A DNA stretch of 64,000 nucleotides. It comes from a virus. The notes beneath the pieces are model-generated. The model searched no databases, was not told the origin of the DNA, and saw only the letters and a list, made by a program, of their open reading frames with translations. The DNA lies in the IMG/VR virus record IMGVR_UViG_3300006188_000008; one strand, 5' to 3'. A program made the translations under genes and the position numbers. Position 1 is the first letter of the stretch, and every line of letters begins with the position of its first letter. Of this stretch, positions 1 through 64,000 are shown in pieces.

Positions 1-390
1 TTGCTTCCAAGTAGACCTGGTTTCTGGAGGATTATAGCACATAACAACTTTAACTTCATTATGGTAAGTATCATCTACAGTTCCATAATGGGTATCAAAT
101 CCTTTAAGAGCCATGGAACTGCGTCCTCTTACATCAATAACAGTGCCCCAAGGAATTTCTGTTCTTTCAACAATACCTCCACCATAAGCAAAAACATTAT
201 TTACTTTCTGCATTCCGGGCAATACTGGGACGAATCCTTCTCCTTGAATTTTAAGGAAAGTTCCTGTAGAAACTAACTTTCGGTCTCCGGGTTTGAAAAC
301 TACAGTTTCTGAAGCTTTAAGATCTGCTCCAGCGTCTGTAGGATTTGCCTTTTCCAAAGTAAAATCTGAAACATACTCAACTGTCAACAT
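1..390 (-). CDS. dut: dUTPase (trimeric type), 3' end beyond window
   Basis: Hand translation from ATG at 390 (not in ORF track): MLTVEY...DAGADL...RGRSS...GTVDDTY = dUTPase motifs 1-3. About 25-aa insertion between motifs 1 and 2. TAATG overlap with pth stop. Confidence 0.88.
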   Translation of the reverse strand, partial: MLTVEYVSDFTLEKANPTDAGADLKASETVVFKPGDRKLVSTGTFLKIQGEGFVPVLPGMQKVNNVFAYGGGIVERTEIPWGTVIDVRGRSSMALKGFDTHYGTVDDTYHNEVKVVMCYNPPETRSTWKQ

Positions 391-956
391 TAATTACCAA
401 CCCACTTACTTAATTCTAAAGAACTACTTTCAAAAACACTTTTTAGTTTGCCTTGTTCTTCAATTGTAAATTCTTCTAACACATATTTAATAGTTTTAAT
501 ATTATTTGGTTTTTCACCAATTCCAATTCTAATACGATCAAAATTATCACCAAAATGTAGAATCATATTTCTAATTCCGTTATGGAAACTAGTATTAGTT
601 TCTTTCTTTGGTTTTACAATTCCTAAAGGTAAAAGCAACTCATCTACTAAAATTACTACTTTTGCATTCCTATACTCGTAATAATTACTTTCAAGAAAAT
701 CTTTAACCATTTCTCCAGTGGAATTAATACATTTTTGAGGTTTAAGATAAAGAGTGTCATCTTTAAGAGCCCAATGAGCTACCTTATTTTTAGTATTAAG
801 ATTAATTTTTCTAATAGCTAGAAAATCATCTAAAGCCTTATAACCTATATTATGTCTAGTATTAAAAAGATTCTCTTCTGGATTTCCCATACCAATCACA
901 ATACGTTTTACTTCAGTCTTTTTAAACTGACTATAAATTTTCTTAAAAATATTCAT
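390..956 (-). CDS. pth: Peptidyl-tRNA hydrolase
   Basis: IGMGNP, NTRHNIG, LKPQ, VDEL, HNGI, RIRIGIG, YVL motifs; catalytic N, H, D, H positions present. Confidence 0.92.
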   Translation of the reverse strand: MNIFKKIYSQFKKTEVKRIVIGMGNPEENLFNTRHNIGYKALDDFLAIRKINLNTKNKVAHWALKDDTLYLKPQKCINSTGEMVKDFLESNYYEYRNAKVVILVDELLLPLGIVKPKKETNTSFHNGIRNMILHFGDNFDRIRIGIGEKPNNIKTIKYVLEEFTIEEQGKLKSVFESSSLELSKWVGN

Positions 957-1171
957 AAAATAACTTTCATTAAATTTGAAATAAGAGAAGATTTTGCTTG
1001 ATAAAAAGTATAAGAAGGAACTGAATTTCTCAATCTAAACGCCCAATGATTATTTTTATCAATCAAACAACTAAAAAATAAAATACGTCTTTTGTCTTCA
1101 ATAGTATAGTTAAGTCTAGAATTTAAACATCGCCCTAAATCTTTACCACAAAACAAACAGATATCAATCAT
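953..1171 (-). CDS. Small Cys-rich (zinc-ribbon-like) protein
   Basis: N-terminal CxxC, second Cys cluster; overlaps neighbours in a coupled operon. Confidence 0.55.
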   Translation of the reverse strand: MIDICLFCGKDLGRCLNSRLNYTIEDKRRILFFSCLIDKNNHWAFRLRNSVPSYTFYQAKSSLISNLMKVIL

Positions 1172-1487
1172 CTTCTAACCATCCGTTTTGAATATATCCA
1201 TGATAAATTAATTTACCTTCTACAGTAATTCCTATAGAATTATTACCAATTCCACAATACTTACATCCACCTTTTTCTATATGAATAGTTGTATGATGTC
1301 CAGACATCGCTGCTTGCCATGAACACACTTTTCTTTCAGGCTGCTTACAATTATTAGGTTGTGCTTGAGGAGTCCACCACATTTTACAAGGAAGTAATAC
1401 ATGTGTCCTAAATATAGAATCTAGTTTAGTGGCTCCTGGATACTGATTTTTATCCCAAGAATCTGTCGCATATAATTTATATCTCAC
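1164..1487 (-). CDS. Hypothetical Cys/His protein (possibly DUF6527-like)
   Basis: CKxC and C-terminal HGYIQNGW; family assignment from memory, weak. Confidence 0.5.
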   Translation of the reverse strand: MRYKLYATDSWDKNQYPGATKLDSIFRTHVLLPCKMWWTPQAQPNNCKQPERKVCSWQAAMSGHHTTIHIEKGGCKYCGIGNNSIGITVEGKLIYHGYIQNGWLEDD

Positions 1488-1690
1488 AAAAGTATCTCCA
1501 ACATAAGTTCTTTACTTAATTTTAAAGCCGGGATATGATATTTATGCCAAATATCTTTATTATGTAAGAAATACTTTGCATATTTATACATAATACAATC
1601 AAAATTTCTACACCACATTTGATAGTAATAATTATCTCTGTTTAGGTCTTCTAATGGTTCATTACAAAGTAAACAATTATAAATATTCAT
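1484..1690 (-). CDS. Small Cys-rich zinc-ribbon protein
   Basis: CLLC...CRNFDC; coupled start/stop. Confidence 0.55.
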   Translation of the reverse strand: MNIYNCLLCNEPLEDLNRDNYYYQMWCRNFDCIMYKYAKYFLHNKDIWHKYHIPALKLSKELMLEILL

Positions 1691-1899
1691 AATAACAATT
1701 TTAACACTTTAACTGCCCAAAATTGTCTAGATTTAACAGGACTTGCAGTTTCTGGTTCCTCTTCAAAAGGTCTTTTTTCATTTAATTTAGATAAAAAACA
1801 TGTTTCGTTTAAACATCCATGATGATAATTAATGTGATGCAAACCTAAATCGTGAAGGCTTCTTCCACAAACTATACAGTAAGTTGATAAACGAATCAT
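1687..1899 (-). CDS. Small Cys-rich zinc-ribbon protein
   Basis: CIVC...CLNETC; likely start MIRL at 1899 (ATGA overlap). Confidence 0.55.
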   Translation of the reverse strand: MIRLSTYCIVCGRSLHDLGLHHINYHHGCLNETCFLSKLNEKRPFEEEPETASPVKSRQFWAVKVLKLLL

Positions 1900-2099
1900 A
1901 AAAATACTTTCATTATATAAGAATTCCAAGCTTTAACTGCTTCATATTTATCTAAATTTGTTAGATAAGAAAAATCGTGGTTAAATTCTAATTTATTTAG
2001 GATGCAGTGTTTGTTAGTGCAGAATATGCACCAGGCTTGGTGTTCATGTAATATATCCCAAGCCTCTTCCAAACAAAACTGACATGTTAGTCTAGTCAT
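1896..2099 (-). CDS. Lar-like zinc-ribbon protein
   Basis: CQFC...CTNKHC...EAVKAWN resembles the Lar (restriction alleviation) family pattern. Confidence 0.55.
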   Translation of the reverse strand: MTRLTCQFCLEEAWDILHEHQAWCIFCTNKHCILNKLEFNHDFSYLTNLDKYEAVKAWNSYIMKVFL

Positions 2100-2637
2100 A
2101 AAAATCTTTATATGGATTCATTTTTGAAAAAATTAAAATATCTTTACTTTTATCGTAATAAGAAGCTTGAGTTCTGTCATAATACAGGCCAGCTTTTTGT
2201 AGCGTCTTTCTGCTTCCGTAATTTCCTATATAACACTTACCTTGAATCATATCTACATCAGAATTTCTGAAAATGTATTCTACAACACATTTGGCTGCTT
2301 CTGTTGTAATTCCTAATCCCCAAAATCTCTCAGATAGACCGAATCCTAGCTCCCCTACTCCTCTAAAAACAGGACACATTATGGTGCCAATAACTTTATC
2401 TGCGTCTCTTAATGTAATGCCTAATTCAGGCAGTTCTCCAAAAGGCAGATTTTTGTTTAAACTATTTTTAATAGAAAGATGAACTGATTGTTCACTACAT
2501 GTAGAAAAAAGCATGTGTTTATTAAAAACTGGAGTCTTTGAATAGTTCCAAATATCTTCTGCATCTTGCTCTCTAAGTAGTCTAAGTTTTAATCTAGCCG
2601 TGTATATAGGTCTCTGCATTAAATTTATATCCTCCAA
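2092..2637 (-). CDS. GNAT N-acetyltransferase, RimJ/RimL family
   Basis: TARLKLRLL, ELGFGL..RFWGLGITTEA, N.GSRKTLQKAG motifs. Confidence 0.85.
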   Translation of the reverse strand: MEDINLMQRPIYTARLKLRLLREQDAEDIWNYSKTPVFNKHMLFSTCSEQSVHLSIKNSLNKNLPFGELPELGITLRDADKVIGTIMCPVFRGVGELGFGLSERFWGLGITTEAAKCVVEYIFRNSDVDMIQGKCYIGNYGSRKTLQKAGLYYDRTQASYYDKSKDILIFSKMNPYKDFYD

Positions 2638-2821
2638 CTAACAATGTTTGAAGTGTATTCCAATTGTTATTAATTTTTTTAGTAGCCATACTTGTTTTTA
2701 AATGTTTAAAAAAACAAGCACAATCTAAATAGTATCCATATCTCATTACGTTATTAAATTTAATCGCAGTATAATATAATACTGGAACAGTTTTACATCT
2801 ATAACAAACTAAAACAGGCAT
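2594..2821 (-). CDS. Lar-like zinc-ribbon protein
   Basis: CYRC...CAC...WN pattern. Confidence 0.5.
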   Translation of the reverse strand: MPVLVCYRCKTVPVLYYTAIKFNNVMRYGYYLDCACFFKHLKTSMATKKINNNWNTLQTLLVGGYKFNAETYIHG

Positions 2822-2988
2822 TTTAACATTAAGCTATTCCAGTCTGCAATAAGGCACCGTCTGTCATAGTATATGTAATCGTAAAATTTCTGCCGACAAT
2901 TATTAACACAATATAAATGACAATACACTTCATTAAATTTAATTAGTTTAGGAGTTTTTCCGCAAATTGGGCACGGCAATATCATCAT
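2809..2988 (-). CDS. Lar-like zinc-ribbon protein (59 aa, not in ORF track)
   Basis: Hand translation MMILPCPICGKTP...CVNNC...IADWNSLMLKCLF; fills the gap with an ATGA overlap. Confidence 0.6.
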   Translation of the reverse strand: MMILPCPICGKTPKLIKFNEVYCHLYCVNNCRQKFYDYIYYDRRCLIADWNSLMLKCLF

Positions 2989-3242
2989 AAAATCTGCCTT
3001 CTAGTTATATGTGTATTCCAAAAATACAATAATTTAGGCCATTTGGGTTCTGAGAAAGTAGATGAGGCTGCAGAGAATAGGTGGGCTCTTTTTCCTCTAG
3101 GAAAATATTTTCTATTACAATCACATCTAACATTTAATCCTCTTGTAAAGTCATTAGAAAACATTATTGAAAATTTAAAATAAACTTTATTACAAATAAA
3201 GCAAGGTAGAAATTTTCTCTTAACTTCTTCTTCAGTTACCAT
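2985..3242 (-). CDS. Lar-like zinc-ribbon protein
   Basis: LPCFIC...CDC...FWN. Confidence 0.55.
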   Translation of the reverse strand: MVTEEEVKRKFLPCFICNKVYFKFSIMFSNDFTRGLNVRCDCNRKYFPRGKRAHLFSAASSTFSEPKWPKLLYFWNTHITRRQIL

Positions 3243-3439
3243 TACAAAACTTGTTCCTTAAGTAAAGACATGTTCCAATTGTAAACAAGTTGTTTTATTA
3301 AGTGTCTGTATCCAGTTAATCTTTTATACCTGCAATTACAAAATATACTAATAGTAGTATAAGTTACTGCTGAATGTTTCATTCCACACTGAAAACAGTT
3401 AAAAGCAAAAGCCATCCTATATGACTCTAATTCAGTCAT
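3242..3439 (-). CDS. Lar-like zinc-ribbon protein
   Basis: CFQC...CNC...NWN. Confidence 0.55.
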   Translation of the reverse strand: MTELESYRMAFAFNCFQCGMKHSAVTYTTISIFCNCRYKRLTGYRHLIKQLVYNWNMSLLKEQVL

Positions 3440-3627
3440 AAAATTTGAGTCCTTAAAATATAATTATTCCACTTTAATATTTTAGAAGACAACTCTGTCA
3501 TATAATAATAACAATTAGAGCCTTCCCAAGTTTCTCTGTAAGGACATATACAGCAAATTCTAAAACAATCTTGTCCTGTAAATATTACACCTTTTCGGCC
3601 ACAGTTAAAACAAGGTAAAGTTTTCAT
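3436..3627 (-). CDS. Lar-like zinc-ribbon protein
   Basis: LPCFNC...CICP...KWN. Confidence 0.55.
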   Translation of the reverse strand: MKTLPCFNCGRKGVIFTGQDCFRICCICPYRETWEGSNCYYYMTELSSKILKWNNYILRTQIL

Positions 3628-3635
3628 TAAAAATA

Positions 3636-3677
3636 AACCTTAGTGTGTTATTCGAGTTAGTCTAACACACTAAGGTT
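3636..3677 (-). terminator. 15-bp hairpin downstream of terL
   Basis: AACCTTAGTGTGTTA / TAACACACTAAGGTT followed by a T-rich tract; 3' arm includes the AAGG upstream of the next ATG. Confidence 0.7.
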
Positions 3678-3732
3678 ACAAAATTGTTAACAAAAAGTTA
3701 ATTTTTTGTTAATTTTTTTAAATTATAAATAC

Positions 3733-6255
3733 TTACCATCTATAACTTTCAATATTGAAATTTCTCATAATACGATCTCTAGCATACCAAGCCATCAGAA
3801 TAGAGGCAACACTGTCGGGCAAATGTTTTGCGCCATACGCTTGTTCATAAGTCAAATATTTTAATTCTTGTTCTAAGAATTTAATTCTTGGCATTTTAAT
3901 TTTCCTTTGCTGGACACAAGAAATAAATTTATTCATAAGATTTTCTAGAAGTTTCTTATTAGAGAAATTAATAGGGTAAGAATTATTTTGAACTATCTCT
4001 GAAACAATTTGGGACATACCTGTTGCATCATGGGCGGCGGGGCCTGGGAAATTAGAAAGAATTTCATCATATTTCTCTACCATTTTCTTAAGACCTGATT
4101 CTCGCTCAGGTCTATGCCAGTAACAAAGATAATCTACGCCTTCAGGATCAGAATTAGATCCAAACACAGAAAATACCGTCCAGTCGATTTTTACTCCCCA
4201 GTCGGCTCCTGTATAAAAGGAATCAATTTCTTTACTAGGAAATTTATCAGGATCCATAATTACTTCTTGCCCTGGAGCACCTTCATATACTCCAAGATCT
4301 GGATCCATCATCCATTCAATATCATTAAGATTAAATACAGTGTTTTCTGCTGCTGGTTCACCATTTTCAAACTGTCTACGCCAAACCTCAGGTGAAACCA
4401 TAGATTTCATGCGTTCCATTTGATCTACAGTTAGATACCCACCATTTTCAGCTAGAACGTCCTTGTAACAAAATTCATAAACAGGGGTGACTACTTTACC
4501 AGCAACTTTATTTGCTGCATTTGCTCTGTCAATAAATGCCGAAAGGGTTCCTCCTGAAGCATAGTGAGTTGAAGAAATTAAAATATTTTCTTTAACGAAG
4601 CCAATAGGATGAGCACAAGGAATTGCTCCGTCAATTAATTCAAGATCGCAAACGTCCGCCTCGTCGATTCTAAGTCTTGAAGGTCTTTGTCCATAAACTG
4701 AGGTTGGAGAGGCGGGGAGGCATTTAATGAGTCCCCCTGTCACAATACGAGAGGACTCCATCAATTCCGCCTTACGGTCTTGAAGAGCTTTAGGAGCATT
4801 TACGGAAGTCCAAAACATTCCTTGAGTTCGTGTATTGACTTGACTAATATATTCAAAGACTTTTCTAGATTGAGTTTGAGAACCTCCTAAAATTAATACT
4901 TCAGCATTCAAATTAATTTGTTCAGTTAACGCAAGAGCACCTACCAACACTGAATTATGTGTAACCACTAAATTATCTGTAAGGTAGGTTTGAGTTTGAC
5001 TATCTACAGTTATACATGAAGCTTGTTCATATTTTTCTAGATACTCAATACTTCTAATATTTCTTTTAATAGGATTACATTTTGGAGGTTGATATGCTTC
5101 AGCTTTTCTTTTTAATTTAAAGGGATTAAAATCTAATTTAATTCTTGTTTGATATTGAGGTAAATAAGTTTCTTTTTCTTTAGATTTATCTCTAATTCCA
5201 GTATAAGCTACGCCTCCCAGAGATTGTACAATAAATCTAACCGCCTCAGTTAAATGTTTAGAGGTTGAAACAAAACTAGCTCCTCTACTTTCTGACTTTA
5301 CTGCTGTTCCGTCTGTATCAAAAAGACCACGAAGTAATTCAAGTCTTTGATCAATAGAAGAAAATAAATATTGCTTAGGAACAAATTTAGTATCACACTT
5401 TAATCCATGCAGCCCTAATTCTTTAAGTTTATCTGTTAGAAAATTTCTAAAAACACTTCCTTCTCTATAATGTCCTACAAGTCTGTATTGAAAAGGAGCA
5501 TTATATTTTACTTCCATACCTTCTGGTAAGCAAGGAATGATGTTTTCAATAGTTTCATAATCATTAGGATGCGCTGATATGTTGGGAGTGCTTCCTACAA
5601 GACAACCGTCACCCAATAATACTCCTAATAGATAAGGATGGATAGGAAGATCTACTTCAGGAAATTCAATGGGCTTTACAATAGGAATTTGCCAATTTGA
5701 GGCATTATTTTTTCTTCTTAAATTTCCTACTAAATCTTTAGTAGCTTTTACTTGCCACTTATCTGTATGAAAATCTCTTTGAACTGTCCATAAATGATCT
5801 TCACAGCAATCTACATAGGTATGATCACCAAATTTTACTCTAACCATCTGCTTTAGGCCCTGAGGAAATACTCCAGTTACATTAACTGGTTTTCCGTCCA
5901 TATCAATTACTTGATCTCCAACTTTAATTTCTCCCATAGTTGTCCAACCTGTGGGTGTTAAAAGTTTAGAGGAATGACCAAGGGCTTTGCCTGTTCCCCG
6001 AGCACCTTTAAGAACAATTAAAGGATATCGAGCATAAAAAGCGTCACTAAAGACTTTAAAAGGAGGAGTGCAAGGTACAGATTTTTTAGCACACTCCGGG
6101 TGACATTTATCAGGAAAGGATATGTTCCAAAAAAATTTAAGATAATTCTTAAGTCTATGGTTTTCTTCTTCTTCTCTACCTGGGCCCAGGGGAAGAAGGG
6201 GCTTTTGCGCTAAAATACCCAATTGTTCTTCTCTAGATAGACTATCAAAGTCCAT
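3733..6255 (-). CDS. Terminase large subunit with intein
   Basis: Walker A GARGTGK|S, Walker B LRIDEAD, nuclease ADWG..D and HLPD acidic motifs. Confidence 0.85.
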   Translation of the reverse strand: MDFDSLSREEQLGILAQKPLLPLGPGREEEENHRLKNYLKFFWNISFPDKCHPECAKKSVPCTPPFKVFSDAFYARYPLIVLKGARGTGKALGHSSKLLTPTGWTTMGEIKVGDQVIDMDGKPVNVTGVFPQGLKQMVRVKFGDHTYVDCCEDHLWTVQRDFHTDKWQVKATKDLVGNLRRKNNASNWQIPIVKPIEFPEVDLPIHPYLLGVLLGDGCLVGSTPNISAHPNDYETIENIIPCLPEGMEVKYNAPFQYRLVGHYREGSVFRNFLTDKLKELGLHGLKCDTKFVPKQYLFSSIDQRLELLRGLFDTDGTAVKSESRGASFVSTSKHLTEAVRFIVQSLGGVAYTGIRDKSKEKETYLPQYQTRIKLDFNPFKLKRKAEAYQPPKCNPIKRNIRSIEYLEKYEQASCITVDSQTQTYLTDNLVVTHNSVLVGALALTEQINLNAEVLILGGSQTQSRKVFEYISQVNTRTQGMFWTSVNAPKALQDRKAELMESSRIVTGGLIKCLPASPTSVYGQRPSRLRIDEADVCDLELIDGAIPCAHPIGFVKENILISSTHYASGGTLSAFIDRANAANKVAGKVVTPVYEFCYKDVLAENGGYLTVDQMERMKSMVSPEVWRRQFENGEPAAENTVFNLNDIEWMMDPDLGVYEGAPGQEVIMDPDKFPSKEIDSFYTGADWGVKIDWTVFSVFGSNSDPEGVDYLCYWHRPERESGLKKMVEKYDEILSNFPGPAAHDATGMSQIVSEIVQNNSYPINFSNKKLLENLMNKFISCVQQRKIKMPRIKFLEQELKYLTYEQAYGAKHLPDSVASILMAWYARDRIMRNFNIESYRW
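4954..5985 (-). mobile_element. Intein (344 aa) with LAGLIDADG endonuclease, Ala1 / class 3-like
   Basis: Starts A after GTGK, ends THN before Ser; HLW block B, Cys in block F (ASCITV); LLGDG and LFDTDG motifs. Confidence 0.92.
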
Positions 6256-6262
6256 AAAATAA

Positions 6263-6302
6263 AATAACCTCTATTACTTGTTTATTAGTAATAGAGGTTA
6301 TT
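6263..6302 (-). promoter_or_regulatory. 15-bp hairpin sequestering the terL ribosome-binding site (or terminator)
   Basis: AATAACCTCTATTAC / GTAATAGAGGTTATT; GAGG lies in the 3' arm just upstream of terL ATG. Confidence 0.6.
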
Positions 6303-6318
6303 CTGTAAAATTGAATAG

Positions 6319-6579
6319 TTAACCTTTGTAGAACAATTTTATTCTATCTTCTAAAGAATGTCTTAGACAAGATTGATATAATGGACTGTAAGTTTTTAAA
6401 ACAGTTCTATTTTTAATTTGATCTACTAAATAATACCAACCCTTATCTAACATATAAACGCTACAAAATAATCTATCAGTTCTCCAAATTACTAAAGAAT
6501 CTACAAAAGTAGATACATCAAAAGATTTTTGATTGAACCATGTCCAAACCTGACCTTTTTTAAAAACAACTGGATACAT
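6319..6579 (-). CDS. Hypothetical protein
   Basis: ORF in operon orientation; no recognised motif. Confidence 0.5.
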   Translation of the reverse strand: MYPVVFKKGQVWTWFNQKSFDVSTFVDSLVIWRTDRLFCSVYMLDKGWYYLVDQIKNRTVLKTYSPLYQSCLRHSLEDRIKLFYKG

Positions 6580-6871
6580 AATAAATTAATCCTAATATAA
6601 TACAAACTACTGGAATACTTACATATATAGGAATAAAATTATTTTTTGGTTCCCATTTTTCAAATTTAGTTTGTTCATCATAAGGATTAACTCTTATTAC
6701 TTTAACTTCTAAACATGAAAGAAGTATTTCACAAATATTAATCAATCTAACTATTAAACTTTTTGCTACTATTTCAGAACGATAATGTTCATTCCATTGA
6801 AAAGATTTATATTCAAACTTACATTGATTTAATTCAGCTCTTTGTTCTGATATATTTACACAACTACTCAA
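6560..6871 (-). CDS. Hypothetical protein with C-terminal hydrophobic segment
   Basis: IYVSIPVVCIILGLIYY putative TM. Confidence 0.55.
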   Translation of the reverse strand: MSSCVNISEQRAELNQCKFEYKSFQWNEHYRSEIVAKSLIVRLINICEILLSCLEVKVIRVNPYDEQTKFEKWEPKNNFIPIYVSIPVVCIILGLIYYVSSCF

Positions 6872-7022
6872 ATTTCATTAATCTCCTTATAATTCTATTA
6901 CAACTTACTGGAGAATTCAAATCTCTAACATATAATGTTATGTTGGCATATCTAAGATTATAATAGGCTTCATCTAGTATTGTATATTTTTGGTCATAAA
7001 GGAAAAAAAGTTTATCTTTCAT
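6864..7022 (-). CDS. Small protein, YxLxYxNI family (52 aa, not in ORF track)
   Basis: Hand translation contains YYNLRYANITLYVR. Confidence 0.5.
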   Translation of the reverse strand: MKDKLFFLYDQKYTILDEAYYNLRYANITLYVRDLNSPVSCNRIIRRLMKFE

Positions 7023-7161
7023 TTTCTCTCATAAGTAATCTTCTTATATGAAAACAAGAACAAGAATGGTCATCTCTTTGAAATATAATTAAGTTCGCAT
7101 ATTTTAAATAATATAAATGACCGTAACGCTGAATTCTTGTGCTAAATAACCCTTCTTTCAT
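7012..7161 (-). CDS. Small protein, YxLxYxNI family (49 aa, not in ORF track)
   Basis: Hand translation contains YYLKYANLIIFQR; ATGA overlap with amidase stop. Confidence 0.5.
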   Translation of the reverse strand: MKEGLFSTRIQRYGHLYYLKYANLIIFQRDDHSCSCFHIRRLLMRENER

Positions 7162-7751
7162 TTTAAAAAAAGTTCTCTAACTCGTTCCCTTATTTTAAAT
7201 CCTCCAGAACCCATTGGATCGGAAGGTTTCAATTGAGCTAAATCCCAACGTTCTGCATAGCCACCAGGCCACCCATCTTGCCAAGAAGTTGGACCATAAT
7301 TACAATGAGGCATTCCCAAAGTTCGGGCATAGGCATCATACTCTTCTGCTTGCACAGAAGATATAGGTCTTTTATTAGAAACTTTAACAGCTATATCTTT
7401 TGCAAAATCTCTATTGGCAGCTGCTTCTGCATGAGTCATTATTCTATTAATATCTAATTTTTCTAAAGGCCAATTTTCTTTTTTTACAATTGAAACTATT
7501 TCTTTACACATAGACTCAATTTGAGCTTCTTGAGGAGGGAAATCTTTCCAAACAGTTCCTCCCATACAAGCTAAAGATATAGCTACAGAATTTTTATTTC
7601 TTCCAAAAGTATGAGCATTTAAAGGCTGTTCATAAGGAGTTAATCTGTGAATAACTCCTTTATCTCCAATAACAGTATGATAATGTCCTGGAACTTTCCA
7701 ACTATAAGAAGTAGCTGTCCAGTGTAAGTATATTTTGTAAATCTTATTCAT
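7158..7751 (-). CDS. N-acetylmuramoyl-L-alanine amidase (Amidase_2-like), probable endolysin
   Basis: IYLHWTA, YH, AHT.GRN..SVAISL, QIE, MTHAE zinc-amidase motifs. Confidence 0.8.
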   Translation of the reverse strand: MNKIYKIYLHWTATSYSWKVPGHYHTVIGDKGVIHRLTPYEQPLNAHTFGRNKNSVAISLACMGGTVWKDFPPQEAQIESMCKEIVSIVKKENWPLEKLDINRIMTHAEAAANRDFAKDIAVKVSNKRPISSVQAEEYDAYARTLGMPHCNYGPTSWQDGWPGGYAERWDLAQLKPSDPMGSGGFKIRERVRELFLK

Positions 7752-7987
7752 AGATAATTAACCATTCTATATTTTAGACTACCTTTATTAGCTAGGGCTT
7801 GCCAATAATATTTTGCAAGATTCGTGTTAGAAAACTTCTCTAAGTATTTTCTACAATTAGTATCTTCCTCAACTTTAATATGCCTATTACCATCTGCATA
7901 AACAAGAGCAATAGGTATATTTCTATAGGAAATATAGTAAAAATTTTCTCTTTCTCTATGCTCAACAATTATTTCCGAAGCTAACAT
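7748..7987 (-). CDS. Small protein, YxIxYxNI family
   Basis: YYISYRNIPIALV. Confidence 0.55.
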   Translation of the reverse strand: MLASEIIVEHRERENFYYISYRNIPIALVYADGNRHIKVEEDTNCRKYLEKFSNTNLAKYYWQALANKGSLKYRMVNYL

Positions 7988-8211
7988 TCTAACTGCCAGA
8001 TTTGATATTTTTTATTTCTAGAAGGCACACATCTCCATTTACTCGGGGGCAAATCTTTCCATAATATTTTAGCATAATCTAAACAAGAAAAATTATAAGA
8101 GTCATCGTATTGGTTATAACATCTTACAAAACCTAATGGAATATTTCCATAAGTAATTATGTAATGTCTTAATTGATTGTCATAATTAGCTCTATAGTAA
8201 TTATATTTCAT
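7981..8211 (-). CDS. Small protein, YxIxYxNI family
   Basis: YIITYGNIPLGFVR. Confidence 0.55.
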   Translation of the reverse strand: MKYNYYRANYDNQLRHYIITYGNIPLGFVRCYNQYDDSYNFSCLDYAKILWKDLPPSKWRCVPSRNKKYQIWQLEC

Positions 8212-8486
8212 ATAAGAAATAGTTTAAATTTATTTAAACCTGAATCTTCCCATTGAATTTTATTCAAAAGCTCTTTGTTAGAAAACTTCTCTATATATCC
8301 AACACAATGTTGATTAAGATTTTTATTATGTAATCTATGATTAATATTTAAAGCCGTAGCAAAAACAATATTTAAATATTTAATTTTATAAATTAAATTT
8401 TTCGGCATATATTCAACTTCAAAATTAGTTAAATCCAAATGTAAATCTCTCAATCTGAAATAAAAAAAAGAGAATCTCTGCCGCAC
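8208..8486 (-). CDS. Small protein, YxIxYxNI family (true start probably downstream of 8486)
   Basis: YKIKYLNIVFA; called start lies in a terminator loop. Confidence 0.5.
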   Translation of the reverse strand: MRQRFSFFYFRLRDLHLDLTNFEVEYMPKNLIYKIKYLNIVFATALNINHRLHNKNLNQHCVGYIEKFSNKELLNKIQWEDSGLNKFKLFLI

Positions 8487-8508
8487 GCCTCATACACAGA
8501 GATTCTCT
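8462..8508 (-). terminator. Intrinsic terminator
   Basis: 12-bp stem AGAGAATCTCTG/CAGAGATTCTCT plus T tract. Confidence 0.7.
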
Positions 8509-8632
8509 CGAAAAAACATCGTTTTTTCTATACTGATTTTTTCTAAAAACAAACTAAGTGATAAGCCTTATTTGTTTAATAGTTTAAGTAGGATTATTCA
8601 GTAAACCTTGGGCCTTAAGCTTTATGGTTTAG

Positions 8633-8661
8633 ATTCTACACTAAGCAAAGGAGTTTGTCAA
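8633..8661 (-). promoter_or_regulatory. Sigma70-type promoter
   Basis: TTGACA-17 bp-TAGAAT. Confidence 0.75.
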
Positions 8662-8662
8662 G

Positions 8663-8743
8663 TTAACGTTTTGTTACCAAGGCTAGGAGTTCCTCAAACG
8701 TTTTAGCTTGGTTCATGTTTTTAACATCAATCACAGTGAACAT
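8663..8743 (-). CDS. 26-aa small ORF
   Basis: MFTVIDVKNMNQAKTFEELLALVTKR with strong GGGAGG RBS. Confidence 0.45.
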   Translation of the reverse strand: MFTVIDVKNMNQAKTFEELLALVTKR

Positions 8744-8836
8744 TTACTACCTCCCTAGTTACTCTCTACTAGTAGTATACTCCAAGCAAACCTAGCTTGA
8801 GGATACCCTTACATACTCCAGTCTAGTATTCTGATA

Positions 8837-10483
8837 CTAGGCTTCACAAGCAGCACAGTCTGTTAGGCTTCTACCTAACTCTTGAGCTAAGTTCTGTCCT
8901 CTTTGATAATAAAGTCCTTTAATTCCCAAAGACCAAGCTCTAATCATTAATTTATTAACATCCTTAACCGGAGTCTTTGGATGAATCATTAAATTCAAAC
9001 TTTGACCTTGATCAATATACATTTGTCTAACAGCTGCTTGATCAACAATTACAGATTGATTTATCTCTGCAAAAGTCTTAAAAACATTTTTCTCATTTTC
9101 AGTCAGAAAGCTTAGATGTTGAACTGAACCTCCCTTAAGAAGAATACTTTTCCAAGTTTCAGAATTATCTTTGCCGTGAGATTTTAATACTTCTTTAAGA
9201 TAAGGATTTTTATAAGTAAATTTACCTTTAGCTAATTCTTTAACATAATAATTAGAATTTTGAGGTTCTATGCTGGGACTAACTTGACCCAAAATAAAAG
9301 AGCTTGAAGTGGTAGGGGCTATTGCCATTAAAGTAGCATTTCTTAAACCATATCCTTTAAGGAGTTCAGGTTCTCCAAAAAGTTGAGCCATTTCCTTAGA
9401 AGCTTTTAATGTTTTTTCTTGAACAAACTTAAAAATTTCTTCATTTAAAATACCAGCCTCTTCAGATTCAAAAGAAATAAGTTTACTCTGAAGTAAACTA
9501 TGCCAACCAAGAACACCTAGACCTAATGCTCTTTGTCTAATAGAAAAATTATAAGCAGCTTGCATATAAGGCATGTCTTTTGTAAGCTTAATATATTCAG
9601 ACATTACGGCGTCTAAGAAATAAGTTAAAATTTCTACAGCATCTGTTGTCTTCCAACAATCATAATGTAAAAGATTCATAGAAGACAAACAACATACAAA
9701 AGATTCATCTTCATTACTAGCTAAAGCTATTTCATTACAAAGATTTGAAGAATGAACAATTTTATTCTTATCTTTGTATACCTTAGGCTTATTATTATTT
9801 ACATTATCCGTCCAGAAAATATATGGATATCCGGATTCAAAACGTTTCTTTAAAACTTTAGCCCAAAGTTCTCTTTTTTGTTTGTCTCCATCTATCATAG
9901 ATTGCATCCATTCGTCTGAAACACAAACTCCGATGGATAAGTTTTGAATTTGATGTCCTTCTTCTCTAATATTTAGAAATTCTTCAATGTCTCCATGGTC
10001 TATAGGCAAATAAGCAGCAAAGCTGCCTCTACGAACATTGCTCTGGGAAACCACATTTACAGCAGTTTCAAATAATTCCATAAAATGAACTGCACCTGAA
10101 GTAGTTCCTCCACTAGAAATTTTACTACCTCTAGCTCTAAGATCTCCGAAATAGCCGGATGTTCCAGAACCTTCTTTGGTCATTATCGCGACCTCTGATA
10201 ATTTTGAAAAAATACCTTCGATACGATCCGGGATAAAACTGTTGTTACAAGAAATTGGAAGAGCACGACCGCTACCAAAATTAGCCCAAATTGGACTTGC
10301 TAAGGAATAAAAACCCTGTTCCATATAAGAATTAAATTTTTCAGCAAATCCGTCAATATTTAAAATTGATTCAGCGTGTTTGGCAATTTCCCAAACACGA
10401 TCTTCGACTGTTTGATTTTCTTTTAAATAGCCTCTAGAGAGAAATTCTCTAGTCTCTTTTGTAATCCAATAATTTTTAGACAT
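8837..10483 (-). CDS. nrdA: Ribonucleotide reductase class I alpha subunit, no ATP cone
   Basis: SPIWANFG, PISC, SNLCNE, APTTSSS, GLYY, C-terminal CAAC. Confidence 0.93.
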   Translation of the reverse strand: MSKNYWITKETREFLSRGYLKENQTVEDRVWEIAKHAESILNIDGFAEKFNSYMEQGFYSLASPIWANFGSGRALPISCNNSFIPDRIEGIFSKLSEVAIMTKEGSGTSGYFGDLRARGSKISSGGTTSGAVHFMELFETAVNVVSQSNVRRGSFAAYLPIDHGDIEEFLNIREEGHQIQNLSIGVCVSDEWMQSMIDGDKQKRELWAKVLKKRFESGYPYIFWTDNVNNNKPKVYKDKNKIVHSSNLCNEIALASNEDESFVCCLSSMNLLHYDCWKTTDAVEILTYFLDAVMSEYIKLTKDMPYMQAAYNFSIRQRALGLGVLGWHSLLQSKLISFESEEAGILNEEIFKFVQEKTLKASKEMAQLFGEPELLKGYGLRNATLMAIAPTTSSSFILGQVSPSIEPQNSNYYVKELAKGKFTYKNPYLKEVLKSHGKDNSETWKSILLKGGSVQHLSFLTENEKNVFKTFAEINQSVIVDQAAVRQMYIDQGQSLNLMIHPKTPVKDVNKLMIRAWSLGIKGLYYQRGQNLAQELGRSLTDCAACEA

Positions 10484-11457
10484 TAAAATAATTCATCTCC
10501 ATTAATAACTTGAACACTTTTAGAATAATCTACTGGGCGTTTATAAAAGAAATCAGTCATTTGATTCCCATAAGTTTCTTCTTCAATCCAGTCTGTTTTA
10601 GAAATTAATTCTTTATTTATCTTAAAAGGTTTTTTAAATTTAATTGCTTTCAAACTTCCGTTAATACGATTCTTAACATATTCTTTAAGAAGTTCTTTAT
10701 TAAGAGTTTCCTCATTAAAACTTCCAAGCATCCAGTCAATGATTTTACTCTCCGCTTCAAAAGCCGCTAAAGCTTCTTGCTGAACTTTCTCTTCTAATTC
10801 CTCGTCAAAAAGTTCTGGATGTTCTTTACGAATTACATTTACAAGTTTAATTCCTACTTGAGCATGAATCATTTCTTCATTTTTTGTGTAATTAACTTGC
10901 TGGCTGGTATCTTTTAAAACATTTCTAAATCTATTAAACCAAAGTATGATATAAAATTGCGAAAAAAGAGAAACATTTTCTATAAACAAAGTAAATAAAA
11001 TAAGACTATAAAGATACTGTTTCTTACTGTCTTTATAATATTTATGAAGATACTTTCTAAGGTAATTAACTCTACCTTGAATTATATCTAATTTTAAATT
11101 TTCTTCAAAAACTTGCTGAAGACCTAAAACGTCCAAAAGTTTTTCATAAGCTTTATTATGAATTACTTCTACACTCGCCATTACCAAGCCTAAGTCAACA
11201 AGACTAGGATGAGGAAGATTATCTCCTAATTTTGCCCAAAATTTCTTTACAGCAATTTCGATCTGTCCAATAGCTGAAAGAGTGTTTTTTACTATATTTT
11301 TTTCTTCAGTATTTAAATTAATTTTAAAATCTTGAATGTCACTTTGAAAATTAAACTCATCAGGAGTCCAGTGAGATTGCCACATTGAAGATATAAACTC
11401 GGAGGCCCAAGGATAGCGGTCAGGGCGGCGGGCGATCTGTTCTTGGAAGATAGACAT
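10483..11457 (-). CDS. nrdB: Ribonucleotide reductase class I beta subunit
   Basis: QIE, EVIH...Y (radical Tyr), IENVSLFSQF, EEMIH ligands; C-terminal DFF....DY. Confidence 0.93.
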   Translation of the reverse strand: MSIFQEQIARRPDRYPWASEFISSMWQSHWTPDEFNFQSDIQDFKINLNTEEKNIVKNTLSAIGQIEIAVKKFWAKLGDNLPHPSLVDLGLVMASVEVIHNKAYEKLLDVLGLQQVFEENLKLDIIQGRVNYLRKYLHKYYKDSKKQYLYSLILFTLFIENVSLFSQFYIILWFNRFRNVLKDTSQQVNYTKNEEMIHAQVGIKLVNVIRKEHPELFDEELEEKVQQEALAAFEAESKIIDWMLGSFNEETLNKELLKEYVKNRINGSLKAIKFKKPFKINKELISKTDWIEEETYGNQMTDFFYKRPVDYSKSVQVINGDELF

Positions 11458-11544
11458 TTATTTGATAAACCAATTCTTTAAAATAGTTTATATTAGTTTA
11501 GTTATTGTAATAGTTTACTCCTATTTTTGTTTCACCAAAACAAC

Positions 11545-11572
11545 AAAAAAAAGACCCACCGAAGTGAGTCTT
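11545..11572 (-). terminator. Intrinsic terminator with cUUCGg loop
   Basis: AAGACTCAC-TTCG-GTGGGTCTT plus T tract. Confidence 0.8.
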
Positions 11573-11610
11573 TTATTCTATCAAATCTGGGTAGATTAGT
11601 CAAGAGTTTT

Positions 11611-13191
11611 TTAAACTCTTTCTAAGGCTCCAGTTCCTTGACTAGCATATTTCATAATCTCTTTTTCAAAAGAAGTTTCTTTAAGCATACTCCAATTTCT
11701 AATAACTTCAAACATTCCATTATTAAATCCAGAGACATAGAGAACATCTGGATCTGTAGGAAGTTGAGTGTTAGAAGTTCCTTGAAGATCAATCATAACA
11801 AACTTAGCATTAGGATTATTTCTTTTAATATTTTTCCAAGCTGCGTGTGCTTCGGTAGATCTTCCGTAATTGATATATTGTTTATTGTTTTCATCATCTG
11901 AAAACATAACAAAATAATCTACCTTATGCTTAGCACCTTGAACTGATTGAAGACTAGAAGCAATAGAAGTGCTGCTTCCCGAAAATCCAATTCTATCTAC
12001 ATTAGTAACTAAACTGTCCATAGGATTTAAGTTGGAAGTAATTTCTCTTGCCGAAGAGTCAAAAGTATACACCTTTGAATTAGGATTTTTCTTTAAGAAA
12101 GCACAAGCCATTAAACTAGCTACTTGAAAACAAGTAAGCCTATGGTCTACTCCAGCTCTAGGAGCTTCAGTATTACCATTTACTTTTGCTCCCATTGAAC
12201 CGGAAACATCAATAGATAAAATTACATTTCCTTCCAAAGTTGGAACATTTCGCAAACTATAATCTAAGGCTTGCTGAAGTCCAATACGCATTCTTTGATT
12301 AGTTACGTTTAAATAACTAGTATAGATTTCATGAGGGAACAAATTAGCTTTTACAATTTCTTGCTCATTTGCTAATTTAGCTGCTAGTGTTTCAGCAACT
12401 TGCTGATTATTAAACACTCCCTTTTTCTCTAAATTGTTAATATTCTGACGCAACTGATTCCAAGTCATTTGTTGAGCAAAAATTTGCCATTGTTCCTCAG
12501 AAAGCTTCTCTCCTTTAATTCTTTCAAAAGGAACTCTTGGAATAGGTTGAGTAGTGTCCTTCAACCAATTGTAATAAGTTTGAATTTGCTCGGGCAGATC
12601 CTCAGAATGTTCTCCCTTTCTAATAAGCTTGTAAACAGCCTCTCGTTGCTTGTCTCCCTTGGGAGAGGGATGAGCCATAGCCATGACTGCCGACAAGCTA
12701 GGATTAGCTCCTATTGACTGATTCCATACATCAATAGGACGACGAGAAGAGAACCAAGATTGAATCAACTTACGACCAGCGTAATTTAAATTTTTACTTC
12801 CAAATTGGCCCGTTTGAATAGTTTTCAAAAACCGACGAATACTAGAACCATCGTCACAAACTTTAGGGAAAATCTGTTTCCAATAAGGAGATTTTCTCTG
12901 ACGTAGCAATGCCAGCAAGACAACGCACATATCTTTCATGTGTTGTTTCTTAGTATAAAGAGCACAGGCTGCTACAAATTCTTCAGAACACTCTGAAGAG
13001 AGTTTCTTAACAAGTTCCAATTGCTCAGTTGCCTGAGTATAATATTTGTTATCAAGAAAACCAACACAAATAAGTTTAGCTAAACTTTGCTCTGCGGTTT
13101 CTTTATAAGCAACTGCTCCACTATTGTTAATTTCCGTAGCCTGAGTTGTAGTCGAAGTTCTTTCAGTATAAAGGATACTACTTTTATTCAT
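11611..13191 (-). CDS. Ro60/Rsr-like TROVE + vWA RNA-binding protein
   Basis: N-terminal N.SGAVAY, helical TROVE region, RQNINNL, vWA MIDAS DVSGSM and FSDDE; 526 aa. Confidence 0.9.
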   Translation of the reverse strand: MNKSSILYTERTSTTTQATEINNSGAVAYKETAEQSLAKLICVGFLDNKYYTQATEQLELVKKLSSECSEEFVAACALYTKKQHMKDMCVVLLALLRQRKSPYWKQIFPKVCDDGSSIRRFLKTIQTGQFGSKNLNYAGRKLIQSWFSSRRPIDVWNQSIGANPSLSAVMAMAHPSPKGDKQREAVYKLIRKGEHSEDLPEQIQTYYNWLKDTTQPIPRVPFERIKGEKLSEEQWQIFAQQMTWNQLRQNINNLEKKGVFNNQQVAETLAAKLANEQEIVKANLFPHEIYTSYLNVTNQRMRIGLQQALDYSLRNVPTLEGNVILSIDVSGSMGAKVNGNTEAPRAGVDHRLTCFQVASLMACAFLKKNPNSKVYTFDSSAREITSNLNPMDSLVTNVDRIGFSGSSTSIASSLQSVQGAKHKVDYFVMFSDDENNKQYINYGRSTEAHAAWKNIKRNNPNAKFVMIDLQGTSNTQLPTDPDVLYVSGFNNGMFEVIRNWSMLKETSFEKEIMKYASQGTGALERV

Positions 13192-13195
13192 AAGT

Positions 13196-13591
13196 TTATT
13201 GCATGTCCTTTTTTAGTGTATTTATTAAAAACGTAATTATAGTATTGTTCAATGATGTAGGAGCCAGTGCGTTACATTTCCCTCTAAGTTGATTTACATA
13301 AGGCAACCCGCCTGGTTTTCGTAGCACTTCTGCAATATAAATTAATTTGACATTTAGGTCAAACAAGCCCACAATAGCTCTATTTTCTGTAGGAAAGTAA
13401 CCTTCATGACCTACAGCATTACGCATGTAACTGCCCCAAGATTTTTGTATTTCGGAATCAACCGATAAAACGGTTCTTAACCCCAAAGGCAAAACTAAAC
13501 TTAGAGCTTCAGTTCCCAACGTATCTATGCCTGTTAACGGTATATGTTTTTTATTTAAGCACAATGACCAATCTGGATTAATAAATTGCAT
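13196..13591 (-). CDS. Hypothetical protein
   Basis: ORF between clpB and TROVE, same operon. Confidence 0.6.
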   Translation of the reverse strand: MQFINPDWSLCLNKKHIPLTGIDTLGTEALSLVLPLGLRTVLSVDSEIQKSWGSYMRNAVGHEGYFPTENRAIVGLFDLNVKLIYIAEVLRKPGGLPYVNQLRGKCNALAPTSLNNTIITFLINTLKKDMQ

Positions 13592-15575
13592 TGTTATTCT
13601 CCACTAGTTTCTTATTGTAAGCATAATAGACTATTTCAGTTCCAGTCTTAGTTGAAACTAATTCTGCACAAATATAATCTATGTCATTAGCTTCAAGCAG
13701 TTTTTTACTTACAGGATCTTCAATTAGTCTAACTACATTACGTTTAATTAGACGAGCACCAAAACCAGATTCATCATCATCTTTATTAATTTCATCTCGT
13801 TTAGAGAGAATAAAATCAATAACCTCTGTAGGCAGTTCTAGTTGGATATTCATATCTGCAAGCTTAGAGATAACTTTCTTTACTTGCAAATGGAAAATCT
13901 GTCGTAGAGTTTCTTGAGTCAAAGCCTTGAATTTAATAATATCGCCAATACGATTAATAAACTCAGGTGGGAATCTTTGCTTCATAGTTTCAATAGTCAT
14001 GTTAGTAGTCATGATAATTACACAATTAGTAAAATTAACAGTTCTACCTTGACCATCAGTCAAACGTCCTTCGTCAAGAAGTTGAAGGAGAATTTTATAA
14101 ATATCCGTATGAGCTTTTTCAATTTCATCCATAAGAATTACTGAATAAGGCTTTCTACGAACAGCTTCAGTTAATTGACCACCAGCTTCGTAACCAACAT
14201 ATCCAGGTGGCGGCCCAGTAAGACGATTAACTTGATGCTTTTCAGCAAATTCAGACATGTCAAGACGAATAAGGAATTTTTCATCATCAAATAATTCCTT
14301 AGTCAAGGCTTTAGAAAGCTCAGTTTTTCCAGTTCCTGTTGGGCCCATAAACATAAAGCTTGCTTTAGGTTGTTTGGGATCAGCTAAACCTGTTCTAGAA
14401 CGTCTAACAGCATTAGAAACTTTAGTTACTGCTTCGTCTTGAGCAAGAACACTTTCAGAAAGCCTTGTTTCCATTGAAAGAAGAACTTGTTTCTCATCTT
14501 TCAAAAGACTAGTTACTGGAATTTTAGTCCAGAGAGTAATAATCTTGGCAATATCTTCTTCAGTCACTTCTAACTTAAAGAATTTATATTCAAGATTATT
14601 TACTTTCTCAAGCTGTCTTTTTAGTTCGGGAATGTCTTTATACTTAATTTCTGAAACTTCTTCTAAATCAAGATTTTCTTCTAAAGAAATTTCTAGTTCG
14701 GCAATTTCTGCTTGAATTTTAACTTTAGTTCTAAAACTACTAGCTTCGTTCTCCCAAATGAGTTTCTGTTCCTCAGTTAATTCGGCCGGTGGTTGATACA
14801 TTCTACTGGATTTTAAAGCAGCCATTGCTTCGTCAATAAGATCAATTGCCTTATCCGGCAAATTTCTTTCAGTGACATATCGTTCCGAAAGAACAGCTGC
14901 GGACTCTAGAGCTTTAGTTGTAATGTTGATTCCATGAAACTCTTCATATTTAGTTTTAATATGATTAAGAATTTTTATGGTTTCTTGAACGGTCGGCGGT
15001 TCGATAAACACAGGCTGGAAACGCCGTTCGAGTCCTGCATCTTTTTCAATATTTGCTTTATATTCCGAATAAGTAGTTGCTCCAATACAACTAAACTCGC
15101 CCCTAGCAAGAGCAGGCTTAAGTAAGTTAGCGGCATCCATAGATCCTTCCGTTTTACCTGAATTGCACATAGTATGAATTTCATCAATAAATACTAAAAC
15201 TTTTCCGTTAGAATTTCTAACTTGGTCTACAACCTGGTCTAGACGTTCTTCAAAGTCACCTTTATATTTAGCTCCGGCTAGAAGCTTACTAATTTGCAGG
15301 GAGTATAGTTCTACGTCTTTTAGCTGCTCTTGAACATTACCGTCTGCAATATCTTGAGCGAGTTTTTCAATGATAGAATTTTTACCAACGCCCGCATTTC
15401 CAATAAGAACGGGATTATTTTTACGACGGCGAGCTAGAATATTAGTAATTCTAAGAATTTCGTCTTCTCGACCCAAAACGGGATCTAGAAGTCCCTGTCG
15501 AGCTTTCTCTGTTAGGTTCGTGCCGAACCGTTCCAAAGGCGGGCGATCATCCGTGGGTTCAAAATCAACTTCCAT
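13578..15575 (-). CDS. clpB: ClpB-like Hsp100 ATPase lacking the N-terminal domain
   Basis: LDPVLGR..EI, NBD1 GNAGVGKN/FIDEIH, AGAKYKG pore loop, short coiled coil, NBD2 GPTGTGKT/MDEIEKAH, GYVGY; no IGF loop. Confidence 0.88.
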   Translation of the reverse strand: MEVDFEPTDDRPPLERFGTNLTEKARQGLLDPVLGREDEILRITNILARRRKNNPVLIGNAGVGKNSIIEKLAQDIADGNVQEQLKDVELYSLQISKLLAGAKYKGDFEERLDQVVDQVRNSNGKVLVFIDEIHTMCNSGKTEGSMDAANLLKPALARGEFSCIGATTYSEYKANIEKDAGLERRFQPVFIEPPTVQETIKILNHIKTKYEEFHGINITTKALESAAVLSERYVTERNLPDKAIDLIDEAMAALKSSRMYQPPAELTEEQKLIWENEASSFRTKVKIQAEIAELEISLEENLDLEEVSEIKYKDIPELKRQLEKVNNLEYKFFKLEVTEEDIAKIITLWTKIPVTSLLKDEKQVLLSMETRLSESVLAQDEAVTKVSNAVRRSRTGLADPKQPKASFMFMGPTGTGKTELSKALTKELFDDEKFLIRLDMSEFAEKHQVNRLTGPPPGYVGYEAGGQLTEAVRRKPYSVILMDEIEKAHTDIYKILLQLLDEGRLTDGQGRTVNFTNCVIIMTTNMTIETMKQRFPPEFINRIGDIIKFKALTQETLRQIFHLQVKKVISKLADMNIQLELPTEVIDFILSKRDEINKDDDESGFGARLIKRNVVRLIEDPVSKKLLEANDIDYICAELVSTKTGTEIVYYAYNKKLVENNNAIY

Positions 15576-15606
15576 AGTTATCTACCTCCTAGTTAGTCTC
15601 TCTCTA

Positions 15607-15635
15607 AGTATAAGAGTAACTTGACTCAAAGTCAA
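15607..15635 (-). promoter_or_regulatory. Sigma70-type promoter for clpB-TROVE
   Basis: TTGACT-17 bp-TATACT followed by AGGAGG RBS. Confidence 0.7.
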
Positions 15636-16804
15636 CTGACCGTTTGTAACAAATTTGTTAACAAATCCTCGTAAGTCTCGCTTCTAAGAAGAAACTCTTG
15701 AAATAAAGCGGGACTAATTTTATTAATATAAGGGATAAACTTTTCTTCTTCAAATTGCTGATCTGGGAAAAATATTTTTAAAAATTCTTTGTATTGATAT
15801 AAATCACAATTTTCAAATTTCCAATCTCTATCAATACGTCCAGCTCTAAGCAAAGCTTTATCTAATTTCTCAACATGGTTAGCAGTTAAAATCATAATAA
15901 CTCCTTTTGGAGCAATCAAACTATCAAAAGCAGCTAAGAAGTCATTAAATTTTGGCATATCAGCATCGCAAGCTTCTCGTTGATTATAAATACAATCAAC
16001 ATCGTCAATCAATACAATTGACTCTGAAGAAACTCTACTGATTAGTTTTTGAATATTAGAACATTCCATTAATGAAGCTGAAGATATTACATTGATATCT
16101 CTATTTAATTTAGCAGCTAAATACTGAGCAACACTGGTTTTCCCTGTGCCTGGCAACCCATGCAAAAGATATCCTCTTCTAAAAGGAATATTCTTAGAAC
16201 GATATATTTTTTTATTCTTTAAGAAATTTTTAGCATCATTTAAAATTTCAGTTAAACGGCCTTCAGCCAAGATTGGCTTTAAAACTTCTCTGCTATAAAA
16301 ATTACCTAAATGCTGTTTACTTTCCTTATCAAAAGTATAAACACATCTAGCCGTATCTTTACTTAGATAATGATCTCTTGCTAAGGAACAGAGATACGAT
16401 TCTATGTGTTTGATAGACTCTTTAGAAGTAATATTTATACTAGAAGTTTCTTTCTTAGTTGAATTCCCATCCTTGTCTGTAGTGCAAATAAAAATCTCTG
16501 AAAGAATAATTTCTTTACCTTCGTGATTTACAGTTACAGATCTAGGAGCAAATTCAAAACTACCTTCTGTATACGTTCGTCTAAAATGACTAAAATCTAC
16601 CATATTAGAAATGCCTTGTTGTTGGCACATAACTTCTTTTAAGAGTCTATAGACATCTTTAGTATAAGAAACGGTAACAAGGTATTTATTTCTATGCATA
16701 AATTTTTTATAAGCGGAATTAATTCTGTTAGCAACAGAAGATTTTACTAGATTTCCAACTGTTTCAACTGTCTTTGTTACAAACAGATCCTTCAGCAGAT
16801 TCAC
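15632..16804 (-). CDS. BCS1-like AAA ATPase
   Basis: PFRRGYLLHGLPGTGKTS, IDDVD, TANH..KLDKALLRAGRIDR. Confidence 0.8.
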   Translation of the reverse strand: MNLLKDLFVTKTVETVGNLVKSSVANRINSAYKKFMHRNKYLVTVSYTKDVYRLLKEVMCQQQGISNMVDFSHFRRTYTEGSFEFAPRSVTVNHEGKEIILSEIFICTTDKDGNSTKKETSSINITSKESIKHIESYLCSLARDHYLSKDTARCVYTFDKESKQHLGNFYSREVLKPILAEGRLTEILNDAKNFLKNKKIYRSKNIPFRRGYLLHGLPGTGKTSVAQYLAAKLNRDINVISSASLMECSNIQKLISRVSSESIVLIDDVDCIYNQREACDADMPKFNDFLAAFDSLIAPKGVIMILTANHVEKLDKALLRAGRIDRDWKFENCDLYQYKEFLKIFFPDQQFEEEKFIPYINKISPALFQEFLLRSETYEDLLTNLLQTVS

Positions 16805-16997
16805 TTTTTGACTTCCTTTCTTCGTCTACTTGTTTATTTAACCGTTCCCATTGCCAAATTATGCCTTTTTTAATCTTATCTTTTCTAGGAACACTAAAAG
16901 TTTTCTTATCTTTAAAGTATATGCTATGCTTGGAACCTTCTCTTAGAAACTTCCAACCTGCTTCTTTTATTTTATTTACAAATTCAATTGTAGTCAT
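16764..16997 (-). CDS. HicA-like toxin (dsRBD fold)
   Basis: MTT.EF..KI.EAGWKFLREGSKHSIY...FSVPR; likely start 16997 (ATGA overlap). Confidence 0.7.
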   Translation of the reverse strand: MTTIEFVNKIKEAGWKFLREGSKHSIYFKDKKTFSVPRKDKIKKGIIWQWERLNKQVDEERKSKSESAEGSVCNKDS

Positions 16998-17191
16998 AAA
17001 ACTTGACTTATACAATAATCATTAATTGCTTTATACCAAGCCTTTTTCCTAATATATTTCCCATGCCTAATTACATAATTAAAATCTAAATTTATATCTC
17101 TTACACATTTTACACACAAATAAAGATGTAAACTAACAACATTAGTTGCTGTATAACAATGTAATACTTCATTATGTTTATAACAACGCAA
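16994..17191 (-). CDS. Small Cys-rich zinc-ribbon protein
   Basis: CYKH...CVKC...; ends QVL. Confidence 0.55.
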   Translation of the reverse strand: MRCYKHNEVLHCYTATNVVSLHLYLCVKCVRDINLDFNYVIRHGKYIRKKAWYKAINDYCISQVL

Positions 17192-17446
17192 TTAGAGAAC
17201 TGCCTTAATAAAATTATATATATTCCATTCTCTAACAGCCCTAGTAACTAAAAAATTACTAGGGTAACTACTTGTCGGATTTACATATCTAACAAAAATT
17301 TTTCTAGAGATTTGATCACAGATATGACAGGAGTAGATTAAGGCGTTCTGATTATTAGAATCTAAAGCATAGCTAGTCCGAAATTTAGAAGATGAACTGT
17401 TACATCTGTAACAAGGTATGATGTTTTGATCACTAAAACTAAACAT
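17192..17446 (-). CDS. Lar-like zinc-ribbon protein
   Basis: IPCYRC...CHIC...AVREWN. Confidence 0.55.
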   Translation of the reverse strand: MFSFSDQNIIPCYRCNSSSSKFRTSYALDSNNQNALIYSCHICDQISRKIFVRYVNPTSSYPSNFLVTRAVREWNIYNFIKAVL

Positions 17447-17483
17447 AAAAAAATAGAGCTTTCGCTCCTTTACAAATTTTTAA

Positions 17484-17568
17484 TGGTAGGGAATGCCGGA
17501 CTCGAACCGGCACGGATTTCTCCACGAGGCCTTAAATCTCGGGTGTCTACCAATTTCACCAATTCCCC
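17484..17568 (-). tRNA. tRNA-Leu(TAA)
   Basis: GGGGAAT/ATTCCCT A CCA; D-loop GG; CGAGA-TTTAAGG-CCTCG; long variable arm; T-loop TTCGAGT. Confidence 0.92.
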
Positions 17569-17623
17569 ACGTATGTTTTGCCACAATATGTCTTAAGTAT
17601 TGCTTACTTACGTTATTTATTTT

Positions 17624-17776
17624 TTATAGTTTAGTTAAGATTTTTACATAACTTTTTACGTAACATTCGGAGTAATGTCCGGTTCTTTTAGACCAATATA
17701 TTCTATAATAATTACCTTTATTGTTCCAAATCATTATTCCAAGGACTGGAAATTTATAATCTTTTACTAAATACAC
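17624..17776 (-). CDS. Small protein (50 aa, GTG start, not in ORF track)
   Basis: MYLVKDY..LGIM...RIYWS...KL; resembles 17776-17961 and 18425-18610. Confidence 0.45.
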   Translation of the reverse strand: MYLVKDYKFPVLGIMIWNNKGNYYRIYWSKRTGHYSECYVKSYVKILTKL

Positions 17777-17961
17777 TATAACCTACAAATAAATTTTATA
17801 TTTTCTAACCAATTATAATATAACATAGAATAACCTCCATGGCTCCAATTAATAATACATTGATCTTCTTCATAATTTAATCTAGGCGTTAGTATTCCGT
17901 AACATTTAGTCAATTTAGACTGAACTAGCCAAACACTCATAGATAGTCCTCTTACTTGCAT
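17776..17961 (-). CDS. Small hypothetical protein
   Basis: VWLVQSK...GIL...INWS...RL. Confidence 0.5.
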   Translation of the reverse strand: MQVRGLSMSVWLVQSKLTKCYGILTPRLNYEEDQCIINWSHGGYSMLYYNWLENIKFICRL

Positions 17962-18114
17962 AGATTAAGGCAAACAAGACTAAGATGTCAAGACGATCAC
18001 TTGTATACTAGTATAGCTGTAGAAGCTCCTAAAGTTATTCCTACAAATAAAGCTATTAATATAAAAGTAAGAAAAACTTGAATTCCTCCATAATAAAGTT
18101 TTTCTACATAGTCT

Positions 18115-18417
18115 CTATCCATCTAATTTCCATCCATATTGAATATTGTCTTTTATATCAGGAATACAGTGAGTTTTCATGTGAAATAAGGCTTCTTGAT
18201 GAAGATCAATAAATTTTTCTAACCAATGTGAGGAGTAATGAGGAAATTTATAAGGGTGCCATACTTCGTCATCTTCTACTAAATATCTAATCAGTAAATG
18301 GTTGTCACTTTCTCTTTTCACCAAAACAACTGCATGACAAAACCCCTTAAAGACTTTATAAGTATTAGGATATATGTTTTCTGGATTACTATCTGGTATA
18401 AGATCTTTATCTAACAT
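18115..18417 (-). CDS. Hypothetical protein
   Basis: ORF in operon orientation. Confidence 0.55.
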   Translation of the reverse strand: MLDKDLIPDSNPENIYPNTYKVFKGFCHAVVLVKRESDNHLLIRYLVEDDEVWHPYKFPHYSSHWLEKFIDLHQEALFHMKTHCIPDIKDNIQYGWKLDG

Positions 18418-18424
18418 TTTATTC

Positions 18425-18610
18425 CTAAAGTTTAGCTTTTATATAATAGTAAACATGAATCCATCTTAAATAAGTCCATCCTGGGAAACATCTATCTGAA
18501 TAATATATAGTTCCACACTCTAAATTGTCATAATCAACTAAGTCTTGATTTTTATCTAAGACTAAAATAGCGAATAGATTCATATCAGTTTTACTTTGTA
18601 GTAAATACAA
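18425..18610 (-). CDS. Small hypothetical protein
   Basis: MYLLQSK...AIL...IYYS...KL. Confidence 0.5.
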   Translation of the reverse strand: MYLLQSKTDMNLFAILVLDKNQDLVDYDNLECGTIYYSDRCFPGWTYLRWIHVYYYIKAKL

Positions 18611-18786
18611 GGATTCCTCATGTTACGTCTAGAAGAAATTACATTTCTTTACATTAGATTTCTCTAATGTTTCTTGTTTGTTTTGTTTTTAACAATTAAG
18701 TATTAGTATAAGCCATTATTGTTTACTCACTTCTAGAAAGTGAACTAACATAATACACATTAAGAATGTTACTCCTAAATAAATAA

Positions 18787-19050
18787 TCATGATATATAAA
18801 TAACTTCTTTTATTTCTTGCAATTCTAGAGGAATGTTATCTGCGTCATATCGACTATCCCAACACAAATCCCATAAATTTCTAATAGAGTCTTTTTTACC
18901 TATAGCTCTGGTAGTTTTAACTACAATTTCATCTACTAAATAAATCTGATCTTCGTTATTAGACTCCATATCATCAGGAATAACTACAGGTAAGTTGGGC
19001 ATAGATAAAAGTTTAAATGCCAACTCATGAGCTTTAATGTATTTAAGCAT
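18787..19050 (-). CDS. Hypothetical protein
   Basis: AHELAFKLLSMPNLPV, a phage-type small protein. Confidence 0.55.
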   Translation of the reverse strand: MLKYIKAHELAFKLLSMPNLPVVIPDDMESNNEDQIYLVDEIVVKTTRAIGKKDSIRNLWDLCWDSRYDADNIPLELQEIKEVIYIS

Positions 19051-19233
19051 TTTATTCTTTCACAAAATAAAAGAAAGAGACTCCGTAAAGAGTCTCTTAT
19101 AATTTAGAATAATGTAGTTCCGATTAGAACTACTAAGCATCCGAGCATTACACTAGCAAATTGCTGCTCTCCTTTGATAATAAAGGCTAAGCACAATAGT
19201 CCTACAGTTAGGATAGTAATGTTGGGATTTTGT

Positions 19234-19563
19234 TTAACCATCTTTCTTCGTCAATTTACTACGAAGTAGATCTCCACTAGAACCTTCTAGAAGACTATTG
19301 TCAATAATGATAGAGTGACCATTCTTACTATCGTAGAAAACAATATTTCCTTGACGATCCTCCAAAATTTGATTCACATGAATAGTTACCTTAGACATAG
19401 TTTCATTCTCCTTAGTGTTTATTAACATACCAGTTAAAATTTGATTAAGATCACAAAAACATTCAATACCTCTGGATCTTTTATCTGAATCACATTCACA
19501 GATATAATTCAAATTATACTCCCGTCCAGTTCCAGCGAACTGCTCCCTTACGAAAGTGACCAT
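19234..19563 (-). CDS. Hypothetical protein (true start likely later, MSKVT)
   Basis: ORF in operon orientation. Confidence 0.45.
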   Translation of the reverse strand: MVTFVREQFAGTGREYNLNYICECDSDKRSRGIECFCDLNQILTGMLINTKENETMSKVTIHVNQILEDRQGNIVFYDSKNGHSIIIDNSLLEGSSGDLLRSKLTKKDG

Positions 19564-19786
19564 CTACCCACTGTTCCTTACCTTGTGTTCGTGTAAGGCC
19601 ATAGGAGCCACATACAAAGCTGTCTCCGCTCATGCGACATCTAGCTCGAATCTCGCTCTCAAGCTTATCAGTTTGTTCTTGAATAGGTTTTAGAAGGTTC
19701 TCATATACGAGAGCATCTTGCTTAAGTTTACGCAGTTGCTCAAATTTTTGATGAAGATCAGTGTCTACTCCAATTTGGACAGTCAT
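19514..19786 (-). CDS. Small coiled-coil protein
   Basis: Heptad-rich N half, beta-rich C half. Confidence 0.55.
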   Translation of the reverse strand: MTVQIGVDTDLHQKFEQLRKLKQDALVYENLLKPIQEQTDKLESEIRARCRMSGDSFVCGSYGLTRTQGKEQWVDGHFRKGAVRWNWTGV

Positions 19787-19986
19787 AGTCTATTAATACC
19801 TCTATCTCTATAAATATCCCAGAACATGGTTGTTGCTGCCACATAACAAAGTTCGTTATGTCCAGTTAATCTTAACTGATACGAACAATAAAGTAGACCT
19901 AAAAGAGGTAACCCTTTTTCTAAAAGATAGAATAAAATATTTACATATTTATTGTCCATAAAAAGTTTTGGCATAATCCTTTTCAT
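19783..19986 (-). CDS. Small membrane protein
   Basis: Hydrophobic stretches; ATGA overlap. Confidence 0.5.
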   Translation of the reverse strand: MKRIMPKLFMDNKYVNILFYLLEKGLPLLGLLYCSYQLRLTGHNELCYVAATTMFWDIYRDRGINRL

Positions 19987-20368
19987 AAACTAAAGTTATA
20001 TACCCAAACAATCTACCAAGATGGAATAATCCATTAAAAATAAATAAAAAAGTAATAGAAAACCAAGAATTATTTAATAAAGTTCCAATTCCTATAAATA
20101 AATGGGAAATTATTCCATACATAAAAAACACCCATAAATGAGCATCTGTAAAAGCTTTTTCAAAGCCTTCAAGATTTTTACTAAACTTAGGATTTAAAGA
20201 AAAAGCCTTTAACATCTCCCATAGGCCTAATTTTTTTAGGATCCAAATTGGGAAGTAGAAAATTTTACGTAAAGTTAGTCGTTTAGACTTATCGTCTTTT
20301 AGATACATGTTATTAATACAGGCTTCCTCATAGAAATTTAAACCCATAAGTCCCTTTCTAACATACAA
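19949..20368 (-). CDS. Membrane protein
   Basis: Two hydrophobic segments in the C half. Confidence 0.55.
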   Translation of the reverse strand: MYVRKGLMGLNFYEEACINNMYLKDDKSKRLTLRKIFYFPIWILKKLGLWEMLKAFSLNPKFSKNLEGFEKAFTDAHLWVFFMYGIISHLFIGIGTLLNNSWFSITFLFIFNGLFHLGRLFGYITLVYEKDYAKTFYGQ

Positions 20369-20801
20369 TTAATTTTCTCTTATACAAAGAAGATTCTCTA
20401 TCTCGATAAGTTATAACTCCAGTTCGTAAACAACCTTGCCAATAAACAAACCAAGTATCTTTTCTTAATTCTTTCCAAATTAGAAGAGTATGGTCAATTT
20501 TAGAGGTTATCCAAAACTTTTGGGAATTTCTAATAATTACCGAAGTCCTACCTTTTTTATGGTTTGTTTTTATAGCTTTAAATTGTTCTTCAGTGACAAT
20601 TAAACTCTCTGAGTCATAATAACTTAATCCCTTTAAGCCAACATAAGCTTCAGAAGCTTTTAAGTAAGAATTTGAAGGTGCCGATAAATCTAAAGTATAT
20701 AATTTCATTTTAGCCTTAAAAGAAAAAAAGACTAAGTTATTAACTATACTTTTATAAAAGTAATCGAAGAGGAAAGGGAGGTAGGAAGGGAAACTCTTCA
20801 A
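20358..20801 (-). CDS. Hypothetical protein (true start likely MKLYTL)
   Basis: ORF in operon orientation. Confidence 0.5.
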   Translation of the reverse strand: MKSFPSYLPFLFDYFYKSIVNNLVFFSFKAKMKLYTLDLSAPSNSYLKASEAYVGLKGLSYYDSESLIVTEEQFKAIKTNHKKGRTSVIIRNSQKFWITSKIDHTLLIWKELRKDTWFVYWQGCLRTGVITYRDRESSLYKRKLIVC

Positions 20802-20875
20802 TTATATTTTAAAGTAAACACAACTTAATCTTTTAGAAATTCAAGTGAACGACCAGGATATCACTTAAATTGTTT

Positions 20876-20952
20876 TGGTGGGAAGAGAATCTTGGCGAGA
20901 CCCGACTTCGGAGTTTTCAATTCCGCGCTCTAACCGTCTGAGCTATCTTCCC
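20876..20952 (-). tRNA. tRNA-Phe(GAA)-like, aberrant T-loop
   Basis: GGGAAGA/TCTTCCC A CCA; CGGAA-TTGAAAA-CTCCG; T-loop TCGCCAA. Confidence 0.8.
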
Positions 20953-20962
20953 ATGTAGCCTT

Positions 20963-21126
20963 AGATTTAAATAGAAATTTGTTAAAAGTGATAACACATT
21001 TTTTACTAGCGCGTTTACCATTCCGCCACTCGTCTATATAGACGAGGCAGGACTTGAACCTGCAAATCTTTCGATACTAATTCCTCATAGAATGTATTGT
21101 TATCTAAACACAAACTTCTAAAACCT
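20963..21126 (-). ncRNA. Circularly permuted tRNA mimic A (YrlA-like, Leu-type body)
   Basis: 5' stems, TACATTC, ATTAG, variable arm, GCAGG-TTCAAGT-CCTGC, acceptor closed by ATAT loop, D-arm GCG-GAATGGTAAA-CGC, CTAGT, complementary 3' stems. Confidence 0.85.
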
Positions 21127-21167
21127 GCAAATTATCGAAACGCTACTAACGATAATTTTAATTAAAA

Positions 21168-21255
21168 AGAGAATTCAACAAACACGAACGGATCAGGATC
21201 GACTAGGAAGGGACGCCAACAAACAAAAGGAGACAAAACACTTGTTGAATTCTCT
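21168..21255 (-). ncRNA. Hairpin RNA with 14-bp stem and 60-nt pyrimidine-rich loop
   Basis: AGAGAATTCAACAA/TTGTTGAATTCTCT starting 1 nt after a tRNA CCA, followed by a T tract. Confidence 0.55.
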
Positions 21256-21256
21256 A

Positions 21257-21333
21257 TGGTGGAGCAGGCTACTTGCCGAGTAGCGACCTCTGCGTTTTCA
21301 ATGCAACGTTCTAAACATCTGAACTACCGCTCC
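21257..21333 (-). tRNA. tRNA-Phe(GAA)-like, aberrant D- and T-loops
   Basis: GGAGCGG/CTGCTCC A CCA; TTGCA-TTGAAAA-CGCAG; D-loop lacks GG; T-loop TCGGCAA. Confidence 0.78.
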
Positions 21334-21931
21334 ATATATTAGATCTATAAAATTCTTTTAACCAAAATCCCTTAGGCTTGAGTTCTATTTGAAATTTTTT
21401 TGCTTTATTAGCAATAGTTTTATCTGAACATCCAAAAATTTTTGCAATTTTTGTTAACGGTAATTTTTCTATAAGATCTTTTAATTCTTCTTTACTTATA
21501 TCAAATTTAGAATGTTTAGGTAAAGATAGAAAGCACTTTTTACACAGTGTAGAATTAGGGTCTTTTACAAATTCATTGCATATATTACATTTTTTTGTAA
21601 TAAAAACACCCTGAATAGTGTAAACACCTTCCTCAGTTAAAGATCTATCTTTCTTTAGACAAGATTTTTTCTTAAGATTTTTTCCTCCAAAAGTTTCAGT
21701 TTGGCTGTGACAATTTTTGCAAAGAAATCTAAGATTTGACAACTCATTATTTCCAGGACATCCGTCAATATGATCTAGATCTAGAGACAAAGGTTTGCCT
21801 TGCCAATAAGGTTCTTGATTACATATTTGACAAACGTAAGGAATTAAGTTTTCTTCTAAAATAATTTTACGATAAAGAGAAGATCTTATACGTTTATTAG
21901 TATCTTTTTCTCTTATAAAGATATTAGTCAT
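21311..21931 (-). CDS. HNH endonuclease with C-terminal HTH (homing-type)
   Basis: CQIC...LDLDHIDG..GNN..SNLRFLCKNCH; C-terminal LTKIAKIFGCSDKTI. Confidence 0.85.
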   Translation of the reverse strand: MTNIFIREKDTNKRIRSSLYRKIILEENLIPYVCQICNQEPYWQGKPLSLDLDHIDGCPGNNELSNLRFLCKNCHSQTETFGGKNLKKKSCLKKDRSLTEEGVYTIQGVFITKKCNICNEFVKDPNSTLCKKCFLSLPKHSKFDISKEELKDLIEKLPLTKIAKIFGCSDKTIANKAKKFQIELKPKGFWLKEFYRSNIWSGSSDV

Positions 21932-22025
21932 AATAACCCTAGTATTATGACTATATAAAAAAGAAACCTTTTCTGTTAAAAAATCCTACCTAAAAAATTA
22001 TTCGGGACACAGATAATTTCTTTAA

Positions 22026-22101
22026 TGGTGGAATCTGACAACAATCACATTTGCCGATCTGAGTTTTTCACGCCCATGCTTTATTACTAAGCTAAGATTC
22101 C
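22026..22101 (-). tRNA. tRNA-Phe(GAA)-like, strongly degenerate T-arm
   Basis: GGAATCT/AGATTCC A CCA; TGGGC-GTGAAAA-ACTCA; no D-loop GG; no TTC loop. Confidence 0.65.
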
Positions 22102-22106
22102 ATAAC

Positions 22107-22183
22107 TGGTGGGAGAAAGTGGAATTACACGCACTGACCTCCGAGGGTTCAATTCGGCGCTCTGACTACTGAGCTATTCTCCC
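22107..22183 (-). tRNA. tRNA-Phe(GAA)-like, aberrant D- and T-loops
   Basis: GGGAGAA/TTCTCCC A CCA; CCGAA-TTGAACC-CTCGG; T-arm AGTG-CGTGTAATTC-CACT. Confidence 0.75.
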
Positions 22184-22256
22184 AGGAGGCTTCAATCGTC
22201 GCTTAAGGAGGAAATTATTCTCTGCCCGAAAGTCTGATCAAAACCTTGTATAACTT

Positions 22257-22375
22257 TTAAACTTGCTGAACAATTTTCAAAATTAAACTAATAACTAAAA
22301 CAGCTAAGAATAATTTCAAAAGAAGTTGACCAGCACAATAGCTACTATGAAGAATATTACTGCCCAATGAAGCAT
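22257..22375 (-). pseudogene. Frameshifted DUF1328/UPF0391-like small membrane protein remnant
   Basis: Frame 1 MLHWAVIFFIVAI; second frame AGQLLLKLFLAVLVISLI; central GFGG segment missing. Family recognised from memory. Confidence 0.45.
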
Positions 22376-22476
22376 TATTGGTTAACTACAACGCGTTCAA
22401 CCCAACGCAATACTTCCACAAAAACTTTAGCTCCAGTAAGAGCTGCTTTCAATCCAAGCCAAACAACAGTTTTCAT
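22375..22476 (-). CDS. 33-aa amphipathic small protein
   Basis: GGAG RBS; MKTVVWLGLKAALTGAKVFVEVLRWVERVVVNQ. Confidence 0.45.
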   Translation of the reverse strand: MKTVVWLGLKAALTGAKVFVEVLRWVERVVVNQ

Positions 22477-22477
22477 T

Positions 22478-22696
22478 TTACTCCTTATAACTCGCAGTAG
22501 TGACATTAAATACAGGTCCTGTCATGCCTACAGAACACATAGAGTCTTCTAGTTCACCTTCTAGAACTAATTCATAACCTTCTACTTGAAGATTTTCATT
22601 CAATCCTTCCAAAGTAAACATTTGGCCTTCTTCGGTTTTTAGGACAAGATGTCCACCTTCAAGGTCATTCTTTTCTAAAGTTCCGGTAAGAGTCAT
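22478..22696 (-). CDS. Small beta-barrel/OB-like protein (possibly DUF5818-like)
   Basis: GTLEKNDLEGGHLVL...LEGEL...C..G. Confidence 0.55.
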   Translation of the reverse strand: MTLTGTLEKNDLEGGHLVLKTEEGQMFTLEGLNENLQVEGYELVLEGELEDSMCSVGMTGPVFNVTTASYKE

Positions 22697-22722
22697 AATT
22701 TTTCTCTTTTCAAAATAATAAG

Positions 22723-22851
22723 CCCGTTAAAATCTTCTAAATAATCGTGGGACAGATGCTCTATCCATTGAGCTACTATAGAATTTCTTCATATAGACAG
22801 GAATTGAACCTGTAACTTTCTGTGGGAATGTAGATTATTTAATAACACGGG
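22723..22851 (-). ncRNA. Circularly permuted tRNA mimic B (YrlA-like, Arg-type body)
   Basis: CCCGT and AAATAAT stems, TACATTC, ACAGA, ACAGG-TTCAATT-CCTGT, acceptor closed by GAAA loop, GCTC-AATGGATA-GAGC, TCTGT, complementary 3' stems. Confidence 0.85.
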
Positions 22852-22856
22852 TTTGT

Positions 22857-22935
22857 TGGTGGAGCAAACTACCTCGGTAAGTAGTGTCCTTCGGGTTTTC
22901 AATCCGACGCTCTTGGACCACTGAGCTATCGCTCC
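22857..22935 (-). tRNA. tRNA-Phe(GAA)-like, aberrant 8-nt T-loop
   Basis: GGAGCGA/TTGCTCC A CCA; TCGGA-TTGAAAA-CCCGA; ACTAC-TTACCGAG-GTAGT. Confidence 0.78.
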
Positions 22936-22941
22936 ATATAA

Positions 22942-23099
22942 AAGAATTTAATACTTAAAGATTATCCAAATTATTTGACTTCAGCCTCTCGTCCACAGAC
23001 TCTTCGTTTATTTCTAAACTGATTAGCCCGGAGGGATTCGAACCCCCGTTTCTCGTAAAAGAAAGAATGTATTTTGGAAGTAGACACTATTAAATTCTT
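22942..23099 (-). ncRNA. Circularly permuted tRNA mimic C (YrlA-like, Glu-type body)
   Basis: 12-bp outer stem AAGAATTTAATA, TCCAAA/TTTGGA, TACATTC, GGGGG-TTCGAAT-CCCTC, extended acceptor closed by GAAA, GAC-GAGAGGCTGAA-GTC. Confidence 0.8.
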
Positions 23100-23101
23100 A
23101 T

Positions 23102-23177
23102 TGGTGCCCAAAGCCGGTTCTACCCACGGCCACCCCTACGGTTTCAATGTAGTGCTCTACTACTGAGCTATTTGGGC
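23102..23177 (-). tRNA. tRNA-Phe(GAA)-like, aberrant D- and T-loops
   Basis: GCCCAAA/TTTGGGC A CCA; CTACA-TTGAAAC-CGTAG; GCCG-TGGGTAGAAC-CGGC. Confidence 0.75.
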
Positions 23178-23185
23178 ATAAATTG

Positions 23186-23251
23186 CCTAAGTTAACTTTT
23201 AAATTCATTAACTTAGGACTTAACTACATAGTTTTTAAATTCACTATGTAG
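23186..23251 (-). repeat. Two tandem hairpins with the same TGAATTTAAAA loop
   Basis: CTACATAGT-GAATTTAAAA-ACTATGTAG and CCTAAGTTAA-TGAATTTAAAAG-TTAACTTAGG. Confidence 0.7.
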
Positions 23252-23274
23252 AATTGAAGTGAATAACCACGTTC

Positions 23275-23350
23275 TGGTGGGAAAGGATGGGATTGAACCA
23301 CCGACCTGCTCTTTTTCACGGAGCCGCTCTAGTCTCTGAGCTACCTTCCC
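23275..23350 (-). tRNA. tRNA-Phe(GAA), canonical T-loop but no D-loop GG
   Basis: GGGAAGG/CTTTCCC A CCA; GCTCC-GTGAAAA-AGAGC; T-loop TTCAATC. Confidence 0.85.
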
Positions 23351-23431
23351 AAGTCAGGACTTCCTAGTTAAAAATGAATCAATTATAAGCAGTTCAAATG
23401 AGTGTAAATTGACTCTAAACACTAAGAAGTT

Positions 23432-23572
23432 TGGCGGAAGAGGAGAGATTTACACTCACCATCCAAATTAGTGAATTCTAAATCCGGTCGGCAAGAATTC
23501 TTAAAATTACTTCGCAACGAATACTGAAACGAATTAATTACCTAATTTGTATTTTTGTTAAATTACTCTTCC
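23432..23572 (-). ncRNA. 141-nt tRNA-like RNA with acceptor stem, T-like arm and CCA
   Basis: GGAAGAG/CTCTTCC G CCA; GTGAG-TGTAAAT-CTCTC; internal CAAATTAG/CTAATTTG and GAATTCT/AGAATTC helices. Confidence 0.6.
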
Positions 23573-23625
23573 GTAAATCCTGAATTTGATTCAAAGGTCA
23601 ACAAATTTCCTCAAATTCAGGTGTT

Positions 23626-23733
23626 AGTCAGCGACGACTGACTAGTTTTGAAATTCAGTGTTTCCACTTTCATTCGGTGTCTTCAGCGATTTGTAGCTTC
23701 CTTTTTCTCTTCAGTCGCCGTTCGCTGTCGACT
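23626..23733 (-). ncRNA. Leader RNA with paired ends and purine-rich loop
   Basis: AGT..CAGCGA..CGACTGA pairs with TCAGTCG-TCGCTG-ACT; begins at the predicted TSS. Confidence 0.5.
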
Positions 23734-23738
23734 TCGTT

Positions 23739-23767
23739 AATATACAGGATCGGTTCCGACTTGTCAA
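23739..23767 (-). promoter_or_regulatory. Sigma70-type promoter of the RNA array
   Basis: TTGACA-17 bp-TATATT. Confidence 0.8.
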
Positions 23768-24069
23768 GCGTTTTTAGAAAAAACTTTGAACTTCTTTCTT
23801 GTCCCCTACTTGTCCCATACTATAGGAGAAAGACTAACCTCCTCGGATAGACTGGAAGCTAGTCAACATCCAGTTATCTTCGGTCTTCTCAAGAACATAG
23901 AACTCAAACCCTACTAACACATGCATGTTATCAAAGTAACGTTGTTCATTCTCCTGTAAATCTTTTTTTAGTTCTTCTATATCTTCGAATTGTAAATACA
24001 TAAATTTTTCCTAAAGGTGTTTTTATTTTATTTCTACAATCCTTTATATTCAGGAGGATTGAGATTATT

Positions 24070-24330
24070 ATGAATAATGTTATTTCTTGGTTTGCCAGTT
24101 TAATCGCTGGTCTGCTTCCCATCATGCTTGCGGCCGAAGCCGACGGTGGAACTGGTGCAGAAAAGAAAGCCAAAGTAGTTGCCGAAATCATGAAACATCT
24201 TAAAGATCCTAATGTTCCTATTAACATGCCCACTTGGTTGCCCGAAGGTGTTGTTACTTGGGTCATTAGTCTTTTAGTTGATTTGATTGTTACTCAGTTG
24301 AATAAACTTGATTTTTTCAAAAAATCCTAA
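24070..24330 (+). CDS. Small membrane-associated protein (holin-like?)
   Basis: AGGAGG RBS; two hydrophobic helices around GAEKK. Confidence 0.65.
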   Translation: MNNVISWFASLIAGLLPIMLAAEADGGTGAEKKAKVVAEIMKHLKDPNVPINMPTWLPEGVVTWVISLLVDLIVTQLNKLDFFKKS

Positions 24331-24562
24331 GTCTATATAAGACTTTAGAAACTGAAAAGTTAAAGGTTAAATTCGAAAAAGATTCTTTTAAACTTGTTGC
24401 CGAAGCTATGGAAAAACTTCAACCTAGAGGAAAAGAAGTTACGTGGTTAAAAGGCACCTATCTAGAAAATAAACCAGTTGTTCTTCCAACTATAATTGTA
24501 GGAAAAGACTCGTCTCCGACGCCTGACCAATTGGTAAATAATCTAATCAATAAGTTAAAGCC

Positions 24563-24793
24563 CTAACGGGCTTTTTTATTTATAACAGGTTTTGAAGATT
24601 TAAGGCCTATTATAGGACTATAACATTTACAACAAAAAACTGAATCATTTATTTCCAAAAAATCTCCTTCTATAACAGGAGTTTCAACAATATGATTACA
24701 GTCTAACAGACATTCTTCTCCGTTTGGAGATAGAAAACTTACAATTTTACTAGCATAGTCTGTTGTCATTAAATCTTCTCCGTCATTGCACAT
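24563..24793 (-). CDS. Small Cys-rich hypothetical protein
   Basis: DCNH...CCKC. Confidence 0.5.
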   Translation of the reverse strand: MCNDGEDLMTTDYASKIVSFLSPNGEECLLDCNHIVETPVIEGDFLEINDSVFCCKCYSPIIGLKSSKPVINKKAR

Positions 24794-25059
24794 ACCCTAC
24801 AATAATCATTATCATAAGAACAAGGATCTAAAAAAAGAGGCTTATCACACTTACAACAAGTTTTCTCTTGCTTATTCTTAGTTTTAATTTTTACACAACT
24901 AAGATCTGGAAATTTAGGAATTCCGTGAGGGCCTCTACACTTATTACAAGCATAAGCCACAGGATGTCCTTGTGTGTCTATAACTAAATTAAAGGTTGTG
25001 TCTTGTTTACAATAAACACAAGTGGAATTAATTTTCTCTAAAAAACAACTTCTAATCAT
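24769..25059 (-). CDS. Small double zinc-ribbon protein
   Basis: Four CxxC motifs. Confidence 0.55.
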   Translation of the reverse strand: MIRSCFLEKINSTCVYCKQDTTFNLVIDTQGHPVAYACNKCRGPHGIPKFPDLSCVKIKTKNKQEKTCCKCDKPLFLDPCSYDNDYCRVCAMTEKI

Positions 25060-25414
25060 CTCTCATCACACAATCCCAACATTTATCTTTTTTATCTTTA
25101 TTATAAGGATTTAATTGAACCGGAATTCCACAATCTTTGCATCTATTTTTTTTAGCAAGATACCCAATACTTGTGTTAGGATCAAATACTCCTACACTTG
25201 GAAAAACATAAACTGATTCAATCACAAGATCACAATTATTTATTTTAATTGGACCAGGCTTTAATGTGCAATCTGCTGTTACCCAATAATCTAATTTTTG
25301 TGAAACTAATTTTTTACTGTGCAATTCTACTTTATTCCACCAAAGCCAAAAACTGTTAAACATATCTAGCTGTTCCCTCGGGAAATATTCCTGTGATTCC
25401 CATTTGTTTTGCAT
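25052..25414 (-). CDS. Hypothetical protein with C-terminal zinc ribbon
   Basis: CKDC...CWDC. Confidence 0.55.
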   Translation of the reverse strand: MQNKWESQEYFPREQLDMFNSFWLWWNKVELHSKKLVSQKLDYWVTADCTLKPGPIKINNCDLVIESVYVFPSVGVFDPNTSIGYLAKKNRCKDCGIPVQLNPYNKDKKDKCWDCVMRDD

Positions 25415-25589
25415 TAGTTATTTTAATAAAACTATTTAATTCTTCTAAAACATCTGATAAAGAGTCTCTATATCCCCAATTGTAGTCAGTTACTTCTTTT
25501 TCTAAAACTTCGTTTGCTTCGTCTTCCATTTTAGAAAAAATAGCAAACAATTTATATAAGTCATCCAACATCATATACAATATCTCCAT
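25356..25589 (-). CDS. Hypothetical protein
   Basis: ORF in operon orientation. Confidence 0.45.
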   Translation of the reverse strand: MEILYMMLDDLYKLFAIFSKMEDEANEVLEKEVTDYNWGYRDSLSDVLEELNSFIKITNAKQMGITGIFPEGTARYV

Positions 25590-25861
25590 TGGTTATCTAA
25601 CCATACTTGGTTTTTTGCCATAAGACTCCATAATGCTGCGTTAAGTTCTTTTTCAGTTACTTTGTTTTCTTCGGTACAAATTTTATTTTTTAAATCTGCA
25701 AAATTAAGAGGCTTAGGTTTCAATTCATCTAAAATTCTGCCTTTAATATTTTTTATGCCTGATAAAGAAGAAAAGTTGCTCATTTTTACACGAACAGCTT
25801 TTTCAATAATTGTGGTAACTTGATCCACTATAAATTCTGTAATTAAATTTTTTACATTCAC
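25571..25861 (-). CDS. Putative winged-helix protein
   Basis: LNFADLKNKI...ELNAALWSLM.KNQV pattern. Confidence 0.5.
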   Translation of the reverse strand: MNVKNLITEFIVDQVTTIIEKAVRVKMSNFSSLSGIKNIKGRILDELKPKPLNFADLKNKICTEENKVTEKELNAALWSLMAKNQVWLDNQWRYCI

Positions 25862-26064
25862 AAAACAAACTCTTTAATAATATAGTTTAAAATAAAATCT
25901 GCCCATAAGGGATCTAGTTCTTCGGTATCACCTTTATAAATGCAATTTTGTTTAATAGCTGGTTTTAAATACTGATTAAGCCAAGCATTTCTATTACCAT
26001 CCATCTTTGGATAATCATTACAAGCATTATAAAGGGCTTTGTAATAGTTTAATCTAGATGCCAT
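25858..26064 (-). CDS. Hypothetical protein
   Basis: Coupled ORF. Confidence 0.5.
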   Translation of the reverse strand: MASRLNYYKALYNACNDYPKMDGNRNAWLNQYLKPAIKQNCIYKGDTEELDPLWADFILNYIIKEFVL

Positions 26065-26594
26065 TTCTTTAATAACCCACTAACTGTTCTATCAATCATT
26101 TCGTCTTCTGACGAAAGAACTGCGTCAATTTCAAATTCGTTATAAACATTATAATCTTTATTATGGTCTTGATGCATAACATCTTCATTTTCAATTAAAA
26201 CAAATTTATTATGTTTATTAAATTTAGGATTTAAAAGAAAAGTTCTTAACGTTCTGTATTCTCTACTTGTATCTACGTCAAGAATAATTCCCTGAAGTTT
26301 TTTTGACGAATTGTCTGCTTTTCTAAAAATATGCTCTACCAGTTGATTAGACATCCAGTCAATGTAAAGACTTGGAGTAATTTCAGTAAGATTTTGTCTT
26401 ATCGCTAATTTCATTCTATCTTGAATTTTTAAGGAAGTAAATTGATTAAGTCCAAAAATTCCTGACATGGATTCAAAAATTTGATCAGTAAGATCTTTAA
26501 ATTGAAAAACGGGACATTTAAAATAATTTGCTACTTCTTGTCGAAAAGAATTATCTAATTCTCTTGCTCCAACTAAACTAACTAACACTAACAC
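26049..26594 (-). CDS. dNMP-kinase-like protein, degenerate P-loop
   Basis: Fold-like order (F.F.D, IILDV...EYR, E..ID.V) but no intact GK[TS]. Confidence 0.35.
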   Translation of the reverse strand: MLVLVSLVGARELDNSFRQEVANYFKCPVFQFKDLTDQIFESMSGIFGLNQFTSLKIQDRMKLAIRQNLTEITPSLYIDWMSNQLVEHIFRKADNSSKKLQGIILDVDTSREYRTLRTFLLNPKFNKHNKFVLIENEDVMHQDHNKDYNVYNEFEIDAVLSSEDEMIDRTVSGLLKKWHLD

Positions 26595-26602
26595 TACCCA
26601 CT

Positions 26603-27235
26603 TTATTCAGGATCTTTAACATTATACTCGATAATGTCTTTTTCGTCAATATGTATTTGCTTATATTTTTCAAAAAGAGCTTTTCTTTCTTCAGGTTTTC
26701 TATCCATAATAGAAATATTAGCATTAACTTGAACTGCAGTTTGGTTACCTGCTCCTGCAGAGAAGAAAAGCTCGGGGTGGGTGATTTTATAAAATTCAAC
26801 TGCACCCTTCCATCCGCCAGCTCGCATGGACTGAAATAAAGATACTTCTAAAAGAGCTTCGGCTTTTGCACATTCCTGAATAAAAGTAGCGAAAGGCTCA
26901 ATTTCTCTTTCGGCAAATCTAGCCCACATAGCGTAATTTGCTGCTTTAACTCCCGCTAAAGCTAGAGCATTTTTTAAGCCCCCTCCATGCATCAAAGTTT
27001 GCAGAATTGTCTCCTGATTCTTTTTAGTAAATCCTATTAGGTTTGTAGCACTAACATTCATTACTTGTTGAAGACTCTTAGTTCTGTCTATAACTTCTTT
27101 AAACTCGGGTAAGTGCATATAATCCGCAATAAATCTAGAAGGACCGGACTGTGGAATTTTGGTTACTTCTAAATCTAGACCTCTTAAGCCAATATCAAGG
27201 ATTCTGTTAAATTGGGAGTTAAGTAAATATGACAT
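26603..27235 (-). CDS. Terminase small subunit
   Basis: HTH (ILQTL..G..LKNALALAGV...Y.MW), helical region, GWKGAVEFY...HPELF, C-terminal VQVNA. Confidence 0.65.
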   Translation of the reverse strand: MSYLLNSQFNRILDIGLRGLDLEVTKIPQSGPSRFIADYMHLPEFKEVIDRTKSLQQVMNVSATNLIGFTKKNQETILQTLMHGGGLKNALALAGVKAANYAMWARFAEREIEPFATFIQECAKAEALLEVSLFQSMRAGGWKGAVEFYKITHPELFFSAGAGNQTAVQVNANISIMDRKPEERKALFEKYKQIHIDEKDIIEYNVKDPE

Positions 27236-27236
27236 T

Positions 27237-28820
27237 ATGATTTGTGTTTCCTTCAAAACTTCTACTAAAAAAATTCATCTTCTAGGTAATATACCCGAAG
27301 AACTAAGCATTTCCTTGAAAAATTTGGGCTACAGAAGTGTGCCAAGGTCAAAAGAACTTTGTTGTAGTCATGATATTTATCTCTCTACAAAACATCTTTT
27401 AGGCAAAGTATTTGAAAATAAAGAAACTATTGAATTTTTCAATTCCTTAAAATCTTTGGAAGAAAAAAATAATTCGATCATTCAAAATTACCTTGATAAA
27501 AAATTAGGTCCATTTAAATTATTTCCTTATCAAGAAGAATTTGTTCGTTTCTATAACGATCCCTTAGAAGCTCCTCACGCAGTATTCAATGCCTCTTCGC
27601 CTGGACTGGGAAAAACGACTATGGCTCTTTCCGCTATTTTTGTCACAAAGCCAAATTGTCCGTTAATTATTCTTTGTCCTAAGAACGCTGTAGGAGTTTG
27701 GAAATGGCATTTAGAGAAATTTAATTATTCTCTTCCAATTTATACCGAATTTAAACCTGGTAAGTGTGCTTGTATTTGCACTTATGACTCTATCCCTCCA
27801 AAAATAGAGGAAGCTTTAGGAAATAAAAAGCCTTTAAAAGATTTTAAATCTGATATTTGTAAAGAAACAGTTTTAATTTCTGATGAGTTCCATTTGGTTA
27901 AAAATGCTAAGGCTATTAGAACTTTAAGATTTAGAGAATTATTTAAATACGTTAGAGACAAAGATGGAAAATGTATTGCTCTCACAGGAACTCCTGTATT
28001 AAACAAATGTGTAGAATTTAAAGTATTACTTGATAATTTAGATTTATTTAAAAAGACTTTTGGTAATGCTAGTAATTTTTATAAGCTATTTGGTGGAGAA
28101 TTTAATCCTTATCTTAGACGCATTGTCTGGGATGAATCTAAACGTAATCCAGAAGAAATAAAGGAGCGAGTGAAACAAGTTTTATTTATTCGCAAAAAAG
28201 AAGAAGTTTTAGAACAAATACCGGATAAAGTCAATACAGTTATTCCAGTTGAGATAACTAAAAAGTCTATTATAAAAGATTTAGACAGTTTAAATGAAAA
28301 GTTTAAAAAACATAAAGATAAATTAAGTGCTATGACAAAGACGGATATTTCTCATTATACACTTTTGCGAGAAGTTCTGTCAAGCTTAAAACTAAAAATT
28401 TTGACAGAAAAGGTAGAATATTTTGAGGAAGTTGAAAAACCAATCATTGTATTCTCCGACTTCGTATCTCCGGTAAAAGAACTTGCTAAACGCCAGGGAT
28501 GGGCCTGTATCTGTGGAGATACTTCGGCTAAAGAAAGAACTAAGCTAGAAAAAGACTTTAATTCCGGCAAGTTAAAAGGCTTAGCAATAACTATCCGTGC
28601 GGGTGGAACCGCATTATCCCTAACAAACACTGATACGATGCTGTTTCTAGATTTAAATCTTACTCCTGGTCTTAACATTCAAGCTAAAAATAGAATAGAT
28701 AGAGTTTCTAAAATAAATAAAAGTTTAACTTATTTATATTTTATGTCTAATCATATATTTGAAAAAGAAATGCACGATATGTTAATTCGTAAGGAACGTC
28801 TAGTAGACGACGTTATCTAG
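27237..28820 (+). CDS. SNF2-family helicase/translocase
   Basis: SPGLGKT, DEFH, LTGTP, AGGTALSL, QAKNRIDR; start taken at ATG 27237. Confidence 0.88.
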   Translation: MICVSFKTSTKKIHLLGNIPEELSISLKNLGYRSVPRSKELCCSHDIYLSTKHLLGKVFENKETIEFFNSLKSLEEKNNSIIQNYLDKKLGPFKLFPYQEEFVRFYNDPLEAPHAVFNASSPGLGKTTMALSAIFVTKPNCPLIILCPKNAVGVWKWHLEKFNYSLPIYTEFKPGKCACICTYDSIPPKIEEALGNKKPLKDFKSDICKETVLISDEFHLVKNAKAIRTLRFRELFKYVRDKDGKCIALTGTPVLNKCVEFKVLLDNLDLFKKTFGNASNFYKLFGGEFNPYLRRIVWDESKRNPEEIKERVKQVLFIRKKEEVLEQIPDKVNTVIPVEITKKSIIKDLDSLNEKFKKHKDKLSAMTKTDISHYTLLREVLSSLKLKILTEKVEYFEEVEKPIIVFSDFVSPVKELAKRQGWACICGDTSAKERTKLEKDFNSGKLKGLAITIRAGGTALSLTNTDTMLFLDLNLTPGLNIQAKNRIDRVSKINKSLTYLYFMSNHIFEKEMHDMLIRKERLVDDVI

Positions 28821-28868
28821 CGGTAGTAGTCGTAGGTAAATTTTTGTTAACAAAATGTTAAAAAAGTG

Positions 28869-28897
28869 TTGACAAAAGTTAACAAACTTGCTAGAAT
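28869..28897 (+). promoter_or_regulatory. Sigma70-type promoter with GTTAACAA box
   Basis: TTGACA-17 bp-TAGAAT. Confidence 0.8.
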
Positions 28898-29013
28898 AAT
28901 ATAAGTATATGACGCTATAAATGTATCTATTCGTAATAATATAAACGACTTGACCCTCTGGGTCAATTAATAAACATTATATAAACGTAGATACATATAA
29001 GGATATTAACTAA

Positions 29014-29433
29014 GTGGATTACGAATTATTTAATCATTTTAACACTAAACTGGATAAGTTAGAAACTAAACTTAAAACTTTAGAAGAAAAAATAAATATA
29101 ATTTATGACAAATCTATTTATAAAAATATTTTAGATGAACATAGACGTTTATTGAATGCTGAATATGGTGGATTAGTTTCAAAACTTCGTTTTGAATTTA
29201 AAGAATATGATCCTAAAAAACAATTAAACCTAAGGAAAATTTTCCTTAGTAAGCTTCCAGAGAATGAAACTCATTTATCCACTTACCTCTCTGTTATTAA
29301 AAACATTATAAACGATAAAGGATATAGATTTAATCTAGCTGATTTTGAAATATTACTTTACAAACTTAATATTGTAAAAGAAAATATGGTTTGTATGTCT
29401 AGACTAAATAAAGAAATTTTAGAATGCGTTTAA
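29014..29433 (+). CDS. Hypothetical protein
   Basis: N-terminal coiled coil. Confidence 0.55.
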   Translation: MDYELFNHFNTKLDKLETKLKTLEEKINIIYDKSIYKNILDEHRRLLNAEYGGLVSKLRFEFKEYDPKKQLNLRKIFLSKLPENETHLSTYLSVIKNIINDKGYRFNLADFEILLYKLNIVKENMVCMSRLNKEILECV

Positions 29434-29642
29434 CAGAAAGTTATAAAGCTGGTTATAAAATAAGAGAGGAAAATAACAAGTGGGTAGGAGCTTATACGTC
29501 AGAAGCTTTGGCTGAAAAAGCTTTAAAAGAAGACACTGAATTACTCCGTATATCTCGTAGCTTAAACATAAGCAGTCAGTCTGAAACCTTCTCTCTTTGG
29601 TATCCTTTAATAATTAAAGTAATTAGAAATGTAGTTTTATGA
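29424..29642 (+). CDS. Hypothetical protein
   Basis: VGAYTSEALAEKA motif typical of small phage proteins. Confidence 0.55.
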   Translation: MRLTESYKAGYKIREENNKWVGAYTSEALAEKALKEDTELLRISRSLNISSQSETFSLWYPLIIKVIRNVVL

Positions 29643-29921
29643 CATATTATCTAATACATTCTAAATGGGCTTCTTATTATAAGAATAATTACGCTTGTTT
29701 TCTATCGGAAACCTTAAAAAATACTTATTTAAATACGTGTGGGACTAAATTAAATCCTATATACAAACACCTTGAGTAAAACCATTCTTCTCTCTGATTT
29801 ATGTTAGAAAGTTTATAAAAGCATATAATATAAAAGATTTTTGGTTAACGTATAAAACAAAAGATTTAAAGTTTTAGATGCTTTACGTTCTCTGAGATGT
29901 TAAAAATTTTCTTCGAAAGTG

Positions 29922-29950
29922 TTGACAAAAGTTAACAAACTTGCTAGGAT
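29922..29950 (+). promoter_or_regulatory. Duplicate sigma70-type promoter upstream of DNA polymerase
   Basis: TTGACA-17 bp-TAGGAT; spacer identical to the 28869 promoter. Confidence 0.8.
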
Positions 29951-29998
29951 GTTAACAAGCAGTTAACAAACGCTGCTTAATCTCTCTAAGAAAATTTT

Positions 29999-32968
29999 AT
30001 GGAACAAACTAAAAACAATTCAGAAAATTGTGAATCTTGCGCACTATTTAAAAACTGCAAGAACCAAGAACCCGGAAATCTCAGACCTATTCTTGATTAT
30101 CGCTATGAGACAAAAGACACAAATACTCTCCTGGTTGTAGCCGATTACACTGATTTAAAAGATGATGAAAAAGGAACTTATTTTAATTCAGACGAGAGGG
30201 CTTATACGACAGTAGTAAATACAATTCTCTCTAGTTTAAAATGTAAATACGTTTTCACTACAGCTTTAGCTTGTGGTGTGTCTAGAGGAACTACTCTAAA
30301 TAAGAAACATTATAACGCTTGTTTTCAAGAAAAATTAAAGCCTCTAATTCTAAAACATAAGCCTAGAGCTATCGTATGTTTAGGCAAACAAGCAATGGAC
30401 GCAGTTCTACAAAATCAATCTCCCAAAACAATGAAAGAGATTGAGAAGACCGGAATTAATGTAGAATGGCAACAAGACGAAATCAAAGAACTAAACTCTC
30501 TTGTTCTAGCTGTAGAACATCCAGTTAGATTTTTCAATGAAAAAGTAGATAAAGTTCGTCTTCAATCTCTTTACAAATTAGTTTTCAATAAAGCTGAAAA
30601 ATACTGTCTAGAAACAGACGTTAGAAAGCCTGTCGATTTTGAACTAATTACTACTCCCGCTCGATTCTATCAAGTAGCTGGAATGCCTTTTAAAGAAATG
30701 GCATTTGACATCGAGAACAGACATTCCAAAAAAGATTTAACTCGCAATATTATTTGGAAATGTAACGCTAATATTCTTTCTCTAGCTTTTACTTACTATT
30801 GTGAAAAATCCAAAGACTATAAAAATTATGTAGTAGTTGGAGAAGCGTTAAAAGACAAGCTTTGTTTAGAAAAACTATTTACAGATAGAATAGTTTCAGC
30901 TCATAATGGTAAGCACGATATTCAAACTATCTATAGACAATTAGGTGTAGATATTTGGAAGTTTATTAGAGAGTATAATGACACTCTTGCTTTATTTTAT
31001 CTTACTAATCAAAATCGTGTTAACAATGGCCTCAAAGATCTCTCTGCTCAATATCTTGGTATCTATGATTATGCCGATGAAGTAAAGCGTTATGAAATTG
31101 AAGCGAATATTCGTCTTAAAGAATTTCGTAAACAAGCTATTGATAACTATAAAGATAAGCAGCAAGACTATAAGAAATATTGCGAAGCTTTAACTTGGAA
31201 AGAAGTTGGTAACAAGATTACTTCCATTAAAGCTAAAAGTTATGAAGCAATTCTATCTAAATATTCTTCTCATGAAGAGATAGAAAAATTGCTTGCGCTT
31301 TGTAAAAAAGCTGTAGACGAGCTTCCTCCCGAAGGTTCTTGTGATTATGGAGATCTCCCGATTAGTGTTCTTGCTCAGTATAATGCTGAAGACACTTATT
31401 GTACTTTAAAGCTTAAAAGAGAAATTCTCCCTTATCTTTCCAAATATGAAAAAGGTCGTGAAAAAGAAGGCGATCCTCTTTGGGATGAAACTGCTTACGA
31501 TTTATTTCGTAAATCTATTAAGATGATTTGTTATGTAGAGCGTAACGGATTGCCTATGGATATGGAATCGCTCCAGGAAATGAAGCGAGATTTGGAAGAG
31601 ACTGAACTTAAGGTTCGTAAAGAGTTATTAGAAGTTAAAGTAATTAAAGACGTTCTTCTAGAGCTTGAAAATATTTCAACTAAAGAAGAAAAAGGCACCT
31701 TAACTGAGGAAGACTTACTTAAAGAAGTAAGCCCTACTAAAGCCAAGTTTATTACAGCTTTGTGTGAAAAGCTTGGCCTTCAAGATTTCGCTTTATTAAC
31801 TAAATCAAATAATTATTCTTATACAAGTAAGAAATGTATTAACAATATCAGAGATCATTTTAAAGATGATGCTGATAATCAAGAATTGTATAAGATTTTT
31901 AATGCTTTCTCTTATGTAGGAAATAATCGTCAAGTAAGAAGTAAATTTATTGGTAACTGGGAACAGTATTGGGTTCCAGAAACCGGACGATTCCACAGTA
32001 ACTTCCTGTTAACCAAAAACCAAAGCCTTGTTTATGCGAACAAAGAAGCGGATGGTGGTGCCCAATCTGGCCGTTTGAGTAATACTCAAATTAACACCCA
32101 ACAAATTAGAAAAGTAGGCTATTTAAGAAAACATTTTAAAGCACCACCGGGTTATGTTTTTGTTGAGGTAGATTATGCTTCACTTGAACCGGTATTGCTC
32201 TCTTTTGTATCTGGTTGTGAAAGATTAAAAGAAGTTTTTAGACGTAAACTAGATATTTATCGAGTAACTGCTAATGATATTTATGATTTTGGCGTAGATT
32301 TTTCTAAAAGTGATAAAAAAGTTAAAGAACAACTTAAAGAAAACGTAGATGAAGTTTTTCGTGATAAACTTAAAGTAGGTTTCTTGGCTTGGTGTTATGG
32401 TCGTGGTATTCCCTCGTTTATGCGAGATATGAAAATCACTGAAGAAGAAGCTAAGGATTTTTATCGCAAAGCACGAGAAATGTATTCTGAAATTTACGAT
32501 TGGAAAGAAGGCATTATTTCTGATATCGAAACGGGCCGTATGGTTCATACGATGTTTGGACGTAAACGTGATTTTCCACTTATGCCTCCTCGTAAGTGGG
32601 ATAAGGAAGATCGTAAACGTTATAATAAAGAATTAGCAAAAGCTATTCGAGTTGGTGTGAATTTTCCAATTCAAAGTTTGGGATCTGATATTTGTCTTTG
32701 GCAAGCGGCTAGACTTCAAGATTGGATTCAAAAAGAATATCTTGAAGATGTAATTCAGTTAGTTAATCTTGTTCATGATGCGGTATGGTTCTTAGTTAAA
32801 GAAACCCAAGTAGATTGGGCAATAAAAGAAATTCAAAACATTATGGAAGACACTTCAGCACTTCCTTTTGGAATGGATGTTCCTCTCAGAACTGAAGCAG
32901 AATATGGTCCTACTTTAGCTAGTTATTTAAAGAAAAATAAGGAGTTACATTTACCCTACAATGGCTAA
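29999..32968 (+). CDS. polA: Family A DNA polymerase with N-terminal UDG-like domain
   Basis: N-term CxxC..C and ALAC, KPRAIVCLG, EHP; exonuclease FDIE, HNGKHD, YNAED; motif A DYASLE, B R...K...YG, C VHD. Confidence 0.92.
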   Translation: MEQTKNNSENCESCALFKNCKNQEPGNLRPILDYRYETKDTNTLLVVADYTDLKDDEKGTYFNSDERAYTTVVNTILSSLKCKYVFTTALACGVSRGTTLNKKHYNACFQEKLKPLILKHKPRAIVCLGKQAMDAVLQNQSPKTMKEIEKTGINVEWQQDEIKELNSLVLAVEHPVRFFNEKVDKVRLQSLYKLVFNKAEKYCLETDVRKPVDFELITTPARFYQVAGMPFKEMAFDIENRHSKKDLTRNIIWKCNANILSLAFTYYCEKSKDYKNYVVVGEALKDKLCLEKLFTDRIVSAHNGKHDIQTIYRQLGVDIWKFIREYNDTLALFYLTNQNRVNNGLKDLSAQYLGIYDYADEVKRYEIEANIRLKEFRKQAIDNYKDKQQDYKKYCEALTWKEVGNKITSIKAKSYEAILSKYSSHEEIEKLLALCKKAVDELPPEGSCDYGDLPISVLAQYNAEDTYCTLKLKREILPYLSKYEKGREKEGDPLWDETAYDLFRKSIKMICYVERNGLPMDMESLQEMKRDLEETELKVRKELLEVKVIKDVLLELENISTKEEKGTLTEEDLLKEVSPTKAKFITALCEKLGLQDFALLTKSNNYSYTSKKCINNIRDHFKDDADNQELYKIFNAFSYVGNNRQVRSKFIGNWEQYWVPETGRFHSNFLLTKNQSLVYANKEADGGAQSGRLSNTQINTQQIRKVGYLRKHFKAPPGYVFVEVDYASLEPVLLSFVSGCERLKEVFRRKLDIYRVTANDIYDFGVDFSKSDKKVKEQLKENVDEVFRDKLKVGFLAWCYGRGIPSFMRDMKITEEEAKDFYRKAREMYSEIYDWKEGIISDIETGRMVHTMFGRKRDFPLMPPRKWDKEDRKRYNKELAKAIRVGVNFPIQSLGSDICLWQAARLQDWIQKEYLEDVIQLVNLVHDAVWFLVKETQVDWAIKEIQNIMEDTSALPFGMDVPLRTEAEYGPTLASYLKKNKELHLPYNG

Positions 32969-33124
32969 ATTTCTTACACCTATAGAAACTATTTATCCTC
33001 AGAAATATACTTCTCATAAAGTAAAAGATAAAAAACTTAATATCAATTTTGACGGAATTGAAGTAGAAATTCCTGTAGATAAGCTTATGATGTTAGTAGC
33101 AGATGTTTATAAAGAGGCAATTTT

Positions 33125-33346
33125 GTGAGAAAGTTAGTGAATAATTATTCAGGAACATTACCCGGACCTGTAGAAATTAATTACACCAATAATCATACTT
33201 ATAATTTTATTAGAAGTAACTATGAAGTAAATGCAGATAGTTATGAGATAGATGATAACTATGTTAGATTTTATGGTTATGGTCAAGAAAGGTTTAAATT
33301 AAAAATCAAAGATTGTAAAAATTTAATGATGGAATTACTAACATGA
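33125..33346 (+). CDS. Hypothetical protein
   Basis: Coupled ORF. Confidence 0.5.
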   Translation: MRKLVNNYSGTLPGPVEINYTNNHTYNFIRSNYEVNADSYEIDDNYVRFYGYGQERFKLKIKDCKNLMMELLT

Positions 33347-33819
33347 ATTTAGAAAAAATCTTTGAAAAAATTGATTGTCCCAATCAAGACTTGTGGACTA
33401 GACTTCAAGAATATGGAAATTCTTTAGCTTTATCTCCAGAAGACCAAGAGATTTTTACAAAAAATGAACAAGCAGCTAAAGTTTATTACGTAAATATGTT
33501 CTTTAATAGGACGATTTCCGTAGGGGCACATTTAGCAAGAGTTAAAAAAGTTAAAGCTACTATTGAGCAACAAAGAGAACGTCTACATGGAAAACTTTAT
33601 GTTGAAGTAACTGACGAATGTATTTCAGGAAAGAATAGTAGCAAATACGATAATGAATATCGTAAAGGTAAAGTTGTAAATAATAAAGAATATCAATCTA
33701 TAGTAGCGTTAATAAACGATCTTTCGGAACTAGAAGCTAATTTAGAAACAGCTAAATCGGCTAATATAACTAAAGGATTGTGCTTACCTACACTATTGAA
33801 ACTTGATAATCAATACTAA
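33343..33819 (+). CDS. UvsY-like recombination mediator (tentative)
   Basis: Long helical protein directly upstream of SSB and RecA. Confidence 0.4.
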   Translation: MNLEKIFEKIDCPNQDLWTRLQEYGNSLALSPEDQEIFTKNEQAAKVYYVNMFFNRTISVGAHLARVKKVKATIEQQRERLHGKLYVEVTDECISGKNSSKYDNEYRKGKVVNNKEYQSIVALINDLSELEANLETAKSANITKGLCLPTLLKLDNQY

Positions 33820-33834
33820 ATTAAGGAAACAAAA

Positions 33835-34785
33835 ATGGCAGACTTTAATATTCTAGCAGCACTAGGAAAAGAACTTTCTAAAGATAAGATTGAGCCTCGC
33901 GCCCCTAGAGACCCCGCTCTCAACAATCCTGATCGCATGAGTTGGCCTTACTTGAAATATAGTGAATTGAAGGCCGGCACCGATTATATGATTCGATTCC
34001 TCCCTCCCCATCCGGAACGCTGTCCTCTCGGTTATGTTAAAAAGCAAATGTATCAATTCGCCTATGAAATTGATACCGAGAAAAAGGGAGGCTGGGCTAA
34101 ACACAGCAGCCACTATGTAATGGCCCCCGGCTGTTTAGATCCAAAAGCTGAAGATCCTATTAAGGACATTCTTCGTGATATTTATGATCGAGCGAAGAGT
34201 GAAACCGAAGAAGGTCAAGAGCTTAGAGATATTATCCAAAATGACGAGGAATTTAAAGAATTTCTCACAGCTATGACCAAAACTTGGACTCAGTATTTAT
34301 TTCCTGTAATTGTTTACGCTCGATGTGACGAAGGAAAATCTCCGGATGGTAAGTATCCTCGTTATTCAAATTATGTTCCTGATCGTAAAATGACTACTAT
34401 GCAGCTTCGTATTCTTCAAATGAACGATGTTCAAGTTGTTCGAGATGAAGTAACTAAAATGCTTGTAGATCGAATTCCAGTAATTGATGAGGAAACTCAA
34501 GAGGTTGTTGGTTATGAAGGATTTTGGACTGACGCTGTAGAGGGTTGTGGTGTTAAGTTTAAACATACAACTACGACTCCTAAAAGTTATAGTTTTATTC
34601 CTTCAGAAGTTAGAACTGAGCTTCCTGATAGTTTCCTTGAAAAATTGAATATGGAAGGAAACTATCCAGATTTGATTACTAGAGAATTAAAGAATTCCTT
34701 TAAGAAGCCTGACGAAATGCTTAATATGCTTAAAAATTGTCCTATGACTGATAAGTATCTTATTCCTCTCGGTTTCATCAAGTAA
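33835..34785 (+). CDS. gp32-like single-stranded DNA-binding protein (tentative)
   Basis: IRFLPP motif, C..P and Y..PVIV pattern, position before recA. Confidence 0.6.
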   Translation: MADFNILAALGKELSKDKIEPRAPRDPALNNPDRMSWPYLKYSELKAGTDYMIRFLPPHPERCPLGYVKKQMYQFAYEIDTEKKGGWAKHSSHYVMAPGCLDPKAEDPIKDILRDIYDRAKSETEEGQELRDIIQNDEEFKEFLTAMTKTWTQYLFPVIVYARCDEGKSPDGKYPRYSNYVPDRKMTTMQLRILQMNDVQVVRDEVTKMLVDRIPVIDEETQEVVGYEGFWTDAVEGCGVKFKHTTTTPKSYSFIPSEVRTELPDSFLEKLNMEGNYPDLITRELKNSFKKPDEMLNMLKNCPMTDKYLIPLGFIK

Positions 34786-34852
34786 TATCTCCCTATTAAA
34801 TTACAGGGGAGAGTAGTTGAATAAGCTGCTCTCCCCTTTTCATGAGGATTTT

Positions 34853-35950
34853 ATGGCAAAGAATAAAGAAGAGTCTGAAGATTTTGGTTCTTTCTTCAAC
34901 AAAATGATGGATGAAGAATATAAATCTTGGGCAAAAGAAACTAAAATTTTTAAATTTCCAAGACATAATTACTCTACAGGGTTGTTAGAGTTGGATTATA
35001 TGATTAATCCAGAAAATCCAGGCATTTTAGGTGGAAATATAATTCAGTCTGCAGGAGAGAATCATTCAGGGAAGACTGGGTTTTTACTCAACATGATTAG
35101 AGATCATGTTGGTAAGGGGCATAGAGCTATTTATATAGACGGAGAAAACGGACTTACTGATAATTATCTTAAACTGTATGGAATGTCTAAGAAAGCTACT
35201 CCAGGATTAGAATATATTAGACCGGGCGGTGGCGCAGAACGATATCAGAAGATTATAATTAATGCTTTAGATGGTCTACAAGGTAGACAAGATCCTGTTC
35301 TTATTGGTGTAGATAGTGTTCCTTTCCTATTCCCTGAAGGAGAAATAGGGGGAGGAGTTCGTGTAGGTGGTAATAATCAGACTTTCAACAAATTTATCAA
35401 TATGGTTACTTCCAGAATTGGAAATACTAATGCTATTTTAGTTTTGTTGAACGCTGTTTATGCAAATATTTTATCTAGATTCGAAGATTACTCCATACCT
35501 GGAGGAATGACTTTGCCTATGCGTTGTCAGTTAATTATGATTCATTATAAACGAGTTAATAAAAAAGACGCTACCAAAGATATGCATTGGTATACCAAAG
35601 TAGATGGTGAAGACGTTGCTTACCGCCAACGTCTGGCTATTAAAATTACTAAAAACAAATTTAATCATTGTGGTTCAGGTCAGTCTGCAGTCGAGTATTA
35701 TCTTAACACTAATGCTAAATATTTGCCAACAGGTCCTGATAATGTTCATTCTATGTTACAAGTTCTTAAAGACGCTGGAGAACTGAAATTTGCTTCCGCT
35801 GCAGGTTATAAACTTAGAGTTTCTGACTCCAAAGAAGAAGCTATGTCTTGGGAAGATTGGGAAAAGAATTGTTACACTAATGACGATTATTACAATATGA
35901 TTGTAAATCGAACTATGAACGTTTTGGAAGAAAAATACAATAAACTTTAG
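34853..35950 (+). CDS. RecA/UvsX-like recombinase
   Basis: STGLLELD, GENHSGKT, YIDGE, VDSVP; start taken at MAKNK. Confidence 0.88.
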   Translation: MAKNKEESEDFGSFFNKMMDEEYKSWAKETKIFKFPRHNYSTGLLELDYMINPENPGILGGNIIQSAGENHSGKTGFLLNMIRDHVGKGHRAIYIDGENGLTDNYLKLYGMSKKATPGLEYIRPGGGAERYQKIIINALDGLQGRQDPVLIGVDSVPFLFPEGEIGGGVRVGGNNQTFNKFINMVTSRIGNTNAILVLLNAVYANILSRFEDYSIPGGMTLPMRCQLIMIHYKRVNKKDATKDMHWYTKVDGEDVAYRQRLAIKITKNKFNHCGSGQSAVEYYLNTNAKYLPTGPDNVHSMLQVLKDAGELKFASAAGYKLRVSDSKEEAMSWEDWEKNCYTNDDYYNMIVNRTMNVLEEKYNKL

Positions 35951-35958
35951 GAGCATAA

Positions 35959-38505
35959 ATGTATAATAGAGAGTTTGAATTAGACCTTATATCTTATTGT
36001 CTAAATAAACCTTATTATCTAAAACAACATAAAGAAAGATTAGAATCTTTAAAATTCTCAGACAAATATCTTAATCTTGTTTATAAAGAATTGTTTAAAG
36101 TTTTGGATAGCTATAAAACTATCCCTACTAAAACTGAATTTCAAAAGATTTTAAATGATTCTATGTCTAAGAATGAACGATTTAATGATTTTGAAAAAGA
36201 AGCTGTTCAAGAAATTATCACTTCTATTTATGATAGATATGTCACAAGTCTTACTGGTGTTTCTATTAGTAATTATCTTATTAAAGAAGAAACTGCTAAG
36301 ATTAGTGAAGAGTTAATTAATCTTCAAGCTCAAGATCTTTTAGACCAAATTGGAAGTTATGAAAGAAGATTGTCTAAACTTCGTCATTTTCTTTCAGACG
36401 ATGAAGATCTAGGCCTCAATATGTTCTCTGATCAAGGAATTGCTAAAGCTAAAAATCTTTTAGCAGAGTATAATATTGAAGCTTGTATTCCAACTGGTTA
36501 TGAAATTTGGGATAGACAACTTCAAGGTGGACTGCGTAAAGGTGAATTGTTCGTAGTAATGGCCAGCACAGGTGTTGGTAAGGCCCAGCCCTTAAATGCT
36601 AAAATTGTAACTCCCGAAGGAATGAAAACTATGGGAGATATGAAAGTCGGATCTGAGGTTATAGATTGGGACGGTAATGTTGTTAAAGTAAAAGGCGTAT
36701 TCCCCCAGGGAGAAAAAGATATTTATAAAGTTACGTTTTCAGACGGAACTTCTACTGAATGTTGCGATGAACATCTTTGGTGGGTAAGACATTATTCTAA
36801 TACCAAAAAAGATGAATGGACGGTTTTACCTTTAAAATCGTTTAAAAATAAATTGACTTCAGGTCAAGGCAGAAAAGATTGGCAAATTCCTAACGTAAAA
36901 CCCATCAACCTACCTGAAAAAACTTACATTATACATCCGTATGTTCTTGGAGCTATTTTGGGTGACGGTTCAATAACTGGAAATAATGTAGGATTTACTT
37001 GTGCCGATCCTGAATTGGTAGAAAATTTAAGAGCCCTTATTCCAGAACAAATAGAGTTGGTAAAACACAATACAAAAGCAGATATAGATTACCAATTTTC
37101 TAAAAGAAATGATCGTAGACATCCTCATGTTAAAAATGTTTATTTAGAAGAACTTAGACGTTTAAATTTAATGGGCTGTAATTTTCACACTAAATTTATC
37201 CCAGAAGAGTATCTTTGGGGATCTTTAGAACAAAGACAAGCTTTACTTCAAGGTCTTATGGATACAGATGGACATTTAAGTGCAAGTAAAAGTGGAATTG
37301 ACTATATCTCTGCTTCTTTAAATCTGGTTACTTCTGTAAAACAGTTAGCCCTATCTTTAGGTGGAAATGTTGGAGAAATTAAAACTAAAATTGTAGAAGG
37401 TAAAACTTATTACAGATTATTTTTTAATATTCCAATTTGTCCCTTTAAGTTGTCTAGAAAAGCTGAAAATTGGAATCCTAGAACTCACTATGGTTACAAA
37501 AGAATTATAGACAAAGTAGAATTTGTTAGAAAAGATCAAGCGCAATGTATCAGGGTAGATTCTCCTACCAGCAGTTATCTAACCGACGATTTTATTTTAA
37601 CTCATAATACGGCGTTTCTGTTAAATATGGCTGCAAATATGGTAAATCAAGATTATCGTGTAGTTTATGTGGCTATGGACAATGTAGAAGGCGAATTAAT
37701 TGCTAGAACTGTCGGCTGTCTTATGGACAGAGATATCACACAAAAACTTGATCCTAATGCAGCCTTTGATGACGTTTCTGATAAGTATACCAAACATTAC
37801 ACTAATAATTTTATTATTAAGCATTTTGCTCCAAGAGAACTTACTAAGTCCAAACTTGAAAGATATTTAGATAGATTAGAAATTTATCTTTATGATTTAG
37901 ATAAAAAGGCTGGTAAACCTGAAGATAAATGTGGTAAAATTGATGTTTTAGTTTTAGATTATTTAGAATGCATGCTTCCAGAATCAGGAGCCGGTGAATT
38001 CTGGATTGCTGCGGAACATCTTGCCCAAGAAGTAAAAGCAGTTCTTAAGACTAGAGATATTCTAGGATTAACTGCTACTCAAGGTGGAACCGAGGCTATG
38101 AAATCGGACACTTTAAAACTTCACATGGCACAGGGCGCTAAGAGTCGATTTAACGCTCCTGATTTGGTGTTTGGTGTTTCTCAAAATGAAGACGAAAAGA
38201 AAGCTAGACCTGCTAGTAAATTTCGTCTTAGTTGTCTTAAAGCTAGACGAGCTAAAACGAATTATGAAATTGCATTTGTTTTCTATAAGGAGAAACAAGT
38301 TATTAAGGAAGATCCTGTATATTCAGATGTTTTAGGAGTTTCTACTACAACAAATTCAGGACCGCCCACAAATGAAGACGGAACTGAAGTAGCTATGAGA
38401 AACAATTTTAATCGCCAATCTAGCTTTCAAATTAAAGACCCTGTAGACAAAGTAATTGGTGAGTTAAGTAAAACATTAGAGGGTATAGAATCCTTAACTA
38501 GCTAA
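35959..38505 (+). CDS. DnaB-like replicative helicase with intein
   Basis: GGLRKGEL..V.ASTGVGK|T, LDYLE, TATQ, ARR motifs. Confidence 0.9.
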   Translation: MYNREFELDLISYCLNKPYYLKQHKERLESLKFSDKYLNLVYKELFKVLDSYKTIPTKTEFQKILNDSMSKNERFNDFEKEAVQEIITSIYDRYVTSLTGVSISNYLIKEETAKISEELINLQAQDLLDQIGSYERRLSKLRHFLSDDEDLGLNMFSDQGIAKAKNLLAEYNIEACIPTGYEIWDRQLQGGLRKGELFVVMASTGVGKAQPLNAKIVTPEGMKTMGDMKVGSEVIDWDGNVVKVKGVFPQGEKDIYKVTFSDGTSTECCDEHLWWVRHYSNTKKDEWTVLPLKSFKNKLTSGQGRKDWQIPNVKPINLPEKTYIIHPYVLGAILGDGSITGNNVGFTCADPELVENLRALIPEQIELVKHNTKADIDYQFSKRNDRRHPHVKNVYLEELRRLNLMGCNFHTKFIPEEYLWGSLEQRQALLQGLMDTDGHLSASKSGIDYISASLNLVTSVKQLALSLGGNVGEIKTKIVEGKTYYRLFFNIPICPFKLSRKAENWNPRTHYGYKRIIDKVEFVRKDQAQCIRVDSPTSSYLTDDFILTHNTAFLLNMAANMVNQDYRVVYVAMDNVEGELIARTVGCLMDRDITQKLDPNAAFDDVSDKYTKHYTNNFIIKHFAPRELTKSKLERYLDRLEIYLYDLDKKAGKPEDKCGKIDVLVLDYLECMLPESGAGEFWIAAEHLAQEVKAVLKTRDILGLTATQGGTEAMKSDTLKLHMAQGAKSRFNAPDLVFGVSQNEDEKKARPASKFRLSCLKARRAKTNYEIAFVFYKEKQVIKEDPVYSDVLGVSTTTNSGPPTNEDGTEVAMRNNFNRQSSFQIKDPVDKVIGELSKTLEGIESLTS
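36583..37608 (+). mobile_element. Intein (342 aa) with LAGLIDADG endonuclease, Ala1 / class 3-like
   Basis: Starts A after GVGK, ends THN before Thr; HLW, AQCIRV, ILGDG, LMDTDG. Confidence 0.92.
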
Positions 38506-38517
38506 TTATATTAATTA

Positions 38518-38838
38518 GTGGCAAACAAATCTCACAGCAAGAAAAAAAAGAAAAAGATGGGCGGGAAACAACGTCGTCGTAAAAAACTTATGGAAAGGGA
38601 CGGACCTTTCTGTGTTTGTTGTAAGATAGAGTCAGAGCAATTACAAATCCATCATATTAAAAAAAGATGTAATGGTGGAACAAATGATTTAGAAAACCTA
38701 GCTCTACTCTGTGCCTGTTGTCACGTAGCTTATCATCGAAATGAACATCCCAATTTTTGGCGATGGACAGAACAAATGCGTGAATATCTGTATTATTTTT
38801 TAAGATTGACAGATAAATCAGCACTAGAAGAAGATTAA
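38518..38838 (+). CDS. HNH endonuclease
   Basis: CVCC...IHHI..R..GGTND..NL.LLC..CH..YH. Confidence 0.85.
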   Translation: MANKSHSKKKKKKMGGKQRRRKKLMERDGPFCVCCKIESEQLQIHHIKKRCNGGTNDLENLALLCACCHVAYHRNEHPNFWRWTEQMREYLYYFLRLTDKSALEED

Positions 38839-38858
38839 ACTTATGGAGTTAAACTACA

Positions 38859-39731
38859 ATGAATACTTCCCAACTAGAGGTAGAATTACCAGAAGGTAAG
38901 TGGGCTACCTGGTCCTCTGAAGAATGGGTTTGTAACTGTCCTTTTTGTGGAAAAGAAGAAAAATTCACTTGGAATGTTACTAAGAATGTTGGGAATTGTT
39001 GGTCTTGTAGTCGCTGGATAAACGGGAAGAATAAATTTCTTTATCTTCAAAAAGATAATCTATCTAAACATTTAATAGACTTAGATTCCCTTCTTAAAAA
39101 CCAATATATAGATAATTTTAATAGAAATTATCTAGTAAATGCCTGGGACCATCCAAAATCAAAAGAGTTTCTTATTTCTAGAAACGTTAATGAATTAGTA
39201 GCTAGAGAAGCTAGTATTTGCTACTACCCTCCCAAGAAAACTCTTTATTTGGAAACAAAAGCGATCTCTAAAGGATTAGATACTTCTTATTTATGGAGAC
39301 AAATCCCAAACGGCAAATGGTTTCATAAGAAAGGAACTAAGTCTATTTTTTATTGTTGGGGTTTGGAAAAGATTAAAAATCCAACAAATATACTTCTTTG
39401 CGAGGGTGTATTTGACTTATTCTCTACGAGATTGTATAATAAAGGAATAGCTGTTCTAGGCAGTAACCTTAATTTGGTTTGGTATTATTGGTTAAAAAAG
39501 AATGCTAAAAAAGTTGTTTTATGGTTTGATAATGATGATGCTGGACACAAAGCCACTAAAATGATTGCCGAAAAATTAGAATATTTTTCTATTCCATATT
39601 CAGTTGTATTAAGTAGTAAAGATCCTAAATGTTATGATCGTAGAATTAGTAAAGATAGAATTTTTCTAGAAACAATTGAAAAACATTTAGGTTCAAACGA
39701 AGCTGGAATAATTATTAAAGACAGGATTTAA
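38859..39731 (+). CDS. DNA primase (zinc finger + TOPRIM)
   Basis: CPFC...CWSC; LCEGVFD; WFDNDDAG. Confidence 0.85.
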   Translation: MNTSQLEVELPEGKWATWSSEEWVCNCPFCGKEEKFTWNVTKNVGNCWSCSRWINGKNKFLYLQKDNLSKHLIDLDSLLKNQYIDNFNRNYLVNAWDHPKSKEFLISRNVNELVAREASICYYPPKKTLYLETKAISKGLDTSYLWRQIPNGKWFHKKGTKSIFYCWGLEKIKNPTNILLCEGVFDLFSTRLYNKGIAVLGSNLNLVWYYWLKKNAKKVVLWFDNDDAGHKATKMIAEKLEYFSIPYSVVLSSKDPKCYDRRISKDRIFLETIEKHLGSNEAGIIIKDRI

Positions 39732-39734
39732 ACT

Positions 39735-40706
39735 ATGAGCTTAATTGCCGAACCCTCTAAAGCAGGCCCTCCTAGAATAATTTTAGATAGGGAAAATCTT
39801 TATGATTTATACGTAATTAAAAAGTTTTCTTCTAGAAAAATTGCTAAACTTTTATTTTGTAGTAAATGGGTGGTTTTACGTTGCTTAAAAGATTATAATA
39901 TAAAAATAAGAGCCTCCGGTTCAGGAGCTGAGGAATACTTATATAGTGACGAAAATTATTTTAAAAAATGGTCACCTTCCATGGCGTGGGTATTGGGATA
40001 TATGGCTTCCGACGGATTTGTTATGGCCAGAGGTTGTGGAATTTTCTTTACATCGGTAGACTTAGAACTTTTAGAATTTTGTAAGAAAGAGTTAAAAACT
40101 AATTCAGAAATACGATATAGAGAAGACTATCATTCCAAAAAATCAGGTTATAATATTCACACCCTATATATTCCTGGAAAAGAATTAGTTAAAGATTTAA
40201 AAAATTTAGGAATTGAAACTAAAAAATCTTTAGTTTTAAAATTTCCTGATTATTTAACTGAAGAATACTTTTGGCATTTTTTAAGAGGATATATTGATGG
40301 AGACGGTTGTGTATATGACCCAAAATATAAAATAGGTGTAAATTTTACAGGAAGTGTTTCTTTTATAACCACCTTAAGAGAAATTCTGGTAAAAAGATTC
40401 GAAAAACATATCCAAAATTTTAGACCTACAGGACAAGCTTTGTCTTTAGACGTTAATAGCATGACCGCTTATAAAATATTAAAGTTATGTTATGATAATT
40501 CAGAATTTGCTTTATCTAGAAAAAAAGATAGGGCTTTAGCTGCTATTAAATTAGTTGAAGAACGATTAGAAAATAGAATTTTTTGTGATATTTGTATAAA
40601 AAATAAAGAATTATTACCTAAAATTCAATGTAAAGCTTGTGTTAAGCTAAGAAAACATGCTTATTTCAAAAAAAACTATAATCCTAAAGAAAAGAAAAAT
40701 TTATAA
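39735..40706 (+). CDS. Free-standing LAGLIDADG homing endonuclease
   Basis: WVLGYMASDG and FLRGYIDGDG; N-terminal HTH. Confidence 0.85.
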   Translation: MSLIAEPSKAGPPRIILDRENLYDLYVIKKFSSRKIAKLLFCSKWVVLRCLKDYNIKIRASGSGAEEYLYSDENYFKKWSPSMAWVLGYMASDGFVMARGCGIFFTSVDLELLEFCKKELKTNSEIRYREDYHSKKSGYNIHTLYIPGKELVKDLKNLGIETKKSLVLKFPDYLTEEYFWHFLRGYIDGDGCVYDPKYKIGVNFTGSVSFITTLREILVKRFEKHIQNFRPTGQALSLDVNSMTAYKILKLCYDNSEFALSRKKDRALAAIKLVEERLENRIFCDICIKNKELLPKIQCKACVKLRKHAYFKKNYNPKEKKNL

Positions 40707-43370
40707 ATGAGTAATCTTTGTCTATTTACAGATTCACATATTAGAGGTAGAGACTGGAATAATAAACAGATTCTTCTTAAACGAATGGTAGAAATTTGTA
40801 AAGAAAGAAAAGTTGATTACATCCTTAATCTAGGAGATACTTTTGATAAAGGTGAAGTTGGGGATAAATTTAGATCTTCAGAAAAACTTGTAAAAGGTTA
40901 TACTGATATATTCAATATTGATATTCCAATAATTCAACTTGAAGGCAATCATGACCAATCCGGTTCAGATATAAGTGCTTTAGATTTTATTCATCTTAAC
41001 AATACCACTAAAATTAAAGATGAAGTAAAGATTTTAAACTTCCCAGATTTTGATTTAGCGTGTATTCCCTGGATTAGAAGTGATAAGAATTATAGAGAAA
41101 ATGTAATGAACTCTCTTAATTCTTACGAAGGTAAAGCTAAAGTTAGGATTCTTATTGGTCATGTTAACATCATTAATTGTTCTTTGGGCAAGCATGGTTA
41201 CTGCACTCCTGAGCATTATTTTTCTTTTGGGCTTCCAGATTTACTTAACTCCGGATTTAAACCTAGTGCTCAATTCTTCGGGCATGTCCATTGTAAGAAT
41301 TACCTCACTGAAAACTCATGGTATTTAGGTGCTTTAAGTCATTTACGTTTTGATGAAGACGAAGGTAAAAAAGCAGGGTTTCATTTATATGATACAGTCA
41401 CTAATAAATTAGAATTTATTAATCTTTCAGATATTGCAGCTAACTATTATACTATTTGTGAAGAAGACTTAGAAAAGTATAATATTTCTAAAGATTATAT
41501 AAGATTCTATACAGAAAATCCAGAGAGATATAAACACTTATTTCCTCATGTTAAAGCTCTTTATAAGCAAAATAAACTAGAAAATTCTCCAGAGATAAAA
41601 ACTGTTTATGAGCAAAGTCGTTCTAATGATTTAACTATTGACAATCTTATTGCAAGATATTGTCAATTAAAAGAATTAATAGAACCAACTTCAGATTTTT
41701 ATAAAGAAGAAAAGAGCACTCTTTCAGTAGGTTTGGTTAAAAAACCAACCGGTTTTGATAGACTTAAATCAGTTAAATTCAAAAATGTAGGTATTCATAA
41801 AGACAAAACTTTTGAATTTAAAGATGGATTTACTGCAATTATTGGCAGAAATGGGAGTGGTAAATCTAGTCTAGTAGACTCTCTTCCTGGGGCCTTATAC
41901 GATAATTTTCCTATCAGAGGAAACATAAAGAACTACATGACTAAGGGATCACGTCTAGAACTTAATGTAGAAGCCTGTGGCCGCCCTTACAAGGTAGTTA
42001 AGGAGTGTAAGGGCTCTAGTGTGCAGTCCAGCCTTAATGACGCCTCCTATACGCTTGCAAAAGAGTTCCGAGCAGAGGTTCATAATGTGTTCGGAGATTC
42101 TGCTACGTTTAATCGTTTAGTATTTATGGATCAAAGTAGTCAATATGATTTGGTCGGAGCAGAAGAAGCGGCTAGATTAAAATTACTTAGAGAAATATTT
42201 GATTTAAACGCTTTTGATAAAAAATATACTGAATACAATGAATTACTTAGAGACACTAAGAAACATTTTGAGGAATCTAAAAAGATTCAAAGTGAAATTG
42301 ATTCCCTTCAAAAAGAATATGATGCAATTGTTGTAGAAGAAAATATTGATTTTGATTCTACTGTTCTTTCAGCTTTAACTTCTAAGCTTTCTAGAATGAA
42401 AGATAGCAAACGTCAATATGAAAATAATTTAATCTTTATGCAAAAAATAGAAAAGATTAAAGAATATGAAAACAATAACAATGTTAAAGAAATAAAAGAA
42501 AAAGTTATTCGTATTAATGTTTTAGAAAGTAAACTTCGTTTATCTAAAAACTGGAACGAGATCGGATGCAAGGCTAGTCCCTTGCCTTGCATTTTTCTTA
42601 AAAATAATGTCACCGAAGACTACATTTCTTTGGAAAAAGAATTGACAGATCTTTACAAACATGTTAACATGGAAGAGTATAAAAATTATTCTTATCTTTT
42701 AAATAATCTTGGTAAAGATGTAAAAGTTGAAAAAGTTTATACTCAAAAAGATATAGATGAACTTCAGGCTGAGATAAATAATTATAATAGTTTAAAAATT
42801 AAAAAACAACATAATGACCAAATAAAATTAATAAAAAATTCTATTAAAAATAGATTAACGGAAAAAACTAACTACTTACTCAGTTTAAATACTGACAAAT
42901 TAGATGAAAAAATTAAAGATTTACAATTTTTAGTTGAAATATGTGGTAAATATGGATTAAGTCTTTACATTATCAATTTAATTAAAAATGAATTACAAGA
43001 AATTATAAATGAACTAATTGAAAAAGCTGAATTAGATTTAATTGTTAATCTATCCACAGAAGGTAAAGAAGAATTAGATAGCTTTAAAATCTTATTCGGA
43101 AAAGATCAATACGATATTAAACTAGCGTCAGGCGGAGAAATTGCCTTAGTTAAATTATTATTTAAATTAACTATTATGGTTTATTTAAATCGTTATTTTG
43201 GAACGTATAAAACTCTAATTATTGATGAAGGTCTAGCTTTCGTAGACGACTATAGAGTAGAAGCTAGTTTAGAACTACTTAAAGTTTTGAAGAAAGATTT
43301 TAATCAAATTATTATAGCAACTCATCAAGACGTAGTTGCTAATTTCGCAGAACACAGGATTGAATTGTAA
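40707..43370 (+). CDS. Fused SbcD/Mre11 nuclease - SbcC/Rad50 ATPase
   Basis: TDSH, GDTFD, GNHD, GHVH then GRNGSGKS, coiled coil, ASGGE, IIDE, ATH in a single ORF. Confidence 0.88.
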   Translation: MSNLCLFTDSHIRGRDWNNKQILLKRMVEICKERKVDYILNLGDTFDKGEVGDKFRSSEKLVKGYTDIFNIDIPIIQLEGNHDQSGSDISALDFIHLNNTTKIKDEVKILNFPDFDLACIPWIRSDKNYRENVMNSLNSYEGKAKVRILIGHVNIINCSLGKHGYCTPEHYFSFGLPDLLNSGFKPSAQFFGHVHCKNYLTENSWYLGALSHLRFDEDEGKKAGFHLYDTVTNKLEFINLSDIAANYYTICEEDLEKYNISKDYIRFYTENPERYKHLFPHVKALYKQNKLENSPEIKTVYEQSRSNDLTIDNLIARYCQLKELIEPTSDFYKEEKSTLSVGLVKKPTGFDRLKSVKFKNVGIHKDKTFEFKDGFTAIIGRNGSGKSSLVDSLPGALYDNFPIRGNIKNYMTKGSRLELNVEACGRPYKVVKECKGSSVQSSLNDASYTLAKEFRAEVHNVFGDSATFNRLVFMDQSSQYDLVGAEEAARLKLLREIFDLNAFDKKYTEYNELLRDTKKHFEESKKIQSEIDSLQKEYDAIVVEENIDFDSTVLSALTSKLSRMKDSKRQYENNLIFMQKIEKIKEYENNNNVKEIKEKVIRINVLESKLRLSKNWNEIGCKASPLPCIFLKNNVTEDYISLEKELTDLYKHVNMEEYKNYSYLLNNLGKDVKVEKVYTQKDIDELQAEINNYNSLKIKKQHNDQIKLIKNSIKNRLTEKTNYLLSLNTDKLDEKIKDLQFLVEICGKYGLSLYIINLIKNELQEIINELIEKAELDLIVNLSTEGKEELDSFKILFGKDQYDIKLASGGEIALVKLLFKLTIMVYLNRYFGTYKTLIIDEGLAFVDDYRVEASLELLKVLKKDFNQIIIATHQDVVANFAEHRIEL

Positions 43371-43580
43371 ATGGAAGATTTAGCTAGAAAATATATTGTA
43401 GAATACTATGGTAAGTTACATCATAACTTTAATGTGCCAAATTTATTTCAAATGGGACCTTTTACCGAAACAGAACTACAAACTGTAGTAAATAATTTTA
43501 CTAAACGTGAAGATATTTATGCTTTTGAAGTAAAATATATTAATCCAATGCAAACACTATTAAACAATGTCAGTAAATAA
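43371..43580 (+). CDS. Hypothetical protein
   Basis: Coupled ORF. Confidence 0.5.
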   Translation: MEDLARKYIVEYYGKLHHNFNVPNLFQMGPFTETELQTVVNNFTKREDIYAFEVKYINPMQTLLNNVSK

Positions 43581-44124
43581 TGAACAAGAATTTAGAAGAA
43601 GAGTAGAAAAAAGTTTAGATACTAATAATTTAGTATTACACGTTCCTATTCCAGACGAGTTAAAGCAGGCAATAAAGGTTTTACCTCAACACGCTGATAT
43701 TCTATCAAAGTTAATCAAAGAAAAACCTTTCGATACCTCTGGATTAAAAAATGGGTTATATTGTGGAATAGAATTAAAGAATGTTAAAGAAGGCTTAACC
43801 TTTAATCTTAAAAAGCTAGAAAAACATCAAATTAAAGCTTTAGTAGATTGTAATAAAAAAGGTGGACAAGGTTGGGTTCTAGTTCGGTTCAAAAAAGGTT
43901 TAACTTCTGGAGAACGAAAAAGATTAGAGACAAAGTATTTTGCTATAGATACAGCTTTTGCAATTAAAATAGATCAAGTTGTAAAATGGATTAAAGCAAA
44001 AATATTTAGTATTCCAATAGAAGTTTTAGTTAAAGAATGTATTGTTTTAAACTATGACCCTTTGTTGGAAAAATATGATTTGGACATTTTATGGCACAAG
44101 AAGATAGTGAAGAAAAAAGTTTAG
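43567..44124 (+). CDS. RecU-like Holliday junction resolvase (PD-(D/E)XK)
   Basis: E..F, PD, KPFD, IELK, HQI..L, GG.G.VLV.F. Confidence 0.7.
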   Translation: MSVNNEQEFRRRVEKSLDTNNLVLHVPIPDELKQAIKVLPQHADILSKLIKEKPFDTSGLKNGLYCGIELKNVKEGLTFNLKKLEKHQIKALVDCNKKGGQGWVLVRFKKGLTSGERKRLETKYFAIDTAFAIKIDQVVKWIKAKIFSIPIEVLVKECIVLNYDPLLEKYDLDILWHKKIVKKKV

Positions 44125-44519
44125 TTCCGAGAAAATCAAAATTTTATTATAATCCCGAAGCAGTGAATATTGCTACTTTAAATCATTTAACTTTTGACCA
44201 TTTACATTATAAGTTATTGTGTAAGCAAGCTAGTGATTTAGGTGTTAATGTGAATAAATTAATTGCTTTAATTTTTGAAAAATATTTAGTTAATACAAAT
44301 TATTTAGATCCTAAAGCACAAAAATCTGATAGTAGTAATCCAGTAGTAACTATTGAGAATATTAGAGACAATCCCAGTCATATAGTTAATTTTTATCCTA
44401 ATTCTTTGATTTCAGAGAAATATGCTGAAACTAGTTTTGGATTTAAGCCTAAGCAAGATACCAATTTTGTTTTTGAAGATACAGATTCCGATGGAATAGA
44501 TATTAGAGATTATCAGTAA
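44091..44519 (+). CDS. Hypothetical protein, possible ribbon-helix-helix
   Basis: LLCKQASDLGVNVNKLIALIFE. Confidence 0.5.
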   Translation: MAQEDSEEKSLVPRKSKFYYNPEAVNIATLNHLTFDHLHYKLLCKQASDLGVNVNKLIALIFEKYLVNTNYLDPKAQKSDSSNPVVTIENIRDNPSHIVNFYPNSLISEKYAETSFGFKPKQDTNFVFEDTDSDGIDIRDYQ

Positions 44520-44980
44520 TGTTGTTAAACACTCAAGAAGTATACGATAAATTTTATTCAGAGCTGAACCCCACTAAATACTGGATGTTCACTCTCCAAA
44601 AAGATTTAGCTTTGGAAGCGGTAAATTTTTATATAACTTTTAATAATCTATCTCTTATAGACTTAGATACGATAAGTGAGCCCTATAAATTTACTAAGTT
44701 ATCTTGTTATTTTGATATTTATTCAATAATAGCCCAAGTAGGAGACCCTAAAGAATGGTCATTTTCTCCTGATTGTAATGGAGGAATAACTGCTGTGTAT
44801 GTGGGAGATGAGAATTTAATTCTTACAATTGATTTAAATGCTGAACATACAGTTACTGTTGAGTGTATTAATAAAAATGTAATAAGTAAAACTATTTTCT
44901 CTTATGAAGTTCCTACTCCAGAGAAGATAATATCTATAAAAGATATGTTTAAGAGATTGTTTAAATGTTATCAGAACTAA
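44519..44980 (+). CDS. Hypothetical protein
   Basis: Weakly similar in layout to 47453-47806 (G.I...F/Y...L.+.I). Confidence 0.5.
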   Translation: MLLNTQEVYDKFYSELNPTKYWMFTLQKDLALEAVNFYITFNNLSLIDLDTISEPYKFTKLSCYFDIYSIIAQVGDPKEWSFSPDCNGGITAVYVGDENLILTIDLNAEHTVTVECINKNVISKTIFSYEVPTPEKIISIKDMFKRLFKCYQN

Positions 44981-45165
44981 TAGAACAACTAAAAATTATT
45001 TATGAATCAGACGGAGATCTACCTTGTTTTATTTTACATAAAACTCCTCAAGGAGATCTTTTAGAGAATTCTTTTCCCACAGTTATAGATGTAACTAAGG
45101 ATTGGATGAAACAAGTTAAAGAACTACAATTTTATCAAACTGGACAGTTAGTGGTGATTTTATGA
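44965..45165 (+). CDS. Hypothetical protein
   Basis: LSELIEQL...GDLP phage-type motif. Confidence 0.55.
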   Translation: MLSELIEQLKIIYESDGDLPCFILHKTPQGDLLENSFPTVIDVTKDWMKQVKELQFYQTGQLVVIL

Positions 45166-45446
45166 GTTATGTTAATTATAAACAAGTAGGATGGGTTAGA
45201 GGATTAGACAGAAACTATGGGCACTATGCTAATCATTATTTTCTAAGTTCCCCTATTAAACAAATGAATCTACCCATTATTTTTAGAGTGTCTCCTAAAA
45301 ATAAATTTAAAACTTTAGATGTTATTCCTTTAAAGAGTAGACAGAATGATTTAAGTCCTAATAGGACTTTTTATACTAGTCATAATTATACATACAGTAA
45401 TTATAATGGAAGACATAAATTTTTTGGAATCGGTGATGTATTGTGA
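45162..45446 (+). CDS. Hypothetical protein
   Basis: Coupled ORF. Confidence 0.5.
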   Translation: MSYVNYKQVGWVRGLDRNYGHYANHYFLSSPIKQMNLPIIFRVSPKNKFKTLDVIPLKSRQNDLSPNRTFYTSHNYTYSNYNGRHKFFGIGDVL

Positions 45447-45916
45447 AAGCTACTGTAAGGCCACAAGATATGTATTGTGTGGCGGATTGTAAAAATCATA
45501 AATTAACTTGTTATGATTTTAATAAGAAAGAAAGGTGGAATATTCCTTGCAGAGGGGATGGAGTAAACGGCCCTGGATTCAATGTTCAAGGTGGAGATAC
45601 TCCTCCAGGATTATATGAGATTGGAGTTATTATAGAAACTCAACCTCACGAAAGTCAAAAGACTTGGAATGCTTATGGTAAATTCTTTTGTGATTTGATT
45701 GAATTAGAAAATCAAGAAATATCTAGAGGCCGTGCAGGCTGTGGAGTTCATGGAGGAGGAAGTGCTTCTCCAAACCCTCTAGCTGATTTCCAAGGTTGGT
45801 ATCCTACGCTTGGGTGCCTGAGAATTCAGAACAAAGATTTGATTGATAAATTTGTGCCTATGTGTTTATTTGTAAAGAAAAATAAAGGCAAGATTTACGT
45901 AGAGGTTAATTGGTAA
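45443..45916 (+). CDS. YkuD-family (L,D-transpeptidase-like) cell-wall enzyme
   Basis: DTPPGLY, VHGG, TLGCLR (HG...T.GC catalytic motif). Confidence 0.75.
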   Translation: MKATVRPQDMYCVADCKNHKLTCYDFNKKERWNIPCRGDGVNGPGFNVQGGDTPPGLYEIGVIIETQPHESQKTWNAYGKFFCDLIELENQEISRGRAGCGVHGGGSASPNPLADFQGWYPTLGCLRIQNKDLIDKFVPMCLFVKKNKGKIYVEVNW

Positions 45917-46191
45917 TGTCTTTTTGTAGTAATCAATCACCTTTGACTGCTTTGTTGTTCGGAATAGGTAGAAATACGCAAGAATTTGAAGGAGGGAAAG
46001 CTATCCTTCATTCAGGACTAAGATCTAATTATAAAGATCCTCTTAATGCAGGAATTCCTTATCCAATAGAGATTGAAATGGTAAGTGGAAATATATGTGG
46101 CATAGCAAAACTACAATTAACTACTGAAGATGCTATTAGTTTAGCCGATCATATTTACGAATCTTATAAATTAAATATTCCAACTAAATGA
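45910..46191 (+). CDS. Hypothetical protein
   Basis: Coupled ORF. Confidence 0.45.
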   Translation: MVMSFCSNQSPLTALLFGIGRNTQEFEGGKAILHSGLRSNYKDPLNAGIPYPIEIEMVSGNICGIAKLQLTTEDAISLADHIYESYKLNIPTK

Positions 46192-46490
46192 CATTATTCA
46201 AATCAAAATATTCTACTAGATGGGGACAGTATTTATATGAATCTAAAAATTATAAATATTGTTCAGGGTTTGATTGTGAAGAATCTAGATTAATTTTTCT
46301 TAGAAGGTTTATGCAAGAATGGATACTGTAGATAAAATTTTTAGTTTAATGAAACTTAAACCTAATAACGTTCCATTAGCTGATTATCTTAAAATGACTG
46401 ACGAAGAATATAAAGCGTTTACTTATAGTCCTTTAAAATTCTTTTATAGTGATAAAGCTGAATCTTGGCTAACTAGAATAAAAGATAAGC

Positions 46491-46712
46491 TTGTTTAAAA
46501 AACTTAAAAAATTAATATATAGATTAATAGGGTATGAAGATTTAATTGTCTACTACCCTATTTATTTTTCTGGAGAACCTCATAAAGAAATTTGGGCTTG
46601 TGAGTGTTTGAAAACGAAAGCAATAGGATATGGATATACAAAAGATAAAGCGTTTTACGAAATGTGTTATGTTCGAGAAGTTCGTAAGAGAAAGCAAAAT
46701 AGAATACAGTGA
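46491..46712 (+). CDS. Hypothetical protein
   Basis: ORF in strand block. Confidence 0.45.
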   Translation: MFKKLKKLIYRLIGYEDLIVYYPIYFSGEPHKEIWACECLKTKAIGYGYTKDKAFYEMCYVREVRKRKQNRIQ

Positions 46713-46908
46713 CAATCACCTTGACATGTTTTCACATAATTTGACGGCTTTAAAGTTAAATTATAATAAGTATACGTTTGTGCAAGTTGTTCCAAACCAA
46801 CTCCTTAAAGATTCTTTAGTTTTTCCTACTTATTTGAATAATCTTTATGTTAAAATATGGAATCAAGGTGGAGCTAAAGAGTATGTATACAGAACTGAAG
46901 TCCTTTGA
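46630..46908 (+). CDS. Hypothetical protein
   Basis: ORF in strand block; start uncertain. Confidence 0.4.
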   Translation: MDIQKIKRFTKCVMFEKFVRESKIEYSDNHLDMFSHNLTALKLNYNKYTFVQVVPNQLLKDSLVFPTYLNNLYVKIWNQGGAKEYVYRTEVL

Positions 46909-46947
46909 TATTTCTGTTAAGAAAAGTTTTATTTACAAATATATATT

Positions 46948-47256
46948 ATGAATATTTATCTTAAAAAATTATATAATAAATTATTTCCTAATAAAAAACG
47001 TAGAGCATATAGTCCAAAATTTGTAGATTATTTCCTAAATTTCTGTAGATATACTTTTCCATCTAGGCAAATATATATTGATTATGCTTCAGTTGCTTAT
47101 TGTAGCTTTAAAGTAAATAATTATACTATAGCCTTAAGTGAATGTAGACTTCCTGTTACAGGCGGAACTAAAGAACAAGTGTTACGTTATGGAGGATATT
47201 ATTTACTTAATGATCCTAAAGTTGTTTATGATTTTTGTAAGTATAGGGTATTATAA
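46948..47256 (+). CDS. Hypothetical protein
   Basis: ORF in strand block. Confidence 0.5.
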   Translation: MNIYLKKLYNKLFPNKKRRAYSPKFVDYFLNFCRYTFPSRQIYIDYASVAYCSFKVNNYTIALSECRLPVTGGTKEQVLRYGGYYLLNDPKVVYDFCKYRVL

Positions 47257-47453
47257 TGTTAGAACTAATTAGAGAAAAATGTTTTACAATTAAGAGTTTT
47301 GAAGAAAAAGATATTTTATATTATAAAACTTTTAATAATTATTCTTATGGATATCAAGGAGAAAAAAATAAAGTTGAAGATTTATTCCCTAAACTTATGA
47401 ATAGTTTTTCTAAACAAATACTACCTGATTTCTTTATGAGGTATATACTGTAA
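47256..47453 (+). CDS. Hypothetical protein
   Basis: TAATG coupling. Confidence 0.5.
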   Translation: MLELIREKCFTIKSFEEKDILYYKTFNNYSYGYQGEKNKVEDLFPKLMNSFSKQILPDFFMRYIL

Positions 47454-47806
47454 TGCCTTTATTTAGTTCTTTAGAAGATCTTGAAACTTATTGTAAAGAA
47501 GACGATTGGAATGGAGGCGGAGAAGAGGCTATTACTCAAGAGAGTATAGATCTAGCTGCTTGCCTCTTAGACACATTAAAAGGTATCTCTCATGACATTG
47601 AAGCAACTGCGGGAGGTTTAATAGAGTTAACTTTTTATATCACCAATAATGCTGAATTAAAGGTCTTTATAAGCGAAAAAACCCATACACTGGGTTTTTT
47701 TAATGGGAATCTAGAGTTTGAGAAGAAACTAGCTAATTCGAAGGTTCGTCAGACGGTGGAGGCGATTGAGGGGTTTCTTCGTTTTTACTCTCTTGTATAC
47801 GTTTAA
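47453..47806 (+). CDS. Hypothetical protein
   Basis: DDWNGGG..AI...SI..A motif seen in small phage proteins. Confidence 0.55.
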   Translation: MPLFSSLEDLETYCKEDDWNGGGEEAITQESIDLAACLLDTLKGISHDIEATAGGLIELTFYITNNAELKVFISEKTHTLGFFNGNLEFEKKLANSKVRQTVEAIEGFLRFYSLVYV

Positions 47807-48266
47807 ATAATTGTTCAACAATATCCTCAGTGTAATCTGAAATTCGACCGATGTCTTTGTCATCAAACACATCAGAAGTATTTTTGAAGACACTTGAGGA
47901 TTCTTTTATTATTACGTAAGATAACATGGTAAGCATAAAAGGTATAGCTACAAGCTTTAATGGAGCTAATCCAACAAGAATAGCAGTAGCACATAAGAAT
48001 CCATATTTAAGAATCTTTTTTATACTTTTACCAAATAAAGCTGTTATACTAAAATTATCTCTCTTTAAAGATAAAACTAGGCCTAACATAGTATCTAAAG
48101 TAACTAAAGATAGAACGATAATGAAAGACGGATTAACAATTAAATGGTGAAGAGTTAGATAATAAAAACTTGTGATAAATCCGAATGCGGCACTAATATA
48201 TTTAGTAACGTCAACATTAGTTCCTATTGTATCGGTCATATTATAAGCTATTTTATTCATTATCAC
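47733..48266 (-). CDS. Holin (phage_holin_4_1-like)
   Basis: Three or four TM segments, LD...G, KK, E..S...N pattern. Confidence 0.7.
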   Translation of the reverse strand: MIMNKIAYNMTDTIGTNVDVTKYISAAFGFITSFYYLTLHHLIVNPSFIIVLSLVTLDTMLGLVLSLKRDNFSITALFGKSIKKILKYGFLCATAILVGLAPLKLVAIPFMLTMLSYVIIKESSSVFKNTSDVFDDKDIGRISDYTEDIVEQLFKRIQESKNEETPQSPPPSDEPSN

Positions 48267-48292
48267 ACCTTATTAATTAATAATTATTCTAT

Positions 48293-48985
48293 TTATACCT
48301 TTAATAATAATTCCGTATTAGATATAGCAATTCCAATATATTGCTCAATTGTCGGAGGAGTATCTACCAATTCCCCAGCATTGGTATCAGAAAGATAATA
48401 ACTATCCCCTGGAGTTAAATCTGTGGCTCCAATCACATTCGTCCAGTCAAGCAAAGTAATAATTCCTGAAAAAATAATTTTTAAGTCTTCAGTTGGATCA
48501 GCTTGAGTTAAAGCAAGAGCAAAACCAAGATTAGACATACTGTCAGATTGAGCCTTTTTAACTCCGGCGGAATTGTCAACCTTGACCACCATACCCGCAT
48601 AAATAGTATCTGTGCTTTCATTATTTAATCTTACAATTTGACTGTCTTCTCTAAGAGCAAGGGTGCCTTCTTGGAGAGGAAAATAAAAAGTTTTAGAACC
48701 AGTCGAAGACATTTTAAGAACAATAGAATTTTTAGAACGGTCATATATAGTTAATTCATTATTACTAACTGATAAACATTCCCATCCTAGAGAGGTAAAT
48801 GCAATTTTTCCTTCTTCCGAAAGATAAAATCCCGTTCTTTCATCTCCTTGAAAACAGACACTAGGATTATTTTCTGCACCTTGGATAACAGGTAATTCTC
48901 TTAACAGTAAATTACTTCTATCGACTGTAAGATACTTATCTCCAGCATTTAGAATATAAATTAAATCATTTTGATAAAAAGCCAT
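48293..48985 (-). CDS. Tail fibre-associated protein
   Basis: PSVCFQGD..TGFY repeat unit and LTPG..YYLS.T.AG C-terminal domain. Confidence 0.6.
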   Translation of the reverse strand: MAFYQNDLIYILNAGDKYLTVDRSNLLLRELPVIQGAENNPSVCFQGDERTGFYLSEEGKIAFTSLGWECLSVSNNELTIYDRSKNSIVLKMSSTGSKTFYFPLQEGTLALREDSQIVRLNNESTDTIYAGMVVKVDNSAGVKKAQSDSMSNLGFALALTQADPTEDLKIIFSGIITLLDWTNVIGATDLTPGDSYYLSDTNAGELVDTPPTIEQYIGIAISNTELLLKV

Positions 48986-48990
48986 ATAAA

Positions 48991-49314
48991 TTAATTCTCT
49001 ATTTCTCTAGAAGTAAGTCTATAACATTTATAGTTATATTCTTCAGAAATAGGTAGTCTCTCTTCTAAGATATATACTTCATAAATATTATTTTTGTTTT
49101 CAACTTCGTTATAAATTATTATTCTATTACAAACATTTTTTACTTGTAATTCAAAATTAGCTATAGAAATATTAGGATATTTATTAATAAAATAGTAAAC
49201 ACAAGCACCTAAAGGATCACAATTAGAACAAGTAGGACATTCTAAAATAAAATATTCTTCTTCTATTTCTAATTTTATACTAAATTTACAGCCCATATTA
49301 AGATTTACTTTCAT
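48991..49314 (-). CDS. Hypothetical protein
   Basis: Within tail operon. Confidence 0.5.
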   Translation of the reverse strand: MKVNLNMGCKFSIKLEIEEEYFILECPTCSNCDPLGACVYYFINKYPNISIANFELQVKNVCNRIIIYNEVENKNNIYEVYILEERLPISEEYNYKCYRLTSREIEN

Positions 49315-52171
49315 ATATTCTAGATTTGTGAATCCATGTAGCTCTTTTATCAGTAAACATTAAAGTGTCAAAATCTTTAATATTTGGTTGACGAACCTTG
49401 TAACCTGTATCTCCTTGATCATATAAAGGCTCTCCAGGAGGCCGCCCAACAGGCACTTCCCCGGGAATATCGGATGAGGTATATATGTCTCTAGAATCTA
49501 TTTCAGGATCTGCTGGATTAGCTACTTTAATACTGTAATAATAAATTCGTCTAACTTGAACGTCGATAGCTTCATCTACTATTTTCTTTTCTTCTAAAAC
49601 AATTGTAAAAATAAAAGGTTTGACTGAATCGTCATCGTCAGACTGGCAAGCTTTCATTTTAGGAGCGCCATAAGCATAAGGATTCCAAATATAATCTCCA
49701 TCTTTGAAAGAGAAATCACTTTCTTCAGAGTTATAATCATAATCTCTCATTTCTTCATAACTGCCTAAGCGAACAGTAGAAAGTTTGCTAGAAGAATCTG
49801 TATTCCATATTTGTAAAACAGGGTATGGGTAACAGTCCCCATTATTATCCGAATGTTCGTCTCTTAAAATTGCAATATAATGAAGGTCTTGATATTTAAA
49901 AGGAATCCATTGCCAAACAGCATCAGGTTCTGGAATGTTTGTAAAAGTTTTTGTATAAGATTGAATTCCACTAGCACTAGTTATACCTGTTCTAGAACCA
50001 CCAAAAGATAAGGTTTCTTCACAATCTCTTTTGTTAGAAATATCAATTTCTATAACTGAATTGTCTGCTTTTAATCCGTAAAGTTTAGTGTGCCATAAAT
50101 AACCTAAAGAATAATTAAAAACATGTTTCCAGACAGGTCTAGAACCTTTATCTTCCATACTATAACTAGTTCTAGATTGAGGGTCGGGTCCTAAGCCTGG
50201 CCCAGGACAAGGCTCATTTACTTGAGGCCAACTATCAGGATCTGTGCCTACATTACCATTATAAACAGGATGAAAGGTGCTATTTACATTCCAACCAAAA
50301 CCTCTACTTACCCCTTGAAAACACTCTGTTCCATCTCTAAATACAGTCCAAAAATAAACAGTAGCTGAAGCTCCAGAATCTTCTTGAGTATAATCATTAC
50401 TCCCGCCATTTGGACGTAAGGCTCCAGTTTGGCTTGCTGCATAGCGAATCGCCTCTGGTTCCATAACTACAAACCAAATTACTTTATCTTGATCAACAAC
50501 TGCTCCACCAGGTCTAGTATTTGTATCACTAGGCCATTGTTTTTCGGCAGCATAAGCCAATCTATTAATAAAGCCATTTTGAGTAGGGAATCTTTGATAG
50601 TTAGCTCCAGCACAGGGCATAAATATTGGCCAACACTTATAAAATTTATTGTAAAAAGAAGAAGAAGCTAATAAAGAAATATCTCCATAAACTTTATAGA
50701 TAGAAGGATTATCTAAAATAGAATCACCTGAAAATTGATAAACTAAAGGAAATGGCGCTGCTAGAATCTCAGACTCAAAGCCTACAATTCTTGGAGCATT
50801 GCTAGATACTAAAGTTCTAGAAATTCCTCTAGTTCCTACACTACCATCTCCTTTATAGCCTTTAAATGCCCAATATAAATTGTTCCAATTATCAGGATTT
50901 AATAGATCTTGAGTTCCTCCTACAATGGGAACAAAAAATTGCTCATCAATTGCAGCCAAAGGTCCTGTTTGTTCAGTTCCTATGTCTAAAACATCAGGAA
51001 CAATGGAAGGACCTCCTGTAGGAATATCTGCATGATTTATTTCATTAACAGTGCTCCAAGCTTTATCTTGTGAATTAAACTCCCAAAATTGCAGTTTTTC
51101 ATTAGAACCTCCTAAGCCTTTTGCACAGTAAGGAAGTAAAGCGTAGTATTTATTTATTTTTAAATTAGCATTTTCAGGATCTGTTTTTTCGAATCCATAA
51201 ACTGTTCCATTATAAGTCTGTTTATTAACAGTCGCTGTAGCCTTTTCAAAATCATTACTATTATTATATTTAAAAGAAAGCAATCTATTTTGAGTGGGGG
51301 TGTCCGTCTTTAAAATAATAGTAGCCCATTTAGATCCTTTATCATAAAAAAATTGACTAGAACGATCTGAGTTTTGAGAAGAAACACTGCCTCCTGAAAA
51401 GAAAAATTCGCTATAAGCTCTAACATATCTGCCATTAAAGTCATAAGCAGCCATGCCATAACCCGTATTAGAATCATCTCCTTCAATCGGATAAGCTGTC
51501 ATATATAAATCTTGCCCATCTTCAGGTTGACAACGAGCTATTCCAAATGGATATAAATTTTCTCTAATGATTTGATTACTTTCAGTCCAATCAATATAGG
51601 TGGGAAGTGTGTAAAATTCTTGAGTAGAAGAATTTGGGCCTATTCTATAAACACCAGAAACAAGGGCCGGACCTGTAGGATTTTGAGTAAAATACCTATG
51701 AGCTTGAAACCATTCATTTATCCCTTCAACAACGGGATTTACAGGAGTTTCACCGTGAATATTTAAGTTACCACGTTTCACTAATTGACGAATATAAGGC
51801 TTCTGTCTAGTTCTGTCATAAAAACAGACTTGAACCGTATCTCCTTTATTGATTTTATATCCTCTTGCAGGAATTATACTGGCTACTCTAGATAAATAAC
51901 CTAATTCATTAGTAGCTTTATCCGTGTTTAAAGTAAGAATACCATTAGAATAGTCCCAGGAATCTCCACCAAATTTAATTAGGTCATAAGTATTATCCTC
52001 ATAGGACTCCATGACCGTGTAATTTTCTCCCATAGGATATCTGAATTCGGTTCTATTAACCTGGTTAGCCGTTTTTTTAAGAAAATTTAATTTATTATTT
52101 ACTTTTAAATATTGTCCAGAGATAGAAGTATCTTTAGCTAAGCTAGGAAGGTAGAAGGTAAAATCACCCAT
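49298..52171 (-). CDS. Large tail tip / receptor-binding protein (putative)
   Basis: 957 aa, beta-rich, position after hub genes. Confidence 0.55.
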   Translation of the reverse strand: MGDFTFYLPSLAKDTSISGQYLKVNNKLNFLKKTANQVNRTEFRYPMGENYTVMESYEDNTYDLIKFGGDSWDYSNGILTLNTDKATNELGYLSRVASIIPARGYKINKGDTVQVCFYDRTRQKPYIRQLVKRGNLNIHGETPVNPVVEGINEWFQAHRYFTQNPTGPALVSGVYRIGPNSSTQEFYTLPTYIDWTESNQIIRENLYPFGIARCQPEDGQDLYMTAYPIEGDDSNTGYGMAAYDFNGRYVRAYSEFFFSGGSVSSQNSDRSSQFFYDKGSKWATIILKTDTPTQNRLLSFKYNNSNDFEKATATVNKQTYNGTVYGFEKTDPENANLKINKYYALLPYCAKGLGGSNEKLQFWEFNSQDKAWSTVNEINHADIPTGGPSIVPDVLDIGTEQTGPLAAIDEQFFVPIVGGTQDLLNPDNWNNLYWAFKGYKGDGSVGTRGISRTLVSSNAPRIVGFESEILAAPFPLVYQFSGDSILDNPSIYKVYGDISLLASSSFYNKFYKCWPIFMPCAGANYQRFPTQNGFINRLAYAAEKQWPSDTNTRPGGAVVDQDKVIWFVVMEPEAIRYAASQTGALRPNGGSNDYTQEDSGASATVYFWTVFRDGTECFQGVSRGFGWNVNSTFHPVYNGNVGTDPDSWPQVNEPCPGPGLGPDPQSRTSYSMEDKGSRPVWKHVFNYSLGYLWHTKLYGLKADNSVIEIDISNKRDCEETLSFGGSRTGITSASGIQSYTKTFTNIPEPDAVWQWIPFKYQDLHYIAILRDEHSDNNGDCYPYPVLQIWNTDSSSKLSTVRLGSYEEMRDYDYNSEESDFSFKDGDYIWNPYAYGAPKMKACQSDDDDSVKPFIFTIVLEEKKIVDEAIDVQVRRIYYYSIKVANPADPEIDSRDIYTSSDIPGEVPVGRPPGEPLYDQGDTGYKVRQPNIKDFDTLMFTDKRATWIHKSRIYESKS

Positions 52172-52176
52172 GAGAT

Positions 52177-52434
52177 TTAATCTCCGCCTTTTTGAGCTGC
52201 TATCCCTACGATGGCCCAGTCACCGCCGAATTTTTCAATAGTAACCCATTGACCTTCTTTAAATTTAAAAGATCCTCCTAGAGAGACTATAGTAGTAATA
52301 GGAATTCCTGCAGAAGTTTCTACGTTAAAATAACCTCCAGTTAAGACATCAGTAACTACAGCAATCTTACTGAAATTCTCTACTACAGTTTTATTATCAA
52401 TATTTTTGGAAAGTTTTTTAAGAAAATCTTTCAT
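52177..52434 (-). CDS. Small tail-tip OB-fold protein (putative)
   Basis: F..GQWVTI...GG.W.IVG pattern. Confidence 0.5.
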   Translation of the reverse strand: MKDFLKKLSKNIDNKTVVENFSKIAVVTDVLTGGYFNVETSAGIPITTIVSLGGSFKFKEGQWVTIEKFGGDWAIVGIAAQKGGD

Positions 52435-54215
52435 TACATTCTTCCTCGGCTAATGTTTAAAGTCATAGTAATTTCGTCACCATCTAAATCAATAATAACT
52501 TCTTCTACAAGCCATTTAACGTTTATGAATTTTAATTCATAATCAGTTATAGAAATACAGTCACCTGGTTCAATAAACGGATTAACAAAAGGAGTTTCTA
52601 GTTTACCTTTTAGAACTTTTCTAGTGGCTTCCTTTAACATAGCTTGAGCATATTGAACGGCTACACCTTGATTAGGAATAATTGAATCTTCAATATTAGA
52701 ATATTCAGGTCTTAGTCCTAAACAAGCAACTCCATCATTATCTATAGCTGTAAATTTATATTCAGTATCAATTCCAGATACACCGTTTTTCTTACCAAAA
52801 TAAGTAACTTTATATCTAGGAGTATAACTAAATACTTGTAGAGATTGGCCATAATTCATACCACCAACTCCACTATTAGCGTTGCCCTGTTGGGCATTTC
52901 CCTGAGAAGTATTTCCAATATTAGGTTTATATGTAAACTTAACATTAGCTGTAGGAATAGCAGATTGCAGATAAATCCCATCAGGACCTCGAGCAATACT
53001 GTCTACTAGTGGATTATTATTAGCGTCAAAATATACAAAATCAATTAAATCACCGTTAGTAACTTCGTAAACAGCAGTAGCGAAATTAACAGGAGTATCA
53101 AAAGTAATGTTACCAGTCCTGCCAGGACAAGAGAATCCTATGCATTCTTGTTCACCAATAATGCCCCCGTTAGGAGAAGTTCTAGCAATCTGAAATCTAT
53201 TTCTATAGTCGGATAAATCTAAATCTATATCAAAACTACCGTCAATAATATGACTACCTTCCACAATATTCCATTTAGGAACTTGTTCATCAGCAGTTAA
53301 AGTTGGAGCAAAAGTTAAAGTATTTCCAACCCATTTACGTTTAGCTTGTCTAATACGACAAATCATATCAATCCAATTAAGAGGTTTATCTTCTGTTCTT
53401 CTTAAAAGCCTAATAAGAAAATCAGGGAAATTAACAACTACGTTAGGAATGCCATAACGATTACAAATTTCCTTAATAGTAGATTGAGCATATCTAACTA
53501 CCCCAGCATCAGAATTAATATCGGGAGTCATAGATTGACCTTCTTGTTCTAGAAGAACCGTATAATCTTCTATACGGATATTAAATTCAGTTCCGTCAAA
53601 ACTCCAAGAACTTGGGACCATGTTAGTATAAGTATATTCTTGATAAGTTTCATATCCAATAGCTAATTTAAGTTGAAAATAAGCTTTAACAGAATTGTTA
53701 AAATTATTAGGAACAAGTGGATTAGGAAATATAGTTTGGAATGGAGAGCTAAAAGGAGAAGCACATAAGCCATTATAAAGAGGATTAATAAATTGGGCTT
53801 GTAACGCCAAAATACTTTCCATAAACTCAGAACCTTCCGTAGGTTCTACCATAGTTATTTCAGCATAAGTCTTACCACCTAAAGTTTTATTTACATTTAA
53901 TTTAGTAATAAATCTAGTATAGTCAGTTGGACCTCCGTTGTGGTAAAGAGTTAATGTGGGAAAGGAATAAGGAGTTATTAATTCAGTAAATTCCGTATCA
54001 CTGACATTATTGTGAAAAGTTAAACTGTCATAAACAGCTGCATCAAACATAAAAAATTCTGCATTATCAGAACAATTCAAGACAGCTCTAGTTTTAAATT
54101 CCGCATTATCTCCACAAATTATTTCGTCAGAGAAAGTGAATGTTGAACCTTGAGCACAATTAATTTGCCCAAAACAGCTAAATTCACTATTTTGAGCGCA
54201 CTGAATGAGAGCCAT
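52434..54215 (-). CDS. Tail hub / baseplate protein (putative)
   Basis: NPFIEPGD.I.I, W.VEEV...T..L C-terminal hub pattern. Confidence 0.6.
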   Translation of the reverse strand: MALIQCAQNSEFSCFGQINCAQGSTFTFSDEIICGDNAEFKTRAVLNCSDNAEFFMFDAAVYDSLTFHNNVSDTEFTELITPYSFPTLTLYHNGGPTDYTRFITKLNVNKTLGGKTYAEITMVEPTEGSEFMESILALQAQFINPLYNGLCASPFSSPFQTIFPNPLVPNNFNNSVKAYFQLKLAIGYETYQEYTYTNMVPSSWSFDGTEFNIRIEDYTVLLEQEGQSMTPDINSDAGVVRYAQSTIKEICNRYGIPNVVVNFPDFLIRLLRRTEDKPLNWIDMICRIRQAKRKWVGNTLTFAPTLTADEQVPKWNIVEGSHIIDGSFDIDLDLSDYRNRFQIARTSPNGGIIGEQECIGFSCPGRTGNITFDTPVNFATAVYEVTNGDLIDFVYFDANNNPLVDSIARGPDGIYLQSAIPTANVKFTYKPNIGNTSQGNAQQGNANSGVGGMNYGQSLQVFSYTPRYKVTYFGKKNGVSGIDTEYKFTAIDNDGVACLGLRPEYSNIEDSIIPNQGVAVQYAQAMLKEATRKVLKGKLETPFVNPFIEPGDCISITDYELKFINVKWLVEEVIIDLDGDEITMTLNISRGRM

Positions 54216-54221
54216 TAGGCT

Positions 54222-55043
54222 TTACTCCGAATCTCCAATTAAGCTATGTTTAAACTGGAATCTACCATTATTGGGTGCTGGAACATTTGCATAAGCAGTA
54301 AATTTACCACATACAGCAATATAATCGTTATTTTCTAATTCTCCCGAAGGGACTGAGAGAGAGAAATCTTCTCCGGCCCAACGAGTGGCCGTAGAGAAAG
54401 AACCAATTCCTGAAGGTGCAGTCTTTCTGTTAGAACTAGAAAGAGCAGAATTTTTACTTGTAGAAAGAGCAAATTGTATCTCTGCACTTGCAAAATAAGT
54501 AGCAATACTTCCAAATCCGTCTTGAGGATCATTATCCGTTCCCCAAATAATGCCACAAGTAGAGCTGTTAACTGAACCTGTAATTAAACCAAGCTGAACT
54601 CCGTCTAAGCTTTCCCAGCGAATAACACTATTAGCATCCCAAACTATAGAACCAATTATGGGAGTGGTTCCGGTTAAAGTTAAGGTTTCATTAGTCCAAC
54701 TTCCTGAAACTTTACCTGTTATTTTAATTCTTCCGGTATCATTAGTGTTTGTGGAAACAATACTAGCATTACCTGAAGTGCTATTAGTTCTTGCTCCAGC
54801 TCTATTGCTAAACCTAGCATTACTTAATACACCAGGACTAGTTTGTTCCATTCTACGATAGAAAATTGTATAATAATCTTGATCAGTAGAATCAAGACGA
54901 ATATCTCCAAATAAACCACCTAAAGTAGCGGGATTTACAGGAGAACCTAAATCAATAGCTCCTCCTAAAGTATCAGTATCATTAAGAGGAATACCATCAG
55001 AACCTAGATAAGTTTTAGAGTCATCTCTTGTGGGGCTTGCCAT
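54222..55043 (-). CDS. Minor tail protein
   Basis: G/S/T-rich virion-type protein in tail operon. Confidence 0.55.
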   Translation of the reverse strand: MASPTRDDSKTYLGSDGIPLNDTDTLGGAIDLGSPVNPATLGGLFGDIRLDSTDQDYYTIFYRRMEQTSPGVLSNARFSNRAGARTNSTSGNASIVSTNTNDTGRIKITGKVSGSWTNETLTLTGTTPIIGSIVWDANSVIRWESLDGVQLGLITGSVNSSTCGIIWGTDNDPQDGFGSIATYFASAEIQFALSTSKNSALSSSNRKTAPSGIGSFSTATRWAGEDFSLSVPSGELENNDYIAVCGKFTAYANVPAPNNGRFQFKHSLIGDSE

Positions 55044-55048
55044 AAATA

Positions 55049-55504
55049 TTAACCTGCGAATCCTTGTGTAGTGGTTTTTAATATATAGAGCTGAACTTCA
55101 GCCTTTAAAAAGTAAGCTTTACCTGTGTCTTTGTTTTCGTTATTGTCGTATCCAGAAGCAGTGAATCCGCTTTCTTTGAATTTAGCAAAGTAACGAGTAG
55201 CTCCAGAATCAAAACTAACTAAAATAACATTAGGTCTAGCTGTATACATTGTTTTTAATTTAGTCATTTCTTCGTCAGAAATAGAATGTATTGTGTAATC
55301 AATTTCAGCGTGATTAATATTTGTTCCTACAGATTTATGCACACGGTTACCCGGACCCGAAGCGGTATTCCTCATCTGGTAAGTTTTATCTGTAGTTGTA
55401 TAATGAATTTCCGGATAAGGATCTGGAAGTTTTAAGGCATAGTCATACAGATTTACTGTATTCGTTCCATCAGGACTAGCCATTTTAATATATCTACGTG
55501 CCAT
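55049..55504 (-). CDS. Distal tail-like protein
   Basis: About 150 aa, directly after tape measure. Confidence 0.55.
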   Translation of the reverse strand: MARRYIKMASPDGTNTVNLYDYALKLPDPYPEIHYTTTDKTYQMRNTASGPGNRVHKSVGTNINHAEIDYTIHSISDEEMTKLKTMYTARPNVILVSFDSGATRYFAKFKESGFTASGYDNNENKDTGKAYFLKAEVQLYILKTTTQGFAG

Positions 55505-55512
55505 TATATTTC

Positions 55513-58500
55513 CTATTGAATATCATTATTGTAAGGAGTCCACCAAACATCAGTTTTATTGGATTTCTTACCAATATCTTTTCCATCATTTTTCAAATTA
55601 ACATTTACGTCAACTTGACCTTTAATATTTCCAATAACGCTTGGAAGGGTAGATCCTCCGAACGAACCGTCTTTCATCATTCTGCCTTGAATATTATCAT
55701 GGCCCATTCCCTCCCAGACATTTTTAAATTTGGGAGTAGAATATTGACCAAATTCAGGATCAAAACGATAATCTTTCATTCCAAATTGGGTTTTATACTT
55801 TTGCATAGGATCTGCCTTACCTCCGTGATCTTGTCCAGTGTAGTAAGGGTTGTTTCCGTGATCGGCACCAAATTGAGTCCCTGTGGGAAATTCTTTGGTT
55901 CCAAATCCAGCCTTTAATCTAAATAGTTCAGACTCATCTTGCATTCTTTGATTTAGATCTTCAACTCCGTAAGTGCCTTTTTCATCTTGCTTACTTAAAG
56001 TTTTTTGAAGTTCCAAAATTCTATTTTGCTTATCTAATTCATTAGTGGTATCTTTAAGTTTATTTAGATAAGTAGTTTGAAGATTAGCTAAATCAATACG
56101 ATTTTGTTTTTGAGCAGCCATAATTTCAAGAGGAGATTTGCTAGGATTTAGGTCCTTATCCGTCTCTTGCTGAAGTTTAATAGCTAACATTGCTTTCTCA
56201 AGTTCATATTGTTCTTTGAGATTGGCTACATATTGAGATTTATTTTTACTTGCTAAATCATTATATTGAGAAGTAAATTCAAGCTGAGCTTTAGCTGCTT
56301 CCATAGTTTTATATTGAGCATCTAATTCATCTTTTTTATTCTTAATAGTCTCAGTTTGAGAAGTCTTTTTATTATTCTCTCTAAATACGTCAACATCTTT
56401 AGAATATTGCTTTTCTCTAGAAGAAACTTGCTGATCTCTTTCAGCTTTAATTCCTTCAATTTGTTCTCTAGCTTGTTGGCGAATTTTAGGATCACGCATT
56501 TGAGTATTACTTTTATCATTTAGTTTATTTTGTATATAAGTAATTCTTCTTTGAGCATTGTTTTTAATAAGATCAACATCGTTTTTAAGCTGATCTTGCA
56601 TAGACTTCTCAATAGATTTGTTAGTTTTTTCAATTTCTTTTAAAATTTGTGCTCTCTCGGCGTAAGGCTTATTATCCATACGAATATTGAGAATATCTTT
56701 TTTAGTAGTAGCTGCACCCATTTGATCGCTCAACTGAGCAGCTTTAATATTTCTGACCATATCCACTTGATCTAGTTCCATTTGAACCAGAGTATCAAGA
56801 GTTCTTTGTCTAGCGGCTATTTGTAAATAATCATATTTTTCCCAAATTGCTTTACGAGCTTGATGAGCTTTCTCATCCTGCCCTGCAAATTTCATTAATT
56901 CTTTATCGCGTTCTACAGTAAGAGATTTAACTTCCGCTTTTTCTTCTCCGTAACGATATTTCATTAATCCAATAGTGGTTTGTAGGGCTTCCTGTTCAGC
57001 TTTATCTTGAACACCTAAAGCTTGACTTCTAAGAGCTTTTCGCTTATTGTCATCTTCAGGAGTATTTCCTACAATCATAGAAGACTGAGCAAATAAACTA
57101 TCGGCTTCTCGTTCATAAGAGAGTTTACCTACAGCAGCTAGTTCAGAAATAATAGACTGATTAAAAGCAATATTTCTATCAGCAATTTGTTTTTGAGTCT
57201 GAAGAATTTTTAATTCAGCATCTCTAGCTTTTTGAGCAAAATCCATTCTTTCTTGAGCATTTTTAGTAACGTCATTAGAAAGATCTTTCCATTGGCCAGC
57301 TTGTTTAGTTAATTCTACTAGAGAACCGCCTAAAGCAGACTGATCGCCCATTTGGTCTTTAAAAGAAAGCTTATCTAGAGTATCAGCAAAGTTATTTTCT
57401 AGTGGAACAGATAATTCTTTACCCATTAATCTAGCTAAATTTTGCTGAGCAGCATTAGCATCAGATTGAGCTTTTTTGTAATTCTCGTCTTCAGGATTGT
57501 CAGAGCCCTTAATCATATCCATACGGGCTCTGTAGCGAATACCCAACAGACGTTCACGCTCTGCTTCAATTTCTTTTTTATTTCCACGAGCAAATGTAGA
57601 AGTTGAATCATGAGTATCTAAATAAGCACGATCATTTGCTCTTTGATCAAATCTTCTAGTAGTTCCTAGAGCTTCAATCACTTCCATTGGAATACCTAAT
57701 TTTTTATATTCATCAGAAGCAAGGAGATGCTTAGAGTTCTCTTGACGAGTAGTTCCTCTTCTATCTCTTTCGTCTAAGAAATTATTTCTATAAGTATACC
57801 AATCTTTAGATGACTGAGCTTTCTTTTGAAGCTCATTAATTTTTCCACCTTCACCAAGATCAATTAATCTTTGAATACCTAAAGCAATTCCAGTGAAAAT
57901 ACTACCTATTAATAATACGGGAAAACTAGTAACTGCAGCCCCAAATCTAGTTAATGCTGAAGCAATAGCGTTAGTTTTAGTAGCTACTTGAGCACCTGCG
58001 CCGGCATTCATAGATCCACTGGCAGCACCAATACCTGCAGCTAACCCAGTTTGAGCTAAGCCTCCGGCAAGGGCCCTGCCTGCAATCATTCGTCCGCCCA
58101 TACTAGCAGCACCGCGAGCAGCTACGCCGCCGGCAGCGGCTTCAGCAGCTCCCCCAGCAAGCATTCCAGTTAAACCGAAAGCTTTGGCTCCCCATTGAAC
58201 ACCAGATCCAATAGCCGCAGCACCAGCTAAAGCTGTAATTCCCACAAGAACAGCGTCAATTGCGATTTTTAAAACATCCGGCAAATCGGCTAATACTTTT
58301 AAGAAGTCTGCAGTAGCACTAACAGCTTCTTTCATTATAGGTAATAGAGGTTCAAATAGTGCAGCCGAAGTTTGGAAAATTTGATCTTCCAAATTTGAGA
58401 TACGTCCCATAAGGGTGCTGGATTGCACCATTGCACCTTGACCTTTGGTGGTATCTTGAATAAATTTATCAATAGCGTCCATTACCTGACGACGTTGAGT

Positions 58501-60018
58501 AATAGACTGAAGACTTACACCATTAGAGCCGATTAATACGCCATTATCAGCAAGGATATCATTAGAGATACCAAACTGAGAACGGGCAATTTCAAGACCG
58601 TTACTGTCACCAGCCATAATGCGGCTGATCATTTTTTGAGCGTCTACGATACCAGCATCAGGATTAATAGATCCTAATTCACCAGCCATTTTAATCGTAT
58701 CTTGGAAATCTCTTCCAAGCTTTTTAATAGTCTTCGCTTGGGCAGAGAAGGCAATACCGGTTTGCATTACTTCTCTCATATCAAACGGACTTTGAGCAGC
58801 GTATTGTTTTAAGAAATCAAAATTCTTACTGCTATCCGGTGTTCTAGCAACAATACTCCAACGTCTTTGGAATTGTTCCATTTGTCCGGAAGCGGAAATA
58901 ATATCTTTAGTTAAGCGCGTTAAAGCGGAAGAGAATTGAGAGAAGGCAAGGAAGTTAAGGGCGTCTGTAAGACTGCCTCCTTCGCTTCCTCCAGAGCCTC
59001 CACGACCTCTTCCACCACTACCGCCTTGGTTAGCAGCCCTGCGGGCTTCGGTAGCCTCTCTACGGGCCTGACGGTCGGCTTCAGCCTGAGCTTGTCTTGC
59101 TCTAGTATCAGCTTTTCTTTGTCTAACGGCTTCCGCTTCAGCGTCTCTTTTAGCTTTATTTTCAGCTCTACTATCAGCAATGCGTTTATCATTAGCTGCT
59201 TTATCCGCTGCCTTTTTGGCTGCTTTATCCTGGGCAGCTTTACGAGCATCTAATTCTTTATAATCGGCATGAGAATATTCGGTATATTGTGAAGTATTAT
59301 TTAATACTCCACCCCATTCGTCGGCAAGATAACTTTCCTCATACTTAATGCGATCTTTAGCATTTCTTTTAGCACGAGCACGATCAGAGCGAAGTTCTCC
59401 TCTAGTCTTTTCAGTAGAAACAGGTCCAGAAAAACTACTATCAGATTTAGCATATCCTTGAGAAGCATTAACGTTATCGTTTAATTTTTTACCAGCAGCA
59501 TCGAATCCACCGATATCAATATTTACTTTTTGTTTACCTAAATTAGCTAGTCTAGCTGTTAAAGAATCAATTTTATTTAAAACTTCTTCAATATTGGAAG
59601 AAATTTGAACTTTATTTTCTTTATTTCTAGGACTGAAAAGTTTCTGAGTTTCTGCTCTCATATCTTTGAAAGTAGCCATGAACTCAGAACGAAGCTCTTT
59701 AGGAATCTTCATGCTGCGCATAGCAGCAGTTACATTTTTAGCTACTTCATTAAAACCAGCGTTAAGAATTTTTAACGGAACTTGACCTTCTTGAGCTAGT
59801 TCTTCAAAAGAATTAACTACCGAACGAATTCTATCTCCGAACAGAACTACGTCTTTTGTATCAAAGATTTTCTTAACATTGATTTTGTTAAGAGCATCAG
59901 AATAGGTCTTGGCTATCTGACTACCAGATTGAGTAGTCATTTTTTCAGCTTTAGCTAGGTCTTGAGCTAATCGTTGAAGACCCAGGATAAAATCTACATC
60001 AAAATTAAAATCAGCCAT
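55513..60018 (-). CDS. Tape measure protein
   Basis: 1501 aa, helical, A/G-rich hydrophobic core, T..G..SNLEDQ motif, downstream of chaperones. Confidence 0.88.
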   Translation of the reverse strand: MADFNFDVDFILGLQRLAQDLAKAEKMTTQSGSQIAKTYSDALNKINVKKIFDTKDVVLFGDRIRSVVNSFEELAQEGQVPLKILNAGFNEVAKNVTAAMRSMKIPKELRSEFMATFKDMRAETQKLFSPRNKENKVQISSNIEEVLNKIDSLTARLANLGKQKVNIDIGGFDAAGKKLNDNVNASQGYAKSDSSFSGPVSTEKTRGELRSDRARAKRNAKDRIKYEESYLADEWGGVLNNTSQYTEYSHADYKELDARKAAQDKAAKKAADKAANDKRIADSRAENKAKRDAEAEAVRQRKADTRARQAQAEADRQARREATEARRAANQGGSGGRGRGGSGGSEGGSLTDALNFLAFSQFSSALTRLTKDIISASGQMEQFQRRWSIVARTPDSSKNFDFLKQYAAQSPFDMREVMQTGIAFSAQAKTIKKLGRDFQDTIKMAGELGSINPDAGIVDAQKMISRIMAGDSNGLEIARSQFGISNDILADNGVLIGSNGVSLQSITQRRQVMDAIDKFIQDTTKGQGAMVQSSTLMGRISNLEDQIFQTSAALFEPLLPIMKEAVSATADFLKVLADLPDVLKIAIDAVLVGITALAGAAAIGSGVQWGAKAFGLTGMLAGGAAEAAAGGVAARGAASMGGRMIAGRALAGGLAQTGLAAGIGAASGSMNAGAGAQVATKTNAIASALTRFGAAVTSFPVLLIGSIFTGIALGIQRLIDLGEGGKINELQKKAQSSKDWYTYRNNFLDERDRRGTTRQENSKHLLASDEYKKLGIPMEVIEALGTTRRFDQRANDRAYLDTHDSTSTFARGNKKEIEAERERLLGIRYRARMDMIKGSDNPEDENYKKAQSDANAAQQNLARLMGKELSVPLENNFADTLDKLSFKDQMGDQSALGGSLVELTKQAGQWKDLSNDVTKNAQERMDFAQKARDAELKILQTQKQIADRNIAFNQSIISELAAVGKLSYEREADSLFAQSSMIVGNTPEDDNKRKALRSQALGVQDKAEQEALQTTIGLMKYRYGEEKAEVKSLTVERDKELMKFAGQDEKAHQARKAIWEKYDYLQIAARQRTLDTLVQMELDQVDMVRNIKAAQLSDQMGAATTKKDILNIRMDNKPYAERAQILKEIEKTNKSIEKSMQDQLKNDVDLIKNNAQRRITYIQNKLNDKSNTQMRDPKIRQQAREQIEGIKAERDQQVSSREKQYSKDVDVFRENNKKTSQTETIKNKKDELDAQYKTMEAAKAQLEFTSQYNDLASKNKSQYVANLKEQYELEKAMLAIKLQQETDKDLNPSKSPLEIMAAQKQNRIDLANLQTTYLNKLKDTTNELDKQNRILELQKTLSKQDEKGTYGVEDLNQRMQDESELFRLKAGFGTKEFPTGTQFGADHGNNPYYTGQDHGGKADPMQKYKTQFGMKDYRFDPEFGQYSTPKFKNVWEGMGHDNIQGRMMKDGSFGGSTLPSVIGNIKGQVDVNVNLKNDGKDIGKKSNKTDVWWTPYNNDIQ

Positions 60019-60024
60019 TACTCT

Positions 60025-60908
60025 TTACTCGCTTGGTATATTTTCTGTAGGGAGATCGGTATCCCAGCTAGTTGATAAGAACATGCTTTCAAAGGTGTTA
60101 TTTGCCTTAGCAATTTCTTCTTCTTTATCAATCTTAATAATTGTTTTCTTTTTATGTGAAAACATTCCTAGGTTATTACACCAATTTTCGAAATTATCTA
60201 ATTTTCCACCAAACATTCCATTTAAAGTGTAAGTAATAAAAGCACCAGCCCAACGATGTTGATTAAATTCAACTTCGTCTTGGTATTTACACATTTGGTA
60301 ACAGGTAAATAAACGTAAAAAGGGTAGACCGTCGATAACATCGTCAGTCCACCCATAAGATTTTTGTATTAAGTGAATACAGTAATCGTAATGATCGAAG
60401 TCTAAATCTAAATATTCGGAGACGATTCCGGTGTCGTCTGTTGCTTTAGTTTTTGAAAAAAAGGGATATCAGCGCCCTTAGAAAAGGCGGATACAAACAT
60501 ACCGATATCAGGATGTTTTACAATTTCAAACAACATAGAAGGTAAAGAAGAAGCTGGGAATTTATTTTCATCATCCAAATGAGCTTGGGTTACTTCTACT
60601 TGACCTTTATCAGGATCAACTCTACGCAGAATACTCAATAGAAATTCGTCCAAATTGGCTTTCATATATTCAAGACCAAAGAGCAGGGACATTTGAAGTA
60701 AAAGGTCTTGAGAGAGACTTTGAGTATTTTCAGAAAATTCTTGAAAACGTTCCATACGCATCTTGAAATCGCCCATACCGAGAGACCAAAGATCTTTACC
60801 CATACCTAGCAACATAAATACGTGCTTATGTCCTAGACGCTTAAAAGTATATTTCTCACCTTCAATTTCAAAAAGAGGGAGATTTGGAAAATGAGAATTT
60901 TGAGACAT
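60025..60908 (-). CDS. Tail assembly chaperone G (60408-60908) and G-T fusion via -1 frameshift
   Basis: Slippery CCCTTTTTTT at 60456-60465; -1 frame is open through YGWTDDVIDGLPFLRL into ORF 60025-60294. Confidence 0.8.
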
Positions 60909-60979
60909 TAAAAGAAAAAATCCTTAAATAATTATTACTGAAAGTTTATTTAGTAATTTATTTTTAGAAAACCTTCCAC

Positions 60980-61008
60980 TTGACAACTTGATTAAAGTAT
61001 GCTAGACT
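60980..61008 (+). promoter_or_regulatory. Sigma70-type promoter of inserted cassette
   Basis: TTGACA-17 bp-TAGACT. Confidence 0.7.
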
Positions 61009-61043
61009 AGGACATAAAAAACTCTCGATAGGGAACATTAGTT

Positions 61044-61334
61044 TTGTATCCAGCTTTACTTCATATTAAAAAAACTTCTAATTTTGTAGATTCCGAGTCT
61101 TGTGGAATTACAAAAGAAGACATTAGTAACCCTCCTGACACTTTAGGCTATGATTATTCAGTTTGGGTAGGAAGAATAGCCACACTTATTTGTTGTGTTA
61201 ATAAAGCTCCAGGAAAAGAAAATGGGACTATTTGTTATATAAAGATAGCACAAAGAACGTTCCTGTATTTAGGAGAAAGTGTAAATTTATATCATGGATG
61301 TAGATATTTAAAAATGTATGGTGTAAGTGCATGA
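61044..61334 (+). CDS. Small paralog 1 (Y...Y[IL]G family)
   Basis: ICYIKIAQRTFLYLG. Confidence 0.55.
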   Translation: MYPALLHIKKTSNFVDSESCGITKEDISNPPDTLGYDYSVWVGRIATLICCVNKAPGKENGTICYIKIAQRTFLYLGESVNLYHGCRYLKMYGVSA

Positions 61335-61615
61335 AAAAAGTTCCTTTATTTCTTAGTGAAACCAATCTAACTGAAATTAGAAAAAATTCTAGCTTTTGTT
61401 TAGATTGGAACAGGACTGGGATGTTTGATTGTGTTAAATGGAATCATACAGTATTACCAGATGTTTATCTTCATGCAGCAATGAATTCCTTAGCAGGCGA
61501 GGATCAAGCCTGTGCTGTCTATAAAAAAGTTAAAACTTTTTATATGTTTATAGGATTTACTACTGGACAATCTCATTGGATACGTAGACTTAGATTAGTA
61601 AGAGATAGATGGTAA
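61331..61615 (+). CDS. Small paralog 2
   Basis: AVYKKVKTFYMFIG. Confidence 0.55.
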   Translation: MKKVPLFLSETNLTEIRKNSSFCLDWNRTGMFDCVKWNHTVLPDVYLHAAMNSLAGEDQACAVYKKVKTFYMFIGFTTGQSHWIRRLRLVRDRW

Positions 61616-61622
61616 AAGTAGA

Positions 61623-61868
61623 ATGATTTTTTTAAGAGCCGATTGTGTTTATAATTTAAAAGATGCTGAAGGTTTTAAATCGGAATGGCATCAGGGTATA
61701 AGTTCTTATAGAACTTCAAAAGGACAAATAGCTGTAATTTCACCAAGAGCCAATATCAAACAAGTTTTAGTATATTTCCAAATCTCTGAAGAAATATGGT
61801 TTTATTTAGGCACTTGTTCAAATCAATGGGAAGCTCCTTTACTTAAAAATTTAAAGAGAGTTATTTAA
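61623..61868 (+). CDS. Small paralog 3
   Basis: LVYFQISEEIWFYLG. Confidence 0.55.
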   Translation: MIFLRADCVYNLKDAEGFKSEWHQGISSYRTSKGQIAVISPRANIKQVLVYFQISEEIWFYLGTCSNQWEAPLLKNLKRVI

Positions 61869-61870
61869 CT

Positions 61871-62146
61871 ATGATTCCAATATTTTTATATCTAGGTAAG
61901 TTAAAAAAACACGAAGACTATTCTATAACCAGACTTGCTAAAAGGGGGTATGAACATGTTCTTTGTCATGGAGGACACCACCTTAATAGAAAAGGTAAGG
62001 GAATTCTTTGCTACACAAAAGACACAAGCGATGATAAGGATAAAATGTATATTTATTATCAAATAAGTAAAGATTTATATACTTATATAGGAGAAGATAT
62101 ACAAAGGTATGATGCAAAATTAATGATTTTATTAAGAAATATCTAA
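61871..62146 (+). CDS. Small paralog 4
   Basis: YIYYQISKDLYTYIG. Confidence 0.55.
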   Translation: MIPIFLYLGKLKKHEDYSITRLAKRGYEHVLCHGGHHLNRKGKGILCYTKDTSDDKDKMYIYYQISKDLYTYIGEDIQRYDAKLMILLRNI

Positions 62147-62153
62147 AAAGATT

Positions 62154-62180
62154 AGCCTACTTTAACCGGTAGGTTTTTTT
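62154..62180 (+). terminator. Intrinsic terminator of cassette
   Basis: GCCTAC/GTAGGT hairpin plus T tract. Confidence 0.65.
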
Positions 62181-62243
62181 ATGTCTTAATTTAGTAATAA
62201 AAAAAGAATCTTGGAAACAAGATTCTTTGTGTCTTAACTATCG

Positions 62244-63206
62244 TTAAGATTCTATAATTTGTTTTTGTTTAGCTTTATTTCTTCTATCAGAAATACACTG
62301 TTTACAGTCTTTCTTCTTAGTTCCATCTTTCAAATTGTAGAAAACCGTATTTTCTTCCGTATATTCATGTCCATTAATACATACTTTCTTTTCTCTACCT
62401 TTTAAATTAGCGTCATGACAAATAAGACACTTATTAAAATAACCTCTATTGTCATTCTTATCTTGAATTCTAAAAAGATTATCTTCTGTTTTAGAATGGC
62501 CACATTTAAAATAATTTCGTCTTAAATCACCTTTAGCAATTGACTCTTCGTGACATTCCTTACACACATTTCTGAATCCTTGTTTGTAGTAAGGATGTTG
62601 AAATTCAAAAATATTACTTTCAGATTTTTCGTGCCCACATGGAAATTTACTATTATCTCTAGTTCTTTGTCTAGGTGGAACATAATTTATGTCAATCTCT
62701 AGTTCTGGGTAATTAGCTTGGTCTTTTCTATTTCTACATTTATGAGCATTTACCCTAAGGCATTCTTTACATCGGCGTTTATATCCTATTTTTCCGTCTT
62801 TATTTTTGTATTGAAGAAGAGTTAAATTTTGTTCGGTATACTCATGACCTTTTTTACAATGATTTATGTGGATAGAATATTGGCCAATAGCCCCTCTACG
62901 AACATTTTCTGATTGAGTTACGGGTTCTAAGTGGTCTGGGTTACAACAAGATCTATTTCTGCATAAATGGTCTAAAACTAATTCTTCAGGAGGAATACCT
63001 TTAAAAATTACATAGACTAATCTATGTAATGCATATATTTTATTTTTATAAGTTAACTTACCATAACCATTAGGACAAACATTATCTTCCCAGATCCAAC
63101 ATTCAGTATTGTTATAATATTTTGTATTTTTTATTAAAAAGGGATTAACTCTAGTATTAAAAAAATTGAAATCTCCTATAAAAGGAGAAAAGTGTTCTCT
63201 ATTCAT
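62244..63206 (-). CDS. HNH homing endonuclease with repeated Cys/His modules
   Basis: CWIW, HRL.Y, LDHLCRNRSCCNPDHLE..T..EN; four C..GH.....N...C..C repeats. Confidence 0.85.
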   Translation of the reverse strand: MNREHFSPFIGDFNFFNTRVNPFLIKNTKYYNNTECWIWEDNVCPNGYGKLTYKNKIYALHRLVYVIFKGIPPEELVLDHLCRNRSCCNPDHLEPVTQSENVRRGAIGQYSIHINHCKKGHEYTEQNLTLLQYKNKDGKIGYKRRCKECLRVNAHKCRNRKDQANYPELEIDINYVPPRQRTRDNSKFPCGHEKSESNIFEFQHPYYKQGFRNVCKECHEESIAKGDLRRNYFKCGHSKTEDNLFRIQDKNDNRGYFNKCLICHDANLKGREKKVCINGHEYTEENTVFYNLKDGTKKKDCKQCISDRRNKAKQKQIIES

Positions 63207-63212
63207 AGTTCC

Positions 63213-63241
63213 ACTATAAAGGTATTACTAGATAGTGTCAA
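63213..63241 (-). promoter_or_regulatory. Sigma70-type promoter of HNH gene
   Basis: TTGACA-17 bp-TATAGT. Confidence 0.7.
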
Positions 63242-63313
63242 TAGTTTTTCATAAAAAAAGAACCCTGTTTCCAAGGTTCTTTTTACTGCAACTTCGGTTA
63301 GAAGTTAGTAGTA

Positions 63314-64000
63314 TCAATAATAGCCACTTAATCTCTTAGGGACGATTAGCTGGCAACCGATATTGAAGGCGTCAGAGTCAAGACTATGAGCGGTCAATTC
63401 GATTTCCATTACAGCTTCGTTTTTATCAGAGATAGAAACGTCCTGAATCGTATTAGCGCGGCAATTCTCCATTACGATAGCGATAGGCAAGGGCTGTCCG
63501 TTAGGAGCAACACGCTGCGCAATCGTAGCGAAAAGAGTAATATTACCAAAATAGTCTTCGTCATTAGGATATAGGGCGGGACGAACCGAATCGAAGTTTT
63601 GGTAAGAAGTAAGAATACTAGTTCCCAAAGCCAAACGCAAAGTATCAATATCAGCCATTTCCAAAAGAGAGGTTCTAATGGAAGGCGAGATCATATCTAC
63701 GCGCTGAAGACCCTTAATATTAGTTCTGCGACCGTCTACTTCTACTTGGCGTTCCTCTTTGTTAATAGCGAACGTAGTGCCTCCACGAGTCGCACCGAGC
63801 TTTCTGGGGGCTACGGTGTTACCGTTAGGATCGGTCCAAGTGTTGGTGTCTCGAATAGCTTCACTAAATGCAATACCAGCGCCGGTAGTTGCAGACAACA
63901 TATCTGCAATATTAGCGTTAACGTAGAGCACTCCGGCATCGAGCACAAGATTCTTTACGGTATCAGGACGTAAACCGGAAAGTGAACTTCCAATTTGAGC
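63314..64000 (-). CDS. Major tail tube protein, 5' end beyond window
   Basis: LDAGVLYVN...LGATRGG..F.I..E.R.VEVDG; frame is open to the window edge. Confidence 0.75.
   Translation of the reverse strand, partial: AQIGSSLSGLRPDTVKNLVLDAGVLYVNANIADMLSATTGAGIAFSEAIRDTNTWTDPNGNTVAPRKLGATRGGTTFAINKEERQVEVDGRRTNIKGLQRVDMISPSIRTSLLEMADIDTLRLALGTSILTSYQNFDSVRPALYPNDEDYFGNITLFATIAQRVAPNGQPLPIAIVMENCRANTIQDVSISDKNEAVMEIELTAHSLDSDAFNIGCQLIVPKRLSGYY

What the first reader, a model, noticed from the sequence alone, without database searches (positions are those of the whole stretch)
20963..23099. Three circularly permuted, YrlA/Y RNA-like tRNA mimics built on different tRNA bodies
Seen: elements A (20963-21126), B (22723-22851) and C (22942-23099) read T-arm, then an acceptor stem closed by a loop (ATAT, GAAA, GAAA), then D-arm. 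The anticodon loop is replaced by two paired terminal stems separated by an internal loop. All keep canonical T-loops and D-loop GG. Known: this topology is that of YrlA, the tRNA-mimicking Y RNA bound by bacterial Ro60 (Rsr). Inference: the bodies look Leu-like (long variable arm), Arg-like and Glu-like, suggesting repeated conversion of real tRNAs into Y RNA-like mimics. Three copies located 8-10 kb from the Ro60 gene is not an arrangement I recognise.
Basis: partly seen in the sequence, partly recalled or inferred. Interest (0 to 1): 0.88.

Follow-up and report, generated by a model that had tools for sequence, protein, structure and literature searches.

The report
Three phage Y-RNA-type tRNA mimics
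Three small RNA genes in a 145-kb wastewater phage are inside-out tRNA look-alikes of the YrlA/Y RNA kind, the usual RNA partners of the Ro60 protein this phage also encodes; the kind is known, but this form has a rewritten protein-binding handle.

Summary
A, B and C each read T-arm, loop-closed acceptor stem, D-arm, and their ends pair into two stems split by an internal loop.

A covariance model built only from 22 related elements of other Ro60-encoding phage contigs finds A, B and C full length. Scores are 59.7, 51.1 and 34.4 bits (E 5e-12 to 6e-6). Nothing else in the 145-kb genome scores as a full-length match.

They are divergent YrlA-type Y RNAs. They keep the architecture, the conserved UA(CAU) after the second stem, the tRNA elbow nucleotides and a covarying Levitt pair. 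They lack the defining CGAA(UG) handle motif (GUGU instead) and the family's conserved G.U/G-C pairs, and they miss Rfam's threshold.

Body types:
- A is Leu-like.
- B is weakly Arg-like, a generic class I body.
- C is Ser-like class II, not Glu-like.

Several copies lying 5-9 kb from Ro60 is common in these phages: 147 elements in 44 contigs, all on the Ro60 strand. This scan has reported similar phage Ro60/tRNA-mimic families on other DNA.

No expression or binding data exist. Verdict: a new variant of a known kind, of moderate interest.

The parts
20964..21125 (-). Element A, a Y RNA-like tRNA mimic with a Leu-like class II body. S1 21125-21110 pairs with 20982-20964. Internal-loop GUUUA 21109-21105. 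S2 21104-21098 pairs with 20996-20990. AUACAUUC 21097-21090. T-arm 21063-21047. Closed acceptor stem 21046-21029 (7 bp, loop AUAU). D-arm 21026-21011.
   Evidence: R1 gives 59.7 bits, E 4.9e-12, full length. The MFE recovers S1, S2, T and AS, z -2.58. Nearest tRNA type is Leu, 17.0 against 10.3 for the next. Rfam YrlA scores 26.6 bits, below the threshold of 69.
22723..22851 (-). Element B, a Y RNA-like tRNA mimic with a class I, Arg-like body. S1 CCCGU/ACGGG. Internal-loop GUUAU. S2 UAAAUAAUC/GAUUAUUUA. UACAUUC. Anticodon-stem analogue ACAGA/UCUGU. Variable loop AAGUU. Then T-arm, an acceptor stem closed by GAAA, and a D-arm.
   Evidence: R1 gives 51.1 bits, E 5.6e-10. MFE z is -2.68. Rfam YrlA scores 29 bits, below threshold. 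It has the same architecture as L034:2436-2566.
22942..23099 (-). Element C, a Y RNA-like tRNA mimic with a Ser-like class II body. S1 is 12 bp (23099-23088 with 22953-22942). S2 UCCAAA/UUUGGA. AUACAUUC. A long variable arm, a T-arm, a 13-bp interrupted acceptor hairpin capped by GAAA, and a D-arm with a 3-bp stem.
   Evidence: R1 gives 34.4 bits, E 5.7e-6, full length. MFE z is only -1.0. No Rfam YrlA hit. Nearest tRNA type is Ser.
11611..13191 (-). Ro60 (TROVE plus vWA) gene, the presumed protein partner. It lies 7.8-9.9 kb downstream of A, B and C on the same strand.
   Evidence: Pfam vWA_Ro60, E 2e-15. PDB matches to Thermus phage phiLo Ro60 (9l5y/9kop, 7e-10) and Xenopus Ro60 (1yvp, 1e-4). 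Homologues at 42-53% identity.
23739..23767 (-). Promoter-like site (TTGACA, 17-nt spacer, TATATT) at the head of the minus-strand RNA array.
   Evidence: 11 of 12 consensus matches. This is a consensus match only.
23102..23177 (-). tRNA-Phe(GAA)-like gene t5 with encoded CCA. Its CCA ends 2 nt before the 5' stem of C. Presumed processing signal.
   Evidence: Rfam tRNA 43 bits. Spacing read. The processing role is inferred.
22857..22935 (-). tRNA-Phe(GAA)-like gene t4 with encoded CCA. Its 5' end lies 6 nt after the 3' stem of C, and its CCA lies 5 nt before S1 of B.
   Evidence: Rfam tRNA 46.7 bits. Spacing read. The processing role is inferred.
20876..20952 (-). tRNA-Phe(GAA)-like gene t1 with encoded CCA. 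Its 5' end lies 11 nt after the 3' stem of A.
   Evidence: Rfam tRNA 40.5 bits. Spacing read. The processing role is inferred.

Best explanation
A, B and C are divergent members of the YrlA class of bacterial and phage Y RNAs.

Shown here:
- Each is a two-module RNA.
- The paired 5' and 3' ends form a handle: S1, an internal loop, S2, then the conserved UA(CAU).
- The other module is an acceptor-closed, anticodon-less tRNA mimic with a complete elbow.
- They belong to a large structured-RNA family that sits on the Ro60 strand in Ro60-encoding phages.

Inferred:
- They are transcribed with the neighbouring tRNA-like genes from the promoter-like site at 23767-23739.
- Host tRNA-processing enzymes acting on the flanking tRNA-like units (2-11 nt away) cut them out.
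- The handle then binds the phage Ro60.
- The tRNA-shaped module presents Ro60 to, or gates it against, a tRNA-recognising host factor. Models are bacterial Rsr-YrlA-PNPase and phage phiLo Ro60-Yrl-PNPase.
- The likely purpose is phage control of host RNA decay or counter-defence.
For: - R1, built only from relatives (A2), hits A, B and C full length at 59.7, 51.1 and 34.4 bits. Nothing else in the genome scores as a full-length match.
- Family structure: 27 of 29 pairs show compensatory changes. In A4, 95.9% of cells are paired against 38-48% when partners are slid, and the covariation score is 0.636 against 0.07-0.12.
- All 147 family hits in 44 Ro60 contigs lie on the Ro60 strand.
- In records found through the RNA pattern alone, Ro60, where present, lies within 3 kb on the same strand.
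- S1 and S2 of A, B and C differ completely in sequence yet keep the same architecture. GUGU, UACAUUC and YUUUUA sit at the same structural places.
- Tertiary nucleotides are intact: U8, A14, G18 G19, UUCRANY, G53-C61.
- The Levitt pair covaries: A15-U48 in A and B, G15-C48 in C (read).
- The conserved UA, variable acceptor-stem length and class II-type variable loops are described YrlA traits.
- A phage Ro60 binds phage Y RNA-like RNAs and host PNPase (PMC12135203).
- The phage has a Ro60 gene on the same strand.
Against: - The defining handle motif GNCGAAN0-1G (CGAAUG in the phage family) is absent. A, B and C have GUGU at that place.
- The near-invariant G.U and G-C pairs of S2 (59 and 58 of 67 sequences) are also absent.
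- Rfam YrlA scores are 29 and 26.6 bits, with none for C, against a threshold of 69. A tandem pair of ordinary tRNAs reaches 27 bits.
- The elements lie 7.8-9.9 kb from Ro60, and no Y RNA lies beside the gene.
- The contigs of the closest Ro60 relatives (L012, L014, L016) show no such RNA in the sequence available.
- No public RNA run holds this phage, so neither expression nor ends are known.
- C folds no better than shuffles.
Confidence: 0.68

Rival explanations
1. They are Ro60-independent tRNA mimics. They descend from Y RNAs but have lost the Ro60 handle motif. They act alone or with another protein, as decoys or sponges for tRNA-recognising host factors such as defence nucleases, modification enzymes or synthetases that read class II shape.
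For: - The CGAA(UG) motif and the conserved S2 G.U/G-C pairs are missing.
- They lie 8-10 kb from Ro60.
- Three different body types sit in one phage.
- Some complete phage records with family hits show no Ro60 by profile search (G003, G007, G008).
Against: - The three paralogues still share sequence motifs in the handle (GUGU, UACAUUC, YUUUUA). This argues for a common sequence-specific partner of the handle.
- The phage keeps an intact Ro60 on the same strand.
- Relatives with all copies 5-9 kb from Ro60 are common.
Confidence: 0.22
2. They are permuted tRNA genes. The precursor is circularised or joined at the termini, and the acceptor loop is opened to give working Leu, Arg and Ser tRNAs.
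For: - The order is 3' half before 5' half, and the tRNA cores are intact.
- A has a 7-bp acceptor stem. M. smegmatis YrlA, with a 7-bp stem, is cut by RNase P and receives CCA (PMC4201824).
Against: - The acceptor stems are closed by 4-nt loops, with no discriminator, trailer or leader.
- No 7-nt anticodon loop or anticodon can be rebuilt from the termini. These instead form 5-16-bp stems with conserved internal loops.
- B has a bulged 8-bp acceptor stem and C an interrupted 13-bp one.
- The handle is homologous to that of Y RNAs that carry no tRNA part at all: the short 60-90-nt hits among the 147 family hits.
Confidence: 0.03
3. They are decaying relics of tRNA or Y RNA genes with no present function.
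For: - The handle motifs diverge from the family consensus.
- C folds weakly.
- The neighbourhood is full of aberrant tRNA-like genes.
Against: - All helices are kept although their sequences are unrelated.
- All elbow nucleotides and the Levitt pair are intact in three copies.
- Motifs are shared among the three.
- Spacing to flanking tRNA-like units is tight in a compact phage genome.
Confidence: 0.05

Closest known systems
YrlA (Y RNA-like A; Rfam RF02553; Chen et al. 2014, PMC4201824; structure preprint 10.1101/312249)
   Same: - The ends pair into a long interrupted stem, the Ro60-binding module.
- The other module is a tRNA mimic in the order T-arm, loop-closed acceptor stem, D-arm.
- The elbow and Levitt pair are kept.
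- A conserved UA follows the inner handle stem.
- Acceptor-stem length varies, and class II-type variable arms occur.
- The genes lie on the Ro60 strand, and phage examples are known (22 phages in 2014).
   Different: - There is no GNCGAAN0-1G motif (GUGU instead).
- The handle's conserved G.U/G-C pairs are missing.
- Scores are far below Rfam's threshold.
- The elements lie 7.8-9.9 kb from Ro60, against the 4-kb criterion of the survey.
- A and C have class II D-arms instead of the conserved GCUC..GAGC D-arm.
- The handles are longer.
Yrl1 and Yrl2 of Thermus phage phiLo with phage Ro60 (PMC12135203)
   Same: - The Ro60 is phage-encoded, and it is the best PDB match of this window's Ro60.
- There are several phage-encoded Y RNA-like partners.
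- The proposed use is capture of host PNPase.
   Different: - The phiLo RNAs were picked by their CGAA motif and lie just upstream of Ro60.
- That paper's text, as searched, gave no passage describing a tRNA-like module in them.
Mycobacterium smegmatis YrlA (PMC4201824)
   Same: It has a 7-bp acceptor-like stem, as in element A.
   Different: It was shown to be cut by RNase P and to receive CCA. Nothing is known for A, whose loop is only AUAU.
Permuted tRNA genes of Cyanidioschyzon merolae
   Same: The 3' half is encoded before the 5' half.
   Different: Those genes mature through a circular intermediate made at a bulge-helix-bulge motif. They carry a processable linker between the acceptor strands and yield real tRNAs. 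None of these features is present here.
Ro60-like gp130 of E. coli phage Bas63 (PhageMaP preprint, PMC11482910)
   Same: It is a phage Ro60-type gene next to a tRNA gene array suspected to hide Y RNAs. It gives a functional lead, counter-defence against the Ppl system.
   Different: It was recognised by structural similarity only, and its RNAs are not defined in that paper. No Ppl link is known for this phage.

Membership tests
YrlA (Rfam RF02553) | tRNA-like module in permuted order: T-arm, loop-closed acceptor-like stem, D-arm | tested here: met
   Read directly. Aligned to the T, AS and D helices of R1 in all three elements.
YrlA (Rfam RF02553) | tRNA tertiary nucleotides, including a covarying Levitt pair (15-48) | tested here: met
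   U8, A14, G18 G19, T-loop UUCRANY and G53-C61 are present in A, B and C. The Levitt pair is A15-U48 in A and B and G15-C48 in C. This is a reading of the sequence, not a structure.
YrlA (Rfam RF02553) | 5' and 3' ends pair into a long stem broken by internal loops (the Ro60-binding module) | tested here: met
   S1 and S2 are present in all three with unrelated sequences. Family-level covariation is strong.
YrlA (Rfam RF02553) | GNCGAAN0-1G motif on the 5' strand of the handle | tested here: not met
   A has UUUGUGUUUA, B has CCGUGUUAU and C has AUAGUGUCU at the aligned place. There is no CGAA.
YrlA (Rfam RF02553) | Conserved UA after the inner handle stem (the kink nucleotides) | tested here: met
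   (A/C)UACAUUC follows S2 directly in A, B and C. UACAU is invariant in the 22 relatives, but these were chosen for holding it, so that invariance is circular. R1 then recovered 147 hits.
YrlA (Rfam RF02553) | Score at or above Rfam's gathering threshold (69 bits) | tested here: not met
   B scores 29 bits, A scores 26.6 and C has no hit. Among 11 relatives' loci only one element passes, L051 at 71.3 bits, so the threshold excludes most phage members.
YrlA (Rfam RF02553) | Encoded on the Ro60 strand within 4 kb of it (the survey's criterion) | tested here: inconclusive
   The strand is the same, but the distance is 7.8-9.9 kb. In relatives, 46 of 147 copies lie beyond 4 kb.
YrlA (Rfam RF02553) | Bound by Ro60/Rsr in vivo or in vitro | not testable with these tools
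   No RNA-protein prediction tool was available, and no RNA runs hold the phage.
Phage Ro60-linked Y RNA family modelled here (R1) | Full-length match to a covariance model built from relatives only | tested here: met
   59.7, 51.1 and 34.4 bits, with E 4.9e-12 to 5.7e-6.
Phage Ro60-linked Y RNA family modelled here (R1) | Conserved G.U and G-C pairs in S2 next to UACAU | tested here: not met
   G.U occurs in 59 of 67 and G-C in 58 of 67 family sequences. The S2 helices of A, B and C (GAUAACA, UAAAUAAUC, UCCAAA) lack them.
Permuted tRNA genes | Termini that rebuild an anticodon loop, and a removable linker with discriminator between the acceptor strands | tested here: not met
   The acceptor loops are 4 nt. 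The termini form 5-16-bp stems with conserved internal loops, and no anticodon loop can be rebuilt.

The most novel reading that the evidence does not exclude
The phage has rewritten the Y RNA handle (GUGU for CGAAUG, and no G.U in S2). It fields three mimics shaped on different tRNA classes (Leu, Arg, Ser), which alternate with seven elbow-less tRNA-Phe(GAA)-like RNAs. Together these could form a dedicated system in which Ro60, or a different handle-binding protein, is aimed at distinct class-specific tRNA-binding host factors, for instance defence nucleases or synthetases. The elbow-less tRNA-like RNAs would then serve as more than processing punctuation.
Probability: 0.12. Interest if true: 0.8.

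Novelty: new variant of a known kind. Interest (0 to 1): 0.45.

Why it matters
Y RNAs are the adaptor and gate of Ro60, but what their tRNA-shaped module recognises is still unknown, and so is what Ro60 does for phages.

This phage offers three natural variants of that module, two class II and one class I, on one divergent handle. That makes a ready-made specificity panel for testing.

The survey done here also shows three general points:
- Ro60-encoding phages commonly carry arrays of 3-12 Y RNA genes.
- These copies lie up to at least 9 kb from Ro60.
- Rfam's threshold and the old 4-kb rule miss most of them.

Annotators should therefore expect many 'odd tRNAs' in phage tRNA clusters to be Y RNAs.

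Tried and rejected
- RNA evidence: no public RNA run holds the stretch. Laying four partial DNA holders gave only identical low-depth fragments, with no variants.
- Close relatives: exact-peptide scans of IMG/VR with the 206-aa ORF and with Ro60 found nothing useful. A nucleotide search of cultured phages found no homologue of the array.
- The contigs of the closest Ro60 relatives (L012, L014, L016; 47-53% identity) hold no family hit even with filters off. They are short fragments, so this says little.
- An IMG/VR scan for UACAUUC plus a T-loop gave more family members in low-GC phages, but none with the GUGU handle. No covariation could be tested within the window's own subtype beyond the three paralogues.
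- A fourth 'YrlA' hit in the genome (C1:40305-40401) was rejected. It is two adjacent ordinary tRNAs.
- My first idea, that the 3' YUUUUA motif pairs with the strand 5' of UACAU as it does in relatives (AAGGU/ACUUU), was dropped. In A, B and C it lies outside S2.
- The MFE hairpin UACAUUC..GGAAU in A was rejected in favour of a Leu-type variable arm.
- Recent conversion from the phage's own tRNAs was tested and not supported.
- Two review papers on bacterial Y RNAs were not held in the library.
Full report
**Context**

The window is the minus strand of positions 76203-140202 of a 145,021-bp IMG/VR phage record with direct terminal repeats. GC content is about 31%. The same phage recurs in wastewater and bioreactor metagenomes. 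ORF 11611-13191 (minus strand) is a Ro60 homologue. It hits Pfam vWA_Ro60 at 2e-15. Its best solved relatives are the Ro60 of Thermus phage phiLo and Xenopus Ro60.

**The observation**

On the minus strand, A (21125-20964), B (22851-22723) and C (23099-22942) each read T-arm, acceptor-like stem closed by a tetraloop (AUAU, GAAA, GAAA), then D-arm. The T-loops are canonical and the D-loops carry GG.

The ends pair into two stems, S1 and S2, separated by an internal loop. S1 and S2 have unrelated sequences in the three copies. Three short motifs occupy the same structural places in all three:
- GUGU straight after the 5' strand of S1.
- (A/C)UACAUUC straight after the 5' strand of S2.
- YUUUUA or CUUUAAG before the 3' strand of S1.

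Thermodynamic folding recovers S1, S2, T and AS in A and B (z -2.6 and -2.7). It is weak for C (z -1.0).

**Is it YrlA?**

Rfam's YrlA model matches B (29 bits) and A (26.6 bits) full length but far below its threshold of 69, and it misses C. Such scores mean little alone, because two adjacent ordinary tRNAs elsewhere in the genome reach 27 bits.

I therefore looked for relatives. Ro60 homologues of 30-53% identity led to about 80 phage contigs. Gene-free gaps beside Ro60 in L009 and L011 hold tRNAs and acceptor-closed tRNA-like elements. Each of these elements is preceded by (G)GNUUACAUU.

A scan for T-arm, hairpin and D-arm with TACAT upstream found such elements widely. Many carry the canonical YrlA 5' text, for example GCAGCGAAUGCUGUGGGGACUACAU in L041. 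So the UACAU of A, B and C corresponds to the conserved CUA of the Rfam YrlA consensus, and to the conserved UA kink of the crystal structure.

Twenty-two such elements from other contigs were aligned (A2). I selected them for holding TACAT, so the invariance of that word in A2 is circular. RNAalifold recovers S1, S2, T, AS and D, and 27 of 29 pairs show compensatory changes.

The covariance model R1 built from A2 contains no window sequence. Run without filters on the window it returns:

| Element | Coordinates | Bits | E-value |
|---|---|---|---|
| A | 20974-21117 | 59.7 | 4.9e-12 |
| B | 22719-22854 | 51.1 | 5.6e-10 |
| C | 22945-23095 | 34.4 | 5.7e-6 |

All three are full length and on the minus strand. 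Everything else scores 14 bits or less. The rest of the genome adds only the tandem-tRNA artefact as a partial hit.

On a model-fitted alignment of 67 family members that includes A and B, 95.9% of cells pair, against 38-48% when partners are slid. The covariation score is 0.636 against 0.07-0.12. That alignment leans towards the model, but the independent RNAalifold result agrees.

**What differs**

The family's 5' handle text CGAAUG is the GNCGAAN0-1G motif that defines YrlA (PMC4201824). In A, B and C it is replaced by GUGU. The near-invariant G.U and G-C pairs of S2 (59 and 58 of 67 sequences) are also missing. Since a defining feature fails, I do not file these as plain YrlA members. I treat them as a divergent variant of that kind.

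**Body types**

I compared each element with 422 ARAGORN tRNAs from the fetched phage loci.
- A is clearly Leu-like. It has the D-arm UGGCGGAAUGGUAAACGCG, G9 and a 13-nt variable arm. Its score is 17.0 against 10.3 for the next type.
- B is nearest to tRNA-Arg(UCU), but with a generic class I D-arm.
- C is nearest to tRNA-Ser. It has a 3-bp D-stem, an 11-nt D-loop, G9 and a 5-bp variable arm. It is not Glu-like.

None of the three is closest to the phage's own tRNAs. Leu-like bodies recur in other phages of the family (L023, L024, L050, L075). Class II-type variable loops are already described for YrlAs. So 'repeated conversion of real tRNAs' in this phage is neither needed nor shown. Module exchange at some earlier time remains possible.

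**Arrangement**

R1 finds 147 elements in 44 of 78 relatives' loci, all on the Ro60 strand. Twenty-five loci hold 3 to 12 copies. About a third of the hits are short forms without the tRNA module, like YrlB. Forty-six hits lie more than 4 kb from Ro60, and 22 lie more than 7 kb away. Several phages have all copies 5-9 kb away. Three copies at 7.8-9.9 kb is therefore ordinary for this group, although it lies outside the 4-kb rule of the 2014 survey.

Records reached through the RNA pattern alone carry Ro60 in 4 of 10 cases. Where Ro60 is present, the RNAs lie within 3 kb on the same strand. Three complete records show none by this profile. The link is strong but not absolute, or their Ro60-like proteins are too distant for the profile to see.

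**Likely working**

A promoter-like site (TTGACA, 17-nt spacer, TATATT) at 23767-23739 heads the minus-strand array. The spacing to the flanking tRNA-like genes is tight:

| Boundary | Spacer |
|---|---|
| CCA of tRNA-like gene t5 to the start of C | 2 nt |
| End of C to the 5' end of t4 | 6 nt |
| CCA of t4 to the start of B | 5 nt |
| End of A to the 5' end of t1 | 11 nt |

In relatives too, Y RNAs follow tRNA CCA ends closely. I infer that the array is transcribed as one unit and that the RNAs are released by RNase P and 3'-end processing at the flanking units. I further infer that the handle binds phage Ro60 and that the tRNA-shaped module engages a tRNA-recognising factor. Models are Rsr-YrlA-PNPase and the phiLo Ro60-Yrl-PNPase complex. 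A Ro60-like phage protein has also been reported to counter the Ppl defence system (PMC11482910). None of these steps is shown for this phage.

**Rivals**

- Ro60-independent mimics (0.22) fit the lost motifs and the distance.
- Permuted tRNA genes (0.03) are contradicted by the 4-nt acceptor loops, by the absence of any rebuildable anticodon loop, and by handle homology with Y RNAs that have no tRNA part.
- Relics (0.05) are contradicted by intact helices, elbows and shared motifs.

**Verdict**

It is best read as three divergent YrlA-type Y RNAs of a Ro60-encoding phage. This scan has already reported similar phage Ro60/tRNA-mimic families on other DNA. It is a new variant of a known kind, of moderate interest.

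Noticed in passing
window 20876-20952, 21257-21333, 22026-22101, 22107-22183, 22857-22935, 23102-23177, 23275-23350 (all minus strand): Seven tRNA-like genes all carry anticodon GAA and an encoded CCA, and their acceptor stems all differ. Only the last has a canonical T-loop and is found by ARAGORN. Six score 40-52 bits with Rfam tRNA and one scores 28.5. All have a mismatch at pair 31-39, most within AUUGAAAAC. L009:6700-6770 in a relative has the same AUUGAAAAC loop. They may be processing punctuation, or something more.
   Followed up: partly
window 21168-21255 (minus strand): A 14-bp hairpin (AGAGAAUUCAACAA/UUGUUGAAUUCUCU) has a 60-nt pyrimidine-rich loop. The loop opens with GUGUUUUGU, the same GUGU word that follows S1 in A, B and C. 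It could be a YrlB-like Y RNA of this phage's handle type. R1 does not detect it.
   Followed up: partly
loci L085, L034, L033, L027, L024, L075 (relatives): Ro60-encoding phage contigs carry arrays of 6-12 Y RNA genes mixed with tRNA genes, some with and some without the tRNA module. Rfam's YrlA threshold passes only one element among 11 relatives' loci scanned at that threshold (L051, 71.3 bits).
   Followed up: yes
alignment A4, columns 20/289 and 21/288: A near-invariant G.U wobble and an adjacent G-C pair sit in the inner handle stem, next to UACAU, across the phage family (59 and 58 of 67). This is a likely protein-recognition point. It is absent from the window's three elements.
   Followed up: partly
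window 13578-15575 (minus strand); L012:2035-5148; L014:4411-6480: A ClpB-like double AAA+ ATPase lies just upstream of Ro60 in this phage and in its two closest Ro60 relatives. This suggests a conserved ClpB-Ro60 gene pair.
   Followed up: no
G000:C1:40355-40447 (outside the window): A tRNA-Ile(UAU) of 93 nt has a long extra arm, which is unusual for a class I tRNA. It sits directly after tRNA-Arg(UCU). The pair mimics a YrlA hit in Rfam (27.1 bits).
   Followed up: partly
L009:6900-7300: A relative's gap upstream of Ro60 holds several CCA-ended tRNA-like genes with aberrant T-loops or missing arms, set between the Y RNAs. The aberrant tRNA-like genes of the window may therefore be a wider trait.
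   Followed up: no
window 21311-21931 and 22478-22696 (minus strand): Two protein ORFs (206 aa, Cys-rich with a weak HTH hit; and 72 aa) sit inside the RNA array. The 72-aa ORF's start codon follows the 3' stem of B by about 25 nt.
   Followed up: no
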